From an uncultured bacterium (GTDB lineage Bacteria > Fidelibacterota > Marinisomatia > Marinisomatales > UBA1611): 64,000 nt of DNA. The DNA lies in assembly GCA_943788175.1 (NCBI GenBank), contig CALSPG010000003.1:32001-96000 (forward strand), written 5' to 3'. The notes under the pieces were generated by a model. That model worked only from the letters and a program-made list of their open reading frames with translations, did not search any database and was not told the origin of the DNA. Position 1 is the stretch's first letter; each line of letters starts with the position of its first letter. A program made the translations under genes and the position numbers. Shown here one piece after another: positions 1-64,000 of this stretch.

Positions 1-285
1 ATAGATGCAAAGTCAGTTTCATTAGATGTCTCAGCTGTTATTACAGTTGTAGCTTCTACATCTGCTAATTATAAAGTAGTAATTGAAAATGCTGTAGAAT
101 GCCCTGAAGTTATTCAATGTTTTGCGACTACTGGCGTGGGTTCATTGCTTTTATGGGTAGCAACAAAAAACTCGCAATCTCTTGAAGCATTATTGAGAAA
201 AATCCAAAGTTGGCCAGATATTACACGAACTGAAACTCAAATTATTTTATCATCTTACAAGGACTTACCAAAGCTACCTCTTTAG
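1..285 (+). CDS. Lrp/AsnC family regulator, C-terminal part (cut by window edge; not in ORF track)
   Basis: Frame 1 open from base 1 to TAG 283-285: IDAKSVSLDVSAVITV...PEVIQCFATTG...IQSWPDITRTETQIILSSYK; clearly paralogous to the next ORF. Confidence 0.9.
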   Translation: MDAKSVSLDVSAVITVVASTSANYKVVIENAVECPEVIQCFATTGVGSLLLWVATKNSQSLEALLRKIQSWPDITRTETQIILSSYKDLPKLPL

Positions 286-413
286 CGTTATTTATTTTAT
301 TTAGTAAAAATTGTGTATTTCTTTATTTTATTAGATATAAAATATAAATACCTAATAAAGTATTTCATTTGTCAATAAATATTAATAATATAATATATTA
401 ATATTTATTAAAA

Positions 414-875
414 ATGAAAGTTGATAGCATAGATAAACAAATTTTAGCGATTTTACAACAAGATGGCAGAACATCTGCGAGTAATATTGCATCTGAGCTT
501 AATGTATCAATTCCAACGGTAACAGATCGCATTAAGAAGTTGCAAGATTCACATATTATAAAAGGTATTCATGCTGTTTTAGACCCGAAACCCTTAGGAT
601 TAGATGTTGCTGCAATAATTACACTTATTTCAGAATCTTCATCTCATTACAAAGAGGTTACAGAAGCAGCTGAAATGATGCCTGAGGTTTTACAATGCCT
701 CTCAACAACAGGCAAGGGGTCTCACATGCTGTTTATCGTTACTCGTAATTCTTCGACATTGGAAGGATTATTAAAAACAATTCAAAGCTGGCCCGGAGTT
801 ACTAGAACTGAGACTCAAATTATTTTGTCTGATTATAAAATGATTCAAAAAATAACAGATTTAACTACAATCTAA
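414..875 (+). CDS. Lrp/AsnC family transcriptional regulator
   Basis: N-terminal HTH DSIDKQILAILQQDGRTS...RIKKL plus C-terminal ligand-binding domain. Confidence 0.93.
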   Translation: MKVDSIDKQILAILQQDGRTSASNIASELNVSIPTVTDRIKKLQDSHIIKGIHAVLDPKPLGLDVAAIITLISESSSHYKEVTEAAEMMPEVLQCLSTTGKGSHMLFIVTRNSSTLEGLLKTIQSWPGVTRTETQIILSDYKMIQKITDLTTI

Positions 876-893
876 TTAAATAGGAGAAAAAAA

Positions 894-1904
894 GTGAGCA
901 AAATTAAAGCAGAATATATTTGGATGGATGGGCATATGCCTACTCAAAAACTTAGATCAAAAACTAAAGTCCTAAATGGCCCTATTGATTCTATTTCTGA
1001 TCTTCCTATATGGGGTTTTGATGGCTCAAGTACCAACCAAGCAGTTGGGAATGATAGTGATTGTATGTTAAATCCAGTTTATATGGTTCCCGATTCTATA
1101 AGAGGAGGGGATGATATTCTAGTAATGTGTGAAGTTATGAATCCCGATGGGTCAGTTCATGCTTCTAATACACGTGCACACCTCAGGCATGTATCTGAAA
1201 AATTTTCTAATGAAGAATCATGGTTTGGAATTGAGCAAGAATATACACTTTTTGAAGGGCGTAATCCTCTTGGCTGGCCAGAAGGTGGTTATCCAGCACC
1301 TCAAGGACCTTTTTATTGTGGTGTTGGGGCTGATGAGGTTTTTGGACGTGAAATTGTTGAAGATCATATGCAGTTATGTCTTGATGCAGGGTTAGAACTT
1401 TCAGGTATTAATGCAGAAGTAATGCCTGGGCAATGGGAATACCAAATCGGGCCACTTGGTCCATTGGAAGCATCTGATCAAATGTGGATTTCTAGATGGC
1501 TATTATATAGAATTTCAGAAGAATATGGAGTAAGTGCAACTCTTCATCCAAAACCAGTTAAAGGCGACTGGAATGGAGCAGGAGCACATACAAATTTTAG
1601 TACAAAATCAATGCGTGAAGCTGGTGGTATAGATGTCATAAACGCTGCATGTGAAAAACTGAGTAAAAAACATGATGAGCATATTGAAGTATATGGAGCA
1701 CATAACGATGAGCGTTTGACAGGGTTGCACGAGACTTGTAGTATAAAAGAATTTAGATATGGTGTTAGTGATCGAGGAGCTTCAATCAGAATACCGATGC
1801 AAACTTCAAATGATGGATTTGGTTACTTAGAAGATAGAAGACCTTCAGCAAATATGGACCCGTATAAAGTTTGTGCAATTCTTATTGAAACGACCTGTAA
1901 TTAA
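894..1904 (+). CDS. glnII: Glutamine synthetase type II (eukaryote-like GSII)
   Basis: AEYIWMDG, WGFDGSST, GPFYCGVG, NAEVMPGQWEYQ, GDWNGAGAH, RLTGLHET, YLEDRRP; 336 aa; AGGAG before GTG start. Confidence 0.95.
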   Translation: MSKIKAEYIWMDGHMPTQKLRSKTKVLNGPIDSISDLPIWGFDGSSTNQAVGNDSDCMLNPVYMVPDSIRGGDDILVMCEVMNPDGSVHASNTRAHLRHVSEKFSNEESWFGIEQEYTLFEGRNPLGWPEGGYPAPQGPFYCGVGADEVFGREIVEDHMQLCLDAGLELSGINAEVMPGQWEYQIGPLGPLEASDQMWISRWLLYRISEEYGVSATLHPKPVKGDWNGAGAHTNFSTKSMREAGGIDVINAACEKLSKKHDEHIEVYGAHNDERLTGLHETCSIKEFRYGVSDRGASIRIPMQTSNDGFGYLEDRRPSANMDPYKVCAILIETTCN

Positions 1905-1914
1905 TTAGCGTATT

Positions 1915-1955
1915 TTACTTTGGTTTTCTTCTTAATTGTAAGAAATCCAAAGTAA
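1915..1955. terminator. Inverted repeat between convergent glnII and aroQ; probable bidirectional terminator
   Basis: ttactttggttttctt (1915-1930) / aagaaatccaaagtaa (1940-1955); 16-bp stem with one mismatch. Confidence 0.55.
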
Positions 1956-1966
1956 TTATTTGTAAA

Positions 1967-2395
1967 TTAGCATTTTGAAAGCAAGTTTATAGCCTCAAGA
2001 TACCCCTCTTTACCTCTTCCTGAAATCTGCTTTATTGCCACTTCTTTAATTACAGATTTTTTTCTGAAGTCTTCTCTTGAATTTATATCACTCAAGTGCA
2101 CTTCTACAGTTGGAATATTAATAGCGGAAATAGCATCTCTAATCGCATAAGAGTAGTGAGTATATGCACCAGCATTTATAATTATTCCATTGAATTTTGA
2201 TTCAAAAGCCCAATGTAATTTGTTGATAATTTCACCCTCACTGTTTGATTGAAACCATTGAAGGTCATTTTTTAATGTATCAACTTGTTTTGTTACCCAT
2301 GAAATAATCTGTTCTAAACTTTCTTTACCATAAATCGTTGGTTCTCTTTTTCCAATTAGGTTGAGATTAGGACCATTTATTATTAAAAATTTCAT
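1967..2395 (-). CDS. aroQ: 3-dehydroquinate dehydratase type II
   Basis: INGPNLNLIGKREPTIYG, NAGAYTHYS, VEVHLS. Confidence 0.96.
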   Translation of the reverse strand: MKFLIINGPNLNLIGKREPTIYGKESLEQIISWVTKQVDTLKNDLQWFQSNSEGEIINKLHWAFESKFNGIIINAGAYTHYSYAIRDAISAINIPTVEVHLSDINSREDFRKKSVIKEVAIKQISGRGKEGYLEAINLLSKC

Positions 2396-2430
2396 TTTAT
2401 AATAATTTAAAAGATTCTTTTAAGATGAGA

Positions 2431-3465
2431 TTATCTACATTCTTGACTAATAGTTGCCTCACCAATTTTATTTAGAATAATAAACTTTAATTTCCCTTTG
2501 ACAAATTTTTTATCCCGTTTGATAAGGGATAATAATTCTTCGCTGTTTATTTTTTTTAATTTAGGGAGTGGAAGGGTCCGAATTAATTTTTCTAGAACGT
2601 TAAATTGCTTTTCATCTAACTTTTTAAGTTTAAAGGAAACATATCCTGCGCAGAGCATTCCAAATGCTACTGCTTCACCATGTCGTAATGTATTAAAACC
2701 AAATTTTAACTCTAGAGCATGACCGATGGTATGCCCAAAATTCAAAATTCCTCGAATTCCATTATCAAATTCATCTTTTGATACGATATCTGCTTTTAGC
2801 TTACAACAAATTTCAATAGCTTCTGAAAAAGGAAATGCTGGGATATCTTGAACCCAAAGTGAAATTTTTTCAAAAAACTCCTTATCTAAAATAGCACCAT
2901 ACTTTATTATCTCTCCTAGGCCAGAAATTACTTCCTCTTGTGAAAGGGTAGCTAAAAAATTTTGATCTATAAACACTCCTTTTGGTTGATATATTGCTCC
3001 AATTAAATTTTTACCCCTGTCTATATTAATTCCAGTTTTACCTCCAATTGATGAGTCAACCATTGATAATAGTGTTGTAGGAATTTGGAAATATTTAATA
3101 CCTCTCATAAAGCTGGAAGCAATAAAACCAGAAACATCACCAACGACTCCTCCACCCAATGAAAGGATACACGTTTTTCGATCACAACCTAAATCAATCA
3201 TTTGACTTATTGCTCTATTGTATTCGTTTATACTTTTTGCTGCTTCTCCATTTGGCAACGTAATATAAGAACAGTCAAATCCTGAACAGATTAGATTGCT
3301 TTTAAGATCATATCCGAATAGTTCCATCAATTTATATTGCGATATAATTATCCATTTTTGTCCATTATTATATTCGGATAATAACGATGGAAGGCTGTTT
3401 TTTATACCAGGTTCAATATTTATGTAATATGAACGATCTCTAAGATTAACTTTATACTTTTTCAA
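2431..3465 (-). CDS. aroB: 3-dehydroquinate synthase (true C-terminus probably reaches 2397 across a 1-nt indel)
   Basis: LGGGVVGD, PTTLLSMVDSSIGGKTG, LNFGHTIGHALE, HGEAV. Confidence 0.95.
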   Translation of the reverse strand: MKKYKVNLRDRSYYINIEPGIKNSLPSLLSEYNNGQKWIIISQYKLMELFGYDLKSNLICSGFDCSYITLPNGEAAKSINEYNRAISQMIDLGCDRKTCILSLGGGVVGDVSGFIASSFMRGIKYFQIPTTLLSMVDSSIGGKTGINIDRGKNLIGAIYQPKGVFIDQNFLATLSQEEVISGLGEIIKYGAILDKEFFEKISLWVQDIPAFPFSEAIEICCKLKADIVSKDEFDNGIRGILNFGHTIGHALELKFGFNTLRHGEAVAFGMLCAGYVSFKLKKLDEKQFNVLEKLIRTLPLPKLKKINSEELLSLIKRDKKFVKGKLKFIILNKIGEATISQECR

Positions 3466-3964
3466 CTTTTATATTTTTAATTATTGTTTTACAAATATCA
3501 TCTAACGATTTATTATCAGTAATGACTGTATCGTTTGCAGACTCAAAAAAAAGTAATTTTCTTTCTTCATAAATAGCTTTTAGCGATTTTTTAATATTTT
3601 TATAATCAATTAAAGGTCTATCCATATTGATATCATTTGATAATCTTTTTTTTAACGTTGATAATGATGATTTTAAATATATTGTATAACCTTTATTTTT
3701 TAAATAGTTTCTATTTTCTTTTGCTAAAATACTTCCACCTCCACAAGAAATAACACCATCACCGCGTATTTTTTTTAATGATTCTTTTTCAATTTGTCTA
3801 AAATATTGCTCGCCTTTTTTTTTAAAAATTTCATTTATTGAAATTCCTTCACTATCTACTAGCATACTATCAGTATCAAAAAATGGCATATCCATATATT
3901 TTGATAATCTTTCCCCAACTGATGATTTACCACTACCCATCATTCCTATCAAAAATATTTTCAT
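3452..3964 (-). CDS. aroK: Shikimate kinase
   Basis: IFLIGMMGSGKS, DTD, FRQIE, SCGGG, DRPL. Confidence 0.95.
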   Translation of the reverse strand: MKIFLIGMMGSGKSSVGERLSKYMDMPFFDTDSMLVDSEGISINEIFKKKGEQYFRQIEKESLKKIRGDGVISCGGGSILAKENRNYLKNKGYTIYLKSSLSTLKKRLSNDINMDRPLIDYKNIKKSLKAIYEERKLLFFESANDTVITDNKSLDDICKTIIKNIKVEKV

Positions 3965-5124
3965 TAATATTTAGCGGATGCTTTTAAATGAGCTCGTAAT
4001 TGTTTCATAGAATCGCCACCAAATTTTTCTAAAATTACATCAGCTAATACAATACACATCATGCTTTCGGCTATGATGGACGCAGCTGGAACAGCACAGG
4101 AATCAGTTCTTTCTTTGTGAGCATCTTTTTTTTCTTTTGTATGAATATCGATAGACCTTAATGATTTAATTAATGTAGGAATAGGTTTCATAGCAATTTT
4201 CGCAATTATTGGCATAGCATTACTCATTCCACCCTCAATTCCGCCAGCATTATTTGAGAAGCGTTTATAATTTTTACCATCCCATCCGATTTCATCATGA
4301 ATTTCACTTCCGAATTTTTCTCCTGAACTTAAACCTTGCCCAATTTCTATAGATTTAAAAGCATTAACACTCATCAACAGTGAAGTTATTTTTGATTGCA
4401 GTTTTCGATCCCATTGTGAGTAAGAACCCAAACCATAAGGTAGTCCTGTTGAAAAAACTTCAAAAACCCCACCGACTGAGTCACCATTTTGTTTTGCTTG
4501 ATCGATAATATCAATCATTTCACTTTCTTTGTTTTTATCTAAACATCTTAATGGAGAATTATCGGCTAAATCATTGATTGCATTTGCAGTCATGCTTTTG
4601 GGTATGTCTGATGTATCAGTAATATTGTGAATTTGAACCACTCTGCTTGCAACATTTATTCCTATCTCATTTAATAATTTTCTACATACAGATGCAAGCG
4701 CAACCCTCATCGTTGTTTCTCTAGCGCTTGATCTTTCTAAAACATTTCGTATGTCATCAAAACCAAATTTTTCAACACCTGCAAGATCAGCATGTCCAGG
4801 ACGAGGGAGTGTCACTTTTTTAGGTTTTTTTTCAGGCACTCCAATGGTCATTTTATCTTTCCAATTTTCCCAGTCCTTATTTCTAACTATCAAACCAATT
4901 GGTGATGCTATAGTTTCACCAAGTCTTATACCTGACCAGATTTCCACTTGATCTTTTTCAATTTTCATCCGTCCACCTCGACCATATCCCATCTGTCGCC
5001 TACCAAGCTGAATATCGATGTACTCTTTTTCGATTTTTAATCCAGCCGGAATTCCATCAAGTATGCCTAATAATCCTCTTCCATGGGATTCTCCAGCAGT
5101 TAAAAATTTTATTTTTGTAAGCAT
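3964..5124 (-). CDS. aroC: Chorismate synthase
   Basis: TAGESHG, PRPGHAD, ERSSARET, NNAGGIEGG. Confidence 0.97.
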   Translation of the reverse strand: MLTKIKFLTAGESHGRGLLGILDGIPAGLKIEKEYIDIQLGRRQMGYGRGGRMKIEKDQVEIWSGIRLGETIASPIGLIVRNKDWENWKDKMTIGVPEKKPKKVTLPRPGHADLAGVEKFGFDDIRNVLERSSARETTMRVALASVCRKLLNEIGINVASRVVQIHNITDTSDIPKSMTANAINDLADNSPLRCLDKNKESEMIDIIDQAKQNGDSVGGVFEVFSTGLPYGLGSYSQWDRKLQSKITSLLMSVNAFKSIEIGQGLSSGEKFGSEIHDEIGWDGKNYKRFSNNAGGIEGGMSNAMPIIAKIAMKPIPTLIKSLRSIDIHTKEKKDAHKERTDSCAVPAASIIAESMMCIVLADVILEKFGGDSMKQLRAHLKASAKY

Positions 5125-5903
5125 AAGTGTTTCTCTAAGGTAGTTTTAATTATTTTAAAATTAATATGTTCATCGACATTTTCACCAAGCCAAATATTTA
5201 AAGATGCAATTCCTTGAAAAATAAGCATATCAAGACCACTGATGGTTCGGGCTCCTAATTTTTCGCATTGTCTTAACCACTTAGTTTTTAGTGGGTTATA
5301 TATCGTATCAATAATAATATGGCTATCATTGACTTCTATTTTAGAAGGTATTTTATGTTCATATCGTCCCATTCCTAGCGGTGTGCAGTTTATGATAATT
5401 TTGGGATTAATATTTTTACAAGATATTCCTCTTTTTAAAATCCAATTCTCCAATTTAATTTTATTTTCAAGATTTCTATTTTCTACTGATATAGATTCAG
5501 CGTTTCCTTCAATGAGTGCAAAAGCAATGGCGTACGCTGCTCCACCAGCTCCAATAATTAAACACGACTTGTTTTCGATATCAACTTCGTTTTGTTTGAG
5601 AGCATGTAAAAAACCAATCCAATCAGTATTATAACCTTTACTATTGTAAACGCAGTTTACAGCTGTTATTTCTCGTGCATAAACATCAAGATATTTAAGA
5701 TCCTTTATAATAATATTTTTATGCGGGATAGTTACGTTGTATCCATCATAATTATTTGTGTTTACAAAATTTTTGATTTGATATGGGAAAACATTAATTT
5801 TTTCATAAGAAGCATCTATCTTAAGTTGTTTTATAATTGTTGTGTGAAGTAGTGGACTAATGGTTTGACTTACAGGGTTTCCAATTACTGCAAACTTCTT
5901 CAT
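5109..5903 (-). CDS. aroE: Shikimate dehydrogenase
   Basis: IGNPV..SP, NVTIPHK, AVN, GYNTD, GAGGAA, NCTPLGM. Confidence 0.95.
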   Translation of the reverse strand: MKKFAVIGNPVSQTISPLLHTTIIKQLKIDASYEKINVFPYQIKNFVNTNNYDGYNVTIPHKNIIIKDLKYLDVYAREITAVNCVYNSKGYNTDWIGFLHALKQNEVDIENKSCLIIGAGGAAYAIAFALIEGNAESISVENRNLENKIKLENWILKRGISCKNINPKIIINCTPLGMGRYEHKIPSKIEVNDSHIIIDTIYNPLKTKWLRQCEKLGARTISGLDMLIFQGIASLNIWLGENVDEHINFKIIKTTLEKHLCLQK

Positions 5904-7150
5904 TTTACTAGCATTTTTATTTTATTGAAAAAATCTGGAAATGATATATCTACGCAATCATAATTATCCAGTATTGTATTGCCTTCAGCAACCAGACCTG
6001 CAATAGTAAAAGCCATCGCAATTCTATGATCATTGAAAGTGTTTATATTGGCTCCTTTTAATTTTGTAGGCCCAGTTATTGTCAACCCGTCTTCAAACTC
6101 TTCAACACATGCGCCCATTTTTCGGAGATTAATCACTATTGCTTTAATTCTGTCTGATTCTTTTACTCGTAGTTCTCTTGCACCTTTTATCATTGTTTTT
6201 CCAATTGCCTGAGTTGCAATAACGGCAAGCATTGGTATTTCATCAATTATACTCGGTATCTTACTTTCTTTAATATGAATGCCAAGTAACTTTCGTTGTT
6301 TGATTGATATATCATTCACTAATTCGCCAGCTACATTTTTTCCATTTTTCAGATTTATATCTACTCCCATTGACTTAATTATATTAAAAAATTCAAATCT
6401 AGTGGGGTTTGATAATATTTTTTTTAATATTAAGGTTGATTTTGGCAATATTGATGCTGCTCCTGCAAAAAAAGCTGCGGATGATGGATCTCCAGGTATT
6501 TCAATATTAAGTGGTCTGAGAGCATGAATTGGAGGTATAAGACAAATACCATTATTTGCTTTCTTAATAGTTACGCCAACATTTTTCAGCATTATTTCTG
6601 TATGGTCTCTTGATAATATAGGTTCATGGTAGTAAGTAGGCTTAGTTGCGGTTAAACCTGAGAGTAAAATTGCAGATTTGACTTGCGCGCTTGAAATTTT
6701 ATTTTTGTATTTAAAACCAGTTAATACACTTTTTTTGATTATTATTGGTGCAAGACTATTAATGCTTTTTATATCGACACCTCTTTCAAAAAGGGGTTTG
6801 ATTATTCTCTCCATTGGTCTGTTTGAAAGAGATTTATCTCCTATTAAAGTAGCATTTATTCCTTTGCTTGCTAATAACCCGCAAAGCAACCGCATAGAAG
6901 TACCTGAATTACCACAGTCAAGCTCTTTTGAAGGGCTAGAAAATGTATCTCCTTTTATAAGTTTAACATTATTTAGACCATTTTTTATAGATATGCCACA
7001 AAGTTTTAGGCAATATTCTGTTGATTGAACATCTTTACCATCTGATAAGTTTTTTATAGTCGAAATTTGTGGTGAAAGTGATGCAACCATCAGTGCTCTG
7101 TGAGATATCGATTTGTCCCCAGGGAGATTGATTGAACCTGTAATAGTCAT
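5900..7150 (-). CDS. aroA: EPSP synthase (3-phosphoshikimate 1-carboxyvinyltransferase)
   Basis: PGDKSISHR, DCGNSGT, SAQVKSA, RDHTE, RVKESDR, DHRIAM. Confidence 0.96.
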   Translation of the reverse strand: MTITGSINLPGDKSISHRALMVASLSPQISTIKNLSDGKDVQSTEYCLKLCGISIKNGLNNVKLIKGDTFSSPSKELDCGNSGTSMRLLCGLLASKGINATLIGDKSLSNRPMERIIKPLFERGVDIKSINSLAPIIIKKSVLTGFKYKNKISSAQVKSAILLSGLTATKPTYYHEPILSRDHTEIMLKNVGVTIKKANNGICLIPPIHALRPLNIEIPGDPSSAAFFAGAASILPKSTLILKKILSNPTRFEFFNIIKSMGVDINLKNGKNVAGELVNDISIKQRKLLGIHIKESKIPSIIDEIPMLAVIATQAIGKTMIKGARELRVKESDRIKAIVINLRKMGACVEEFEDGLTITGPTKLKGANINTFNDHRIAMAFTIAGLVAEGNTILDNYDCVDISFPDFFNKIKMLVK

Positions 7151-8499
7151 TATTGTTTTCTTAAACAGTCAGCGATTAGAAATGCTAATTCTATTGCTTG
7201 ATTTGCATTTAGTCTTGGGTCACAGTGAGTGCGGTATCGATCTTTTAAGTCTGAATCAGAAATTTTATCTAAACCACCCGTACATTCTGTTACATTTTGT
7301 CCCGTCATTTCAAGGTGGATTCCTCCTGGATGAGAGCCTTCAGCTTTATGAATCTCAATATTTGACTTTACTTCGCCTAAAATATTCTCAAACCTTCTAG
7401 TTTTTACTCCTGATTTATTTTTTATTGTATTCCCGTGCATTGGGTCACAAGACCAAATCACATTTTTGCCTTCTTTAGTTAATGTTTTGATAATTTTAGG
7501 AAGATACTGTTCAACCTTGTTATACCCAAAGCGTGTAATTAAGGTTATTTTGCCTGATTCATTTAAAGGGTTTAGCGTATCTATTATTTTTAATAGAGAC
7601 TCAGTATTGGTTTTTGGTCCACACTTTATACCAATTGGGTTCTGAATTCCTCGACAAAATTCAATATGGGCACTATCAATAAATCTAGTTCGATCGCCAA
7701 TCCACAAAAAATGTGCTGATGTATTATAAGTATCTCCCGACGTTGAATCTGATCTGGTTAGTGCTTCTTCATATGGAAGTAATAAGGCTTCATGACTGGT
7801 ATAGTATTTCACACTTCTAAGTTGAGGCGTATTGCTTGAATTAATACCTAAAGCTTCCATGAATTTTAAACTTTTCTGAATTTCCTCAGCTAAATGTCCA
7901 TATCTTTCACCTTGAGAACCGCCTTTAACAAACCCCATATTCCAAGATTGTACATGTTTTAAATCTGCATAGCCTCCGTCTGCAAAAGCTCTTAGGAGGT
8001 TCAAGGTAGATGCAGCTTGAGAGTATGCTGTTAGCATTCTATCTGGATCAGGTGCTCTTTTTATCGAATCAAATTCAATACTATTAATTATGTCGCCAGC
8101 ATAACTAGGAAAGCTTTGACCATTTATTGTTTCGAACTCACTTGATCGGGGTTTAGCAAATTGTCCAGCCATTCTACCAACTTTTATAACTGGTAGTTTA
8201 GTGCTTGATGTTAGAATAACTGCCATCTGAAGTAATACTCTAAAAGTGTCACGAATATTATCAGCATTAAATTCCGAAAAACTCTCTGCACAATCTCCAC
8301 CTTGCAATAAAAATCCATTGCCGTCACTCACTTCTGAAAGGTTCTTTTTTAAAGCGCGTACTTCGCCGGCAAAAACCAGAGGTGGAAAGCTTTTAAGTGT
8401 TTTTTCAGTAGCTCTTAATTTTTCAGCATCTCTGTACGTAGGAACGTGCTTTGCTTTAAAATCCCGCCAACTGTTTATTCTCCATTGGTTCATTTTCAA
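7150..8499 (-). CDS. DAHP synthase class II (plant/actinobacterial type)
   Basis: LLQGGDCAESF, RMAGQFAKPRS, SHEALLLPYE, WIGDRTR, DPMHGNT, CDPRLN. Confidence 0.95.
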   Translation of the reverse strand: MKMNQWRINSWRDFKAKHVPTYRDAEKLRATEKTLKSFPPLVFAGEVRALKKNLSEVSDGNGFLLQGGDCAESFSEFNADNIRDTFRVLLQMAVILTSSTKLPVIKVGRMAGQFAKPRSSEFETINGQSFPSYAGDIINSIEFDSIKRAPDPDRMLTAYSQAASTLNLLRAFADGGYADLKHVQSWNMGFVKGGSQGERYGHLAEEIQKSLKFMEALGINSSNTPQLRSVKYYTSHEALLLPYEEALTRSDSTSGDTYNTSAHFLWIGDRTRFIDSAHIEFCRGIQNPIGIKCGPKTNTESLLKIIDTLNPLNESGKITLITRFGYNKVEQYLPKIIKTLTKEGKNVIWSCDPMHGNTIKNKSGVKTRRFENILGEVKSNIEIHKAEGSHPGGIHLEMTGQNVTECTGGLDKISDSDLKDRYRTHCDPRLNANQAIELAFLIADCLRKQ

Positions 8500-9218
8500 A
8501 CTCCTTCAGAGTCGTTTTTAACTTTTTCAAAAGATTCTTTTAATCTGCGTATTGTGTTTTTTGTATATGGATTGTAAGATTGCAGATCTGAATATAGTTG
8601 CCAGCTATCATTGCAGGTCTGCTCAACGAGGTTCAATAAATCTCTAAATCCTTGAGTATCTAGATTCGTTTTAGAAATACCAAATTCCTTCAGAGTTCGT
8701 CCAAGAAAATGAGTGATACCTTGAGTATTAGCTGCAAGCTTATCATGTTCTTCTGGACTCATATCTAACACATTAATATTTTGATCATTGAAGTATTTTT
8801 TCCAAAAAGGATATTGGTTTTGGCAGTCTCTCGTTCTATGCATCATCATTTTTAACTTCTGGTTGGTTAAAATAGAATCAGGGCCAAACATTGGGTGTGT
8901 TGATATTATTCCAATATTTTTAGGGAGGTGTTTTAACATTACTCTTGATGTATGAATTTTAACAGAACAAACATCAATGATGGTCCTATCACCTTCAATA
9001 ATTTTCGATATTTTTTGAATTAATTTTTCAAATTGGTGTATTGGAATAGCTACAAAAATAATCTTTTCCTCAAGTACTTTTTCTAAAGTAAGAAAGTTGA
9101 CATTTCTTGTTGAGACTCCTTCTTCAATATCATGAACTTTTAATGAAAAACCTTTTTGAAGAATATTTGCTAATACTTTACCAAATCTTCCATATCCAAT
9201 TATTCCGATAGTAGTCAT
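8496..9218 (-). CDS. tyrA: TyrA family prephenate/arogenate dehydrogenase, plant-ADH-like
   Basis: GIIGYGRFG, DVCSVK, THPMFGP, EEHDK..A.TQ.ITH. Confidence 0.9.
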   Translation of the reverse strand: MTTIGIIGYGRFGKVLANILQKGFSLKVHDIEEGVSTRNVNFLTLEKVLEEKIIFVAIPIHQFEKLIQKISKIIEGDRTIIDVCSVKIHTSRVMLKHLPKNIGIISTHPMFGPDSILTNQKLKMMMHRTRDCQNQYPFWKKYFNDQNINVLDMSPEEHDKLAANTQGITHFLGRTLKEFGISKTNLDTQGFRDLLNLVEQTCNDSWQLYSDLQSYNPYTKNTIRRLKESFEKVKNDSEGV

Positions 9219-9787
9219 TTTAAGTCGAGCTTACAAACACCAATAAACAAGGTTAGGTTGTGTTTTAAATCATGTATACTATTTTCTAATATCTCTAAGC
9301 CATAAATGTCTGCACATGCTCTATTTGCTATTACAGCTGCCGTGTTAGGTAACTTTTTTTGGCTTAGACGACGAGCAGATTCTGCAGTGTCATCCTCTTC
9401 GATCAATGGCCTAGTCCAAAAATTTTCACTTAAATAATTTTTGCATTGTCTTAATGCTTGCCTATGAGAATGAATTTGAGTTATATCTCCAATTTTTGTA
9501 CCACTTAAACCTAACAGGTTTTGTTCGATTGGAATATGGAACATTTCAATTATTTTGGCTTTATGAAGTGCAAGAGCCTCTACGCTTTCAATAACGACAC
9601 CTCCTTGTGCATTCTCCATTGCGAATATCCCAAAATCTGTTTTTGAATTTTCAATACTATCTAAAACCGAATGAGATGATATAAGATAGTCAATCTCATA
9701 ATCATCGATGCCATGATTTGAAGCAAATTTAACTGCTGCATCTTCAGAAAAACTCCCTTTTGCTCCTTGTATACCTATTTTTTTCAT
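9215..9787 (-). CDS. pheA: Prephenate/arogenate dehydratase, catalytic domain only (no ACT domain)
   Basis: IQGAKGSFSE, MEN, SHRQALRQC, HD...NLTLF; 190 aa. Confidence 0.85.
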   Translation of the reverse strand: MKKIGIQGAKGSFSEDAAVKFASNHGIDDYEIDYLISSHSVLDSIENSKTDFGIFAMENAQGGVVIESVEALALHKAKIIEMFHIPIEQNLLGLSGTKIGDITQIHSHRQALRQCKNYLSENFWTRPLIEEDDTAESARRLSQKKLPNTAAVIANRACADIYGLEILENSIHDLKHNLTLFIGVCKLDLK

Positions 9788-9819
9788 ATTATTGTATTTA
9801 ATTGTTTGGAATGATTTAT

Positions 9820-9851
9820 AAAAAAAAACCTCGAAAATTTTCGAGGTTTTT
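9820..9851 (-). terminator. Intrinsic terminator of the putative Phe/Tyr attenuator
   Basis: Perfect 28-bp palindrome aaaaacctcgaaaattttcgaggttttt (9824-9851); the minus-strand RNA has a U9 run after the GC core, ending 32 nt before the pheA start. Confidence 0.85.
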
Positions 9852-9880
9852 AAAATTAATTTATAACTTGTTAAGAAAAA

Positions 9881-9949
9881 TCAATAAACCTCTTGGGATC
9901 TAAAAAAATATTTAAAATAGTAACTAAATATTAAGAATGCTCTATTCAT
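9881..9949 (-). CDS. Putative Phe/Tyr attenuation leader peptide MNRAFLIFSYYFKYFFRSQEVY (22 aa)
   Basis: ATG at 9949, TGA 9881-9883; 5 Phe + 4 Tyr; 3' end contains GAGGUUU, complementary to AAACCUC in the terminator 5' arm. Confidence 0.75.
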   Translation of the reverse strand: MNRAFLIFSYYFKYFFRSQEVY

Positions 9950-9984
9950 ACCTTAAATTTTAATAATAATATTAAGATTAACCA

Positions 9985-10263
9985 CTATTTTTTTAATTTT
10001 TGGATATCTTTTGAAATTAAAAAAATTGTTTTAAGTAATACTTCAGCGTGCTCAGGTTTAATTTTATTTTTATAGTCGTTTGATATCCGTTTAATTATAG
10101 CATTTTCTCTCGAGCCGTCATCAATAGGGATTTTATAGGTAGATTTTGATTCTCCAATCTTTTTTGATATATCAAATCTTTTAGCAAATAATTCAAAAAT
10201 TTGATTATCAATGTCATCAATTAAATTTCTTAGCCTGATAATGTTATCTATTTGTTCATTCAT
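9985..10263 (-). CDS. Stand-alone chorismate mutase (AroQ/CM type II fold)
   Basis: LRNLIDDIDNQIFELFAKRF...IG..K......D..RE; context next to pheA/tyrA. Confidence 0.88.
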   Translation of the reverse strand: MNEQIDNIIRLRNLIDDIDNQIFELFAKRFDISKKIGESKSTYKIPIDDGSRENAIIKRISNDYKNKIKPEHAEVLLKTIFLISKDIQKLKK

Positions 10264-10337
10264 AATGTAAAATTAGTTTTGTAGTCAAATCTAATTTACT
10301 AATTCAAAAAATAGTATGATTAATATTAAATATCTTT

Positions 10338-10367
10338 TTGAATTAATACTCTAACTGTAATTATATT
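10338..10367 (+). promoter_or_regulatory. Putative sigma70-type promoter for the TPP riboswitch/TonB receptor transcript
   Basis: TTGAAT-18 nt-TATATT; the implied start site falls at the 5' end of the aptamer. Confidence 0.4.
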
Positions 10368-10372
10368 ATATC

Positions 10373-10456
10373 TTCTCTAGGGGTGTTGTATTGTTTTACA
10401 ACTGAAATTAAACCCTTATAACTTGATCTGGATAATACCAGCGGAAGGAACGAGGC
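10373..10456 (+). ncRNA. TPP (thiamine pyrophosphate) riboswitch aptamer
   Basis: AGGGGU/ACCCUU (P2), GUUGUA/UACAAC (P3), CUGAAA (J3/2), ACUUGAUCUGGAUAAUACCAGCGGAAGGAA matching the P4-P5 core. Confidence 0.92.
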
Positions 10457-10457
10457 T

Positions 10458-12798
10458 ATGCGCATACTCTTTTTACTTTTTATTTTAATTCAATCACTTA
10501 CAGCTAATTCAATTCCTATTTTTGGAATTGTTAAAGATAGTTTACTCAATCGAACATTGGAGGGGGTAAACGTATTATCAGGTAGTAATGGTACTAGTAC
10601 TGATAAACAGGGCGTATTCATTATTGATGCTGAAACAGAGTATTTAACCATTAGTCATATTGGGTTTAAAACAGTTGAAATTCTTGTTAAGGATACTATT
10701 TATGTCAATTTAATTCGAGATATTATTTTATCAGATGAAATAGTTATTGTTTCTTCATTATCAGAACAGTCACTTTTTAATTCTTCATCAAGCATTGCAG
10801 TTATAGATCAAAATGATTTAAAAAATCATAATTTTGATCATTTCCAAGATGCTATAAATAGTATACCAAATTTAAATTTTGCTGGTGGCACAAGTAGACC
10901 TAGATATTTTCAAATAAGAGGCATTGGCGAAAGAAGTCAGTTTTTTGGTGAAGGTTCACCGAATCATTCTGTTAGTTATGAACTTGATGGTATTGATTTA
11001 AGTGGTATTGGAATGATTGGAGGGACTATTGATGTAAATAATATAGAAGTTGCGAGAGGCCCTCAATCAACAGTTTTTGGGAATAATTCAATAGCAGGAG
11101 CGATTAATATATCTATCTAATGAGCCTGAAAGAAAAAAAATAATCAAGCTTAACTACAAGACTGGTAATGATAATTACAAATATACCGGCATTACTGCGA
11201 ACCTTAAAGCATTAGGAAATTCATACTTTAGATTTAATTTTTACAAAAATTATCAAGATGGCTTCAGAAAAAATAAATTCCTAGGAGTTAAAAATACTAA
11301 TAAAAAAGATGAAACGTTTTTTAGGTTTAAAATGAATTTTTCAATTAATGAAAATATTCTGCTTAAAAATACATTTTTATTATCAGAAATGGATAACGGA
11401 TATGATGCTTGGGCGCCAGATAATAATAAACAATTTTTCACGTATTCAGACCAACCGGGAAGAGATTATCAAAATACTAAGGCTATCGCTTCAAAATTGA
11501 TACTGAAAAATAAAAACTATAATACGCTGCTAAGATACTCCTCTTCTTCATCTGATATAATTTATAGTTATGATGGAGATTGGGGTAATAATGCTTTCTG
11601 GGAAAATCCAAGCACATATAATTTCGATTCTTATTATTACGGTTATTATTCGCCTTATCAATATTTCGATAAAACAACCAGGGCAAAAAACAACACAACC
11701 TCAGAGCTTCGTTTTTACAATAAAAAATTATCAATTGGCGCATACTTTAAAAAATTAGAAGAAAAAGATGATGGAGAAGGTTATTTATTTGGTGGCGAAG
11801 GAAATGTTTCTAGAGCCAGCAGTGATTACAACATCGATATTAAAGCGGTTTATGCTCATTTAAATTCTGATTTGAATGACAAAATTAGCTTATCTAACAG
11901 TTTTAGGTACGAAATGAATGACGTTAATTACATTGGTAAATCATTTGGATATTCTAACGATACAATACCAACCGTTCGCTCAAATAAAGATTTTAAACTA
12001 AATGGTTTTAAAAGTAGTGTTGCCTACAAAATAGGTTCAGATTTTAAACTTTTTGCTCATGCATCATATGGCTATAAAACAGGTGGCGTTAATCAACAGC
12101 CATATGTTTCATCTCAAAACCGTATCTACAATCCAGAGTATTTAGGTAATTTTGAAATAAGTTTAAAGCATAGTACAGATAAAATTTTCACAAATATTTC
12201 TTATTTCTACAATGATAGAATAGATCAGCAAATTTCTATATCTGCTCAGCAAAATGTAAATGACCCTAATAGTTTTTATTATTTTACAGCTAATAGTAAA
12301 AATGGAGGCTTTTCAAGGGGTATTGAATTTGACTTGAATGCGCGAGTATCTGAAAAGCTATTTTTGAAAACTTCTTTTGCATATTTAGATACTTGGACAA
12401 GCAAATTTTCTTATACCGTTAATAATAATGATGTTCAATTTGGAGGCGCTCGCCAGGCAGCTATGGCACCAAAAATTACGTCGTCAGCATCAATTACTTA
12501 CAATTACAAATCAATGTCTTTTACGTTGAATCAAAGTCACAAAGGTGAATATTATTTCTCTGATAGCCACAACTTTAAATCAGAAGATTATGCTTTAACA
12601 AATATTTCTATTAATAAAATTTTAGATAACTTTAAAATTAGTGTTTGGGCAAAAAATATTTTTGATCATAAATATGCTGTAAGAGGATTTTATTTTGGCT
12701 TAATCCCGCCAAATTATGAAGACCAGCTATGGGTTAGTTATGGTGAGCCAGCACAATATGGTGTCTCACTTGATTATAATTTTAATGATTCTTTTTAA
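10458..12798 (+). CDS. TonB-dependent receptor, probably thiamine-related uptake; split by one frameshift near 11110-11120
   Basis: Signal peptide, N-terminal domain, plug (PNLNFAGGTSRPRYFQIRGIGE, RGPQSTVFG), barrel ending GVSLDYNF; downstream frame open from 11116 into the 11332 ORF. Confidence 0.88.
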
Positions 12799-12874
12799 TA
12801 GTTGAAAAAAATATTCTGTAATTAGTTTACTTATAGTATTATCTGTTTAATAACAACGGGGAAATGTTGCATAA

Positions 12875-14200
12875 ATGTTTGATGGAATAAGTAAAAGATT
12901 TGATACTATTTTTAGAAACCTTAGAGGTCTAGGAAAAATTACAGATCAAAATATCGACCACATTTCTAGGGAAATTAGAAAAGCATTGCTAGAAGCGGAT
13001 GTCAATTTTCTGGTTGCAAAAGAATTTGTAAATAATGTGAAAATTTCAGCACAAGGCACAAAAGTCCTTAAATCTATTAAGCCTGGCGAACAATTCATAA
13101 ATATCATTCATAAAGAAATGATAAAAACATTAGGTGAAGACTCATCTAGCATAGATTTGTCCTCGAAACTTAATTCAATAATGCTAATTGGTACTCAAGG
13201 TAGTGGAAAAACTACTACGGCTTCTAAATTAGCTTTTAGGTTTAAGAATCAAGGAAAGAAGGTATTACTGGTAGCCGCAGATACTTATCGTCCTGGTGCT
13301 GTTAATCAGTTAAAAACATTAGGTAAACAAATTAATACAGATGTGTACCATGATGATTCGAACGACCCGCTTTTGATTTGTAAGAACGCACTTAAGGAAG
13401 CGAAAACTAAGAGTGTTGATATTATAATCTACGATACTGCTGGAAGATTAAATGTTGACAGTGAGATGATGATTGAAATACAAAGTTTAAAAGAAGTATT
13501 GTCACCAAAAGAAATTTTTTATGTGGCTGATAGTATGACTGGTCAAGATATGATTTCTTCGGTAAAAACGTTTGACGAAGCGATACACCTTACAGGTGCA
13601 ATAATGACGAAATTAGATGGTGATTCTAGAGGCGGTGCAGCACTATCTTTAAGAAGCGTAACGGGTGTTCCTATAAAATTTGTTGGTGTATCAGAAAAAT
13701 ATGACGGTTTAGAAGACTTTAATGCAAAACAAATTGCGGATCGAATTCTTGGTTTTGGTGATGTCGTCTCATTAGTAGAAAGAGTAGAGAAGATTGTAAA
13801 AGAAGAAGACGTAGCGAACTTGGAAAAGAAAATATCTAATAACTCATTTAATCTTAACGATTTCCGAGCACAAATACATCAAATGAAGAAAATGGGTTCA
13901 ATGACTGAATTAATTGGTATGATTCCTGGAATTAGTCGTAAAATTAGAGGCTTGAGTTTTGATGAAAATCAACTTGTCTGGACAGAGGCTATAATTAACT
14001 CAATGACTCTAGACGAGAGAACTAAGCCTGAAATAATAAACACTAGTAGAAAAAAAAGAATTGCACTTGGTAGTGGTAGAAATGTTTTTGAAATTAACTC
14101 ATTACTCAAAAAGTTTTTAGAAATGAAAAAGATGATGAAAAAAATGAATACTAATCAGTCTAAATTTTCTACAAAGAAACTATTAAAGAGTTTTAGATAA
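12875..14200 (+). CDS. ffh: Signal recognition particle protein Ffh
   Basis: ALLEADV, GSGKTTT, DTAGR, TKLDGDSRGGAALS, C-terminal M domain. Confidence 0.97.
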   Translation: MFDGISKRFDTIFRNLRGLGKITDQNIDHISREIRKALLEADVNFLVAKEFVNNVKISAQGTKVLKSIKPGEQFINIIHKEMIKTLGEDSSSIDLSSKLNSIMLIGTQGSGKTTTASKLAFRFKNQGKKVLLVAADTYRPGAVNQLKTLGKQINTDVYHDDSNDPLLICKNALKEAKTKSVDIIIYDTAGRLNVDSEMMIEIQSLKEVLSPKEIFYVADSMTGQDMISSVKTFDEAIHLTGAIMTKLDGDSRGGAALSLRSVTGVPIKFVGVSEKYDGLEDFNAKQIADRILGFGDVVSLVERVEKIVKEEDVANLEKKISNNSFNLNDFRAQIHQMKKMGSMTELIGMIPGISRKIRGLSFDENQLVWTEAIINSMTLDERTKPEIINTSRKKRIALGSGRNVFEINSLLKKFLEMKKMMKKMNTNQSKFSTKKLLKSFR

Positions 14201-14212
14201 AAGGAGATTAAA

Positions 14213-14982
14213 TTGGCGACAAAAATTAGACTTAAACGAATAGGAAGAAGAAATAGACCTTTTTATAGGCTTATTGTAATTGACTCTAGGAAAAAACGCG
14301 ATGGCGCGGCAATAGAACAAGTTGGCTGGTATAACCCTATCTCTTCTGATAATTCATACGAAATTAATGATGAAAGAATTATTCACTGGCTTGGTGAAGG
14401 TGCAATTCCATCAGAAGCTGTTAAAAAAATAATGAGGCAAGAAGGGTTATCTCTTCGTTGGCACTTATTGCAGCAAGGTACAGACGAAAAAGAAATTGAG
14501 AAAGAGATGAAAAAGTGGGAGATGAATCGTGAAAACGTCTTGGCTGATAGGAAAGCAAAAAAATTAGAAAAACTATCTAAAAAATCAGAAGAATCTCAAG
14601 TTTCTACAGATGCTGGTTCAGAGGCAAAGGAAGTGGCTGCAAAGGAAGAACCTGTGAAGGAAGAACCTGTGAAGGAAGAACCTGTGAAGGAAGAACCTGT
14701 GAAGGAAGAACCTGTGAAGGAAGAACCTGTGAAGGAAGAACCTGCTGAAGGAAGAACCTGTGAAGGAAGAACCTGTGAAGGAAGAACCTGTGAAGGAAGA
14801 ACCTGCAAAGGAAGAACCTGTGAAGGAAGAACCTGTGAAGGAAGAACCTGTGAAGGAAGAACCTGTGAAGGAAGAACCTGCTGAAGGAAGAACCTGTGAA
14901 GGAAGAACCTGTGAAGGAAGAACCTGCGAAGGAAGAACCTGCGAAGACTCCAAAGAAGAAAGATGAATCTGAAAAGAAATAA
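14213..14982 (+). CDS. rpsP: 30S ribosomal protein S16 with long KEEPV-repeat tail (two apparent +1 indels in the repeat; ends at 14884 as sequenced)
   Basis: KIRLKRIGRRNRPFYRLIVIDSR..RDG..IE.VG.YNP; the repeat frame ends PAKTPKKKDESEKK-TAA at 14982. Confidence 0.92.
14639..14946 (+). repeat. Coding tandem repeat, 15-bp unit (gtgaaggaagaacct), 20 copies
   Basis: 20 copies of core aaggaagaacct counted; variants gtg/gcg/gca plus two 16-bp gctg units. Confidence 0.95.
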
Positions 14983-14997
14983 AAAAAGGAGTAAGTT

Positions 14998-15231
14998 ATG
15001 TTAGAATTTATAGAGATTGCTGTTAGACTTCTTGTCGATAAGCCTGATGAGGTAAAGGTTAATATAGTTGAAACTGAGCAGCGACTAATTTATGAACTAA
15101 CTGTTGGCGAAGGTGATTACGGTAAAGTAATTGGTAAGCAAGGTCGAAATATTTCTGCGCTCAGAACGATAGTATTTGCCGTTAATGCAAAGCAAGGTGG
15201 CAAAAGAGCTAGATTGGACGTCATAGATTAA
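14998..15231 (+). CDS. khpA: KH-domain RNA-binding protein KhpA
   Basis: LVDKPDEV, GKVIGKQGR; position between rpsP and rimM. Confidence 0.92.
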   Translation: MLEFIEIAVRLLVDKPDEVKVNIVETEQRLIYELTVGEGDYGKVIGKQGRNISALRTIVFAVNAKQGGKRARLDVID

Positions 15232-15239
15232 AATTTGTT

Positions 15240-15746
15240 ATGTTTGATCAAAAACATGCCATAGCAAAAATTACTACATCATCTGGATTTAAAGGTGAAG
15301 TTAGATTAAGGCCTTATTCGAGATATAGTGTCGATTATATAATAAATAAATCTTTGCATATTGGTGTCAAAAATGAAGAACTATCTCATATTAAACTTGA
15401 GAGCACTATTGGTCTTGGTAAAAAAATGAGATTTAAGTTCCAAGGTGTTGATTCTCTCCATCAAGCTGATAGATTAGTAGGTAAGACCATTTACATTAAA
15501 GCAGATAAAGATGATGAAATAAATCTTATCTCTGAAAAAATAATTGGCTTTGATTTAGAAACTGAATCTGGCAGAAAAGCAGGAGTTCTTAAGGATGTTA
15601 TGTGGCTCCCTGCAAACGATGTCTATGTTGTACTTAAAGATGAAAAAGAGATACTTATTCCTATAATTAGTGAAGTGATTAAAAGATTGGATGTAGATAA
15701 TAAAAAAATTATAATTGCCGATATTGACGGTTTATTAGAATTATGA
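15240..15746 (+). CDS. rimM: Ribosome maturation factor RimM
   Basis: GFKGEV, ANDVYVV, EILIP; operon position. Confidence 0.92.
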   Translation: MFDQKHAIAKITTSSGFKGEVRLRPYSRYSVDYIINKSLHIGVKNEELSHIKLESTIGLGKKMRFKFQGVDSLHQADRLVGKTIYIKADKDDEINLISEKIIGFDLETESGRKAGVLKDVMWLPANDVYVVLKDEKEILIPIISEVIKRLDVDNKKIIIADIDGLLEL

Positions 15747-16471
15747 AAATAACTGTCATTACTTCGGCCCCTAAGATGATAAAAAGTTGCATCGATTCAA
15801 CTATACTTCGAAAGGCAGTTAGTGGAGAGCATGTTGACTTTCATTTAATTGATATAAGAGACTTCGCTGATAATGATTATAAACAAATAGATGATACGCC
15901 TTTCGGTGGAGGCGATGGTATGGTTTTGATGGCGGAACCTCTAATGCGATCAATTGAACATTCATTTGATTTGATGTCATCATCTATTGAAAATACAAAT
16001 ATAGTTTATCCAACTCCTCATGGCAGGCAGTGGAATCAAGAGCAAGCTGAAAAGAACGTTAATATCAAAAATTTTATTTTTATATGTGGTCGATATAAGG
16101 GTGTCGATCAGAGAGTTATTGATAAATATGTCACTCATGAATATTCCATTGGTGATTATATTGTCTCGAATGGTGAACTAAGTAGCATGGTTATAATTGA
16201 TAGTATAATCAGGCTCAGTCCGGGGACATTAAATAATATTAATTCTGCTAGAACTGATAGCTTCTCAAATGAGCTTTTAGATTATCCACATTATACAAAG
16301 CCAAGAACAGTTGAAGGCTTAACTGTACCGGGTGTCCTTCTTGAAGGGCATCATGAGAAAATAAAACTTTGGAGAAAAAATAAATCCGAGGTTCTTACAA
16401 AACAAAAACGTCCAGACATCTGGGAAAAATATAATAAATCAATTAAACATATGGAGTTCAATCATGAATAA
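15743..16471 (+). CDS. trmD: tRNA (guanine37-N1)-methyltransferase
   Basis: [35 protein letters not shown]. Confidence 0.96.
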
Positions 16472-16811
16472 AGTGCAGGATGCAACTAAAGAATATTTAA
16501 AAGACGATATCCCAGAATTTGATACAGGAGACACCCTTATTGTAAGTGTTTTGGTTCGTGAAGGCAATAAAGAACGAGTTCAGAATTTTGAAGGTGTTGT
16601 TATAGGAAGAAGAGCAGGAAAAAGTTTAGATGCAACATTCACCGTAAGAAAAATCTCTAATGGAATTGGTGTTGAAAGAATCTTCCCATTACACTCTCCA
16701 ATGATTTCTAATATTGATGTCAAAAGGAAAGGTAAAGTTAGGAGAGCGAAACTTAATTACCTCAGAGACATTTCTGGAAGCAAAGGAACGAGAATTAAAG
16801 AGAAACGATAA
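16464..16811 (+). CDS. rplS: 50S ribosomal protein L19
   Basis: [39 protein letters not shown]. Confidence 0.97.
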
Positions 16812-16862
16812 AAAATAATTAATTATTCAATAATATTTAGAACTTAACCAAAGTTCGTTTTT

Positions 16863-16901
16863 AGAACCCCTAGCAAAACAACAATTAACCTAGGGGTTTT
16901 T
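16863..16901 (+). terminator. Stem-loop between rplS and selA (terminator or translational control hairpin)
   Basis: aacccctag (16865-16873) / ctaggggtt (16890-16898), 16-nt loop, short T run. Confidence 0.5.
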
Positions 16902-16908
16902 AGTATAT

Positions 16909-18279
16909 ATGACAAAAAACACTAAATTCAAGTCTATGCCGTCAGTTACATCGATTATAAATTCGATTAATAACGATTTAGGTGTTCATGAGAACTTTTT
17001 AAAAGATTTGATTAATCAAGAATTAGATGAATTGAGATCAAAAATAATTAATGAGAATTATGATTTTGAAAAAGATGTAGTTATCAAAAAAATCGTTACT
17101 GCAGTGACGGAAAAAGCTAGATCATCTTTTGTTAATATTATTAATGGCACTGGTATTGTGCTGCACACGGGGTTTGGGAGAGCTCCATTCGCAGGTTCAC
17201 ATTTAAAAAATATTGCAGATAAAATTAATGGCTATTCAAATCTCGAGTTTAATCTAGAAAAAAATATGAGGGGAGACCGTCAATCACACATTGACAAGCA
17301 CATTGCCTCTATTTGTGGAACTGAAAATTCAGTCGTCGTCAATAATAATGCTGCGGCTCTTTTATTAATTATTAATTCTTTATCAGAAAATGCTGAAGTT
17401 ATCTGTTCAAGAGGCCAAATTGTTGAAATTGGTGGTTCATTTAGAATATCTGAAATTATTAAAAAAGGAGGTGGCATTTTAAAGGAGGTTGGATCTACCA
17501 ACCGCACACATCTTGAAGATTATGAAAAAGAAATTTCTAAGAATACTAAACTATTGTTATGGGTTCATACAAGTAATTATATCATGAAAGGTTACACTAA
17601 AGAAGTGCCTTTAGAAGATATAGTTTCTATAGGTAAAAAATATAAAATTCCTGTAGTGGCAGATTTAGGTAGTGGCTCTTTTATAGATATGAGTAAGTTT
17701 GGTATTCCTTCTGAAATCCCAGTTTCTGAAATAGTAAAAAAAGGTCCTGATATCACACTTTTTTCAGGGGACAAAATGCTTGGAGGGCCGCAATCAGGAA
17801 TAATACTGTCTACAAAAATTTTAATAAACATTATCAAGTCAAACTCAATCTATCGCACGGTAAGATGTGATAAAATTACAATTGCCATTTTAGATGATAT
17901 TCTTCGTAGTTATAAAAAAAATGGATTTTTAAAATCTAATCTCGCTTTAATGTTATTGACGAAAAATAGAAAAACCTTAAAAAAAATGGCTGAAAAAATA
18001 ATAAATAGTGTTCAGGAGTATAAACTTCGGACTCTTGGTCTGACCATTGAGAATTCTATGGTTGAGGCTGGAAGCGGTTCTTTACCTGAAAAAAACCTTA
18101 AAAGTGTTACTCTGAAATTTTCGCCTAAGGACATGTCCATTGATGTTCTATCAAAATCATTTAAACAATACAAGGTTCCAATTATAGGTTATATCAATAG
18201 AAATTCATTTTTCATAGACCTTAAAGCTGTTTTACCTTCTCAAAGTTTTCATATAATTGATGCTATAAATAAAGTTTAA
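16909..18279 (+). CDS. selA: L-seryl-tRNA(Sec) selenium transferase
   Basis: INGTGIVLHTGFGRA, VNNNAAA, SRGQIVEIGGSFRI, DLGSG, SGDKMLGGPQ (PLP lysine). Confidence 0.95.
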   Translation: MTKNTKFKSMPSVTSIINSINNDLGVHENFLKDLINQELDELRSKIINENYDFEKDVVIKKIVTAVTEKARSSFVNIINGTGIVLHTGFGRAPFAGSHLKNIADKINGYSNLEFNLEKNMRGDRQSHIDKHIASICGTENSVVVNNNAAALLLIINSLSENAEVICSRGQIVEIGGSFRISEIIKKGGGILKEVGSTNRTHLEDYEKEISKNTKLLLWVHTSNYIMKGYTKEVPLEDIVSIGKKYKIPVVADLGSGSFIDMSKFGIPSEIPVSEIVKKGPDITLFSGDKMLGGPQSGIILSTKILINIIKSNSIYRTVRCDKITIAILDDILRSYKKNGFLKSNLALMLLTKNRKTLKKMAEKIINSVQEYKLRTLGLTIENSMVEAGSGSLPEKNLKSVTLKFSPKDMSIDVLSKSFKQYKVPIIGYINRNSFFIDLKAVLPSQSFHIIDAINKV

Positions 18280-18281
18280 TT

Positions 18282-20141
18282 ATGCAGCAAATTGTTATTG
18301 GAACTGCTGGGCATATTGATCATGGTAAAACATCTTTGGTAGAAGCTCTTACTGGAACCAATACAGATACTCTTTTACAAGAAAAAAGTAGAGGAATTAC
18401 AATAGACCTTGGGTTTGCTTATTTAAATGAGCAAATCACCATTGTCGATGTCCCAGGTCATCAAAGGTTTATTAGAAATATGGTGGCGGGATCGTCAACT
18501 ATTCATATTGGTTTATTAGTAATAGCTGCTGATGATGGTGTAATGCCACAAACTTTAGAGCATCTCCATATTTTGAATAGTTTGTCTATTCTAATCGGAA
18601 TTACTGTAATAACAAAAATTGATGGGGTTGATAACGAATGGATAGACCTAGTTATATCTGATATTAAAAAGATTCAAAAAGATACTATTTTTCAAAATAG
18701 TCGTATTTTTAAAGTAGATAGTTTATCTCAGAAAGGAATAGGTGAATTAAAGAATTCTATCATTTCTATATCTCAGTCATTAAATGTTCTTGATAACTCA
18801 AAATTTTTTAAAATGTATGTTGATAGAGTGTTTAATAAAAAAGGATATGGTTCTATTGTAACAGGAACTATTAAGAGTGGTAATATATCAAAAGGTGATA
18901 GTATAGAAATATTACCAGAGAAAATAACAGCAACAGTTAGGGGTGTTCAAACTCATGGTGGTGAAGTTACCAATGTCAAATTTGGTGACAGGGCAGCTTT
19001 AAATCTATCAAAAGTTGATATAAATGTATTAAAAAGAGGCTCAATTTTATCTGCCATTGATAAGATAATAGTAACGAATTATTTAATAGTGAACTTAACT
19101 ATGTCCAGACATACGCTTTGGACAATTCAAAACAATCAGCGAGTAAGAATTCATTTAGGCACTGCTGAAATTTTAGCTAGAATTAATCTTCATATAAAAA
19201 AAATTGAACCTGGCAAAACTTGCAATGCAATTTTAAGATTAGAGAAAAAATGTGGAGTAACACTCGATGAGTTATTCGTGGTTCGTTCATACTCCCCAAT
19301 GGAAACAATTGCTAGTGGTGTTGTACTTGATACAAATGAAAGAATAAAAAAAGATAATCTTGGAGAAATACCAGTTGATAAAGTAGCAAGGTTTAAATAC
19401 ATGATATCTCGTAGATTAAAAAAGCCGCTAACAGTTAAGCAGTGGAGTGAAAAATATTTTCTATCTGAAGTTGAAATACTTAAAAAAATAAAACTAATAA
19501 AAGCAAAAATAACAAAGAGTGATTTAGTTTACTTTTTTGATGATTTAAACTCAGTGAAACAATCGGTGGTTAAATATGTTAAAAAAAAAACTAATCATGA
19601 TTTATTTCATAGTTATGTTGAAATGAATAATTTAAAACTCAATTTGAATTTATCTTCTGATTGGGCTAAATATGTTGTCAATGATTTAGTAAATGAAGAT
19701 TTATTAACTTTTAAAAACGGTAAAATAAAAATTAAAAATCAAGATTTAAAAATTGATAAAAAAATAGCAATTGACATTGATAATATAAAAAACTTGATAA
19801 ATAATAGCCCGCTGAAAATTATATCCATTAATGAATTAGTAAAGAAATCAAAATTAAATCCAAAATACGTTAAAGATTTGGTGTTTATGTTAAATGATAG
19901 AAAAAAAGTAGTTATTATTAATATGGATATTGTGACTAGTGCTGATGCTTTTGGTGCCATAATATCAAAATTGCAAATTTATTTTAGTGGTCAAGAATTA
20001 TTATCTGTTTCGAGTTTTAAAGAAATATCTATGCTTTCACGAAAAAATGCGATTCCAATGCTAGAGTACTTTGATATAAATGGTTACACTATCAGAAATG
20101 GAGCAAATAGGAAAAAAGGGCCTTATTTTTTTGAGCAATAA
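18282..20141 (+). CDS. selB: Selenocysteine-specific elongation factor
   Basis: GTAGHIDHGKT, RGITIDLGFA, DVPGH, TKID; C-terminal SRKNAIPMLEYFD winged-helix motif. Confidence 0.95.
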   Translation: MQQIVIGTAGHIDHGKTSLVEALTGTNTDTLLQEKSRGITIDLGFAYLNEQITIVDVPGHQRFIRNMVAGSSTIHIGLLVIAADDGVMPQTLEHLHILNSLSILIGITVITKIDGVDNEWIDLVISDIKKIQKDTIFQNSRIFKVDSLSQKGIGELKNSIISISQSLNVLDNSKFFKMYVDRVFNKKGYGSIVTGTIKSGNISKGDSIEILPEKITATVRGVQTHGGEVTNVKFGDRAALNLSKVDINVLKRGSILSAIDKIIVTNYLIVNLTMSRHTLWTIQNNQRVRIHLGTAEILARINLHIKKIEPGKTCNAILRLEKKCGVTLDELFVVRSYSPMETIASGVVLDTNERIKKDNLGEIPVDKVARFKYMISRRLKKPLTVKQWSEKYFLSEVEILKKIKLIKAKITKSDLVYFFDDLNSVKQSVVKYVKKKTNHDLFHSYVEMNNLKLNLNLSSDWAKYVVNDLVNEDLLTFKNGKIKIKNQDLKIDKKIAIDIDNIKNLINNSPLKIISINELVKKSKLNPKYVKDLVFMLNDRKKVVIINMDIVTSADAFGAIISKLQIYFSGQELLSVSSFKEISMLSRKNAIPMLEYFDINGYTIRNGANRKKGPYFFEQ

Positions 20142-22719
20142 TTCTAAAACTCCTTTGATGAAACAATATGATAAGATAAAATCAAATTATACTGATTCAA
20201 TTCTTCTTTTTAGAATGGGTGATTTTTATGAAACTTTTTCATCTGATGCTATTATAGTTTCTGAATTGCTTGGAATTGTTTTGACCAAGAGATCGAATGG
20301 CAAAGCAGCGGATGTTGATTTAGCGGGCTTCCCTTATCATGCTCTCGATAACTATTTACCTAAATTAGTCAAGGGTGGATATAAAGTTGCTATTTGTGAA
20401 CAGATTGAAGATCCGAGTCAAGTTAAAGGTATTGTTAAAAGAAAGGTTATTGAAGTTGTTACACCTGGTACCATAACCTCAGAACAGGTTTTAAATCAAA
20501 AGAGAAATAATTTCATTGCGTGTATTATAAAACAAAAAAAAAGAGCGGGCTTATCTGTTATTGATACGTCCACTGGAGAGTTTTATACAGGAGAATGTCA
20601 CTTAAGTGAATTATCTGATTTGTTGTCAAAGTACAACCCTAGTGAAGTTGTAATATCTAAGTCAGATGTATTTAATACTGAAGAATGGTATTTAAGGCTT
20701 CATCCGCATGTTACTAGTATCGAAGATTGGACTTTTAATTATGATAATTCTTACCGTGATTTAATTGACCACTTCAAAGTAAAATCTCTAAAAGGTTTCG
20801 GATGCGAAAATTTCCCAATTGGCATTATTTCAGCTGGTGGTTTATTTACATACTTAAAAAATAATTTATCAATGAGCGTTAGCCATCTAAAAAAGATTAG
20901 TCCCATACAAAATATTGGTATTATGGGATTAGATGGATTTACCATTAAAAATTTAGAAATATTTAATTCTTTATCATCCCAAAACGTTAAAGGAACGCTA
21001 ATTAATAGTATCGATTACACTCTTACAGCAGGCGGATCTAGGATGCTAGTACAGTGGCTGCAAAGGCCTCTTGCTGTTAAAAAGAATATTGAAAATAGGT
21101 TAGAAATTGTAGAAACATTTTTTTGTGAAAATTTTTTATTAAAAGAATTGCGAATAAATCTTAAAAAAACTATAGATGTAGAAAGAATAATTTCGAAAAT
21201 ATGCAGGCGCAGCGGCACACCTCGTGAATTGGCAGGATTGTCCAACACCTTGGATATCTATGATAAATCATTCGAACGTTTTCGGGAATTTAAAAGCCTG
21301 AATAATTATACGATTAACTACAAAAGATTGACAAAGCTCAAGATAGAAATAAATAAAACCTTGAATGAAGATTGTCCCGCAAACATTAAAAAAGGAAATG
21401 TTATAAGGTCAGGAGTAGATAATCAATTAGACGAATATAGAAACATATTAAATAATGGTAAAAGTTGGATAGAAAAATTTCAACATGATGAAAGACTGCG
21501 TCTAGATATCTCCAGTTTAAAAGTCAGTTTTAATAAAGTCTTTGGTTACTATATTGAAATTACTAAGACACATCAAAACAAAGTTCCAGACGATTATATA
21601 AGGAAGCAAACATTAGTTAATTCAGAAAGATATATTACTGAAGATTTAAAAATCTATGAAGAAAAAGTATTGAACGCGGAAAGCTACATCTATGAATTAG
21701 AAAATGAAATCTTTCAAAAACTTGTTGATATTGTATCAACTGAAGTTTTAGAAATTCAAAATAATGCATCTCTTTTTAATGATATTGATGTCCTATCAAG
21801 TTTTGCATACTTAGCAATTTCGAAAAAATTTGTAAGGCCAAATATAAAAGAAAAATCAATTCTAAAAATTGTTAATGGCAGACATCCTGTAATTGAAGAC
21901 TTATTGCCTTCAACTCAAAAGTTCATATCGAATGATTTACTTATGGACATAAAGACTAGCCAAATCCATCTCATCACAGGGCCAAACATGGCAGGTAAAT
22001 CTACTTTTTTAAGGCAAGCGGGAATTATAGTCTTGCTAGCTCAAATTGGTAGTTTTGTACCAGCAAAATCTGCAGATATTGGAATCGTTGATAAACTATT
22101 TACGAGAGTGGGGGCTAGTGATAATCTTGCCGGAGGGGAGTCAACTTTTTTAGTAGAAATGAATGAGGCTGCTAATATATTAAATAACGCAACAGAGCGT
22201 AGTTTGATTTTATTTGATGAAGTAGGTAGAGGGACAGCTACGTTTGATGGATTATCAATCGCTTGGGCCATAGTTGAATATCTTCATGAGAATAATGAAA
22301 TTAATGCAAGAACATTATTCGCGACACATTATCATGAATTATCAGTTCTTGAAGATCAGCTAGAAAGGTTAAAGAATTATCACGTTGAGGTAAAAGAGTA
22401 CAATGATAAAATTATATTTCTCAGGAAAATCATTGAGGGGTCTGGAGATAAAAGTTATGGTATCCAGGTTGCAAAAATGGCAGGTCTGCCGTCATCTGTC
22501 ATCTCAAGAGCTAAAGAAATTTTAGTTCATAAATTTGAAAATAATAATCAGCTTATTGATAACCTGGTTAGCGATAATGTGGGTTTTTCAAAACATTTAG
22601 AACTAGATAGTGATGTACTCAAAATAAAAGATGAAATTGAAGCTTTGGACTTAAATCAAATTACTCCGATTCAGGCTTTGAGTATTTTAAATGATATTAA
22701 AAAAAAATATAATAAATAG
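20131..22719 (+). CDS. mutS: DNA mismatch repair protein MutS (likely TTG start at 20131)
   Basis: TPLMKQY, FRMGDFYE, TGPNMAGKST, GESTF, DEVGRGT, FATHYHEL. Confidence 0.96.
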   Translation: MSNNSKTPLMKQYDKIKSNYTDSILLFRMGDFYETFSSDAIIVSELLGIVLTKRSNGKAADVDLAGFPYHALDNYLPKLVKGGYKVAICEQIEDPSQVKGIVKRKVIEVVTPGTITSEQVLNQKRNNFIACIIKQKKRAGLSVIDTSTGEFYTGECHLSELSDLLSKYNPSEVVISKSDVFNTEEWYLRLHPHVTSIEDWTFNYDNSYRDLIDHFKVKSLKGFGCENFPIGIISAGGLFTYLKNNLSMSVSHLKKISPIQNIGIMGLDGFTIKNLEIFNSLSSQNVKGTLINSIDYTLTAGGSRMLVQWLQRPLAVKKNIENRLEIVETFFCENFLLKELRINLKKTIDVERIISKICRRSGTPRELAGLSNTLDIYDKSFERFREFKSLNNYTINYKRLTKLKIEINKTLNEDCPANIKKGNVIRSGVDNQLDEYRNILNNGKSWIEKFQHDERLRLDISSLKVSFNKVFGYYIEITKTHQNKVPDDYIRKQTLVNSERYITEDLKIYEEKVLNAESYIYELENEIFQKLVDIVSTEVLEIQNNASLFNDIDVLSSFAYLAISKKFVRPNIKEKSILKIVNGRHPVIEDLLPSTQKFISNDLLMDIKTSQIHLITGPNMAGKSTFLRQAGIIVLLAQIGSFVPAKSADIGIVDKLFTRVGASDNLAGGESTFLVEMNEAANILNNATERSLILFDEVGRGTATFDGLSIAWAIVEYLHENNEINARTLFATHYHELSVLEDQLERLKNYHVEVKEYNDKIIFLRKIIEGSGDKSYGIQVAKMAGLPSSVISRAKEILVHKFENNNQLIDNLVSDNVGFSKHLELDSDVLKIKDEIEALDLNQITPIQALSILNDIKKKYNK

Positions 22720-23758
22720 TTTTATACTAATAATTTTATTTTCTATGGCTCAGGGAGAAATTCGAGTTACTTCTTATGGGTGGGAAGTTTTTGATAGAAA
22801 TACTGATTCTAGAATTAGTGCATTAGCTCAATCAAGTATTGCATATCCAATTAAAACATCAGGCTCTGTCCTTCTTAATCCTTCTTTGTCTATTTCATAT
22901 AATGATAAGATAGGTTTAACTCATCAGTCAAAAATCGCAGGAACTGCGAATAGTGAATTCATAGGGTTTGATAAGTATTTAACTGATAGCTCTTGGATTA
23001 GTTTAGTTTTCCTATATGAAGGAATTAGTGGTATCCCAGATACTAGGGGGCAACTATTGGATTGGGGCATTGATGGAGTATTTGGCACCTTTGATCCTGG
23101 AGAGGGAAATGGTATCCTTGATGAAGGGGAACGCCTTAATATCGAAAATGTTAAATATTTCAGTCAAAATATTTTCGGATTATATGCATCTCATAGTCAG
23201 ATCTTGAAAAAATGGAGATTAGGCATTGGACTTAAGTTTCTAATACATGCTATTGATGATGAATATGGTCTGGGCACCGGGGTAAATGTCGGCTTTTTTA
23301 GGCTTTTTGAAAAAACCAGTTTAGGTATTGTCTTTAATAATTTTCCTTCATCTGGTTTAATCTGGAATGATGGTGATATAGAAATCTCTCCTTCTTTTAT
23401 ATCATTTGGTGTTCACCGTAAATTATTATTTAATAAATACGGATTAGAATTAAATCCTATGATGAAGATAGACATTGTGACATTAGATAAATCTATTGAT
23501 TCAAACCTATTATTTGATAAAATCCCAACTAATCTTTCTACAGGATTAGAAATAGTCTATAGAAATAATTTATTTTTTAGATTCGGATCGTATCAAAGAG
23601 GTACATTTTCATCTGGTATTGGTCTACATTGGAAAGATATAAGTATTGATTATGCTTTTTTAAATGGAGGGGGTACTAGCGGTATTGACGAAAATCATTT
23701 ACTTAGTATAGGTGTTTCAATGGAATGGGTAAAAAAACAATTTTTAAATAAAAACTAA
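22691..23758 (+). CDS. Secreted outer-membrane beta-barrel protein, PorV/PorQ-like
   Basis: Signal peptide, R.SALAQ...NPS N-terminal motif, C-terminal GIGLHW...IDYAF...HLLSIG strands. Confidence 0.55.
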   Translation: MILKKNIINSFILIILFSMAQGEIRVTSYGWEVFDRNTDSRISALAQSSIAYPIKTSGSVLLNPSLSISYNDKIGLTHQSKIAGTANSEFIGFDKYLTDSSWISLVFLYEGISGIPDTRGQLLDWGIDGVFGTFDPGEGNGILDEGERLNIENVKYFSQNIFGLYASHSQILKKWRLGIGLKFLIHAIDDEYGLGTGVNVGFFRLFEKTSLGIVFNNFPSSGLIWNDGDIEISPSFISFGVHRKLLFNKYGLELNPMMKIDIVTLDKSIDSNLLFDKIPTNLSTGLEIVYRNNLFFRFGSYQRGTFSSGIGLHWKDISIDYAFLNGGGTSGIDENHLLSIGVSMEWVKKQFLNKN

Positions 23759-23770
23759 GAAGATAAATAA

Positions 23771-24631
23771 ATGATAAAAAGCATGACTGGTTATGGTAGG
23801 GCATCTACAAAAATCCAAATTGGAAGCTGTAATATTGAGATAAGATCTTTGAATTCACGAAACCTTGATATAAAGTTTTCTGGTTTAAGTCTTTCTGCCG
23901 AATTAGAGCAAAAAATCAGAACTCTATTATCGGAACAAATTCAGAGAGGTAGCGTAAAAATTTTTATTGACTTTGATAATCATGATGCTGAAAAATTTAA
24001 ATCATTTGATGAAGGAAATTTCAATTCAATATTAGAAGTTATTGAACGAGTAGAAGAAAAATATGATCAAAAGTTAGATCTTAGTAGTATTGTCAATTTA
24101 AATGACCTTTTTAAACATAAAGAAATAGAAATTAATGATGATGAAAAAACTATATTGATGTTTTCTGAAGCTTTAAAAAACCTAGATAAAACTCGTTTGG
24201 AGGAAGGTAAGCATATCGAAAAAGATTTTCTTAAAAGATTAGGCCTTATCAAAAAAGAAATTAAAGATATGGAAGTACTCACATTTGAATTGACAAAAAC
24301 AAGAAAAAAGGAAATTTCTGAAAAAATAAGATTTTACACAGGACAGGATTCTATTGATGAAGGCAGATTAATGCAAGAAGTTGCTTATCTAATCGAAAGG
24401 TCAGATATTACAGAAGAAATCGTTCGAGTGAACATTCACATAAATGCATTTACAAATTATTTAAAATTAAATGAACCAGTGGGTAAAAGGTTGGGGTTCT
24501 TAGCTCAAGAGATAAATCGAGAAGTCAATACGATTGGTTCAAAAAGTCCAATTCCATTAATTACGAGTAAAATCGTAGAAGTGAAGAATGAATTAGAAAA
24601 AATTAAAGAGCAAATACAAAACATACTATAA
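23771..24631 (+). CDS. yicC: YicC/YloC family endoribonuclease
   Basis: MIKSMTGYG, SLNSR, DITEE..R, GKRL.F..QE.NRE.NTIGSK. Confidence 0.94.
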   Translation: MIKSMTGYGRASTKIQIGSCNIEIRSLNSRNLDIKFSGLSLSAELEQKIRTLLSEQIQRGSVKIFIDFDNHDAEKFKSFDEGNFNSILEVIERVEEKYDQKLDLSSIVNLNDLFKHKEIEINDDEKTILMFSEALKNLDKTRLEEGKHIEKDFLKRLGLIKKEIKDMEVLTFELTKTRKKEISEKIRFYTGQDSIDEGRLMQEVAYLIERSDITEEIVRVNIHINAFTNYLKLNEPVGKRLGFLAQEINREVNTIGSKSPIPLITSKIVEVKNELEKIKEQIQNIL

Positions 24632-25194
24632 TGAAAAATTTAATTTGTGTCTCTGCACCATCTGGATCAGGTAAAACTACATTATGTAAAGTAGTAAGAA
24701 AGATAAGACCTGAGTTTATATGGTCTGTATCTTATACCACTAGAGCTCCTAGAGAAAATGAGATTGATGGGGAAGATTATAATTTTGTAAAACGACAAGA
24801 TTTTAAAATATTAATAGATAATGGTGATTTAGCTGAATGGGAGAATGTTCATGGTAACTATTATGGTACCGTGAAAAAAGAATTAGATAATGCGATTTTG
24901 AATGAAAAAATTGTATTGCTTGAATTAGATGTTAATGGGACAAGTTCTATTCAGAAATTATATCCAGACAATTCGCATTCCGTTTTCATTGTTCCACCAA
25001 GTATAGATAGCTTAAGAAAAAGATTGCAAATGAGGGGTAGTGAAACTGAAGCCACTATTAAAAAAAGGTTGGAACGATTTAAAAAAGAAATGGCTTATAA
25101 AGATCGGTTTGATTCTCTATTAATAAATGATAATATTGAAGTTGCAAAAAATGATTTTTTAATAAAATTAGATGAAGTAATAAAAGGAGTGTAA
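24631..25194 (+). CDS. gmk: Guanylate kinase
   Basis: SAPSGSGKTT, SYTTRAPRENEIDG, VHGNYYGT. Confidence 0.96.
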   Translation: MKNLICVSAPSGSGKTTLCKVVRKIRPEFIWSVSYTTRAPRENEIDGEDYNFVKRQDFKILIDNGDLAEWENVHGNYYGTVKKELDNAILNEKIVLLELDVNGTSSIQKLYPDNSHSVFIVPPSIDSLRKRLQMRGSETEATIKKRLERFKKEMAYKDRFDSLLINDNIEVAKNDFLIKLDEVIKGV

Positions 25195-25196
25195 TA

Positions 25197-25475
25197 ATGG
25201 GAATCAAAACTATTCCATTGAGAAATATTGAAGAAAAAACAGATAATATTTACGAAGCTGTTGTCGTAATGTCTGGTCAAGCTAAAATAGTCCTTGATGA
25301 ACGTATTGTTCAAAAATCAATAAAAGAGGCAGAAGAAGAAGATTACGGTGTGTTTGATGAGATTGAAGAGAAGTCTCCTGAAGATTACATTGAGTTAGAA
25401 AAAACTACTAGTATTGCTATAAAGCAATTTATGGATGGTGATGTAAAGTGGAGTAAAAAGGAGAAGATTTTATAG
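25197..25475 (+). CDS. rpoZ: RNA polymerase omega subunit (FCB-type)
   Basis: NIYEAVVVMS..A motif; directly after gmk. Confidence 0.8.
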   Translation: MGIKTIPLRNIEEKTDNIYEAVVVMSGQAKIVLDERIVQKSIKEAEEEDYGVFDEIEEKSPEDYIELEKTTSIAIKQFMDGDVKWSKKEKIL

Positions 25476-25482
25476 ACAATGT

Positions 25483-26142
25483 ATGAACATCGTCAATAAA
25501 AATAAGTTCATAAAACAGCACATTGAACTTTATGGAAATGAATTGTTTTTTGATTCACCTTCTACTTTTAGTATAAAAAGCGATTTATTAAATAATAGTG
25601 TTTTAAGTATTTTTGAATCTTCTGTTGAAGGTTGTATGAAATGCGAATTGGGTACCTCAAGAAAAAAAATTGTTTTTGGTAGCGGAGACAAAAATGCTGA
25701 TTTGTTAATTGTTGGTGAGGCTCCAAATGAATATGAAGACGAAAAAGGAAGACCATTTGTTGGCAAAGCTGGAAAACTTTTAGATAAAATACTAAAAGCA
25801 ATTGGTTTAAGTCGGACAAATAATGTTTACCTCACAAATGTTTTAAAGTGTAAGACACCAAGGAATAGAGATCCATTACTATCTGAAATAAACAACTGTC
25901 ATTCTTACTTATTGAAGCAAATCGAAATAATCCAACCAAAAATTATTGTTGCCCTTGGGAAAGTAGCTGGAAAGTCATTATTGAATAAAGACTTATCTTT
26001 AAAAGAATTTAGATCTCAGTTTTACGAGTTTAACTCCATCCCGTTAAAAGTGACTTACCATCCTCAAACGTTATTAAATGACCCTGCTTTTAAAAAAAAT
26101 GCTTGGGAAGATTTTCAGGTTGTGCGTGACTTTATTAATTAA
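25483..26142 (+). CDS. Uracil-DNA glycosylase family 4 (Fe-S)
   Basis: CxxC, GEAP, GRPFVG.AG, NVLKC, YHP. Confidence 0.93.
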   Translation: MNIVNKNKFIKQHIELYGNELFFDSPSTFSIKSDLLNNSVLSIFESSVEGCMKCELGTSRKKIVFGSGDKNADLLIVGEAPNEYEDEKGRPFVGKAGKLLDKILKAIGLSRTNNVYLTNVLKCKTPRNRDPLLSEINNCHSYLLKQIEIIQPKIIVALGKVAGKSLLNKDLSLKEFRSQFYEFNSIPLKVTYHPQTLLNDPAFKKNAWEDFQVVRDFIN

Positions 26143-26153
26143 TTTTAAAAAAT

Positions 26154-27512
26154 ATGACAAATAAAAAAAATGAAATATTAAATGTTCAGCCTCATTCTGA
26201 CGAAGCTGAACAGGCAGTATTAGGTTCAATGCTTTCTGATAAAGAGGCAGTAAACAAAGCGTTTGAAAAAAAACTTGATGCGGTTCATTTTTACAAAAAA
26301 AACCATTCGCTAATTTTTGCGGCAATGTCAATTCTTGACAAAAAAAACGAGCCAATTGATACGGTTTCTGTAGTTGATGTTTTAACAAAGAACAATGACT
26401 TAGAAACAGTCGGAGGTGCTTTTTATATCAGCGGTCTGGTTGATTTAGTCCCCACAACTGCACATGTTGCTCGCTACATAAAAATTGTTATGGAAAAAGC
26501 TATTTTAAGAAACTTGATTTACTTGTCAAATGATATTTCTAAAGAAGCTTTTGATGATAGTAAGGACGTTGATGATATTTTGGAGTCAGTACAGAAATCA
26601 ATTTTTAACATTACTCAAGATAGACTACAAAAAGGGTTTGAGAAAATTGACCCAGTTTTACATAAAACTTTTGAAGATATTGATAGGATAGCTTCACATA
26701 AAGGTTCAGTAATTGGTGTTCCGACTGGTTTTAGTGATTTAGATGCTAAGACTACGGGCTTCCAAGCGGGTGATTTAGTCATAATCGCTGGTAGACCTGG
26801 TATGGGAAAAACATCATTTGCCTTAAACATGATGCGTAATGCTGCAATTGATGCAAATAAGAAGATTGGTTTCTTTAGCTTGGAAATGGCAAATAATCAA
26901 TTAGCTATGCGACTTTTATGTGCAGAGGCGCGTGTAGATAGTAACCTTGTAAGGTCCGGAACATTGCCTAAATCACAATATCGAAATTTAAGTCTGGCTG
27001 TTGGTCCTTTATCAAAAGCGGAAATTCATTTAGATGATACTCCCGCTTTAAGTATTCTAGAATTAAGAGCGAAGGCTAGAAGGATAAAAAATGATATAGA
27101 TATTGATATGATAATTGTTGACTATTTGCAGCTTATGCAAGGTCCTAAAGGCGTAGAAAGTAGACAACAAGAGATCGCAACAATCTCTAGATCTATGAAA
27201 GCATTAGCAAAAGAATTAGACATACCAATAGTTGCTCTATCTCAATTATCTAGAGCAGTTGAACAAAGAACAGGCTCTAAAAGACCGCAGTTGTCAGATT
27301 TAAGGGAAAGCGGTGCGATAGAACAGGATGCAGACGTTGTGCTCTTTCTTTTTAGACCATGGGTTTATTCTAGAGATGATGAAGATGAAGGAAAAGCAGA
27401 AATAATTATTGCTAAGCAACGTAATGGCCCTACGGGAATCATTGAGGCTACATATATAAATAGATACACAAGGTTTGAAAATTTAGCCCATAATCCTGAT
27501 GCTCCTTTTTAA
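26154..27512 (+). CDS. dnaB: Replicative DNA helicase
   Basis: AEQAVLG, GRPGMGKT, FSLEM, VDYLQL, SQLSR, LRESGAIEQDAD, KQRNGP; no intein. Confidence 0.97.
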   Translation: MTNKKNEILNVQPHSDEAEQAVLGSMLSDKEAVNKAFEKKLDAVHFYKKNHSLIFAAMSILDKKNEPIDTVSVVDVLTKNNDLETVGGAFYISGLVDLVPTTAHVARYIKIVMEKAILRNLIYLSNDISKEAFDDSKDVDDILESVQKSIFNITQDRLQKGFEKIDPVLHKTFEDIDRIASHKGSVIGVPTGFSDLDAKTTGFQAGDLVIIAGRPGMGKTSFALNMMRNAAIDANKKIGFFSLEMANNQLAMRLLCAEARVDSNLVRSGTLPKSQYRNLSLAVGPLSKAEIHLDDTPALSILELRAKARRIKNDIDIDMIIVDYLQLMQGPKGVESRQQEIATISRSMKALAKELDIPIVALSQLSRAVEQRTGSKRPQLSDLRESGAIEQDADVVLFLFRPWVYSRDDEDEGKAEIIIAKQRNGPTGIIEATYINRYTRFENLAHNPDAPF

Positions 27513-29704
27513 TGGAAAACCCATTAGTAAAATTAGCACCTCAATTATTCGGGGATTATCCAAAAGCTTTCATTTCTTTATATAATCAAGTTTTTATATC
27601 GCCTGAGTCAGATAAGGCGTTTCTAAAAGAAAAATTATGGAAAGCTTACGATTACGGTAGCAGATATCATGAGGGCCAGAAAAGACAATCAGGAGAGCCT
27701 TATTTTAATCATTGCATAGAGGTAGCTAGTACTTTAGCATCTTGGAATATGGATTATACAACTATTATGGCAGGCTTGTTACATGATGTTGTTGAGGATA
27801 CAAAATTAACTGTTGATGATATAGAAAAAGAATTTGGTGAAGATCTTGCTAATCTAGTAGATGGTTTAACAAAAATTAGTGGAATAGAGTTTAGTACAAG
27901 AAAAGAAAAACAAGCAGGTAATTTTATGAAAATGTTATTATCTGTAGCAAAAGACATACGTGTTATAATAATTAAGTTTGCTGATAGAATGCATAATATG
28001 AAAACTATAAGCTACCTTCCTAGAATTAAGCAGCACCGGATTGCAACAGAAACACGAGATGTTTATTCTCCTTTAGCACATCGTTTGGGTATGTCTAGTG
28101 TGAAATCACAATTAGATGATCTCACTTTTCAGGTATTAAATAAAGATGAATATGATTCTATATCTTCTAAAATTAAAACAACAAATAAACAAAGAAGAAA
28201 ATTAATAAATAGTTACATTGAACCAATTAATGCTGGTTTGAAGAATTATAATATTACTAGCGAGATTTTTGGAAGATCGAAATCCTTTTCCTCCATTTAT
28301 GGAAAAATGATTAATAGAAAAAAATCTTTTGAAGATATTTATGACTTATATGCTATCAGAATTATCGTAAATAAAATTGAAGAGTGCTACTCTGCTCTAG
28401 GTGTTGTGCATAGTGTTTTTACTCCTGTACAAGAAAGGTTTAAAGATTTTATAGCAACACCAAAAACGAATGGCTATCAATCTATTCATACTACGATAAT
28501 TGGAACCGATGGTAAAATGGTAGAAATTCAAATAAGAACTCGTACGATGAATGAAACAGCTGAAATTGGTATCGCTTCTCATTGGATTTATAAGGAAGGT
28601 AAAACCAGTGTGAACGATTTAGGTTCAGATATTAAATGGCTTAGAGAGTTGATTGATATTTTAAAAAACGAATCTAGTAATCCTAAAGAATTTATGGATT
28701 TATTAAAAATTGATTTATTTGATAGAGAGATTTATGTTTTTACCCCTGCAGGAGATTTAGTTCAATTACCAGCTGGTTCAACGCCTGTTGACTTTGCATT
28801 TGAAGTTCATACACAAGTAGGTATGCATTGCCTGGGTGCTAAAGTAAATCATCAATTAGTTACTCTAAATGTTGAGTTGAGAAGTGGTGATGTAGTAGAG
28901 ATAATTACTGGCAAAAGTCAAACGCCGAGTATCAATTGGAAAAAATTTGTTATTACTAGTAAAGCAAGGAATTCAATAAATAAATATTTAAAAAACACTA
29001 GCCGTTTAGAAAGTATCAAACTGGGTAAAGAAATCGTACTAAAAACGCTCAGAAGATTAAAAATATATGGGCAAAAAAATATTTATTTAAATGCCTACGG
29101 TAGTTTTGGGTTTAGTGACGAAGATTCATACTTTGCCTCTATTGGGCGAGGAAAAACTTCGTTTAGAGAAATTCATAAAAAATTAAGTACTAATCAAACT
29201 GATAAGGACAATTCTTCATATGGTAAACTTGGGGATGCAATTGAAAATATTTTTCGTCCAGCAGATGGAATAATCCTAGATGGGATTAATAACCTTATGA
29301 TTAAATATGGGAAATGTTGTAATCCGATACCTGGTGATGATGTAGTTGGTTTTGTCACTAGAGGAAGGGGTTTAACTGTACATAAAGCTGGGTGCCATAG
29401 TTTACCCCTGGTTACTAATGATGAAGACCGTTTGGTTGATGTTGATTGGAATCTCCCGAAAGATGCATTTTTTAATTCTAGATTAAAAATTATAGGTCTG
29501 GATTATAAAGGTTTGCTTAAAGATTTATCAGAATGTATCGGAAGTCAAAATATTAATATTTCCAGTGTTGATATAAAAGTAAATGGAGCCATTGCAACTG
29601 CCCATTTTATTGTGCAGGTAAAAAATAAGCGGCAATTGGATAGGTTAATTAAGAAAATATATAACGTTAAGCATGTTGACAGTGTGGAGAGAATAGGGAA
29701 ATAA
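27512..29704 (+). CDS. Bifunctional (p)ppGpp synthetase/hydrolase (Rel/SpoT)
   Basis: Hydrolase LLHDVVED, ADRMHN; synthetase RFKD, NGYQSIHT; TGS, CC and ACT domains. Confidence 0.95.
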   Translation: MENPLVKLAPQLFGDYPKAFISLYNQVFISPESDKAFLKEKLWKAYDYGSRYHEGQKRQSGEPYFNHCIEVASTLASWNMDYTTIMAGLLHDVVEDTKLTVDDIEKEFGEDLANLVDGLTKISGIEFSTRKEKQAGNFMKMLLSVAKDIRVIIIKFADRMHNMKTISYLPRIKQHRIATETRDVYSPLAHRLGMSSVKSQLDDLTFQVLNKDEYDSISSKIKTTNKQRRKLINSYIEPINAGLKNYNITSEIFGRSKSFSSIYGKMINRKKSFEDIYDLYAIRIIVNKIEECYSALGVVHSVFTPVQERFKDFIATPKTNGYQSIHTTIIGTDGKMVEIQIRTRTMNETAEIGIASHWIYKEGKTSVNDLGSDIKWLRELIDILKNESSNPKEFMDLLKIDLFDREIYVFTPAGDLVQLPAGSTPVDFAFEVHTQVGMHCLGAKVNHQLVTLNVELRSGDVVEIITGKSQTPSINWKKFVITSKARNSINKYLKNTSRLESIKLGKEIVLKTLRRLKIYGQKNIYLNAYGSFGFSDEDSYFASIGRGKTSFREIHKKLSTNQTDKDNSSYGKLGDAIENIFRPADGIILDGINNLMIKYGKCCNPIPGDDVVGFVTRGRGLTVHKAGCHSLPLVTNDEDRLVDVDWNLPKDAFFNSRLKIIGLDYKGLLKDLSECIGSQNINISSVDIKVNGAIATAHFIVQVKNKRQLDRLIKKIYNVKHVDSVERIGK

Positions 29705-29705
29705 A

Positions 29706-30014
29706 ATGGAGGTAAAAACTTTTACTAAGCGAGATATAGCAATTAAGGTTGGAAAAAATCTTAATATGAGCATACGTAAATCAATTATATATACAGATGA
29801 AGTTTTTAAGGCTGTTCGTGAACTATTGTGTGAAGATAATGATTATATAAGAGTTGAAATAAGAAACTTTGGAGTTTTAGAAAGTAAACCTGCAAAAGCA
29901 AAACCAAAGGCAAGAAATCCAAAGACTAATGAAGAAATATTTGTCCCGGCACACAAGAAAACACATTTTAAGCCTGGTAAAATATTAAAAAATCATTTAA
30001 AAAAACCTATATAA
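29706..30014 (+). CDS. HU/IHF family DNA-binding protein
   Basis: VEIRNFG, ARNPKT.E, FKPGK. Confidence 0.92.
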   Translation: MEVKTFTKRDIAIKVGKNLNMSIRKSIIYTDEVFKAVRELLCEDNDYIRVEIRNFGVLESKPAKAKPKARNPKTNEEIFVPAHKKTHFKPGKILKNHLKKPI

Positions 30015-30018
30015 AAAT

Positions 30019-30429
30019 ATGGGTAGGTGTATTGGGATAGACCTAGGAACTAAAAGAGTGGGTCTTGCTCTTTCAGATTCTTTAAATATTATAGCTTCAC
30101 CATTTAAAACTTTAACATTTATAGATAACGATGATTTAGTATCGAAACTGAGCGATATTATTAATGATAATAATGTTAAAACTATTATTTTAGGATTGCC
30201 TTTGAATATGAGTGGCGTGGATACGGAACAGACAAAAAAAGTAAGAACCTTTAAGGCTTCGCTTGCAAAATTAAATATACCGATACTTTACGAGGACGAA
30301 AGGCTTAGTTCCGTAAGTGCTAAAAAGTCACTTGTGATGCAAAATGTAAAAACAGGACATAATAAAGCGGAAATTGATAGAACTGCAGCGGCAATTATTT
30401 TGCAACAATTTCTAGATAAGAAGGTTTAG
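30019..30429 (+). CDS. ruvX: YqgF/RuvX family nuclease
   Basis: GIDLGTKRVGLALSD, GLP, DERLSS, D..AA.IILQ. Confidence 0.94.
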   Translation: MGRCIGIDLGTKRVGLALSDSLNIIASPFKTLTFIDNDDLVSKLSDIINDNNVKTIILGLPLNMSGVDTEQTKKVRTFKASLAKLNIPILYEDERLSSVSAKKSLVMQNVKTGHNKAEIDRTAAAIILQQFLDKKV

Positions 30430-31932
30430 TTGAATTCATTTTTCAGTTTAAAACCCTGGATTCAGGTGACTTTTGCTGGAATAGCAACAGGATTAGCATT
30501 TTTTCCGTTAAATCTTGGCTTTTTGGCATGGGTATCTTTCATACCCTTGTTTCATCTGTTTATGAGCTCAAGTTTAAAAAAGAATTTGATTTATGGCTAT
30601 ATTTTTGGATTTACATTTAATATCACAGCCTTTTACTGGATTGGGTCCAATTCAGGTGCTGACAAACTTACTGTAATTGGTAGTCTAGTAGCTGCAGCAG
30701 GTTATCTATCTATATTTTATGCATTAGCTGGCATATTATTTTCTCTTCTATCTAAAAAACATAAAACTCGTTTTGGCGGTGTTCTTTTTCCATTCCTCAT
30801 TGTTTTTATTGAATGGATTAGAAGCTTTGGTGCGATGGGTTTTCCTTGGTCAAATATTGCACTCTCTCAATCAAAATATATTTATTTTATTCAATTCATT
30901 GACATCACGGGTACTTATGGTGTTTCATTTATTATAATTAGTTTTAATGTGATACTTTATAATGGAATCAAAAATAAAATAGATTTAAAGTATGCACTAT
31001 CATTTATTTTATTTGTCTTTATAAGCTTATCATTAACAGGATGGAGCAAAATAAAATCACTTTCAAGTTTTGATAAAATAATCAAAACAGCAATTGTTCA
31101 ACCTAATATAGATCCAAATACTAAATGGGCGAATAAAAACAAAATTATTGCTATTATGGACTCACTACATTTTGAATCAAATAAATTTAAACCTGACTTA
31201 GTTATATTTCCTGAAACTGCTTTACCATCTTACCTTGTAAAGGATAATTATACTAGGCAAAACCTACAAGAGACCGTTGATAGCTCTAATATTCCGCTTT
31301 TGACGGGGACTATTCACGCTTCTAACTATAACGGTTCAAGATACTACTTTAATAGCGCTATGTTTTTAAAGCCACATTCTGATTATGAGCTCTATTCAAA
31401 AATACATTTAGTCCCTTTTGCTGAATATGATCTATTGCCTGCAATTTTTCATCCGTTGACAAAATTAAATATAAATATTGACAGAGGCCGTTTTAAGTCA
31501 GGCGAAGAGTTTATTGTTTTTAATTGGAAAAATTTTTTGTTTTCTGATTTAATTTGTTACGAGTCTTCCATTCCTCGAATTGCAAGAAAATTTGTTTCTA
31601 TGGGCGCGCAGTTTTTAGTAATTCAAGCAAATGATGGTTGGTTAGGGAATTCTTATGGTCCCTATCAACATTTTGAGCTTGCTCGTTTGAGAGCAATTGA
31701 GAATCGTGTTCCAGTCGTTAGATGTGCAAATACTGGAATATCAGGTATAATTAAACCTGATGGTACTGTACAAAATATAATTGATCTAAATCAAAAAGGT
31801 ATCATATCTGAAAGCGTAAATATTGGCTTTAAAAGTAGTTTTTACACAAAGTATGGTGATATGTTTGCGTTTAGTTGTTTTATTATAACATTAGTTTTTA
31901 TTTTCTATTCATGTATAAAACAATTTTTTTAA
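30430..31932 (+). CDS. lnt: Apolipoprotein N-acyltransferase
   Basis: TM helices, GFPW, QPNI, PETA, K.HLVPF.E, ICYE, NDGW, RAIENR. Confidence 0.95.
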   Translation: MNSFFSLKPWIQVTFAGIATGLAFFPLNLGFLAWVSFIPLFHLFMSSSLKKNLIYGYIFGFTFNITAFYWIGSNSGADKLTVIGSLVAAAGYLSIFYALAGILFSLLSKKHKTRFGGVLFPFLIVFIEWIRSFGAMGFPWSNIALSQSKYIYFIQFIDITGTYGVSFIIISFNVILYNGIKNKIDLKYALSFILFVFISLSLTGWSKIKSLSSFDKIIKTAIVQPNIDPNTKWANKNKIIAIMDSLHFESNKFKPDLVIFPETALPSYLVKDNYTRQNLQETVDSSNIPLLTGTIHASNYNGSRYYFNSAMFLKPHSDYELYSKIHLVPFAEYDLLPAIFHPLTKLNINIDRGRFKSGEEFIVFNWKNFLFSDLICYESSIPRIARKFVSMGAQFLVIQANDGWLGNSYGPYQHFELARLRAIENRVPVVRCANTGISGIIKPDGTVQNIIDLNQKGIISESVNIGFKSSFYTKYGDMFAFSCFIITLVFIFYSCIKQFF

Positions 31933-32513
31933 CATTATTTTATTTAAATCTTGGTTTTGGTGCTTCGCCTATTAATTCCATGGCTAAATCATTTTTAATT
32001 CCCGGTTGGGGCGAAATGGATTTTGGATATAAAAAATCATCAAAGTTTTTTATTCAATCTGAAATAATATTATTAACTGGATGTTTTTCTGCATTCAAAA
32101 TTTCAAACCTGATAGAAAAGAAATATATAACTTATGCTAATGATCACGCTGGTGCTAGCAGCGCGAGCGATGATAGATATTGGGTTGATATAGGAAATTA
32201 TAATACTAATTTAAATTTTGATTCTGAACATCTCCGAATGCGAGACAATAAAGAAGGTCAATGGGGAAATTTTCCATGGGATTGGGATAATAATGATGAT
32301 AAGCGCAAAAAATTTGAAAATATGAGAATTGCCAGCGACAAGTATTACCTAGGCGGAAAATTTTTAATCGGGGGTATTATTATGAATCATATTATTTCAA
32401 CAATTAATACATTGTACATTTTCAGATTAAATGAAGATAAAAAATTATCATTAAAATCCTCAATTAATTATAATCAGAAAAACCTTCAATATATTGTTAC
32501 AATGGAATTTTAA
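31911..32513 (+). CDS. Hypothetical secreted/membrane protein (possibly DUF5683-like)
   Basis: Signal-like N-terminus, SFLIPGWGE motif, hydrophobic segments; ATG 31911 preferred over TTG 31875. Confidence 0.6.
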   Translation: MYKTIFLTLFYLNLGFGASPINSMAKSFLIPGWGEMDFGYKKSSKFFIQSEIILLTGCFSAFKISNLIEKKYITYANDHAGASSASDDRYWVDIGNYNTNLNFDSEHLRMRDNKEGQWGNFPWDWDNNDDKRKKFENMRIASDKYYLGGKFLIGGIIMNHIISTINTLYIFRLNEDKKLSLKSSINYNQKNLQYIVTMEF

Positions 32514-32546
32514 TAATATTTAATTAAATCACAAAATTTAAAATTT

Positions 32547-33281
32547 TTGCGAAGATATAAAATTATTATTCAATATGATGGTTCATTTTTTAATGGATGG
32601 CAATTGCAGAATGAAAAAAAAACAGTTCAAGGTGAAATTGAGAATGCTCTCAAGGTTATAACAAAATCAAAAAATCGCTTTCCGATTAAAGGGTCTGGGC
32701 GTACAGATTCTGGAGTGCATGCTTTAGGGCAAGTAGCACATTTTGATATTGATACTAGATTAACTGATTTAGAATTAAAAAATGCAATTAATTTTTACAC
32801 ATCAAAACATTGTAAAATTATGTCTTTGTGTAAAATATCTAGTGATTTTAATTCAAGGCATGATGCTTTAAAAAGGACCTATATATATCAGCTATACCTG
32901 GGGTCATCAATATTATATAATAATCAGGCATGGCTAGTAGACAATATTGATTTAATAGTTTTAAAGCAGTTGTCTAAATTTATAATTGGGGAACATGATT
33001 TTTTATCATTTTCAAAATTTGATCCATTAAAAAAACATACGTTATCAATTATCTATGCTTCGGACTGGATAAAAAATGGAGATTTATTGACGTACTCTAT
33101 ATCAGCTAATAGATTTTTACATCATATGATTAGGTATATTGTTGGTACGATGGTAGAAGTGTCACGAAAAAATTTTTCAGAAGATCAATTCAAATCACTA
33201 TTGCAAACACCGAGAAAAAATGTACAAATTCATAAAGCGCCAGCGTGCGGACTTCAATTATTAAAAGTAGAATATGTATAA
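32547..33281 (+). CDS. truA: tRNA pseudouridine(38-40) synthase
   Basis: YDGS.F.GWQ, GRTDSGVHA, FLHHMIR. Confidence 0.96.
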   Translation: MRRYKIIIQYDGSFFNGWQLQNEKKTVQGEIENALKVITKSKNRFPIKGSGRTDSGVHALGQVAHFDIDTRLTDLELKNAINFYTSKHCKIMSLCKISSDFNSRHDALKRTYIYQLYLGSSILYNNQAWLVDNIDLIVLKQLSKFIIGEHDFLSFSKFDPLKKHTLSIIYASDWIKNGDLLTYSISANRFLHHMIRYIVGTMVEVSRKNFSEDQFKSLLQTPRKNVQIHKAPACGLQLLKVEYV

Positions 33282-34359
33282 AAACACAAAAATAATCACT
33301 GTTGGTCTATTTTTTATAGTTTCTTCTGCATTAACCCAGCAGTCAATAAATGAATCAAGAAAAACAGCAATAACTAAAGCCATTGAAGTAGTGGGGCCTG
33401 CGGTTGCTTGCATAAATGTAGAACAAAATGTTAGCGCTTATTCTTCACCCGATCCCTTCTTTCGTTATTTTTTTCCACCTGAAATTTATCCAATGAAAAG
33501 TTCTGGTAGTGGAGTAGTGATTAGTCCCGATGGTTATGTACTAACTAACACCCATGTTGTGGAAAAAGCATCTAAAATCACGGTCACGTTATCAGGAGGT
33601 GATGAGTATAATGCAGAAGTGGTTGGTATCGATAAAACCTCAGACTTAGCCTTACTGCTTTTAGATGGATCAGATTTCCCATTTGTAGTACTAGGAGATT
33701 CTGATGACTTGATTGTGGGGGAATGGGTAATTGCTCTTGGTAATCCTTTTGAGTTGTTCAGTATTAGTAATCAACCCACTGCAAGCATAGGTATAATTAG
33801 TGCAAATCATATGGACTTTGGTATTCAAAAAGAATCAGGCCGCGTTTTACAAAACATGATCCAAACTGATGCTGCAATTAACCCTGGAAATTCTGGTGGG
33901 CCATTAGTTAATGCTAATGGCGAAGTAATTGGAATAAATACATTTATTTTTACAGGCTCAAATCAAAATAGGGGCTCGATTGGTATTGGTTTTGCAATCC
34001 CAATAAATGCTGCAAAGAGAATAGCAAAAGAATTAAAAATATCAGGGAGTATAGATCGTAGCTTTACAACAGGTTTAGTTGTTCAGCCAATTACAAGGAG
34101 TATGATTAGACATTTAAACATTCCTTTTCGTGATGGTGTAATAGTGGTCCATGTAGATAAAAATAGTCCTGCTCAAAAAGCGGGTATCTCAATTGGGGAT
34201 ATTATTGTCACGACTGCAAACAAAAAGGTAAATTCACCTTCGGATATTAGAGATATTATTACCGAAAAAGATTTAAGGTCTGGTGATAGAATTGCATTTA
34301 AAATATATCGTGATGGTGTATATTTAAATATTAAACTTAGGTTAGGAACATATAAATGA
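33274..34359 (+). CDS. HtrA/DegP-like S1C serine protease with one PDZ domain
   Basis: GSGV, TNTHVV, DLA, QTDAAINPGNSGGPL. Confidence 0.94.
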   Translation: MYKNTKIITVGLFFIVSSALTQQSINESRKTAITKAIEVVGPAVACINVEQNVSAYSSPDPFFRYFFPPEIYPMKSSGSGVVISPDGYVLTNTHVVEKASKITVTLSGGDEYNAEVVGIDKTSDLALLLLDGSDFPFVVLGDSDDLIVGEWVIALGNPFELFSISNQPTASIGIISANHMDFGIQKESGRVLQNMIQTDAAINPGNSGGPLVNANGEVIGINTFIFTGSNQNRGSIGIGFAIPINAAKRIAKELKISGSIDRSFTTGLVVQPITRSMIRHLNIPFRDGVIVVHVDKNSPAQKAGISIGDIIVTTANKKVNSPSDIRDIITEKDLRSGDRIAFKIYRDGVYLNIKLRLGTYK

Positions 34360-35000
34360 GATTAGCTTCTGAAGGCAATATAATAGTTTATCCTTTAATT
34401 GTTATTTTTGGAATCACTTCTGCTTTTAATTATTTAACTGAATTTGACATCCTTTTTGTTCAAATAACAATTTTTGTAGTATTACTTTTTTGTCTAAATT
34501 TTTTTAGAGATCCATCAAGAGTTATACCAAAAAATAAAAATAAAATAATATCGCCTGCAGATGGCAAAATAATCAAAATTAAAGAATTTGAAGATCCTAA
34601 AAGTGGAAAGAAATTAAAACTTATTTCTATCTTTCTAAGCGTTTTTAATGTTCATGCCAATAGAATGCCTGTTGATGGTAAATTTATTAATGTTAAATAC
34701 GTTAAGGGAGATTTTTTAGCTGCTTTTGATCATAGAGCCTCCGATAAAAATGAAAGAATGGAAATTTCGATAGATACTGAATTTGGGATTATTGTAGTTA
34801 AGCAAATTGCAGGCTTAGTTGCTAGAAGAATATTGTGTTATGCAAAAGAAGGTAAAAAAATGTTAGCAGGTGATAGACTGGGGTTTATTAGATTTGGCTC
34901 AAGAACCGATATCATTCTTCCTCATAACATTAATTTAAATATTGAGCTAAATCAGAAAGTATATGGAGGAGAGACAATTTTAGGCACCTATGAAAGTTAA
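34356..35000 (+). CDS. psd: Phosphatidylserine decarboxylase proenzyme
   Basis: FFRDP, SPADG, FLSVFNVH.NR, RFGSR cleavage motif. Confidence 0.94.
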   Translation: MRLASEGNIIVYPLIVIFGITSAFNYLTEFDILFVQITIFVVLLFCLNFFRDPSRVIPKNKNKIISPADGKIIKIKEFEDPKSGKKLKLISIFLSVFNVHANRMPVDGKFINVKYVKGDFLAAFDHRASDKNERMEISIDTEFGIIVVKQIAGLVARRILCYAKEGKKMLAGDRLGFIRFGSRTDIILPHNINLNIELNQKVYGGETILGTYES

Positions 35001-35715
35001 AATTTCGAAAAAAAGATTTTTCCCTAACACCCTTACTATATTAAATATGTTTTTGGGTTTTTCATCTATATTACTTATAATGAACGGGAAATACATAGAG
35101 GCAGGTTTTTTAATATTGCTTGCTGGGCTAATGGATATTTTTGATGGAAAAATTGCAAGGTTATTAGGAATTTCTTCAAAGTTTGGTGTTGAGTTTGATT
35201 CGTTAGCTGATGTCGTATCATTCTGTGTCGCACCTTCAGTTTTAGTATATAATATTTACTGTAGTGAATTAAATACAATAGTTGGTTCTATTTTTAGCTT
35301 CATTCCTCTAGTCGCAGGCACTGTTAGATTAGCAAAGTATAATTTAGTAAGTGATGAAGATAACCCTAAAAGTTATTTTATTGGATTATCTACACCAATA
35401 TCCACCGTAACTATTCTAGCGTTTATGTATTTTAATAACAAAATTGTTGGAGGTGGCTTTTATGGCGATCCAAGACTAGGCCTGTCGCTAGTTGGCGTTT
35501 TGGGATTATTAATGCTTAGTCCAATTCATTTTCCAAAAGCACCATTAATTACTTTTAAATCTAGTCATTCTAATTCATTATTATTAATAATTTTGATAGT
35601 CTCATCATTTTCTTTAATTATTTGGAAGGGTTTTGCGCTCTTACCTATATGCATGGGTTACATCATAACTAATACCGTTTTATGGGCATATAGACTTAGA
35701 ACAACCAATCTTTAA
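34990..35715 (+). CDS. pssA: CDP-diacylglycerol-serine O-phosphatidyltransferase
   Basis: DIFDGKIAR...S.FG.EFDSLAD motif; adjacent to psd. Confidence 0.9.
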   Translation: MKVKISKKRFFPNTLTILNMFLGFSSILLIMNGKYIEAGFLILLAGLMDIFDGKIARLLGISSKFGVEFDSLADVVSFCVAPSVLVYNIYCSELNTIVGSIFSFIPLVAGTVRLAKYNLVSDEDNPKSYFIGLSTPISTVTILAFMYFNNKIVGGGFYGDPRLGLSLVGVLGLLMLSPIHFPKAPLITFKSSHSNSLLLIILIVSSFSLIIWKGFALLPICMGYIITNTVLWAYRLRTTNL

Positions 35716-35758
35716 GTATTCTTAATATGATACGATATTAAAATGAAAAAAGTAGATA

Positions 35759-36046
35759 GTGCAAAAACGTAAAGTTAACATAATAGTCATTTCACTTTTT
35801 ATAGGTGCGATTTTTGGAAGCGTTTTTGGCAACGTATTTTCTCTCATGCTTCCTGAAAGTGTGGTGAAAGATTTTTTTCTTACTTCAATAAATTTTGATT
35901 TGGGTGGATTAGTTGGTAATGATTTAGGAGTGATTGTTATAGATTTAAATGTTATTGTTCTGAAATTTGGGTTATCTATGAGTTTTAATTTTACTAGTGT
36001 AATTGGTATAACAATTGCTTACTATATATTGAGATACCTTCGATAA
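35759..36046 (+). CDS. Small membrane protein (DUF4321-like)
   Basis: Two hydrophobic segments; IDL.V..L.FGL...FN..S.IG pattern. Confidence 0.6.
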   Translation: MQKRKVNIIVISLFIGAIFGSVFGNVFSLMLPESVVKDFFLTSINFDLGGLVGNDLGVIVIDLNVIVLKFGLSMSFNFTSVIGITIAYYILRYLR

Positions 36047-36063
36047 ATTAATATGGGGATTCT

Positions 36064-36294
36064 ATGATGTCATCACAATTTCAATTAGCATTTTTTAATT
36101 TAGGGCCATGGGAAATTTTATTGGTTCTTGTTGTCGTGCTCGTTTTATTTGGAGCAAAAAGGTTGCCTGAGCTTGCTAGAGGGTTAGGACTAGGAATTAA
36201 TGAGTTCAGAGAGGCTGTAGACTCTAGTAAAAAAGAAATAATGGATGTTATTGAATCTGAAGATAAAAATAAGAGCAGCGACTCGGAAGAGTAG
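36064..36294 (+). CDS. tatA: Twin-arginine translocase TatA/TatE subunit
   Basis: LGPWE.......LLFGAKRLPELARGLG.GI.EF. Confidence 0.93.
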   Translation: MMSSQFQLAFFNLGPWEILLVLVVVLVLFGAKRLPELARGLGLGINEFREAVDSSKKEIMDVIESEDKNKSSDSEE

Positions 36295-36402
36295 CCTCTA
36301 TTATAATTATTTAATTTTTTTAAATATTATCTTTTAAACATTATTTTTGAACAATACCTACGTTGGTACGTTTATTTTTTAGATAATTAAATAAAAATAA
36401 TC

Positions 36403-37371
36403 TTGAATTTTCAAAACCCTTTATTTCTACTTTTTTTATTATTAGTTCCCCTTATAGTGTATTATTACAAGTACTATAGTAATAAATTTGAGGGAACAGT
36501 TTTATTCTCTTCTGAGCATTTTTTTACGAGCAATGTTAAAACTAATGGAGAGTATAAGAATAAAATTCTAAAAATAATTGAAGTTACGATTTTAGCACTG
36601 ATTATAGTAGCCATTGCAAGACCTCAAAAAATTGATGAATTAGTTAAGTCTAAGGTTGAAATCATTGACATCTTACTTGTTCTAGATATCTCAAGTAGTA
36701 TGTTAGCAGATGACTTCTCTCCAAATCGCTTAGAGGTAGTTAAAAAAACAGCTAAAGAATTCATCGAATCAAGAGAAGGTGATAGGTTGGGTATATTGGT
36801 TTTCGCTGGTCAATCATTCATTCAATGTCCACTTACAACTGATATAAATGTTCTATCCAAGCTAGTTGATGAAATTAGTGTTGCTAGTAAAGATTATGAC
36901 GGCACAGCCATAGGAATGGCAATTGCTAATGCTACAAATAGGCTAAGAGATAGTCAATCTAAAAGTAAACTAATGATTCTGTTATCAGATGGAAGTAATA
37001 ATAGTGGTGAAATAGACCCCACTACAGCATCAAATTTAGCAAGTGAGTTCGGGATAAAAATTTATACGATTGCCGCAGGGACCGATAACTCTGTTTCTCG
37101 CATACCGGGTAGAGGATTAATTCGAAATGAAATAGATATAGAAACATTAAAAATGATTTCAAAAGAAACAGGTGGTAAGTTTTTTAGAGCCACTGATAAA
37201 GAAGCCTTATCAGCAATATATGATGAAATAAGTATTTTAGAGAGATCTGAGATCGAAATAAAAAGTTTTACAACATATTATGAGCTATTCAGATGGTTCT
37301 TAGTACCTGCATTAATATTGTCTTTTTTCTATTTATTTTTAAAAAGATATTTTTTCAAGGTTGCGACTTAA
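36403..37371 (+). CDS. batA: VWA-domain protein BatA
   Basis: F.NP..L, ARP, MIDAS DISSS, PLTTD, GTAIG, LSDG.NN.G. Confidence 0.9.
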   Translation: MNFQNPLFLLFLLLVPLIVYYYKYYSNKFEGTVLFSSEHFFTSNVKTNGEYKNKILKIIEVTILALIIVAIARPQKIDELVKSKVEIIDILLVLDISSSMLADDFSPNRLEVVKKTAKEFIESREGDRLGILVFAGQSFIQCPLTTDINVLSKLVDEISVASKDYDGTAIGMAIANATNRLRDSQSKSKLMILLSDGSNNSGEIDPTTASNLASEFGIKIYTIAAGTDNSVSRIPGRGLIRNEIDIETLKMISKETGGKFFRATDKEALSAIYDEISILERSEIEIKSFTTYYELFRWFLVPALILSFFYLFLKRYFFKVAT

Positions 37372-38363
37372 TGAATTTTAGTAATCCTTGGCTTTTTTTA
37401 CTTCTGATTCCGTTACTTGTTCAATTTATTTTAGAATTATACCCGAATTTTAAAAAAGATATTTTCCCTTACGCTAAGCAAAACATAAAAGACATTAATT
37501 ACAAAAATATTAACTTTAGAAACCAAAAAACAGTTAGGTATTTAATTTTATTTGGAATTTTTTGTCTAATATTATCTACAGCAGGTCCTCAATTTGGAGC
37601 TAAAGTGAAAAAAGTTGAAAGGCAAGGTGTTGATTTAGTTATCGCATTTGATACATCCATAAGTATGAATGCATCAGACGTTAAGCCGTCGAGGATAGAA
37701 AAAGCGAAATATGAAATTGGTAAACTAATTCAAAAATTAAAAGGAGATAGAGTTTCGATAATAGTTTTTGCAGGAACTAGTCATTTATATCTTCCTCTTA
37801 CAACAGATTATGAGGCTGCATTATTGTTTTTATCTGCAATTGATACGGAAATGATTCCAAATCAGGGTACCTCTATTAGCTCTGCTATGGAATTATCCAT
37901 TACTACAGTTAAAAAAGATCAAAATAATTATAAAGTTATGCTTCTAGTAACTGATGGTGAAGACCATGAAGGTAACGCAATAAATTTGGCAAAAAAAGCT
38001 TATGAAGCAGGGGTTGAAATTCATACAATAGGGGTTGGCTCTAAAATTGGTAGTTTGATACCAATAAAACAAAAACAGAGCGATGACATTGAATACAAAA
38101 GGGATAAAAATGGTAAGCTTATAAATTCAATTCTTAATATAAAAATGCTTGAAGATATCGCACTAGCTGGAGGTGGTCGTTTTTTTCACTTTTCAAACGA
38201 AGGGGATAATTATTCGGATTTAAATAATGTTATCGATGCAATGGAGAAGAGGCAAATTAATTCGCATGAATATTCTCAATTTGAAGAGCGTTTTCAACCT
38301 TTGGCATTTATTTCGTTTTTGTTCTTTTTTATGGCATTCTTATTACCAACAAGGAAACTGTAA
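37371..38363 (+). CDS. batB: VWA-domain protein BatB
   Basis: GPQFG, DTSISM...D..PSR, PLTTDY, TDGEDHEG; ATG overlaps the batA stop. Confidence 0.9.
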   Translation: MNFSNPWLFLLLIPLLVQFILELYPNFKKDIFPYAKQNIKDINYKNINFRNQKTVRYLILFGIFCLILSTAGPQFGAKVKKVERQGVDLVIAFDTSISMNASDVKPSRIEKAKYEIGKLIQKLKGDRVSIIVFAGTSHLYLPLTTDYEAALLFLSAIDTEMIPNQGTSISSAMELSITTVKKDQNNYKVMLLVTDGEDHEGNAINLAKKAYEAGVEIHTIGVGSKIGSLIPIKQKQSDDIEYKRDKNGKLINSILNIKMLEDIALAGGGRFFHFSNEGDNYSDLNNVIDAMEKRQINSHEYSQFEERFQPLAFISFLFFFMAFLLPTRKL

Positions 38364-38373
38364 GTTTATCAAA

Positions 38374-39243
38374 ATGTCTAGATTAACTATTTATGTTTTA
38401 TCCTTTCTTTTTTCTTTTTCTTTTGCACAAGATAAAGGAATAGAGCTTTTTAATGATAAAAAATACAGTGAAGCAATTGAATATTATAAAAAAGTACTCA
38501 AAAAGAGAAAAGGTGATGCCGCTGCTGAATTGGGATTGGGTTCAAGCGCTTATTACAATGATAACATCGACCTTGCCTTGAAAAGCTTTGAAGACGCTTC
38601 TAAATCAGATAACGATATCATTCAATCCAAAGCTTTATATAATATTGCTCGAATTTTGCAGGATAAAGATGAAATAAGTAAGAGTTTGAAATTATATAAA
38701 AAAGCTTTAGAGTTAAATCCAAGTGATGTTGATACAAAAATCAATTATGAAATATTAAAAAAAATGAAAAACGAAGAACAGCAAGAGAATCAAGACCAAG
38801 AGGGTAGCCAAGAACAGCAAGAGAATCAAGACCAAGAGGGTAGCCAAGAACAGCAAGAGAATCAAGACCAAGAGGGTAGCCAAGAACAGCAAGAGAATCA
38901 AGACCAAGAGGGTAGCCAAGAACAGCAAGAGAATCAAGACCAAGAGGGTAGCCAAGAACAGCAAGAGAATCAAGACCAAGAGGGTAGCCAAGAACAGCAA
39001 GAGAATCAAGACCAAGAGGGTAGCCAAGAACAGCAAGAGAATCAAGACCAAGAGGGTAGCCAAGAGCAGCAAGAGAATCAAGACCAAGAGGGTAGCAGTA
39101 GTGCTGATAATATTGAAAAAGAAAAATCTGACCAGATGATTCAAGCAGAGGCGATTTTAAATGCTCTTAAAGGTCAAGAAGAGATTAATCAAAAACAAAA
39201 AATTTTAAAATCAAAGATATTAAGATATGAAAAAGATTGGTAA
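38374..39243 (+). CDS. batC: TPR protein BatC with Gln/Glu-rich repeat linker
   Basis: Signal peptide, TPRs (YKKALELNP.D...K.NYE), repeat linker, terminal EKDW. Confidence 0.85.
   Translation: MSRLTIYVLSFLFSFSFAQDKGIELFNDKKYSEAIEYYKKVLKKRKGDAAAELGLGSSAYYNDNIDLALKSFEDASKSDNDIIQSKALYNIARILQDKDEISKSLKLYKKALELNPSDVDTKINYEILKKMKNEEQQENQDQEGSQEQQENQDQEGSQEQQENQDQEGSQEQQENQDQEGSQEQQENQDQEGSQEQQENQDQEGSQEQQENQDQEGSQEQQENQDQEGSQEQQENQDQEGSSSADNIEKEKSDQMIQAEAILNALKGQEEINQKQKILKSKILRYEKDW
38773..39096 (+). repeat. Coding tandem repeat, 36-bp unit (QEQQENQDQEGS), 9 copies
   Basis: caagaacagcaagagaatcaagaccaagagggtagc repeated with no spacers. Confidence 0.97.
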
Positions 39244-39247
39244 TAAG

Positions 39248-40955
39248 ATGATAAAAATTTGTTTTATATTAATTTTTAAATCGTCTTTTATATTTGGTTT
39301 TCAGGCTAAAGCAATTGTTGATAAGAATAATGTTACTCTTGACGATGTTATAAATTTTAAAATTGAATTAGAAAGTACAATTTCGTTTGGAGATCTCAAT
39401 GCCAGTAGTATCTTTAAAGATTTTGATATAATTAGTGGCCCGAGTCAGCAAACCACTATGCAGTGGATTAATGGTCGAATGACCAATTCAAAAATCATGT
39501 CTTGGATGATTTCTCCAAAAAAAGTAGGCAGGTTAATAATACCTTCTTTAAATATATCGATTGGAGGTGACAAAAATATCCACAAATAAAATTATAATCC
39601 TGGTGGAAAAATCTAAATTAAGTAAGAAAGACTTAGACGTTTTTATTTCAGCAGAATTAAATAAAGATAAAGTGTATCTGGGAGAGCAAATTATACTGAC
39701 TTATAAAATATACAGGAAAGTGGAGTGTTCAATTGAGCCATTTGAAATTCCGAAATTTGCAGGGTTTTGGGCTGAAGAAATTTTTAGGCCAAATCAGATC
39801 AAGTTTAAAAATATTTCTCTTAACGGAGTTAACTATCAGGAGGGTACTTTATATAAGGTAGCATTATTTCCTATTTCAGGTAAAGAGCATGTTTTACAAC
39901 CTTTATCTGTAAAAGTGAAAAAACAAAAAAATAAAAAAAGAAACAATAGAGACCCATTTTTCAATCCTTTTTTTGACTCTTTTTTTACAGAAACCGAAAC
40001 GAAAATATTAAAGACCCAGGAGAATAAAGTGGCTATTAAAAAATATCCGGGTCTAAGGCCTAGTGGGTTTACTGGTGGAGTTGGGAGTTTTAAAATTTTC
40101 ACTGAAACTGACGTTGATTCGACTATCGTAAATGAAGCCATAACATTTAAAATATCAATTAATGGAACTGGTAATATGGGTTTGTTTACTCTACCTGAAA
40201 TTAAATTTTCTGACGAAATCGATCAATTTTCACCCAAGGAGCGATTTGAGAAAAATGTATTTAGAGATGAATTTTCTGGTAAAATGACATGGGAATACAT
40301 CTTGGTTCCTAGGCTACCAGGGAAATTAACTATCCCTCCAATAGCACTTACTTATTTTAATCCTAAACTTGAAAAATGGCAAAGGTTGACATCAAAACCA
40401 CAGTCTGTTTTTGTTAAAAAACTAAGTAAGAACTATTTAGTAAATAATGGACTTACCAAGAGAGATATTGAAGTGATTGGCAAAGATATTAAATACATCC
40501 ACATGGGTAACGTTCAGTTCTCTCCAATAATTCCGCATTCCTTTTCTTATGCCTTTTATATCTACATATTAAGTGTCTTGATTTTAATTTCACCTTTATT
40601 AGCTAAATATGTAATTGGTTATAATCTAGATAGATTGCCTGGAAAAATAAAAAATAGTGCATTGAAAAAAGCTATTAGATCTATTGAAAATTATTCTTAT
40701 GATGATTCTTTTGATAATTCAAAAATTATTTATGTTTTTTTAAAAGATAGATTTCAACTTTCCAATGCTAACCTTGATACTATGTCTATCAGCGACCTCC
40801 TTAAAGATTTTATACCTAAAGAACTATTAAACGAGCTTATTGAAGTAGTAAAAATTTGCGATAGAATGTCTTATGGGTTTGCATCGATTGACGATAAGAA
40901 AATAGTAAGCCAAAATATTTCTAAAATACTTAAAAAAATTGATGAAACATGTTAA
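39248..40955 (+). CDS. batD: BatD family protein; split by a frameshift in an A5 run near 39572-39576
   Basis: GPSQ.T.MQWING, VYLGEQ.ILTY, GFW.EE, F.GGVG.F, I.GTGN, YFNP; the two ORFs join as GDKISTNK if one A is removed. Confidence 0.85.
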
Positions 40956-41698
40956 TAATTAAAACTTTTATATACATCACAATTATCTCAATCGTTACAG
41001 CAAATAACGAATTTGGAATATTTGAAGCTGCAAATTCACATTATAATGAAGGTAATTATGGTGATTCAATTGAGCTTTATGAAAAGATTATTTTGGATGG
41101 TCTTCATAGTAGTGATCTATATTATAATCTCGGAAATGCCTATTATAGACAAGGGTTTGTTGGGCAATCTATTTGGGCATATAACAAAGCAATCTTGCTT
41201 AATCCAAGATTGGGTGATGCAAAGTATAATTTAGAAATAGCAATGGCATCTATGAAAGACCGAATAGTATTACCATCGGAGTTTTTACCTGTTCAAACAT
41301 ATATAAGCATTAAATCAAATTATACTTTTAATGAATGGCTTCTTATTGGAAGTTTAGTTGTTCTATTCACAGTTTGTTTTTTTGTGGCATCAAAATTTTT
41401 TATATTAAGTAATGGAATTGTGCAAAAATCTCTTTTCATGCTTGTTATTTTAATCACCGTATTACATTTGATTTTAATTGACTTATTTTTTGAACAAAAT
41501 ACACAGCAACCTGGAATTATTATTTCAAATGAGGTTAATGCATATTCCGGTCCTTTTGTTGGGGAAAACACAATGCTTTTTACTATTAATGAAGGTACCA
41601 GAGCAAAAATTTATCAAAGGCAAGGAGATTGGATTGAAATAGCTATTATTAATGGCGATAAAGCTTGGGTTCCTTCAAATACTCTTCGAAAACTATGA
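40949..41698 (+). CDS. batE: TPR/SH3 protein BatE
   Basis: YYNLGNAYY, P...DA.YNL, EGT...I...GDW.EI....G..AWVP. Confidence 0.87.
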   Translation: MLIIKTFIYITIISIVTANNEFGIFEAANSHYNEGNYGDSIELYEKIILDGLHSSDLYYNLGNAYYRQGFVGQSIWAYNKAILLNPRLGDAKYNLEIAMASMKDRIVLPSEFLPVQTYISIKSNYTFNEWLLIGSLVVLFTVCFFVASKFFILSNGIVQKSLFMLVILITVLHLILIDLFFEQNTQQPGIIISNEVNAYSGPFVGENTMLFTINEGTRAKIYQRQGDWIEIAIINGDKAWVPSNTLRKL

Positions 41699-42129
41699 TA
41701 AAAAAAAATATACTAATTATTTTTCTTCATATTTATGCTTTTCCTCAATCAGGTGACTCTTTATTTTGGTTTAATCAAAATGATTTACATGAAAAATTAC
41801 CCGAGTTTCCATTAATTATTAATAGAGTGTTAACTGGGTATCATATCCCCTTAATTGACTCTATGAATAACATAAAAATTGGAACATTCGAAGTTTATCG
41901 AATTCAAATTTTTGAGTCCTCAATTGCTTCAATTGCTAGAGCAGAAGCAAAAAGGTTTCAAAATATTTTGGGCGATACAGTTTATATAGATTTTGAAACC
42001 CCTCTTTATAAACTTCGAATTGGAAACTATACGGTTAGAAAAAATGCTGAAAAAGCAATTAAATCTATGTCTAGATTGGGTGTAAAAGATTCATGGATTA
42101 TAAGAACAAAAACAACCATTGAGGACTGA
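41695..42129 (+). CDS. SPOR-domain protein
   Basis: YRIQIF, FETPLYKLRIGNY....A, DSWI. Confidence 0.8.
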   Translation: MIKKNILIIFLHIYAFPQSGDSLFWFNQNDLHEKLPEFPLIINRVLTGYHIPLIDSMNNIKIGTFEVYRIQIFESSIASIARAEAKRFQNILGDTVYIDFETPLYKLRIGNYTVRKNAEKAIKSMSRLGVKDSWIIRTKTTIED

Positions 42130-42134
42130 AAATA

Positions 42135-42860
42135 ATGGCAGGGCATAGCAAGTGGGCAAATATTAAACATCGTAAAGGAGCCCAAGATGCAAAAAGGGGG
42201 AAAGTATTCACAAAAATAATTAAAGAAATCACAGTTGCGGCTAGATTGAATGGTGGTGATTTAGAAGCAAATCCGCGGCTAAGAAGAGCAGTATCTAATG
42301 CTCGGTCCAATAATATGCCTCAAGATAATATTTTGAGAGCAATTAAAAAAGGCACTGGAGAGCTTGAAGGAGTTAATTATGAGGAAATGATTTATGAAGC
42401 ATATGGTCCGATTGGTATAGCAATATATATGGAAGTCATAACAGATAATAAAAACCGAACTGTATCTGAGCTTAGGAATATCCTAAATAAAAATAATGGT
42501 AGCTTAGCTGAGCCAGGTAGTGTTTCTTGGATATTTAAAAGGGTAGGAATGATAATATTGGTATCAAGTTTACCGAATGAAGATACTTTGTTAAATGATA
42601 TTTTAGAAAGTGGCGCTAATGACTTTGAGATAAATGAAAATGAGGCTTATGTCTCGACAGAGCAAAATGAGTTGATGGTGGTTAAAGAGAATCTTGAGAA
42701 AAGAGGATATAATATTAAATCATCAGAACTTATAATGTCCCCGAATTCTTTACAAAGTGTTGATATTGAAGATGCTGATAAAGTCTTGGATTTGATGGAA
42801 ATTATTGATAATCATGATGATGTAAATCAAGTGTATTCTAACTTTTTCGTAAAAGACTAA
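42135..42860 (+). CDS. yebC: YebC/PmpR family protein
   Basis: MAGHSKWANIKHRK, NPRLR, YEAYGP, TDNKNRT, DDV..VY.N. Confidence 0.96.
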   Translation: MAGHSKWANIKHRKGAQDAKRGKVFTKIIKEITVAARLNGGDLEANPRLRRAVSNARSNNMPQDNILRAIKKGTGELEGVNYEEMIYEAYGPIGIAIYMEVITDNKNRTVSELRNILNKNNGSLAEPGSVSWIFKRVGMIILVSSLPNEDTLLNDILESGANDFEINENEAYVSTEQNELMVVKENLEKRGYNIKSSELIMSPNSLQSVDIEDADKVLDLMEIIDNHDDVNQVYSNFFVKD

Positions 42861-42861
42861 G

Positions 42862-43347
42862 TTGAGTATAAATAGAATTATATCCATTGACCCAGGAATT
42901 AATATTACGGGCTTTAGCATAATCGACTTTCAAAAATCGCATATTAAGCTTGCTGCTTATGGTGTAATAAAGCCAAATAAAAAAGAGCGTCTTGAAAAAC
43001 GATTGTTGCATTTACATGATGAAACTCATTCTATAATAAATAAATTCAATCCAAGTATTATGGCCATTGAAGATAGCTTCTACAGCAAAAATGTAAAATC
43101 TGCTGTAGTTTTAGGCCAGTCGCGTGCTTCAATGATGTTAGCTGGAGCTAAACTAGATCTTGATATTTTTCAATTTGCACCTAGGAAAGTAAAACAGTCC
43201 TTATGTGGTAATGGATCAGCAACAAAAGAGCAAGTGCAGTTTATGGTAGCAAGTATTTTAAAGTTAGATGCGCTTCCCCATCCAATAGATATAACAGATG
43301 CTATGGCAGTTGGGATTTGTTTTGTAAATAATTATAACACTATATAG
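42862..43347 (+). CDS. ruvC: Holliday junction resolvase RuvC
   Basis: IDPG...TG, AIE, VKQ...G.G.A.KEQV, D..DA.A. Confidence 0.94.
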   Translation: MSINRIISIDPGINITGFSIIDFQKSHIKLAAYGVIKPNKKERLEKRLLHLHDETHSIINKFNPSIMAIEDSFYSKNVKSAVVLGQSRASMMLAGAKLDLDIFQFAPRKVKQSLCGNGSATKEQVQFMVASILKLDALPHPIDITDAMAVGICFVNNYNTI

Positions 43348-43364
43348 AATAAAAGAGCACAAGA

Positions 43365-43964
43365 ATGATATCACAAATTACCGGAAAACTAATTTCTTTA
43401 AATGAGGGGTTTGTAATTATAGAATTGAGCGGTTTAGGATTAAAAGTCAATATGTCGACAACTGCCATTAGAAATTTTAAATTAAATGAAATTATATCTC
43501 TTGTTACGCACATGCATGTAAGAGAGGATGCCTTAGATTTATTTGGTTTTATTAATGAATCAGGGAAAAAACTCTTTTTAATGTTAATTTCCATTAGTGG
43601 AATTGGCCCGAAGCTTGGGATGACAATATTAAGTGGAATCGAGCCTGAAAAATTAAAAAACTGTATAATTGCAGGTGATGTAAAAACATTGACTTCTATT
43701 TCTGGAGTTGGTGCTAAGACTGCTAAACGGATTATTATTGAGTTGAAGGATAAATTTTCTAAAGTTGATGATGAAAATTTAGGTTTCAATGATGATAAAA
43801 ATTCTGAAATTATTAATAATATTTTGAATGCATTGATTAGTCTTGGTTATAGCGAAATCGAGTCAAAAAAAGTAATTGAGAAGTTAAGTTTATTGAATTC
43901 TGACCAGAATAATAAAAGAATTGAAACTTTAATTAAAGAAGCCTTAGATCTACTAAATGCCTAA
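43365..43964 (+). CDS. ruvA: Holliday junction branch migration protein RuvA
   Basis: HVRED...LFGF, SGIGPK, GVG.KTA.RI..ELK, AL.SLGY. Confidence 0.95.
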   Translation: MISQITGKLISLNEGFVIIELSGLGLKVNMSTTAIRNFKLNEIISLVTHMHVREDALDLFGFINESGKKLFLMLISISGIGPKLGMTILSGIEPEKLKNCIIAGDVKTLTSISGVGAKTAKRIIIELKDKFSKVDDENLGFNDDKNSEIINNILNALISLGYSEIESKKVIEKLSLLNSDQNNKRIETLIKEALDLLNA

Positions 43965-45060
43965 TAAACCTAAAAAAACAGCGCTTTATGACTATCATAT
44001 TGCAAACAGTAATAATGTTGTAGATTTTTCCGGATTTTATCTTCCTGTTTTCTACAGTGGTATAATAGATGAGCACCGCGCAGTAAGAAAAAAAGCAGCC
44101 CTTTTTGATGTTAGTCATATGGGTCAATTAATAATAAGTGGAAAAGAATCTGAAAAATTTGTTCAAACAGTCACAACAAATGATGTCAGTAAACTGAATT
44201 TTGGACAGGCTCAATATTCTGCAATATGTAATGAATTAGGCGGGTTGATTGATGATGTTATTGTCTATAAACGTAAATCAGATTATATGATAGTAGTTAA
44301 TGCTTCAGGCATTGAAAAAAAATACAAGTGGCTCAAATCAGCTTCAACAAAAAGTGTCCAAATTGAAAACAGAAGTAATGAGCTTTCAATGATTGCAATA
44401 CAAGGACCTTTGTCGCGTAAAATTATTCAGGCTAATACATCGGTTGATATTTCAAAATTAAAGTTCTATAATTTTATTGAAAGTATTGATTTTCTTGGTT
44501 TTACCATTTTATTGTCGAGGACTGGTTATACAGGAGAACTTGGTTTTGAAATTTATTGTTCTAATGAAGCAACTAGTTATATTTGGAATTCCATACTTGA
44601 AGAATATAAGAGCACTGGTGTGAAGCCTGCGGGCTTAGGCTCAAGAGATACTTTAAGGCTAGAAATGGGTTATCTTCTTTATGGAAATGATATGAATATT
44701 AAAACTAATCCTTTCAACGCTGGTCTTGGATGGATTACAAATCTAAATAAAGGTTTTTTTATTGGTCGCGATGAAATAATATTAAATAGAAAAACCATAG
44801 ATACTGTATTAATATATTTTGTAATGATTGAAAAAGGTATTCCAAGATCTGGGTGTGATATAATCATGAAAGATGAGAGTGTCGGTTATGTTACTAGTGG
44901 TACTATCAGTCCTAGTTTGAATAGAGGTATAGGTATTGGTTATATAAAAGCAGATTATATAGGAAAAGATAAACTGATTTCAATTAGAATTAGAGGTCGA
45001 AATAAAAAAGGGGAGTTGGTAAAGGCTCCTTTTTATAAAAGAGGTAGTTTAAATAGCTAA
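43957..45060 (+). CDS. gcvT: Glycine cleavage system aminomethyltransferase T
   Basis: EH.AVR, FDVSHMG, GG.IDD, SRTGYTGE.GFE, RDTLRLE.G..LYG. Confidence 0.95.
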   Translation: MPNKPKKTALYDYHIANSNNVVDFSGFYLPVFYSGIIDEHRAVRKKAALFDVSHMGQLIISGKESEKFVQTVTTNDVSKLNFGQAQYSAICNELGGLIDDVIVYKRKSDYMIVVNASGIEKKYKWLKSASTKSVQIENRSNELSMIAIQGPLSRKIIQANTSVDISKLKFYNFIESIDFLGFTILLSRTGYTGELGFEIYCSNEATSYIWNSILEEYKSTGVKPAGLGSRDTLRLEMGYLLYGNDMNIKTNPFNAGLGWITNLNKGFFIGRDEIILNRKTIDTVLIYFVMIEKGIPRSGCDIIMKDESVGYVTSGTISPSLNRGIGIGYIKADYIGKDKLISIRIRGRNKKGELVKAPFYKRGSLNS

Positions 45061-45121
45061 TTATTGATCATAATTATATATATAATTTAAATTATTATAC
45101 TTATTTTTAAATCAGCCCAAT

Positions 45122-47584
45122 ATGCCTAAGAAAACTTCCAATAAAAATCATAAACGCCTTGAAATTCTTGGTGTTTTAATTTTGGCTGTTTCTACATTTA
45201 TTGTTGTTAGCCTTATTGGACATGATTCCAGCGAAGAATTAGTTATAAGTCCAGATGCTCAAATTAATAATCCTATGGGTATTTTAGGTGTTATTGTATC
45301 ACATTTATTAATCAAACTTGGTTTTGGTTATGTTGCATTAGCGATGCCTGTTTTGGGGATTTATTGGGGATGGGTCTTTTTTTCTAAAAAAGACAAAAAG
45401 CAGCCCCTTAGGCTTTCTTTTTATGGTTTGCTTACTATGCTGCTGCTATCCATTAATGTAGGGGTGGCTTCAATATATTTAAGTCTAGGGCCTTCTAAAT
45501 TTTATTATTCTGGATTTTTTTCAGGCATGCTTGCTGATTTTTTTTTGGATATGTTTAGTGTTTATGGTTGTATAATATTCATCATAGCTGGTTATGTAAT
45601 GTTGGTTAGAGCATATTTCGATCTTGATTTATATAAGCCAATATTGATTTTAAAAGAAAAAATGTTATCAACGTGGAATGATTATTTAGAAAACCGTGAA
45701 TTAATTGCAAAAGAAAATGAAAAAAGAAATCATACAAATGAACTAAAATCTAAAATTAATTTAGTTGATGATGTAAACAATAAATCAATAATTGAAGAAT
45801 CTATAGATGTTTTAGAACTTAGTTCAACTGAGGAACATTCAACTGAGGAACATTCAACTGAGGAACATTCAACTGAGGAACATTCAACTGAGGAACATTC
45901 AACTGAGGAACATTCAACTGAGGAACATTCAACTGAGGAACATTCAACTGAGGAACATTCAACTGAGGAACATTCAACTGAGGAACATTCAACTGAGGAA
46001 CATTCAACTGAGGAACATTCAACTGAGTTGGACGATATTGCTCAAAAAATAGCTGAAGATTTAAATATCGAAGAAATGGCAAAAAACGCGGAGGTTGATA
46101 TTGATGATATCGAAGATAGAAAAAAACCAAAACGTAAATATATACTACCTTCATCGGATTTGCTGATAGACCCGGTAAGTATATCAGATTCTTTGAGTAG
46201 AGATGAATTAGTCGAAAGAGCAAATTACTTAACTCAGTCTCTTTCTACTTATGGGGTAGAAGGTAAAGTTGTCAATGTCCATCCGGGCCCTGTTATTACC
46301 TTATTTGAAGTTGAGCCTGCCGAAGGCGTAAGAGTAAATAAATTTGTCCAGCTATCTGATGATTTAGCAAGAGTTATGGAAGCTAGTAGTGTTAGGGTTA
46401 TTGCACCAATTCCTGGGAGGTCTTCTGTGGGTATTGAAATACCTAATCGGAATCCAGCAACTGTTTATTTTAAATCGGTTGTTAATAGTCCTGAATTTGC
46501 TGAATCTGATTCAATGCTCACGTTAGCTATTGGTAAAACAACATCTGGAGAAATTGCAACTCTTGATTTAGGGAAAATGCCGCACTTATTAATTGCTGGT
46601 ACAACTGGTTCAGGTAAATCTGTATGTATTAATACTATTATATGCAGCATTCTTTACCATGCGAGCCCAGATGAAGTAAAATTTGTAATGATTGACCCTA
46701 AAAAAGTTGAAATGACTTTATATAAAAAGTTAGAAGGCTATCATTTATTAAAAATGGCGGATATTGACGAGCCAATTGTAACCTCAGTAGACAATGCTAT
46801 CCTTTCGTTAAGGGCACTTGAAAAGGAAATGGATAGACGTTATAACGTTCTTGCTGAGGCTGTTGTAAGAAATATTTCTGAATATAATAATAAGATGAAA
46901 AAAGCCGATCAGTTAATTATGCCTTATATCGTTCTCGTTATAGATGAGTTAGCTGATTTAATGATGTTATCTGCAAAAGATGTTGAGGCTCCTATAGCAA
47001 GGCTTGCTCAGTTAGCTAGGGCCGTAGGTATTCATTTAGTTATTGCGACGCAGAGACCTTCAGTCGATGTCATTACTGGTGTTATTAAAGCAAATTTTCC
47101 TTCAAGAATCGCATTCCAAGTTGCTAGTAAAATTGATTCAAGAACTATTATTGACCAACCTGGAGCAGATAAATTAATTGGCAGGGGTGATATGTTGCAC
47201 CTTGGAACTGGTAGTTCTGATGTTTTTAGAATGCATAATGCATTTTTAACCTTAGAAGAGATAGAAGCAATTATGGGGCATGTTATTGAACAGCCTAAAT
47301 CTGAAAGTAATATTCTGCCATCTGTTCGCGAATCTCTCCACAATGAATATGGAGGTAGCGATGATGGTTCCAATGATGAATTATTTAATGATGCCATAGC
47401 TCTTGTTGTAACGCACCAACAAGGTTCAATATCCCTTTTACAGCGACGGTTAAAAGTAGGCTATTCAAGAGCAGCACGATTAATTGATGAAATGGAACAG
47501 TCGGGTATTGTTGGGCCTTTTACTGGAAGTAAAGCGAGAGAAGTCCTTGTTGATGAGTCCTATTTAGAAATAATAAAAGACTGA
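45122..47584 (+). CDS. ftsK: DNA translocase FtsK with STEEH-repeat linker
   Basis: 4TM N-terminus, PHLLIAGTTGSGKS, IDELADL, ATQRPS, gamma domain LQRRLKVGYSRAAR. Confidence 0.96.
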   Translation: MPKKTSNKNHKRLEILGVLILAVSTFIVVSLIGHDSSEELVISPDAQINNPMGILGVIVSHLLIKLGFGYVALAMPVLGIYWGWVFFSKKDKKQPLRLSFYGLLTMLLLSINVGVASIYLSLGPSKFYYSGFFSGMLADFFLDMFSVYGCIIFIIAGYVMLVRAYFDLDLYKPILILKEKMLSTWNDYLENRELIAKENEKRNHTNELKSKINLVDDVNNKSIIEESIDVLELSSTEEHSTEEHSTEEHSTEEHSTEEHSTEEHSTEEHSTEEHSTEEHSTEEHSTEEHSTEEHSTEEHSTELDDIAQKIAEDLNIEEMAKNAEVDIDDIEDRKKPKRKYILPSSDLLIDPVSISDSLSRDELVERANYLTQSLSTYGVEGKVVNVHPGPVITLFEVEPAEGVRVNKFVQLSDDLARVMEASSVRVIAPIPGRSSVGIEIPNRNPATVYFKSVVNSPEFAESDSMLTLAIGKTTSGEIATLDLGKMPHLLIAGTTGSGKSVCINTIICSILYHASPDEVKFVMIDPKKVEMTLYKKLEGYHLLKMADIDEPIVTSVDNAILSLRALEKEMDRRYNVLAEAVVRNISEYNNKMKKADQLIMPYIVLVIDELADLMMLSAKDVEAPIARLAQLARAVGIHLVIATQRPSVDVITGVIKANFPSRIAFQVASKIDSRTIIDQPGADKLIGRGDMLHLGTGSSDVFRMHNAFLTLEEIEAIMGHVIEQPKSESNILPSVRESLHNEYGGSDDGSNDELFNDAIALVVTHQQGSISLLQRRLKVGYSRAARLIDEMEQSGIVGPFTGSKAREVLVDESYLEIIKD
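45824..46027 (+). repeat. Coding tandem repeat, 15-bp unit tcaactgaggaacat (STEEH), 13 copies plus a partial
   Basis: Perfect repeats read directly. Confidence 0.97.
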
Positions 47585-47589
47585 TTTTC

Positions 47590-48162
47590 TTGAAAGTAGT
47601 TGTCCGTTTTTTAGTAATTTTTAATTTATTTCATATTGCAATGGCAAATCACGTAGATGATTTTTACAAGATGTTAGTAAATTCTGACGTAGCTGCATTT
47701 AAAATAAAGTATTCTCAGAACCAATTTGATAGTGTTTTTGAATCTGTTGGTACTTGTTATTTTATTGGTCCAGGTGAGTATTTTTATCAATCCGAAGATA
47801 TAGAAATATATGCTCAAGCTGATCAGATTGTCACCAAAAACTTTAAGACAAAACAAGTACTTTATAACTCAGTAAATAAAGACCATTTTAGTTTAATGAC
47901 TTTATTGTCAGGTAAAAAAAACAAAATTAAATTTTTTGATAAATATGACCGAGATTTTAATTATCATTTTACTGTCCCTCAATTAGGATTTGATGGCTTT
48001 TTTTCCTTCAATAACAAAACTGGCCTTATACAAGGTTTAAATTTAGAGATTGGTCAAAATCAATCAATGTACATTGAAGTTATTTCGATTGAGTTGATTG
48101 ATAATTTTTCTATGCCAAAAATAAATGTTGAAAATTTTGATTTAATTGATTTACGTGGCTAA
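47590..48162 (+). CDS. LolA-like periplasmic protein
   Basis: Signal peptide, about 190 aa, beta-rich, directly after ftsK (conserved ftsK-lolA order). Confidence 0.55.
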   Translation: MKVVVRFLVIFNLFHIAMANHVDDFYKMLVNSDVAAFKIKYSQNQFDSVFESVGTCYFIGPGEYFYQSEDIEIYAQADQIVTKNFKTKQVLYNSVNKDHFSLMTLLSGKKNKIKFFDKYDRDFNYHFTVPQLGFDGFFSFNNKTGLIQGLNLEIGQNQSMYIEVISIELIDNFSMPKINVENFDLIDLRG

Positions 48163-49132
48163 GTATTATAAAATATTAATTTTAGTTTTTTTAAGCTTTT
48201 TCGGTTTGTATTATGCTTTTGAGAGCATTGAGTTTTCTGAGCTGTATCACCGCATAATTTCTGTTGACCTTTTAAAATTAATATTAGCAATATCGATTCT
48301 TATGTTATCGGCCATTATTAGAGCGAAAAGATTAAAGTATATTATATTGCCATTAGATACTGATATATCTACGCATCATTTATTTGGAGCAACAATGATA
48401 GGTTATTTTGGTAATGGTATACTTTTTTTTCGATTAGGTGAATTGTTAAAAGCTTTTTCAATTTCTCAAGGCAATAATATTAAAACTGCAGAATCTTTTG
48501 GGGTTGTTATGTTAGAGAGGGTAATGGATGCGCTTACGGTTTTTATTTTAATAGTCTTTTTTCTGCCATTTATTCCTCTTGAAAATCAAACTATCCGATA
48601 CTGGGTTATTGCTTTTGTAGTAGTTACTATTGTTTTTGTAGGCTCTTTGTTTCTAATAAAGTTTATAAACTGGAAGCATATGATTTTATCATTTAGTATT
48701 CTGAATGAATCATTCAAAAATAAACTTATAACTGTCACAGAAAAAATTTTTAAAGGACTCGAATTAATTTTTAAGACCAAACATAATCTTAAAATCATGC
48801 TTTGTACTGTATTAATTTGGATATGCTATTTCATAATGACAATGTTGCTAATGGAGTCGTGCCATATTGAGTTAAGTTTAGATAAAGTTTTCATTATGCT
48901 TTTGATAGGTGCGATTATAGTAGCTGTTCCGGCTTTGCCTGGGGGGTTGGGCACTTATGAGGCTGGAATAACATATACAATGACATTGTTGTTTTTTGTT
49001 TCTAAAGATTTATCTTTGACTTATGCGATTGTTTCTCATGCATCTAATTACATACCTTACATGTTGGTAGGGTCATTCTATTTTTTCAAGAGTGGTCTAA
49101 AATTTGGATCAATTAATAAGGCTAATTTTTAG
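48155..49132 (+). CDS. Flippase-like membrane protein (lysylphosphatidylglycerol synthase TM / UPF0104)
   Basis: RA.R, IGY.GN....RLGE, ERVMD, PGGLGTYE; multiple TM helices. Confidence 0.85.
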   Translation: MAKYYKILILVFLSFFGLYYAFESIEFSELYHRIISVDLLKLILAISILMLSAIIRAKRLKYIILPLDTDISTHHLFGATMIGYFGNGILFFRLGELLKAFSISQGNNIKTAESFGVVMLERVMDALTVFILIVFFLPFIPLENQTIRYWVIAFVVVTIVFVGSLFLIKFINWKHMILSFSILNESFKNKLITVTEKIFKGLELIFKTKHNLKIMLCTVLIWICYFIMTMLLMESCHIELSLDKVFIMLLIGAIIVAVPALPGGLGTYEAGITYTMTLLFFVSKDLSLTYAIVSHASNYIPYMLVGSFYFFKSGLKFGSINKANF

Positions 49133-49134
49133 GA

Positions 49135-49680
49135 GTGAGTAAAAAATATGATTGTATTTTTCTTGATAGAGATGGCACTATAAACATAGACCCTGGATAT
49201 ATTTCTAAATTACAAGATTTTAAATTTTTTGACTTTGCTGTTACGGCTTTAGATATGTTAAAAACATTAACTAATAATTTTATCATTATTACAAATCAGT
49301 CAGGGGTTTCTAGGGGGTTGATTCTTGAAGCAGATTTAATAAAAATAAATGAGTATATTTTTGAAGAATTTTCAAAAAATAACCTCGGATTATTAGATAT
49401 TTATTATTGTATAGACCACCCAGATAACTCATCAGGAAGGAGAAAGCCAGGTGTCGAAATGTTTGTTGAAGCTTCAGATAAATATTGCCTTGACCTTTCC
49501 AGGTGTTTAATGATTGGTGACTCGAAAACGGATATATTGCCCGCAAAGATTTTGGGTATGGAATCAATGTTGGTTTTGTCAGGGAAGGGCGAAAAATATA
49601 AAAACAGTTTTCACGAAGAAGAAAAGCCTGATTACATTTTTAAAAATTTAATGTTTGGGGCGATTGAATTGATAAAATGA
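49135..49680 (+). CDS. gmhB: HAD IIIA phosphatase, D-glycero-D-manno-heptose 1,7-bisphosphate phosphatase-like
   Basis: FLDRDGT, TNQSG, RKP, MIGD. Confidence 0.85.
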   Translation: MSKKYDCIFLDRDGTINIDPGYISKLQDFKFFDFAVTALDMLKTLTNNFIIITNQSGVSRGLILEADLIKINEYIFEEFSKNNLGLLDIYYCIDHPDNSSGRRKPGVEMFVEASDKYCLDLSRCLMIGDSKTDILPAKILGMESMLVLSGKGEKYKNSFHEEEKPDYIFKNLMFGAIELIK

Positions 49681-50564
49681 AAGTTGCAGTTATAATGGGC
49701 GGCTCTAGTGCTGAAAAAGATGTCTCAATAAAAACAGGTGAAGCCGTTGTCAAAGCATGTTTAGCAAATGGTTTTGAGGTCTATCCTATAGTTTTTGATG
49801 ATAATTACAAGGATTCCTTCCAGTTGTTAAAAGGCGTTGACATAGTGTTTAATGGGTTGCATGGGACTTTTGGTGAGGATGGAGCAATCCAAAAATGGTT
49901 TGAGCAAAATAATATTTTATTTACAGGGTCGGATTCATTTTCTTCACAAATTTGCATGGATAAAATAAAAAGTAAAAAAATAGTTGGTGAAAATAATATT
50001 CGCACTCCTGACTGGATTGAAACCAAAAAGGATATGGTCGTCAATCCAGCTTTTTACCCTTGCATAGTCAAGCCAAATGCGCAAGGAAGTACTTTTGGTC
50101 TTTCATTTGTTAAAGAACCGGGTTTGTTGGAGAACGCAATAAATCATAGTCTTGCATTTGATTCAAATGTATTGATTGAGGAATATATTGGGGGTCGGGA
50201 GATTACGGTTGGAGTTTTAGACAATGAAGTATTGCCAATTGTAGAAATTCTCCCAAAGCATAAGCTCTATGATTATGAGTGCAAATACACGCCTGGAATG
50301 ACTAATTATAAATGCCCCATAGAGCTTGATAATAGTTTAAAAGAAAAAATTAATATTGATACAATCAAAATATTTGAATTGCTTGGTTGTCGAGGTTATG
50401 GAAGAGTCGATTATATAATCGACAATAATAATAATCATTATTTTTTAGAGATAAATACTCTCCCTGGAATGACATCTACTAGCTTGCTTCCGATAGCTGC
50501 AGAAAGCTCAGGCATATCATTTGACGATTTAATAAAAAAGATTATATACTTAGGTCTAAAGTAG
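49677..50564 (+). CDS. ddl: D-alanine-D-alanine ligase
   Basis: GG.SAE..VS, LHG.FGEDG, KP..QGS, YDY..KY, EINTLPGMT..S. Confidence 0.95.
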   Translation: MKVAVIMGGSSAEKDVSIKTGEAVVKACLANGFEVYPIVFDDNYKDSFQLLKGVDIVFNGLHGTFGEDGAIQKWFEQNNILFTGSDSFSSQICMDKIKSKKIVGENNIRTPDWIETKKDMVVNPAFYPCIVKPNAQGSTFGLSFVKEPGLLENAINHSLAFDSNVLIEEYIGGREITVGVLDNEVLPIVEILPKHKLYDYECKYTPGMTNYKCPIELDNSLKEKINIDTIKIFELLGCRGYGRVDYIIDNNNNHYFLEINTLPGMTSTSLLPIAAESSGISFDDLIKKIIYLGLK

Positions 50565-50600
50565 TGATAATATGAGGTTGAAAATTTTTGACAAAAATAA

Positions 50601-50640
50601 TTGTAAATAGTAAATACTTATCTGTAAGTTATGAGGCTGT
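50601..50640 (+). promoter_or_regulatory. Putative promoter of the tRNA-tuf operon
   Basis: TTGTAA-18 nt-TAAGTT-ATGAGGCTGT; same layout as upstream of rpsL. Confidence 0.55.
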
Positions 50641-50729
50641 AGGTCTATTTTAATAATAAAATTGTACCGTTTATGTCTTTAAACATAAGAATCAGTGTAG
50701 CTAATTGATAATTATCAAAGAATTGAATT

Positions 50730-50802
50730 GCCACCGTAGCTCAGCTGGTAGAGCAACTGATTTGTAATCAGTCGGTCGGAGGTTCGAGTCCTCTCGGTGG
50801 CT
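50730..50802 (+). tRNA. tRNA-Thr(TGT)
   Basis: Acceptor gccaccg/cggtggc, anticodon arm actga-tttgtaa-tcagt, ggttcga; CCA not encoded. Confidence 0.96.
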
Positions 50803-50853
50803 CGTAAGTTTGCGTTTTTTTACGGTTTGAATAATGCATGAGTTAAGTTTATC

Positions 50854-50936
50854 GGGGATATGCCCGAGCGGCCAAAGGGAGCAGACTGTAAATCTGCCGG
50901 CGTATGCCTTCGGAGGTTCGAATCCTTCTGTCCCCA
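50854..50936 (+). tRNA. tRNA-Tyr(GTA)
   Basis: ggggata/tgtcccc, gcaga-ctgtaaa-tctgc, long variable arm. Confidence 0.96.
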
Positions 50937-50940
50937 CTTT

Positions 50941-51011
50941 GCGAGTGTAGTTCAATGGTAGAACCCCAGCCTTCCAAGCTGGTGATGTGGGTTCGATCCC
51001 CATCACTCGCT
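50941..51011 (+). tRNA. tRNA-Gly(TCC)
   Basis: gcgagtg/cactcgc, ccagc-cttccaa-gctgg. Confidence 0.96.
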
Positions 51012-51017
51012 CTTTCC

Positions 51018-51089
<72 letters not shown>

Positions 51090-51142
51090 CTATGATTCTT
51101 TGGTTTAGTGTTTGATTTTTTTAAATAAGGAGTAAAGTAACA

Positions 51143-52333
51143 ATGTCAAAAGCAAAATTTGAAAGAACAAAACCCCATGTAAATATTGGGACTATTGGTC
51201 ACGTTGATCATGGTAAAACAACGCTTACTGCTGCTATTACAATGCACCAAGGCGCTCATGGTTTAGCCGAGGTTCGTTCTTTTGATAGTATTGATAATGC
51301 TCCTGAAGAAAGAGAGCGTGGTATTACGATTCAGACTGCTCATGTAGAATATGAGACTGAGAACCGTCACTATGCTCATGTTGATTGTCCTGGTCACGCT
51401 GATTATATTAAAAATATGATTACCGGCGCAGCGCAAATGGATGGTGGTATTTTAGTTGTATCTGCTGCTGATGGTCCAATGCCTCAGACTAGAGAGCACG
51501 TTTTATTAGCGAGGCAGGTAAATGTTCCAAGTCTTGTTGTATTTATGAATAAGGTTGATCAAGTAGATGACCCTGAGCTTTTAGAACTTGTTGAGATGGA
51601 ATTGCGTGATCTTCTTAATGAGTACGAATTTCCTGGCGATGACACTCCTATTATTATGGGTAGTGCGCTCAATGCCTTGAACGATTCAAATGATGAAGTT
51701 GCTAACAAGTGTATTGTTGACTTGATGGACGCTTGTGATAACTTTATTCCTGAGCCAAAAAGAGACATTGACAAACCTTTTCTTATGCCTGTTGAGGATG
51801 TTTTTAGTATTACTGGTCGTGGTACTGTCGGTACTGGTCGCATTGAAAGAGGAATCATTAAAGTTGGTGATGAGATAGAAGTCGTCGGTATGGGTACTCT
51901 AACGAAGACAACTGTTACAGGTGTTGAAATGTTTCGTAAGTTATTAGATCAAGGTCAGGCTGGAGATAACGCCGGGCTCTTACTGCGCGGTATTGATAAA
52001 GAAGATTTAAGTAGGGGGCAAGTATTGGCCCTGCCTGGCAGTATTACTCCACACACGAAGTTTAAAGCGAGTGTTTACATTTTGAAAAAAGAAGAGGGTG
52101 GTCGTCATACTCCGTTTTTTAATGGTTACAGACCGCAGTTCTATTTTAGGACAACAGATGTAACGGGAGTGGTTACATTGCCAGAAGGTACTGAAATGGT
52201 TATGCCTGGTGACAATGTAGAATTTGAAGTTTCATTAATTACATCAGTAGCGATGGATAAAGAACTTAGGTTTGCCATTCGTGAAGGTGGGCATACTGTT
52301 GGTGCAGGTGTCGTAACAGAGATTGTTGAGTAG
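51143..52333 (+). CDS. tuf: Elongation factor Tu
   Basis: [29 protein letters not shown]. Confidence 0.99.
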
Positions 52334-52341
52334 GGTATAAT

Positions 52342-52506
52342 ATGGCTGGTAATAGTAAAAGAAATATAATTCAGTTAGAAAGTACTGCGGGAACAGGATT
52401 TCGATATACTGTGACCAAAAGTAGAAAGCTACACCCTGAGCGTATTGAGTTTAAAAAATATGATCCAGTCATTCGTAAGCATGTGATCTTTAAAGAGACT
52501 AAATAG
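52342..52506 (+). CDS. rpmG: 50S ribosomal protein L33, Cys-free type (not in ORF track)
   Basis: Manual translation [54 protein letters not shown]. Confidence 0.95.
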
Positions 52507-52537
52507 GTAGTTAGGGGTGATTTTATAGATATTGCAT

Positions 52538-52610
52538 AGGAGAGTAGCTCAACTGGTAGAGCACCGGTCTCCAACACCGGGGGTTGCGGGTTCGAGCCCT
52601 GCCTCTCCTG
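52538..52610 (+). tRNA. tRNA-Trp(CCA)
   Basis: aggagag/ctctcct, ccggt-ctccaac-accgg; usual position before secE. Confidence 0.95.
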
Positions 52611-52644
52611 CATAAAATTAATCTAAAAATTTAAATAATATAAA

Positions 52645-52827
52645 ATGATAAAAAAAGTTCAGCAGTTTGGGGTAGATGTTAAGTTTGAGATGAGTAAAGT
52701 TTCATGGCCTGATTGGGATAGTTTAAAAGGGTCTACTTATGTGGTTCTGATTTTGTCTTTAATTTTAACAATTTTTTTATTTATTGTGGATTTGTTTCTT
52801 TCTAAATCTATTTCAACAATTATGTAA
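52645..52827 (+). CDS. secE: Preprotein translocase subunit SecE
   Basis: EMSKVSWP, single TM helix, before nusG. Confidence 0.94.
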   Translation: MIKKVQQFGVDVKFEMSKVSWPDWDSLKGSTYVVLILSLILTIFLFIVDLFLSKSISTIM

Positions 52828-52831
52828 TTTT

Positions 52832-53365
52832 ATGAATTGGTATACACTAAGAGTTATTTCAGGAAAAGAAAAAAAGATAAGAGAAAGTATTCTCTTTGAT
52901 GTAGAAACAGCAAATTTACAAGATCATATTGAAAATATTTTAGTTCCGACTGAGAATGTTTTGGAAATGCGTGATGGTAAAAAAAAGATTAAAGAGAAGG
53001 TCTTTTTCCCTGGTTATTTACTGATCCATATTGAAATGAATAAAGAAACAAAATATGTTGTAGAGAACGTTAATGGTGTGATTAGTTTTGTTGGTTCTAG
53101 TGGTAAGCCAGAAGCTTTGAAGCCCGATGAAGTGAAAAGATTTCTAGGTGATCATGATGGTGCGGACGGGCCAATTGTGGTTACAGAGGCGGCTCCATTC
53201 AAGGTAGGCGATTCAGTCAATGTAAAGGATGGTCCTTTTGTAGATTTTTCTGGTGTCGTTCAAGAGGTTAGTCATGAGAAGCAAAAGTTAAAAGTTTCGG
53301 TAAGTATTTTTGGGCGTTCAACTCCAGTTGAGTTAGATTATCTGCAAGTCGCACTTGACAATTAA
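52832..53365 (+). CDS. nusG: Transcription factor NusG (ATG 52832)
   Basis: WY.L...SG.EKK, FPGY, KOW GPF.DF.G, IFGRSTPVEL. Confidence 0.96.
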   Translation: MNWYTLRVISGKEKKIRESILFDVETANLQDHIENILVPTENVLEMRDGKKKIKEKVFFPGYLLIHIEMNKETKYVVENVNGVISFVGSSGKPEALKPDEVKRFLGDHDGADGPIVVTEAAPFKVGDSVNVKDGPFVDFSGVVQEVSHEKQKLKVSVSIFGRSTPVELDYLQVALDN

Positions 53366-53380
53366 ATAAGGGTTTTATTG

Positions 53381-53806
53381 ATGGCGAAGAAAATTATAGG
53401 TTTTATTAAGTTGCAAATTCCTGCGGGTCAAGCGAATCCTGCTCCCCCTGTTGGGCCTGCGCTTGGTCAGCAAGGTGTTAATATCATGGATTTTTGCAAG
53501 TCATTTAATGCTAAGACTCAAGATAAGGCCGGTGATGTAATTCCTGTTGAAATTACTGTTTATGCTGATAGGAGTTTTACGTTTGTGACAAAAACTCCCC
53601 CCGCTTCAAGACTGATTTTAAAATCGGCTAAGTTAAGTAAAGGTTCTAGTGAGCCTAATAAAGAAAAAGTCGGGGCTATAAGTGAGTCTGAATTAGAAAA
53701 AATTGCCGGAGTTAAAATGGCTGATTTAAATGCTAATTCTGTTGAACAAGCCAAAGAAATGATAAGAGGGACTGCTAAGTCTATGGGTATTGAGGTGAAA
53801 GGTTAA
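53381..53806 (+). CDS. rplK: 50S ribosomal protein L11
   Basis: [27 protein letters not shown]. Confidence 0.98.
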
Positions 53807-53811
53807 ATAAG

Positions 53812-54498
53812 ATGGCTAAAATCAAACAAAAATCAATTGATGAATTTTATGATAAAGAAGTTGTTTACGATTTAAGTGATGCCGTTGAGATTGTGAAAAA
53901 AGTATCTTCTGTCAAATTTGATGAGACAATTGATTTGGCGATAAATCTAAATGTTGATCCGCGTCATGCTGAAGAGAATATTAGAATTAGCACATCTCTT
54001 CCTAATGGCACTGGTAAAAAAGTTGTCTTGTTGGTTCTTGCTCAAGGGCCGAAGGTCCAAGAAGCCTTAGACGCTGGTGCTGATTATTGTGGCAATAAAG
54101 ACTATTTAGATAAAATTAAAGCTGGATGGGTTGATGTTGATAAGATTATAGCAACACCTGATATGATGGCTGAACTTGGTAAGCTTGGTAAAATTTTAGG
54201 TCCAAAAGGTTTGATGCCTAATCCAAAAAGTGGTACAGTTACTATGGATGTTGCCAAGGCTGTTTCTGACCAAAAAGCTGGTATGGTTGAGCTTCGTGTT
54301 GAAAAAACAGGTATCGTTCATACTGTTTGCGGAAAAGTTTCATTTGACAGTTCGGCTCTAGTTGAGAATATTTCTGTAATTTATAATTCTTTACTAAAGT
54401 CGAGGCCTCCATCGGTAAAGGGTCAATATTTTGTGAAGATGTCTATGTCTTCGACCATGGGTCCTAGTGTAAAAATAAATATTAATTCTATAGGGTAA
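53812..54498 (+). CDS. rplA: 50S ribosomal protein L1
   Basis: [30 protein letters not shown]. Confidence 0.98.
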
Positions 54499-54505
54499 AT
54501 AAACT

Positions 54506-55030
54506 ATGCCTAATCAAAAAAATATTAAAAATCTTGAGCAGTTAACAGATAAGTTGTCCAAGGCAAAATCTATTTATTTTACAGATTATTTAGGCTTAAA
54601 TGTTTCTGACGTTACTGCACTTAGGAAAAAGTTTTTTGAAAAAAATGTTGAATACTTAGTGGTTAAAAATACATTGTTGAAAATTGCTTCGCAAAAAAAT
54701 GATATTAACCTTTCCAGTGATTTGTTTGTTGGATCGACTGCTATTGCGTTGTCATATGATGAGCCTGTTGCAGCTGCAAAGGTAATTAAGGGTTTTCTTA
54801 AGGAGCATGATTTACCAACTGTTAAAGGTCTGGTTTTTGAAGGCGCCTATCATGAAGCTAATCAGTTTGAAAAAATTGCAAATTTACCTAGTAAAGAAGA
54901 GTCTCTTGCGATTCTTGCGATTATGTTAAATAGTCCAATGCAAAATCTTGTGAATGTTCTCAATTCATCAATGGTGAAAGTCGTTAATGTTCTTGAAGCT
55001 GTTAAGAATAATAAAAATATTGAAAATTAA
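54506..55030 (+). CDS. rplJ: 50S ribosomal protein L10
   Basis: DY.GLNV...T.LR, VVKNTL, LPSKEE. Confidence 0.96.
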   Translation: MPNQKNIKNLEQLTDKLSKAKSIYFTDYLGLNVSDVTALRKKFFEKNVEYLVVKNTLLKIASQKNDINLSSDLFVGSTAIALSYDEPVAAAKVIKGFLKEHDLPTVKGLVFEGAYHEANQFEKIANLPSKEESLAILAIMLNSPMQNLVNVLNSSMVKVVNVLEAVKNNKNIEN

Positions 55031-55047
55031 AATAAGGAGTTAATAAA

Positions 55048-55422
55048 ATGGCTGTAAAAAAAGAAGATGTATTAGCATATCTAGAAAATGCGAATATGAT
55101 GGAAGTTTCTGAGCTAATATCTGAAATCGAAGAGAAATTTGGTGTCTCTGCTGCTGCCCCTGTTGCTGTAGCTGCTGCCCCTGCTGGTGATGCTGGCGGT
55201 GATGTTGCGCAAACTGAGTTTGATGTAGTTTTGAAGGCTGCTGGTCAGCAAAAGATAAACGTTATTAAAGCTGTTAGGGCAATTACTGATCTAGGTTTAA
55301 AGGAAGCTAAAGAGTTAGTTGATTCAGCTCCAAAGGCTATTAAAGAGGGTGTCTCTGAATCTGAAGCAAATGAAATCAAGACCCAGCTTGAAGATGCTGG
55401 TGCAGAGGTTGAATTAAAATAA
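55048..55422 (+). CDS. rplL: 50S ribosomal protein L7/L12
   Basis: [31 protein letters not shown]. Confidence 0.98.
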
Positions 55423-55466
55423 TTTTTTATTTAGCTTTTTTATTAAACATTACATCGGAGGATTAA

Positions 55467-58400
55467 TTGGAATCTTTTAACGTTTCAAAAAACAATAGGG
55501 TTACTTTTACCCATATACAAGAACTATTAGAAATACCTGATTTGCTATCTATTCAAACAAAAGCATATCAGCAATTTTTGCAAGAATATGAAGCTCCTGA
55601 AGCTAGAAAAGATTTAGGTCTGCAAGCAGTCTTGAATAGCGTCTTTCCGATTGAAGATTCTCATAGAAATTATATCCTTGAGTTTAATGCTTACTATTTA
55701 GGACAGCCCAAATATACCGGTGATGAATGCATTGATAGGGGTGTGACCTTTTCAGTGCCGCTTCGTGTTAAACTTTCTCTTCACATTACAGACGAAAGCA
55801 ATAAAAATGAGTATGCTCAGAGCATTGAGCAGGATGTTTATTTTGGAAATATACCTTATATGACTGAAAAAGGCACATTTATTATTAATGGTGCCGAAAG
55901 AGTTATTGTTTCTCAATTGCAGCGTTCTCCAGGTGTCTTCTTTGATGAGTCGACCCACCCGAATGGAACTAAATTATTTCAAGCTAGAATTATTCCAGCT
56001 AGGGGTTCGTGGGTTGATTTTACTACTGACATAAATGATTGTCTCTTCGTCATTATTGATCGGAGGAGAAAGTTCCCAGTTACGATGTTACTTCGCGCTC
56101 TTGGTTATTCTTCAAATAGCGATATATGTAAAGCTTTTGGTAATTTAATAACTAAGAAAGTAAAGGGTAAAGGTCTTGAAAAATATATTGGTGCTACTAT
56201 AACTGAGGATGTAATTGATACAAAAACTGGTGAGATATTTTTTGAAAGTGGTACGGAATTATCTGGCGATATAATAGAAAAACTCAAAGAAAATGGTGTT
56301 GATGAAATTAATCTTGTTGATGGTAATAAAGATTTTTCATCTATGTTGCTATTAAATACTATTAGCAAAGACCCTACCCGCGATACTGAAGGTGCACTTC
56401 AAGTTGTTTATCAATTGTTGCGAACTAGTGAGCCGCCTAATCTTGAGACAGCTCAAAAGTTTATTGAACGTATCTTTTTCAGTCCTAAAAAATATGATTT
56501 AGGTCAGGTTGGGAGATATCGTTTAAATCAACAATTTAATCTTGATGTTCCTGTTGAAGAAACTGTCCTTACCATGGAAGACATTATTCAGGTTCTTGTC
56601 ACTCTAATAGATATGAGAAGAGGTGATAGAGGTGTTGATGATATTGATCACTTGGGTAATAGAAGAGTTAAGACTATTGGTGAACAATTAACTAATCAAT
56701 TTAGTATTGCTTTGAGTAGAATGATAAGAACGATTCATGAACGTATGAATCTCAGAGAATCTGAGAGTATTACGCCTCAAGATTTAATCAATTCTAGAGT
56801 TGTGACTACTGTTATTAATACTTTCTTCGGTACTTCTCAGTTATCCCAGTTTGGTGATCAAACAAATCCGCTTGCTGAAATTACTCACAAACGAAGAATA
56901 TCTGCGTTGGGTCCTGGTGGTTTAACCAGGGAAAGAGCTGGTTTTGAAGTTAGGGATGTTCATTATACTCATTATGGGCGATTGTGTCCAATTGAAACTC
57001 CTGAAGGTCCAAATATTGGTTTAATATCTTCTCTTGCTATGTTCGCTGAAGTCAACAATCACGGTTTTATTGAATCTCCTTACAGGGAGGTTGTAAAGTC
57101 TAAAGGGAAGTCGAGAGTTACTGATAATATCAAATACTTATCTGCAGATGACGAAGATCGTGTTATGGTAGCGCAAGCCAGTACAGAGTTGGATTCTGAA
57201 AAAAACATTACTGAAAAAAACATAAGAACTCGTGTTAAAGGTGATTTTCCAATAGTTGGCCCTGAGAGTGTAGATTATGTAGAGGTTTCCCCAACTCAGA
57301 TTTTAAGTGTTGCTGCAGCCTTGATTCCTTTTCTAGATCATGATGATGCTAACAGAGCCCTGATGGGTTCTAATATGCAACGACAAGCTGTTCCTTTAAT
57401 GTATCCTCAGTCACCAATTGTTGGTACTGGAATGGAAAGTCGTGTCGCTAAAGATTCAAGGTCATGTGTTGTTTCTCCTGTTTCTGGGCGTGTTGTTTAT
57501 GTTGATGCAGAAACAATTCATATAAAAAGGAAAGATGTTCAAGATAGTCTAACTCTTTTTGAAGGTGAAGCTATTCATGAGATAAAATTAAAAAAATATT
57601 TCAGAACAAATCAAAATACAGTTCATAATCAACGACCTCTCGTTACCGAAGGTCAGAAAATTGAAGCTGGAGATGTTGTTGCTGATGGTGCGGCTACAGA
57701 AATGGGTGAGTTGGCTCTTGGTTCAAATGTCCATGTTGCTTATATGGCATGGCGTGGCTATAATTTTGAAGATGCTATCGTTGTAAGCGAGCGTCTAGTC
57801 AAAGATGATACTTTTAGTTCTGTTCACTGTAATGAGATTGAAGTTGAGGTTAGGGATACCAAGCGAGGTCAAGAAGAGCTTACACCTGAAATTCCAAATG
57901 TAAGTGAAGATGCTACGAAGGATTTAGATGAGGAAGGTATTGTTCGAGAAGGTGCGCGTGTAAAAGAAGGTGACATTCTTATTGGTAAGGTTACCCCTAA
58001 GGGTGAGTCAGACCCAACTCCTGAAGAAAAATTGCTTCGAGCTATTTTTGGTGAAAAAGCTGGTGAGGTAAAAGATGCATCTAAGAGGGCTGAACCAGGT
58101 ATTAAAGGTTGCGTGATTCGAACAAAATTATTTGAAAAACAGGCGAAGAGAACAAAAGCAGAAGAGAGAGAGCAGATTCGAGAATATCAGAGGAAAGCGT
58201 CCGAAGATAAGAAAAATTTAAAAATTTCCCGAGATGAAAAGTTATTAGCTTTAATGTTGGATCAAGTTTCTAATGGAATTCGTAGTGTTTCTAGTAATAG
58301 GACGCTAATTAAAAAGTCTACAAAGCTTACTTCAAAAAGATTGTCAGGTTTTGATTTAGAGAGATTCGCTCAAGATGTAGCTTGGGTTGAGGATACAAGG

Positions 58401-59246
58401 ACATGGAACAAAATTTCTAAAGTTTGGCTTTCTTTTAGAAAAGAATGGTCAAGATTAGAAACTCAGCTTGAGAGGCAAGTATTTAAGTTGAAGATTGGTG
58501 ACGAACTGCAACCTGGTATTCTTCGAATGGCAAAAGTTTATGTTGCACAAAAGCGTAAGCTTCAAGTTGGTGACAAAATGGCTGGTAGGCACGGTAATAA
58601 AGGTATTGTTGCGACTATCGTACCTGAGGAAGATATGCCATTTTTAGAAGATGGTACTCCTGTTGATATTGTTTTAAATCCGCTGGGTGTGCCTTCAAGG
58701 ATGAATTTAGGCCAGTTATATGAGGCGATGTTGGGCTGGGCTGGTATGGCTACTGGTAATAAATATTCTACTCCAGTTTTTAACGGTGCTTCGCCTGAAC
58801 AGGTATTAAATGAGTTGAATAGTGCTGGCTTGCCTATTACAGGCAAAACTAAGCTTATTGATGGTGTCACTGGTGAAGCATTTGATAATCCTGTTACTGT
58901 GGGTGTTTCTTATATTATGAAGCTTAGTCATATGGTTGATGATAAAATGCACGCTAGGTCAACAGGTCCGTATTCGCTAATTACTCAGCAGCCATTAGGA
59001 GGGAAAGCTCAGTTTGGTGGACAGCGTTTTGGTGAAATGGAGGTCTGGGCTTTACAAGCATATGGTGCCGCTCATACATTGCATGAGATCTTGACTGTTA
59101 AGTCTGATGATGTAGAAGGTCGGTCTAAAGTTTATAATGCTATTGTAAGAGGCGAGCAAATGCCGGAGTTTTCAGCGCCTGAATCATTTAATGTCATGAT
59201 CAAAGAGCTCCAAGGTCTTTGCATTGATGTAGAACTAGATAATTAA
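55467..59246 (+). CDS. rpoB: RNA polymerase beta subunit
   Basis: GTFIINGAERV, HYGRLCPIETPEGPNIG, GDKMAGRHGNKG, GGQRFGEME. Confidence 0.99.
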   Translation: MESFNVSKNNRVTFTHIQELLEIPDLLSIQTKAYQQFLQEYEAPEARKDLGLQAVLNSVFPIEDSHRNYILEFNAYYLGQPKYTGDECIDRGVTFSVPLRVKLSLHITDESNKNEYAQSIEQDVYFGNIPYMTEKGTFIINGAERVIVSQLQRSPGVFFDESTHPNGTKLFQARIIPARGSWVDFTTDINDCLFVIIDRRRKFPVTMLLRALGYSSNSDICKAFGNLITKKVKGKGLEKYIGATITEDVIDTKTGEIFFESGTELSGDIIEKLKENGVDEINLVDGNKDFSSMLLLNTISKDPTRDTEGALQVVYQLLRTSEPPNLETAQKFIERIFFSPKKYDLGQVGRYRLNQQFNLDVPVEETVLTMEDIIQVLVTLIDMRRGDRGVDDIDHLGNRRVKTIGEQLTNQFSIALSRMIRTIHERMNLRESESITPQDLINSRVVTTVINTFFGTSQLSQFGDQTNPLAEITHKRRISALGPGGLTRERAGFEVRDVHYTHYGRLCPIETPEGPNIGLISSLAMFAEVNNHGFIESPYREVVKSKGKSRVTDNIKYLSADDEDRVMVAQASTELDSEKNITEKNIRTRVKGDFPIVGPESVDYVEVSPTQILSVAAALIPFLDHDDANRALMGSNMQRQAVPLMYPQSPIVGTGMESRVAKDSRSCVVSPVSGRVVYVDAETIHIKRKDVQDSLTLFEGEAIHEIKLKKYFRTNQNTVHNQRPLVTEGQKIEAGDVVADGAATEMGELALGSNVHVAYMAWRGYNFEDAIVVSERLVKDDTFSSVHCNEIEVEVRDTKRGQEELTPEIPNVSEDATKDLDEEGIVREGARVKEGDILIGKVTPKGESDPTPEEKLLRAIFGEKAGEVKDASKRAEPGIKGCVIRTKLFEKQAKRTKAEEREQIREYQRKASEDKKNLKISRDEKLLALMLDQVSNGIRSVSSNRTLIKKSTKLTSKRLSGFDLERFAQDVAWVEDTRTWNKISKVWLSFRKEWSRLETQLERQVFKLKIGDELQPGILRMAKVYVAQKRKLQVGDKMAGRHGNKGIVATIVPEEDMPFLEDGTPVDIVLNPLGVPSRMNLGQLYEAMLGWAGMATGNKYSTPVFNGASPEQVLNELNSAGLPITGKTKLIDGVTGEAFDNPVTVGVSYIMKLSHMVDDKMHARSTGPYSLITQQPLGGKAQFGGQRFGEMEVWALQAYGAAHTLHEILTVKSDDVEGRSKVYNAIVRGEQMPEFSAPESFNVMIKELQGLCIDVELDN

Positions 59247-59257
59247 GAGGAATAAAA

Positions 59258-62200
59258 TTGACTTATATACAATCAAATAACTTAGATACTTCAAAATCTT
59301 ACAGTTCGATTACCATTGGTTTGGCCTCTCCTGAGTCTATTTTGGCCAGGTCTTATGGTGAAATTTTAAAGCCCGAGACTATTAATTATAGGTCTTACAA
59401 GCCTGAAAAGGATGGTCTTTTTTGCGAGAAGATTTTTGGGCCAGTTAAGGACTACGAATGTCACTGCGGTAAATATAAAGGTATTCGCTACCGCGGTATT
59501 ATTTGCGACAGATGTGGTGTCGAGGTTACTAGAAAAAAAGTAAGAAGAGAAAGAATGGGGCATATTACTCTTGCTGTACCGATTGTCCATATTTGGTATC
59601 TGAGGTCTATTCCAAGTAAGTTGAGTTATTTAGCCGGTAGAAGCACAAAAGAGCTTGAGCGGGTAATTTATTATGAGATGTATATGGTGCTTGATCCTGC
59701 TGATAGTGGTCTTAAGCCTTTTGATCTAATAGAAGAAGAAGATTATCTAGATTACGAGCAAAAATTTGGTTTTTCTGCTGTCAGCGAGGAGCGAAGAGAT
59801 AATGATGATTATTTTTATGCTGCCATGGGTGGGGAAGCAATTAAAGAAATGCTTGCTAGAATAAATATAATGGAGCTCAAAAAAGAGCTTGAAGATATTG
59901 TTAAAACGTCCAAATCTAAACAAAAAAGGACGGATGCATTAAAAAGGCTGAAGGTTACTTATTCTTTTGTGCCAGACCCAACTAAAAAACGTCTGAATAA
60001 GCCAGAATGGATGATTGTTTCTATCCTTCCCGTTATTCCTCCGGAGCTTAGGCCATTAGTGCCCTTAGAGGGCGGTAGGTTTGCTGCTAGTGACTTAAAT
60101 GACCTTTATAGAAGGATCATTATTAGGAACAATAGATTAAAGCAGTTGATGGAGATTAAGGCGCCTGATGTAATTTTAAGAAATGAAAAAAGAATGTTGC
60201 AAGAATCAGTAGATGCGCTTTTTGATAATAGTCGAAGAAAGACTGCTATTCGAAGCGGTTCTCGTCGACCTTTAAAATCTCTTTCTGATATGCTCAGAGG
60301 TAAGACTGGTAGATTTAGGCAAAACTTGCTTGGTAAGAGAGTTGATTATTCAGGTAGGTCGGTTATTGTTGTCGGTCCACAGTTAAAATTGCAAGAATGT
60401 GGATTGCCTAAAAATATGGCTTTAGAGCTGTTTAAACCTCATATGATTCGAGAGTTGATGGGGCGCGGATATACCCAAACTCCTAGGAGCGCAAAATTGA
60501 TGATTGAGAATCATGAGCCAGTTGTATACAAAGTTTTAGAATATGTGGTTAAGGATCATCCTGTCATGTTAAATAGGGCTCCAACTCTTCATAGGCTTGG
60601 GATTCAAGCTTTCCAACCGGTGTTGGTTGAAGGTAAGGCTATCCAGTTACATCCACTAGTTTGCTCTGCTTTTAATGCTGATTTTGATGGTGACCAAATG
60701 GCTGTTCATGTGCCGTTATCTCTTCCTGCTCAGATGGAGGCTAGGATGTTGATGCTCGCAAGTCATAATATTTTGCACCCAGCTAACGGTCAGCCTATTG
60801 CTGTCCCTTCTCAGGATATGATTCTTGGCTCTTATTATCTGACAAAGTTAAAAAATGGTGATTTAGGCGAAGGTAAACTTTTTGGGTCTATTGATGAGGT
60901 GGTTTTAGCTCATGAAAATAGGGTTGTAGGTATGCATGCCAAAATCTCTGTTAAGCATAAAGGTGTATGGATAAAAGATACTACTGTTGGTAGGGCTATT
61001 TTCAATTCGATTTTGCCTACTGAAATGGATTTTATTGATGCACTTATTGATAAAAAACTATTAACAGAAGTTGTCAATCAATGTTATCTAGTAGTTGGTA
61101 ATTATAAGACAGTAATCTTTTTAGACGACTTAAAAGATTTAGGTTTTAAAATGGCTACACTTAGTGGTCTTTCAATTTCTATTAGTGATGTATTAATACC
61201 TGGCGAAAAGGATAATATTCTCGCAATTGCTTTTGATAAAGTAAATGATATCAAAAATAAATTTGACAGACATGTTTTAACAGAAGGTGAACGTTATAAT
61301 AAGGTTATCGATGTCTGGACGCACACTACAAACCATGTAGCGCAAGTTATGGAGCAGGAGTTGAGAAAGGACAATCAAGGGTTTAATGCGCTTTCCATGA
61401 TGACAGATTCTGGTGCTAGGGGTAGTAAGGATCAGATAAAGCAGCTAGCGGGAATGCGAGGCCTGATGGCAAAGCCTCAAAAGTCTATGAAAGGTGGTGT
61501 CGGTGAGATTATTGAGTCTCCAATAACATCGAATTTTAAAGAAGGATTGTCTGTTTTTGAGTATTTTATTTCAACTCACGGTGCTAGAAAAGGTCTTGCT
61601 GATACAGCTTTAAAAACTGCTGACGCTGGGTATCTTACTCGGAGGCTAGTCGATGTAGCTCAGGATGTTGTTGTCTATGAAGAGGATTGTGGTACAATTA
61701 ATGGTATTCTTATTTCAGACTTAAAAGAGGGTGAAGAAATTATCGAACCTATTGCTGATCGTATTTTAGGTAGAACTATTCTTGATGATTTTATTGATAG
61801 AGGTAAGGTTGTTGTGAAGGCTGGTTCTGTTTTATCTGAAAAGGAAGCAGAGTTAATTGGTGATAGCGGTGTTGAGAGTGTTCAGATTAGGTCTGTTCTG
61901 ACTTGTGATACTAAAAGAGGTATATGCGCTAAGTGTTATGGTTGGGATTTGTCTCTTCACAAAATTGTTGATATCGGAACATCTGTTGGCATAAGAGCCG
62001 CTCAAAGTATTGGTGAGCCTGGAACTCAGTTAACTCTTCGAACATTTCATATTGGTGGTACTGCTAGTAGAGTCATTGAGCAATCTGAAATGAAAAATAA
62101 ACGCGCTGGAGTTGTTGAATTTTCTGATAATTATGATTATGCTATTACCAGAGATGAGGCTGGTCTGGAGGTTCGTAGATGTATGGTTAGACATGCGAAG

Positions 62201-63502
62201 CTAACTATTACGCAAGGCGAGAAAGAATCAAAAGCTGTTTTTAATGTTCCCTATGGTGCAACAATGTTAGTCGAAGCTGGAGAAAAAATAAAAGCTCAGA
62301 CAACGATGTTTCAATGGGATCCCTATACTGATATTATTCTTGCTAGAGAGACTGGTTTGGTTAGTCTGAAAGATTTTGTTGAAGGTGAAACTTATTCTGT
62401 TGAGTCAGTAGAGACTGGGAAAAAGCAAATTGTTGTTATCGAGGCTCGGGATAGAAAGCTAAGTCCTCATTTGGAAATTGTAGATAAAAATGGTGAAATA
62501 GTAGCGGGTAGTACAATTCTCCCTGTGAAGGCGACGCTAGTTGTCAATGACAAAGAAGAAGTTGAGCGGGGGCAGACTTTGGTAAAAATACCTAAAGATA
62601 TAGGTAAAACTAGAGATATTACTGGTGGCTTGCCTCGAGTAGCTGAATTGTTTGAATCTAGAAAGCCCTCCAATCCGGCTGTGATGACAGAAATTAATGG
62701 AACTGTTAAGTTTGGTGAAACGCGAAGAGGTATTAGAAAAATTCATGTTGTTGGCTCTGATGGAGATGACAGGTCATATTCTATTCCCTATGGTAAACAT
62801 GTAATAGTTCATGAAGGTGATTTCATCAATGCTGGTTCTTCTTTATGTGAGGGTGCAATCTCTCCAAGTGACATACTTAGGGTTCTGGGTCCGTCTGCTG
62901 TAGTTGAATATCTAGTAAATGAAATCCAAGAAGTTTACAGGCTTCAAGGTGTAAAAATAAATGACAAGCATATCGAAATTATTGTAAATCAGATGATGCA
63001 AAAAGTTAGTGTAAAAGAAATTGGTGACTCTAGGTTTCTTCAAGAAGATAGGATAAGTAAAAACGATTTTATGATAGAGAATGAAAGATTATCCAAGATG
63101 GTCGTTGTTACGGTACCTGGCGATACTGGTTTAGATGAAGATGTGATGATTGAAAAATCAGAACTCAATGAGTTAAATAAAGAGGTTAAGGCTGAAGGAA
63201 AAGATGTCGCTAAATATCGGAAAACTATTCCTTCTACATTTGAACCAATACTGATGGGTATTACTAGGGCCTCTCTTAATACCGAAAGTTTTATCAGTGC
63301 CGCTTCTTTTCAAGAAACTACGAGGGTGTTAACAGATGCTGCCACTGCAGGTAAAACTGATTATTTATACGGTTTAAAAGAAAATGTAGCAGTTGGGAGA
63401 ATAATTCCGGCTGGAACTGGCACTCCAAAAATAGCGGATGTTCTGGTTGGCGTGGATGGAGTTAACGATTCTTCGATGGATGTTGATGATGCAGTTGCAT
63501 AA
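59258..63502 (+). CDS. rpoC: RNA polymerase beta' subunit
   Basis: N-terminal zinc finger, NADFDGDQM active site, GEPGTQLT. Confidence 0.99.
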   Translation: MTYIQSNNLDTSKSYSSITIGLASPESILARSYGEILKPETINYRSYKPEKDGLFCEKIFGPVKDYECHCGKYKGIRYRGIICDRCGVEVTRKKVRRERMGHITLAVPIVHIWYLRSIPSKLSYLAGRSTKELERVIYYEMYMVLDPADSGLKPFDLIEEEDYLDYEQKFGFSAVSEERRDNDDYFYAAMGGEAIKEMLARINIMELKKELEDIVKTSKSKQKRTDALKRLKVTYSFVPDPTKKRLNKPEWMIVSILPVIPPELRPLVPLEGGRFAASDLNDLYRRIIIRNNRLKQLMEIKAPDVILRNEKRMLQESVDALFDNSRRKTAIRSGSRRPLKSLSDMLRGKTGRFRQNLLGKRVDYSGRSVIVVGPQLKLQECGLPKNMALELFKPHMIRELMGRGYTQTPRSAKLMIENHEPVVYKVLEYVVKDHPVMLNRAPTLHRLGIQAFQPVLVEGKAIQLHPLVCSAFNADFDGDQMAVHVPLSLPAQMEARMLMLASHNILHPANGQPIAVPSQDMILGSYYLTKLKNGDLGEGKLFGSIDEVVLAHENRVVGMHAKISVKHKGVWIKDTTVGRAIFNSILPTEMDFIDALIDKKLLTEVVNQCYLVVGNYKTVIFLDDLKDLGFKMATLSGLSISISDVLIPGEKDNILAIAFDKVNDIKNKFDRHVLTEGERYNKVIDVWTHTTNHVAQVMEQELRKDNQGFNALSMMTDSGARGSKDQIKQLAGMRGLMAKPQKSMKGGVGEIIESPITSNFKEGLSVFEYFISTHGARKGLADTALKTADAGYLTRRLVDVAQDVVVYEEDCGTINGILISDLKEGEEIIEPIADRILGRTILDDFIDRGKVVVKAGSVLSEKEAELIGDSGVESVQIRSVLTCDTKRGICAKCYGWDLSLHKIVDIGTSVGIRAAQSIGEPGTQLTLRTFHIGGTASRVIEQSEMKNKRAGVVEFSDNYDYAITRDEAGLEVRRCMVRHAKLTITQGEKESKAVFNVPYGATMLVEAGEKIKAQTTMFQWDPYTDIILARETGLVSLKDFVEGETYSVESVETGKKQIVVIEARDRKLSPHLEIVDKNGEIVAGSTILPVKATLVVNDKEEVERGQTLVKIPKDIGKTRDITGGLPRVAELFESRKPSNPAVMTEINGTVKFGETRRGIRKIHVVGSDGDDRSYSIPYGKHVIVHEGDFINAGSSLCEGAISPSDILRVLGPSAVVEYLVNEIQEVYRLQGVKINDKHIEIIVNQMMQKVSVKEIGDSRFLQEDRISKNDFMIENERLSKMVVVTVPGDTGLDEDVMIEKSELNELNKEVKAEGKDVAKYRKTIPSTFEPILMGITRASLNTESFISAASFQETTRVLTDAATAGKTDYLYGLKENVAVGRIIPAGTGTPKIADVLVGVDGVNDSSMDVDDAVA

Positions 63503-63525
63503 TAATTAAAATTAGATGAAAATCA

Positions 63526-63565
63526 TTGTTATGTATTCAAATATTAGATTAACTTACGAGGCTGT
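63526..63565 (+). promoter_or_regulatory. Putative promoter of the rpsL (str) operon
   Basis: TTGTTA-18 nt-TAACTT-ACGAGGCTGT; same layout as upstream of the tRNA-tuf operon. Confidence 0.55.
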
Positions 63566-63577
63566 GGAGAAATATAT

Positions 63578-63955
63578 ATGCCAACAATAAATCAATTAGT
63601 GCGAAAAGGTAGGAAGAGAATCTTGAAAAAGACCTCTACTCCTGCACTTATGAGTAATCCTCAAAAAAGGGGTGTTTGCACACGCGTATATACTACGACA
63701 CCAAAAAAACCAAATTCAGCATTACGAAAAGTTGCTAGGGTAAGACTTACAAATTCTACAGAAGTAACTGCGTACATTCCTGGCGAGGGCCATAATCTTC
63801 AAGAGCACTCAATTGTGTTGATTGAAGGTGGTCGTGTAAAGGATTTACCTGGTGTGCGTTATCACATTGTTAGGGGTACCTTGGATACTGCTGGTGTTGA
63901 CGATAGAAGGACTAGTCGCAGTAGATATGGTGCAAAAAAACCAAAAGCTAGTTAA
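63578..63955 (+). CDS. rpsL: 30S ribosomal protein S12
   Basis: [32 protein letters not shown]. Confidence 0.99.
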
Positions 63956-63961
63956 AATATT

Positions 63962-64000
63962 ATGAGAAGAAGAAGACCAGAAAAAAGAACGATTTTGCCT
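63962..64000 (+). CDS. rpsG: 30S ribosomal protein S7, N-terminal fragment (cut by window edge)
   Basis: MRRRRPEKRTILP directly after rpsL. Confidence 0.9.
   Translation, partial: MRRRRPEKRTILP

Follow-up and report, generated by a model that had tools for sequence, protein, structure and literature searches.

The pheL-type attenuation mechanism is described in the available excerpts of PMC11802643 and PMC3082878. As those excerpts present it, the pheL-pheA system of E. coli and other gamma-proteobacteria (RF01859) combines a short ORF of cognate codons with an antiterminator that competes with an intrinsic terminator, directly upstream of pheA, and these features are shared by the locus analysed here, which lies in a stretch of 64,000 nt of DNA (the whole of which is called the window). 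The run of pheL holds Phe codons only, whereas the leader of the window mixes Tyr and Phe codons, with Trp codons as well in relatives, and pheL controls pheA alone, whereas the attenuator of the window heads nine genes including the whole shikimate pathway. Two further differences from pheL-pheA are that the prephenate dehydratase (PDT) of the window has neither a fused chorismate mutase nor an ACT domain (Pfam), and that no anti-antiterminator was found in the leader. The leader-peptide logic is also common to the trpL-type attenuators (E. coli, C. glutamicum, and Sinorhizobium) and to Bacteroid-trp (RF01692), which we take to be a leader-peptide attenuator; like these systems, relatives of the window carry Trp codons within the run, but the leader of the window itself lacks Trp codons and is not succeeded by a trp gene. 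Bacteroid-trp is presented in the available part of PMC2864571 as a cis-regulatory motif of Bacteroidetes.

In Corynebacterium glutamicum, the aroR leader contains Phe-Tyr-Phe, lies upstream of the aroF operon, acts through ribosome stalling, and is reported to respond to Phe and not to Tyr (PMC11802643, citing Neshat et al. 2014); it is the closest documented functional precedent. Mixed aromatic residues and control of a DAHP synthase operon are what the two have in common. The aroR leader belongs to another phylum; in Marinimicrobia the run is longer, with aromatic codons at 5-6 of 7 positions, and the operon also holds pheA, tyrA, and all the common-pathway genes. In mycobacteria, leaderless polycysteine short ORFs serve as Cys-responsive attenuators, according to the accessible portion of 10.1101/834739. 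As described there, these elements share with the present one a short ORF on a leaderless mRNA as the first cistron of the operon; the amino acid and the phylum are different, and the leaderless start in Marinimicrobia is proposed solely from the -10-to-ATG spacing.

The element in the window is very probably a ribosome-mediated (leader-peptide) transcription attenuator of an aromatic amino-acid operon. Its mechanism would be the textbook one (the logic of pheL, trpL, and hisL), and what is new is the sequence family, apparently undescribed in the phylum. Marinimicrobia (SAR406), most of which have never been cultured, are abundant in the ocean, and to our knowledge essentially nothing is known of their gene regulation. 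The family would provide a concrete regulatory RNA that is conserved across Marinimicrobia and recognisable from sequence alone, with which dozens of MAGs could be annotated, and would extend leader-peptide attenuation to another deep bacterial lineage. A single sensor would stand before the whole shikimate pathway and the Phe and Tyr branches, where the prephenate dehydratase has lost its ACT feedback domain. The features of note are the mixed aromatic codons, the probable leaderless start, and a probable origin before trpE.

Searches for described counterparts were negative within their scope. The full-text literature, with most subscription journals outside the search, yielded no leader-peptide attenuator for Marinimicrobia/SAR406, in agreement with a preliminary description of this DNA, made from its letters and ORFs, which knew of none in the lineage. 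None of the Rfam families, T-box, Trp_leader, Bacteroid-trp, and riboswitches included, reached its gathering score for the leader in the window or in the loci of 10 relatives. In a 401-nt search, Phe_leader (RF01859) scored 24.4 bits against a gathering score of 55 and His_leader (RF00514) 23.5 against 49. Homology with the pheL element was thus undetectable in sequence and in structure, and the element cannot be assigned to any curated family. The sub-threshold Rfam matches were rejected as terminator look-alikes to unrelated families.

Layout of the locus

The elements of the locus, all on the minus strand, are the following.

9985..10263, minus strand: chorismate mutase (CM) gene, AroQ type (type II), 92 aa (Pfam CM_2, 6.2e-19)
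9957..9985, minus strand: putative promoter-like elements, -35-like GTGGTT and -10-like TAAAAT
9881..9949, minus strand: leader ORF of 22 codons and TGA, MNRAFLIFSYYFKYFFRSQEVY (read from the sequence)
9902..9922, minus strand: regulatory aromatic run YYFKYFF, codons 10-16 (sequence and anchored leader comparison)
9843..9892, minus strand: predicted antiterminator hairpin (nascent-RNA folds and covariation)
9820..9851, minus strand: intrinsic terminator, 12-pair stem at 9851-9824 and U9 (terminator scan, fold, and RNAalifold)
9788..9819, minus strand: 32-nt spacer to pheA, with no promoter-like site and no evident Shine-Dalgarno sequence for pheA
1967..9787, minus strand: putative regulated operon of nine genes (Pfam), listed below
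9215-9787, minus strand: pheA, PDT only, 190 aa, no ACT domain (Pfam)
8496-9218, minus strand: tyrA, prephenate dehydrogenase, PDH (Pfam)
7150-8499, minus strand: class II DAHP synthase (Pfam)
5900-7150, minus strand: aroA, EPSP synthase (Pfam)
5109-5903, minus strand: aroE, shikimate dehydrogenase (Pfam)
3964-5124, minus strand: aroC, chorismate synthase (Pfam)
3452-3964, minus strand: aroK, shikimate kinase (Pfam)
2431-3465, minus strand: aroB, DHQ synthase (Pfam)
1967-2395, minus strand: aroQ, type II dehydroquinase (Pfam)

CM and pheA are separated by a gap of 197 nt, and the genes after pheA are tightly packed down to 1967 on the minus strand. The nine genes that the preliminary description had placed under the attenuator were identified by Pfam as aromatic-pathway genes headed by pheA. 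The GC content of the window is about 31% (30-38%), and its only riboswitch (Rfam) is a TPP riboswitch on the plus strand at 10369-10467.

The leader ORF begins with the ATG at 9949-9947 and ends with the TGA at 9883-9881 (minus strand), and six of its seven codons 10-16 (9922-9902) specify Tyr or Phe; the ORF had been described with exactly these coordinates and letters, all of which check out. It had also been cautioned that AT-rich DNA yields Phe and Tyr codons by chance, and this caveat is upheld, since a seven-codon run with at least six of them is found in 2 of the 390 ATG ORFs of 15-30 codons on both strands of the window, the leader included. The Phe/Tyr density of the leader ORF is unusual and alone not decisive; the comparative evidence presented in the next section is decisive.

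Upstream of the ORF, the -10-like TAAAAT (9962-9957) ends 7 nt before the leader ATG. The -35-like GTGGTT (9985-9980), which is poor and degenerate, is separated from it by a 17-nt spacer and overlaps the CM stop codon. A sigma-70 scan with the E. coli consensus called no promoter upstream of the window leader, and the promoter is proposed on cross-species conservation only. A TAnnnT hexamer with its end 7-8 nt ahead of an in-frame leader ATG is present in 26 of 31 loci, and 19 of those 26 have a TTGnnn box 17-18 nt further upstream, directly after the CM stop codon. As background, 9,500 ATG triplets of these loci were examined: 4.7% have the hexamer and 0.34% have both boxes. The latter are 32 cases, the majority of them probably the leaders. 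No usable Shine-Dalgarno sequence was found for the window leader (an AAGG stands 1 nt from the ATG), and from this together with the -10-to-ATG spacing we infer a leaderless leader mRNA, the transcript of which would probably begin at or next to the AUG. Family f, one of the sequence families introduced below, is an exception, with 20 nt and an AAAGGA box before the start codon. With the putative promoter placed between CM and the leader, CM would apparently lie outside the attenuated unit, as the preliminary description had proposed, though some transcripts may run on from CM. A separate promoter at 9788-9820 had been named beforehand as an observation that would speak against attenuation; the sigma-70 scan called none between the terminator and pheA (9788-9819), where 32 nt leave no room for one.

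The terminator reads AAAAACCTCGA-AAAT-TTTCGAGG and then nine T, the last of them at 9820 (minus strand). Its stem (9851-9824) is the single terminator-like site in 9600-10400, present on the minus strand only, against 0.1 expected from shuffles, and 32 nt separate the end of the terminator from the pheA ATG (9787). GAGGTTT at 9892-9886, within leader codons 20-22, is the 5' base strand of the antiterminator, and AAACCUC at 9849-9843, within the 5' arm of the terminator, is its 3' base strand. The positions given in the preliminary description for GAGGUUU and for a terminator with U9 32 nt before pheA are thereby confirmed. The duplex of GAGGTTT with its own terminator arm has an energy of -9.6 kcal/mol against -3.5 +/- 1.8 for shuffles, 2 of 300 of which are as good. 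That GAGGUUU:AAACCUC competes with the terminator, as had been suggested, stands and gains from covariation in relatives; what had to be revised is the extent of the antiterminator, which goes beyond the 7-bp base and is a hairpin of about 50 nt (9892-9843). In folds of the nascent RNA (nt 1-114) this hairpin forms with 7 of 7 base pairs. Binding of a TRAP-like protein was considered from the sequence, in which the five UAG/GAG triplets of the window leader are irregularly spaced and make no regular array.

The leader in relatives of the window

The closest prephenate dehydratases (at most 95% identity, nearly all of 186-200 aa) come from sources named Marinimicrobia, Neomarinimicrobiota, or Fidelibacterota, and the window is accordingly assigned to Marinimicrobia/SAR406. 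Relatives were gathered by a profile scan, with one genome per species, as 80 loci from Marinimicrobia-type or unclassified MAGs, making 81 sources with the window. Of these, 32 have intergenic DNA in front of pheA, and all 32 carry a leader ORF, an antiterminator strand, and a terminator; the uORF, the aromatic codons, and the complementarity, whose conservation in the CM-pheA region had been proposed as a check, are thus found in every source in which there is room for them. In the other 49 sources a TrpA homologue ends at most 40 nt from the pheA start, with TrpB before TrpA in 47 of them, and these trpBA-pheA loci have no intergenic region at pheA. A CM_2 gene stands at the same place in all 12 relatives tested for the upstream gene, and the four loci of family f have pabB-like and aminotransferase genes upstream instead of CM. 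Downstream, PDT is followed by PDH in 32 of the 32 leader-bearing sources, and DAHP synthase is found in 30 and EPSP synthase in 26, counts in which several misses fall at contig ends.

Where this gap measures 170 nt or more, in 29 sources, there is always an ORF of 17-23 codons starting with ATG (GTG in one). The best seven-codon run contains six aromatics in 8 of these leaders, five in 16, four in 4, and three in 1 (L014). Between the leader stop and a T-run of six or more there are 44-59 nt, and in 27 of the 29 the T-run is 1-64 nt from pheA, too close for a separate promoter. About seven families can be told apart by sequence among the leaders (for example, MNYIITKNYYSSYFFFTRERVL, MKNAFYFYYFTNPWGRA, MKTSYYYFRYATDGLEDCP, and MATNYYYKFFMNNGLRIRP); they differ almost everywhere outside the aromatic run, and the set includes GC-richer sources with unrelated flanking sequence. 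The start codon of the ORF is always present, and its stop falls on or just after the antiterminator strand. A covariance model (R1) built from 15 leaders recovers 26 of the 29, missing family d (L005, L032, and L068), the membership of which comes from ORF and fold analysis only, and adds three sites (L045, L019, and L027), each with a Tyr/Phe-rich leader ORF. In the window R1 has exactly one site, the attenuator, at only 29 bits, and in the trpBA-type loci the 4 kb that precede pheA contain no R1 site.

To compare the peptides, the 29 leaders were lined up by the codon at which the antiterminator strand starts. Counted from there, aromatic residues occupy columns -11 to -4 in 13, 16, 15, 20, 23, 20, 23, and 27 of the 29, but columns -3 to -1 in just 3, 2, and 1. 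The aromatic run stops exactly three codons before the antiterminator strand, and these three spacer codons are fixed in all families. In nucleotides, the first aromatic codon precedes the strand by 24-34 nt and the last by 9-16 nt (by 22 nt in L014). TAT and TAC, as well as TTT and TTC, are mixed within the aligned columns, and over all leaders the share of residues is 17.2% for Tyr, 12.9% for Phe, and 1.6% for Trp. The meaning of the codons appears to be kept at a fixed distance from an RNA element, as is not expected of a non-translated sequence, and this argues for translation of the leader. The codons suggest that both Phe and Tyr may be sensed.

Each of the 29 leaders was also folded to the point before the 3' arm of the terminator is made. 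All of them form a long hairpin, with a 5' base strand starting 8-18 nt before the leader stop codon and a 3' base strand that takes 3-7 nt of the terminator 5' arm. In the duplex test the pairing of the 5' strand with its own arm beats 95% of shuffles in 27 of the 29 leaders. When duplex energies are compared family against family, the own arm is the best partner for a, b, e, f, and g (5 of 7 families); it is not the best for c and d, because they have GGGG:CCCC in common with other families. The covarying pairs are GAGGUUU/AAACCUC in the window family, UUGGGGU/GCCCCAA, and, in other families, GGGUUUUG/CAAAACCC, GGGUUGGAA/UUCCAACCC, and GGGUUGAGG/CCUCAACCC.

Alignments gave a graded picture of the same pairing. 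In the model-fitted alignment of 29 hits (A6), which leans towards the structure by construction, 87.4% of the antiterminator cells are paired and 12 of 14 pairs show double changes; none of 500 shuffles reaches the observed pairing values, and slid partners give 38-54%. A plain MAFFT alignment of 15 sequences (A4) has 85.4% of the antiterminator paired with two double-change pairs, which is modest covariation, and its terminator helix is 94% paired, no better than shuffles because the helix hardly varies. Two other MAFFT alignments, of whole (A2) and trimmed (A3) leaders, put the families out of register and misplaced the window group, and no pairs were counted on them. RNAalifold alone predicted only the terminator, in which it shows the compensatory C-G to U-A change of the window family. 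In the window lineage this is part of a three-way change, in which GAGG, CCUC, and GAGG stand in place of the GGGG, CCCC, and GGGG of the others. A search for covarying pairs had been proposed as a check in the preliminary description, and the duplex test, A6, and the three-way change agree that the antiterminator covaries with the terminator arm.

Predicted switching and competing explanations

In the mechanism that we propose, transcription would start at or beside the leader AUG, and a ribosome would translate the 22 codons behind the moving RNA polymerase. With Tyr-tRNA and Phe-tRNA plentiful, the ribosome would run on to the UGA and cover the antiterminator 5' strand (GAGGUUU), whereupon the terminator (9851-9824 and U9) would form and transcription would end 32 nt before pheA. 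With charged Tyr- or Phe-tRNA scarce, the ribosome would stall in YYFKYFF, 12-30 nt upstream of the antiterminator strand, and the 50-nt antiterminator (9892-9843) would fold first and hold the 5' arm of the terminator, allowing read-through into pheA-tyrA-aroFAECKBQ. Read-through would be the default if the leader is not translated.

Folding with a masking ribosome, another check proposed at the outset, came out as this mechanism predicts. In constrained folds of the window, a ribosome on the stop codon leaves the antiterminator 0 of 7 base pairs and the terminator forms, and a ribosome with its A site on codons 10-15 leaves 7 of 7 base pairs intact in the nascent RNA. A ribosome stalled at the last Phe codon (16) itself masks the antiterminator. 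The full-length minimum-energy fold of the window holds the terminator at every ribosome position tried. The antiterminator of the window, at -8.4 to -9.8 against -14.2 kcal/mol for its terminator, is the weakest of the 29, whereas the relatives are better balanced, with means of -18.3 kcal/mol for the antiterminator and -13.9 kcal/mol for the terminator. Since the terminator is always favoured thermodynamically in the window, the switch would have to be kinetic there, and the antiterminator, which is made first, would need to survive until the polymerase is past the U-run. The full-length folds of the leaders gave no conserved hairpin of the 1:2 type (anti-antiterminator or pause hairpin), and a weak pairing of nt 8-17 with nt 56-64 in the window is not kept in L001 or L002. 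If the ribosome begins on a leaderless 5' end, such a hairpin may not be needed.

The weakness of the antiterminator raises the question of whether the element is a decaying relic in the window lineage, in which the terminator works, the antiterminator is too weak, and the operon is constantly leaky, as the degenerate -35 box and the missing Shine-Dalgarno sequence of pheA would also allow. The variation within the lineage speaks against decay. L001 and L002 have the same leader ORF as the window except at codons 4, 7, 8, and 18 and for a synonymous TTT>TTC, which is the sole change within the aromatic run. Among the three sources, none of the 69 paired nt of antiterminator and terminator varies and the terminator loop has 1 variable site, compared with 3 in the 27 nt of leader codons 1-9, 3 in the 32-nt spacer, and 17.9% at pheA third codon positions. 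The absence of change in paired sites against 9-18% in the non-paired segments and third positions, with the three-way GAGG/CCUC/GAGG compensation maintained, points to purifying selection on the attenuator in the window lineage even though it is energetically the weakest version. We consider decay quite unlikely, and infer that the weak version of the window still switches.

The hairpin could instead be a plain terminator of CM, with the Phe/Tyr-rich ORF as a by-product of AT-rich DNA and pheA expressed from a signal of its own: it is a perfect palindrome 133 nt past the CM stop, and the leader is one of the 2 in 390 short window ORFs that reach its Phe/Tyr density by chance. This is extremely improbable given that all 32 sources, the GC-richer ones included, preserve the ORF with its frame, its aromatic run, and its spacing from the hairpins, that the four family f loci have no CM upstream to be terminated, that promoter-like boxes stand between CM and the leader, and that the terminator is so close to pheA (1-64 nt) in 27 of the 29 leaders. 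Nor does it seem at all likely that a real two-hairpin switch is set by a protein, a tRNA, or a small ligand and not by the ribosome, the ORF being incidental. The antiterminator and the terminator are the best-supported parts of the element, and a leader without a Shine-Dalgarno sequence would suit such a switch, but conservation on the 5' side is at the codon level, with TAT alternating with TAC and TTT with TTC while the aromatic identity is kept. The constant start codon and the position of the stop, on or just after the antiterminator strand, tell against it too, as do the lack of a T-box or other known RNA family at gathering score and of any conserved structure upstream of the antiterminator in the folds. 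Attenuation by a translating ribosome is the reading that we retain.

Traces of tryptophan genes at related loci

Remnants of trp genes follow the terminator at several of the related loci. Behind the L045 terminator stands an ORF of 110 aa, the C-terminal part of which is the end of TrpA (Trp_syntA 170-237 in Pfam; residues 172-255 by tblastn), and the sequence just past the T-run begins like the TrpE-type fragment of L010. That fragment, a 52-aa ORF after the terminator, aligns along 96% of its length, at 100% identity, with the N-terminal end of a protein of 494 aa that has anthranilate-synthase domains; further matches are named anthranilate synthase component I. Neither the L010 ORF nor the one behind the terminator of L049 (44-52 aa for the two) was recognised by Pfam. 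L049, L046, and L048 also have a comparable start or a shorter trace behind the T-run. Trp codons within the run occur in five leaders (L010, L049, L045, L030, and L048), all of family c, and the longest trp remnants are those of L010, L049, and L045, with a shorter trace in L048. No trp genes were seen among the window ORFs scanned.

These deletion scars, together with an extended TrpE described below, suggest that an ancestral leader stood upstream of trpE. Our working hypothesis from these sequences is an ancestral supraoperon of the order CM / leader / trpE..A-pheA-tyrA-aro, from which the trp block would have been deleted in several lineages. A fuller version, to which we give somewhat less than even weight, is that one leaderless Tyr/Phe/Trp leader peptide originally governed a supraoperon of about 16 genes (trpEGDCFBA-pheA-tyrA and all seven shikimate-pathway genes), that its codons track the content of the operon, and that lineages like that of the window lost the trp block and the Trp codons; three amino acids would have been integrated by one stalling sensor, with enzymes that have no allosteric domains. 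If the leaderless start and the link to trpE are true, the 32 variants would form a natural series of regulatory-codon re-tuning as the operon gains and loses genes.

The extended protein is the TrpE entry P0211 (full-length, 510 aa). Its N-terminal extension, MLTALKPRDNRGFFLLK, corresponds to reading through the family c antiterminator 3' strand and the terminator as seen in L072 and L045. At the protein level, a terminator thus appears to stand directly before an intact trpE in the P0211 genome.

Genes upstream of the leader

The gene that precedes the leader is not chorismate mutase in five of the relatives' pheA loci (L008, L025, L035, L037, and L067), where a pabB-like chorismate-binding enzyme and a class IV aminotransferase (pabC-like) are found, Pfam having been run on these upstream genes in L008 and L067 only. 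The upstream neighbour is therefore variable and the element constant: the attenuator is kept while the gene before it changes between loci.

Traces of trpE and trpA next to the attenuator

In three loci the attenuator is directly followed by a deletion scar in which the beginning of trpE is fused to the last part of trpA:

L045, 3665-3995: trpE-start/trpA-end scar, directly after the attenuator
L010, 3181-3494: trpE-start/trpA-end scar, directly after the attenuator
L049, 2851-3062: trpE-start/trpA-end scar, directly after the attenuator

The database protein P0187 (149 aa) contains both Anth_synt_I_N and Trp_syntA according to Pfam and is apparently a fusion remnant of the same kind. The annotated start of another database protein, the anthranilate synthase entry P0211 (510 aa), lies 17 residues too early. 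As the 17 extra residues are the attenuator terminator in translation, the early start is a gene-calling artefact, one that exposes the RNA element upstream.

Prephenate dehydratase and its translation start

The pheA product of the window is a bare catalytic domain, and the ACT regulatory domain is absent from it:

9215-9787, minus strand: prephenate dehydratase (pheA), 190 aa

Nearly all of the best 120 prephenate dehydratase relatives listed are of similar length (186-200 aa), so allosteric feedback by Phe on this enzyme may be missing in the clade. If this is true, more weight would fall on the attenuator.

In leader family f (L008, 2462-2464; L025, L035, and L037), a single nucleotide separates the end of the terminator U-run from the predicted TTG start of pheA, and the 3' arm of the terminator (GGGG) therefore occupies the usual Shine-Dalgarno position of the gene. 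The hairpin might block translation besides transcription.

Other features of the window

Only one other short ORF of the window has at least six F/Y per seven codons (39957, minus strand, MGLYCFFFYFFVFSLLQIKVVKHALYLK). Because it lies antisense within the ORF 39561-40955, chance is its most likely origin.

The genes selA and selB (selenocysteine synthase and Sec-specific elongation factor) stand together at 16909-20141 (plus strand), and the organism is therefore probably a selenoprotein producer; the window has five identified tRNAs, none of them reported as tRNA-Sec. At 10369-12798 (plus strand), a TonB-dependent receptor is preceded by a TPP riboswitch that scores 63.9 bits, above its gathering score of 54.3. 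The receptor is split into two ORFs separated by 211 nt, possibly as a pseudogene or through an assembly frameshift:

10458-11120, plus strand: Plug-domain ORF
11332-12798, plus strand: barrel ORF
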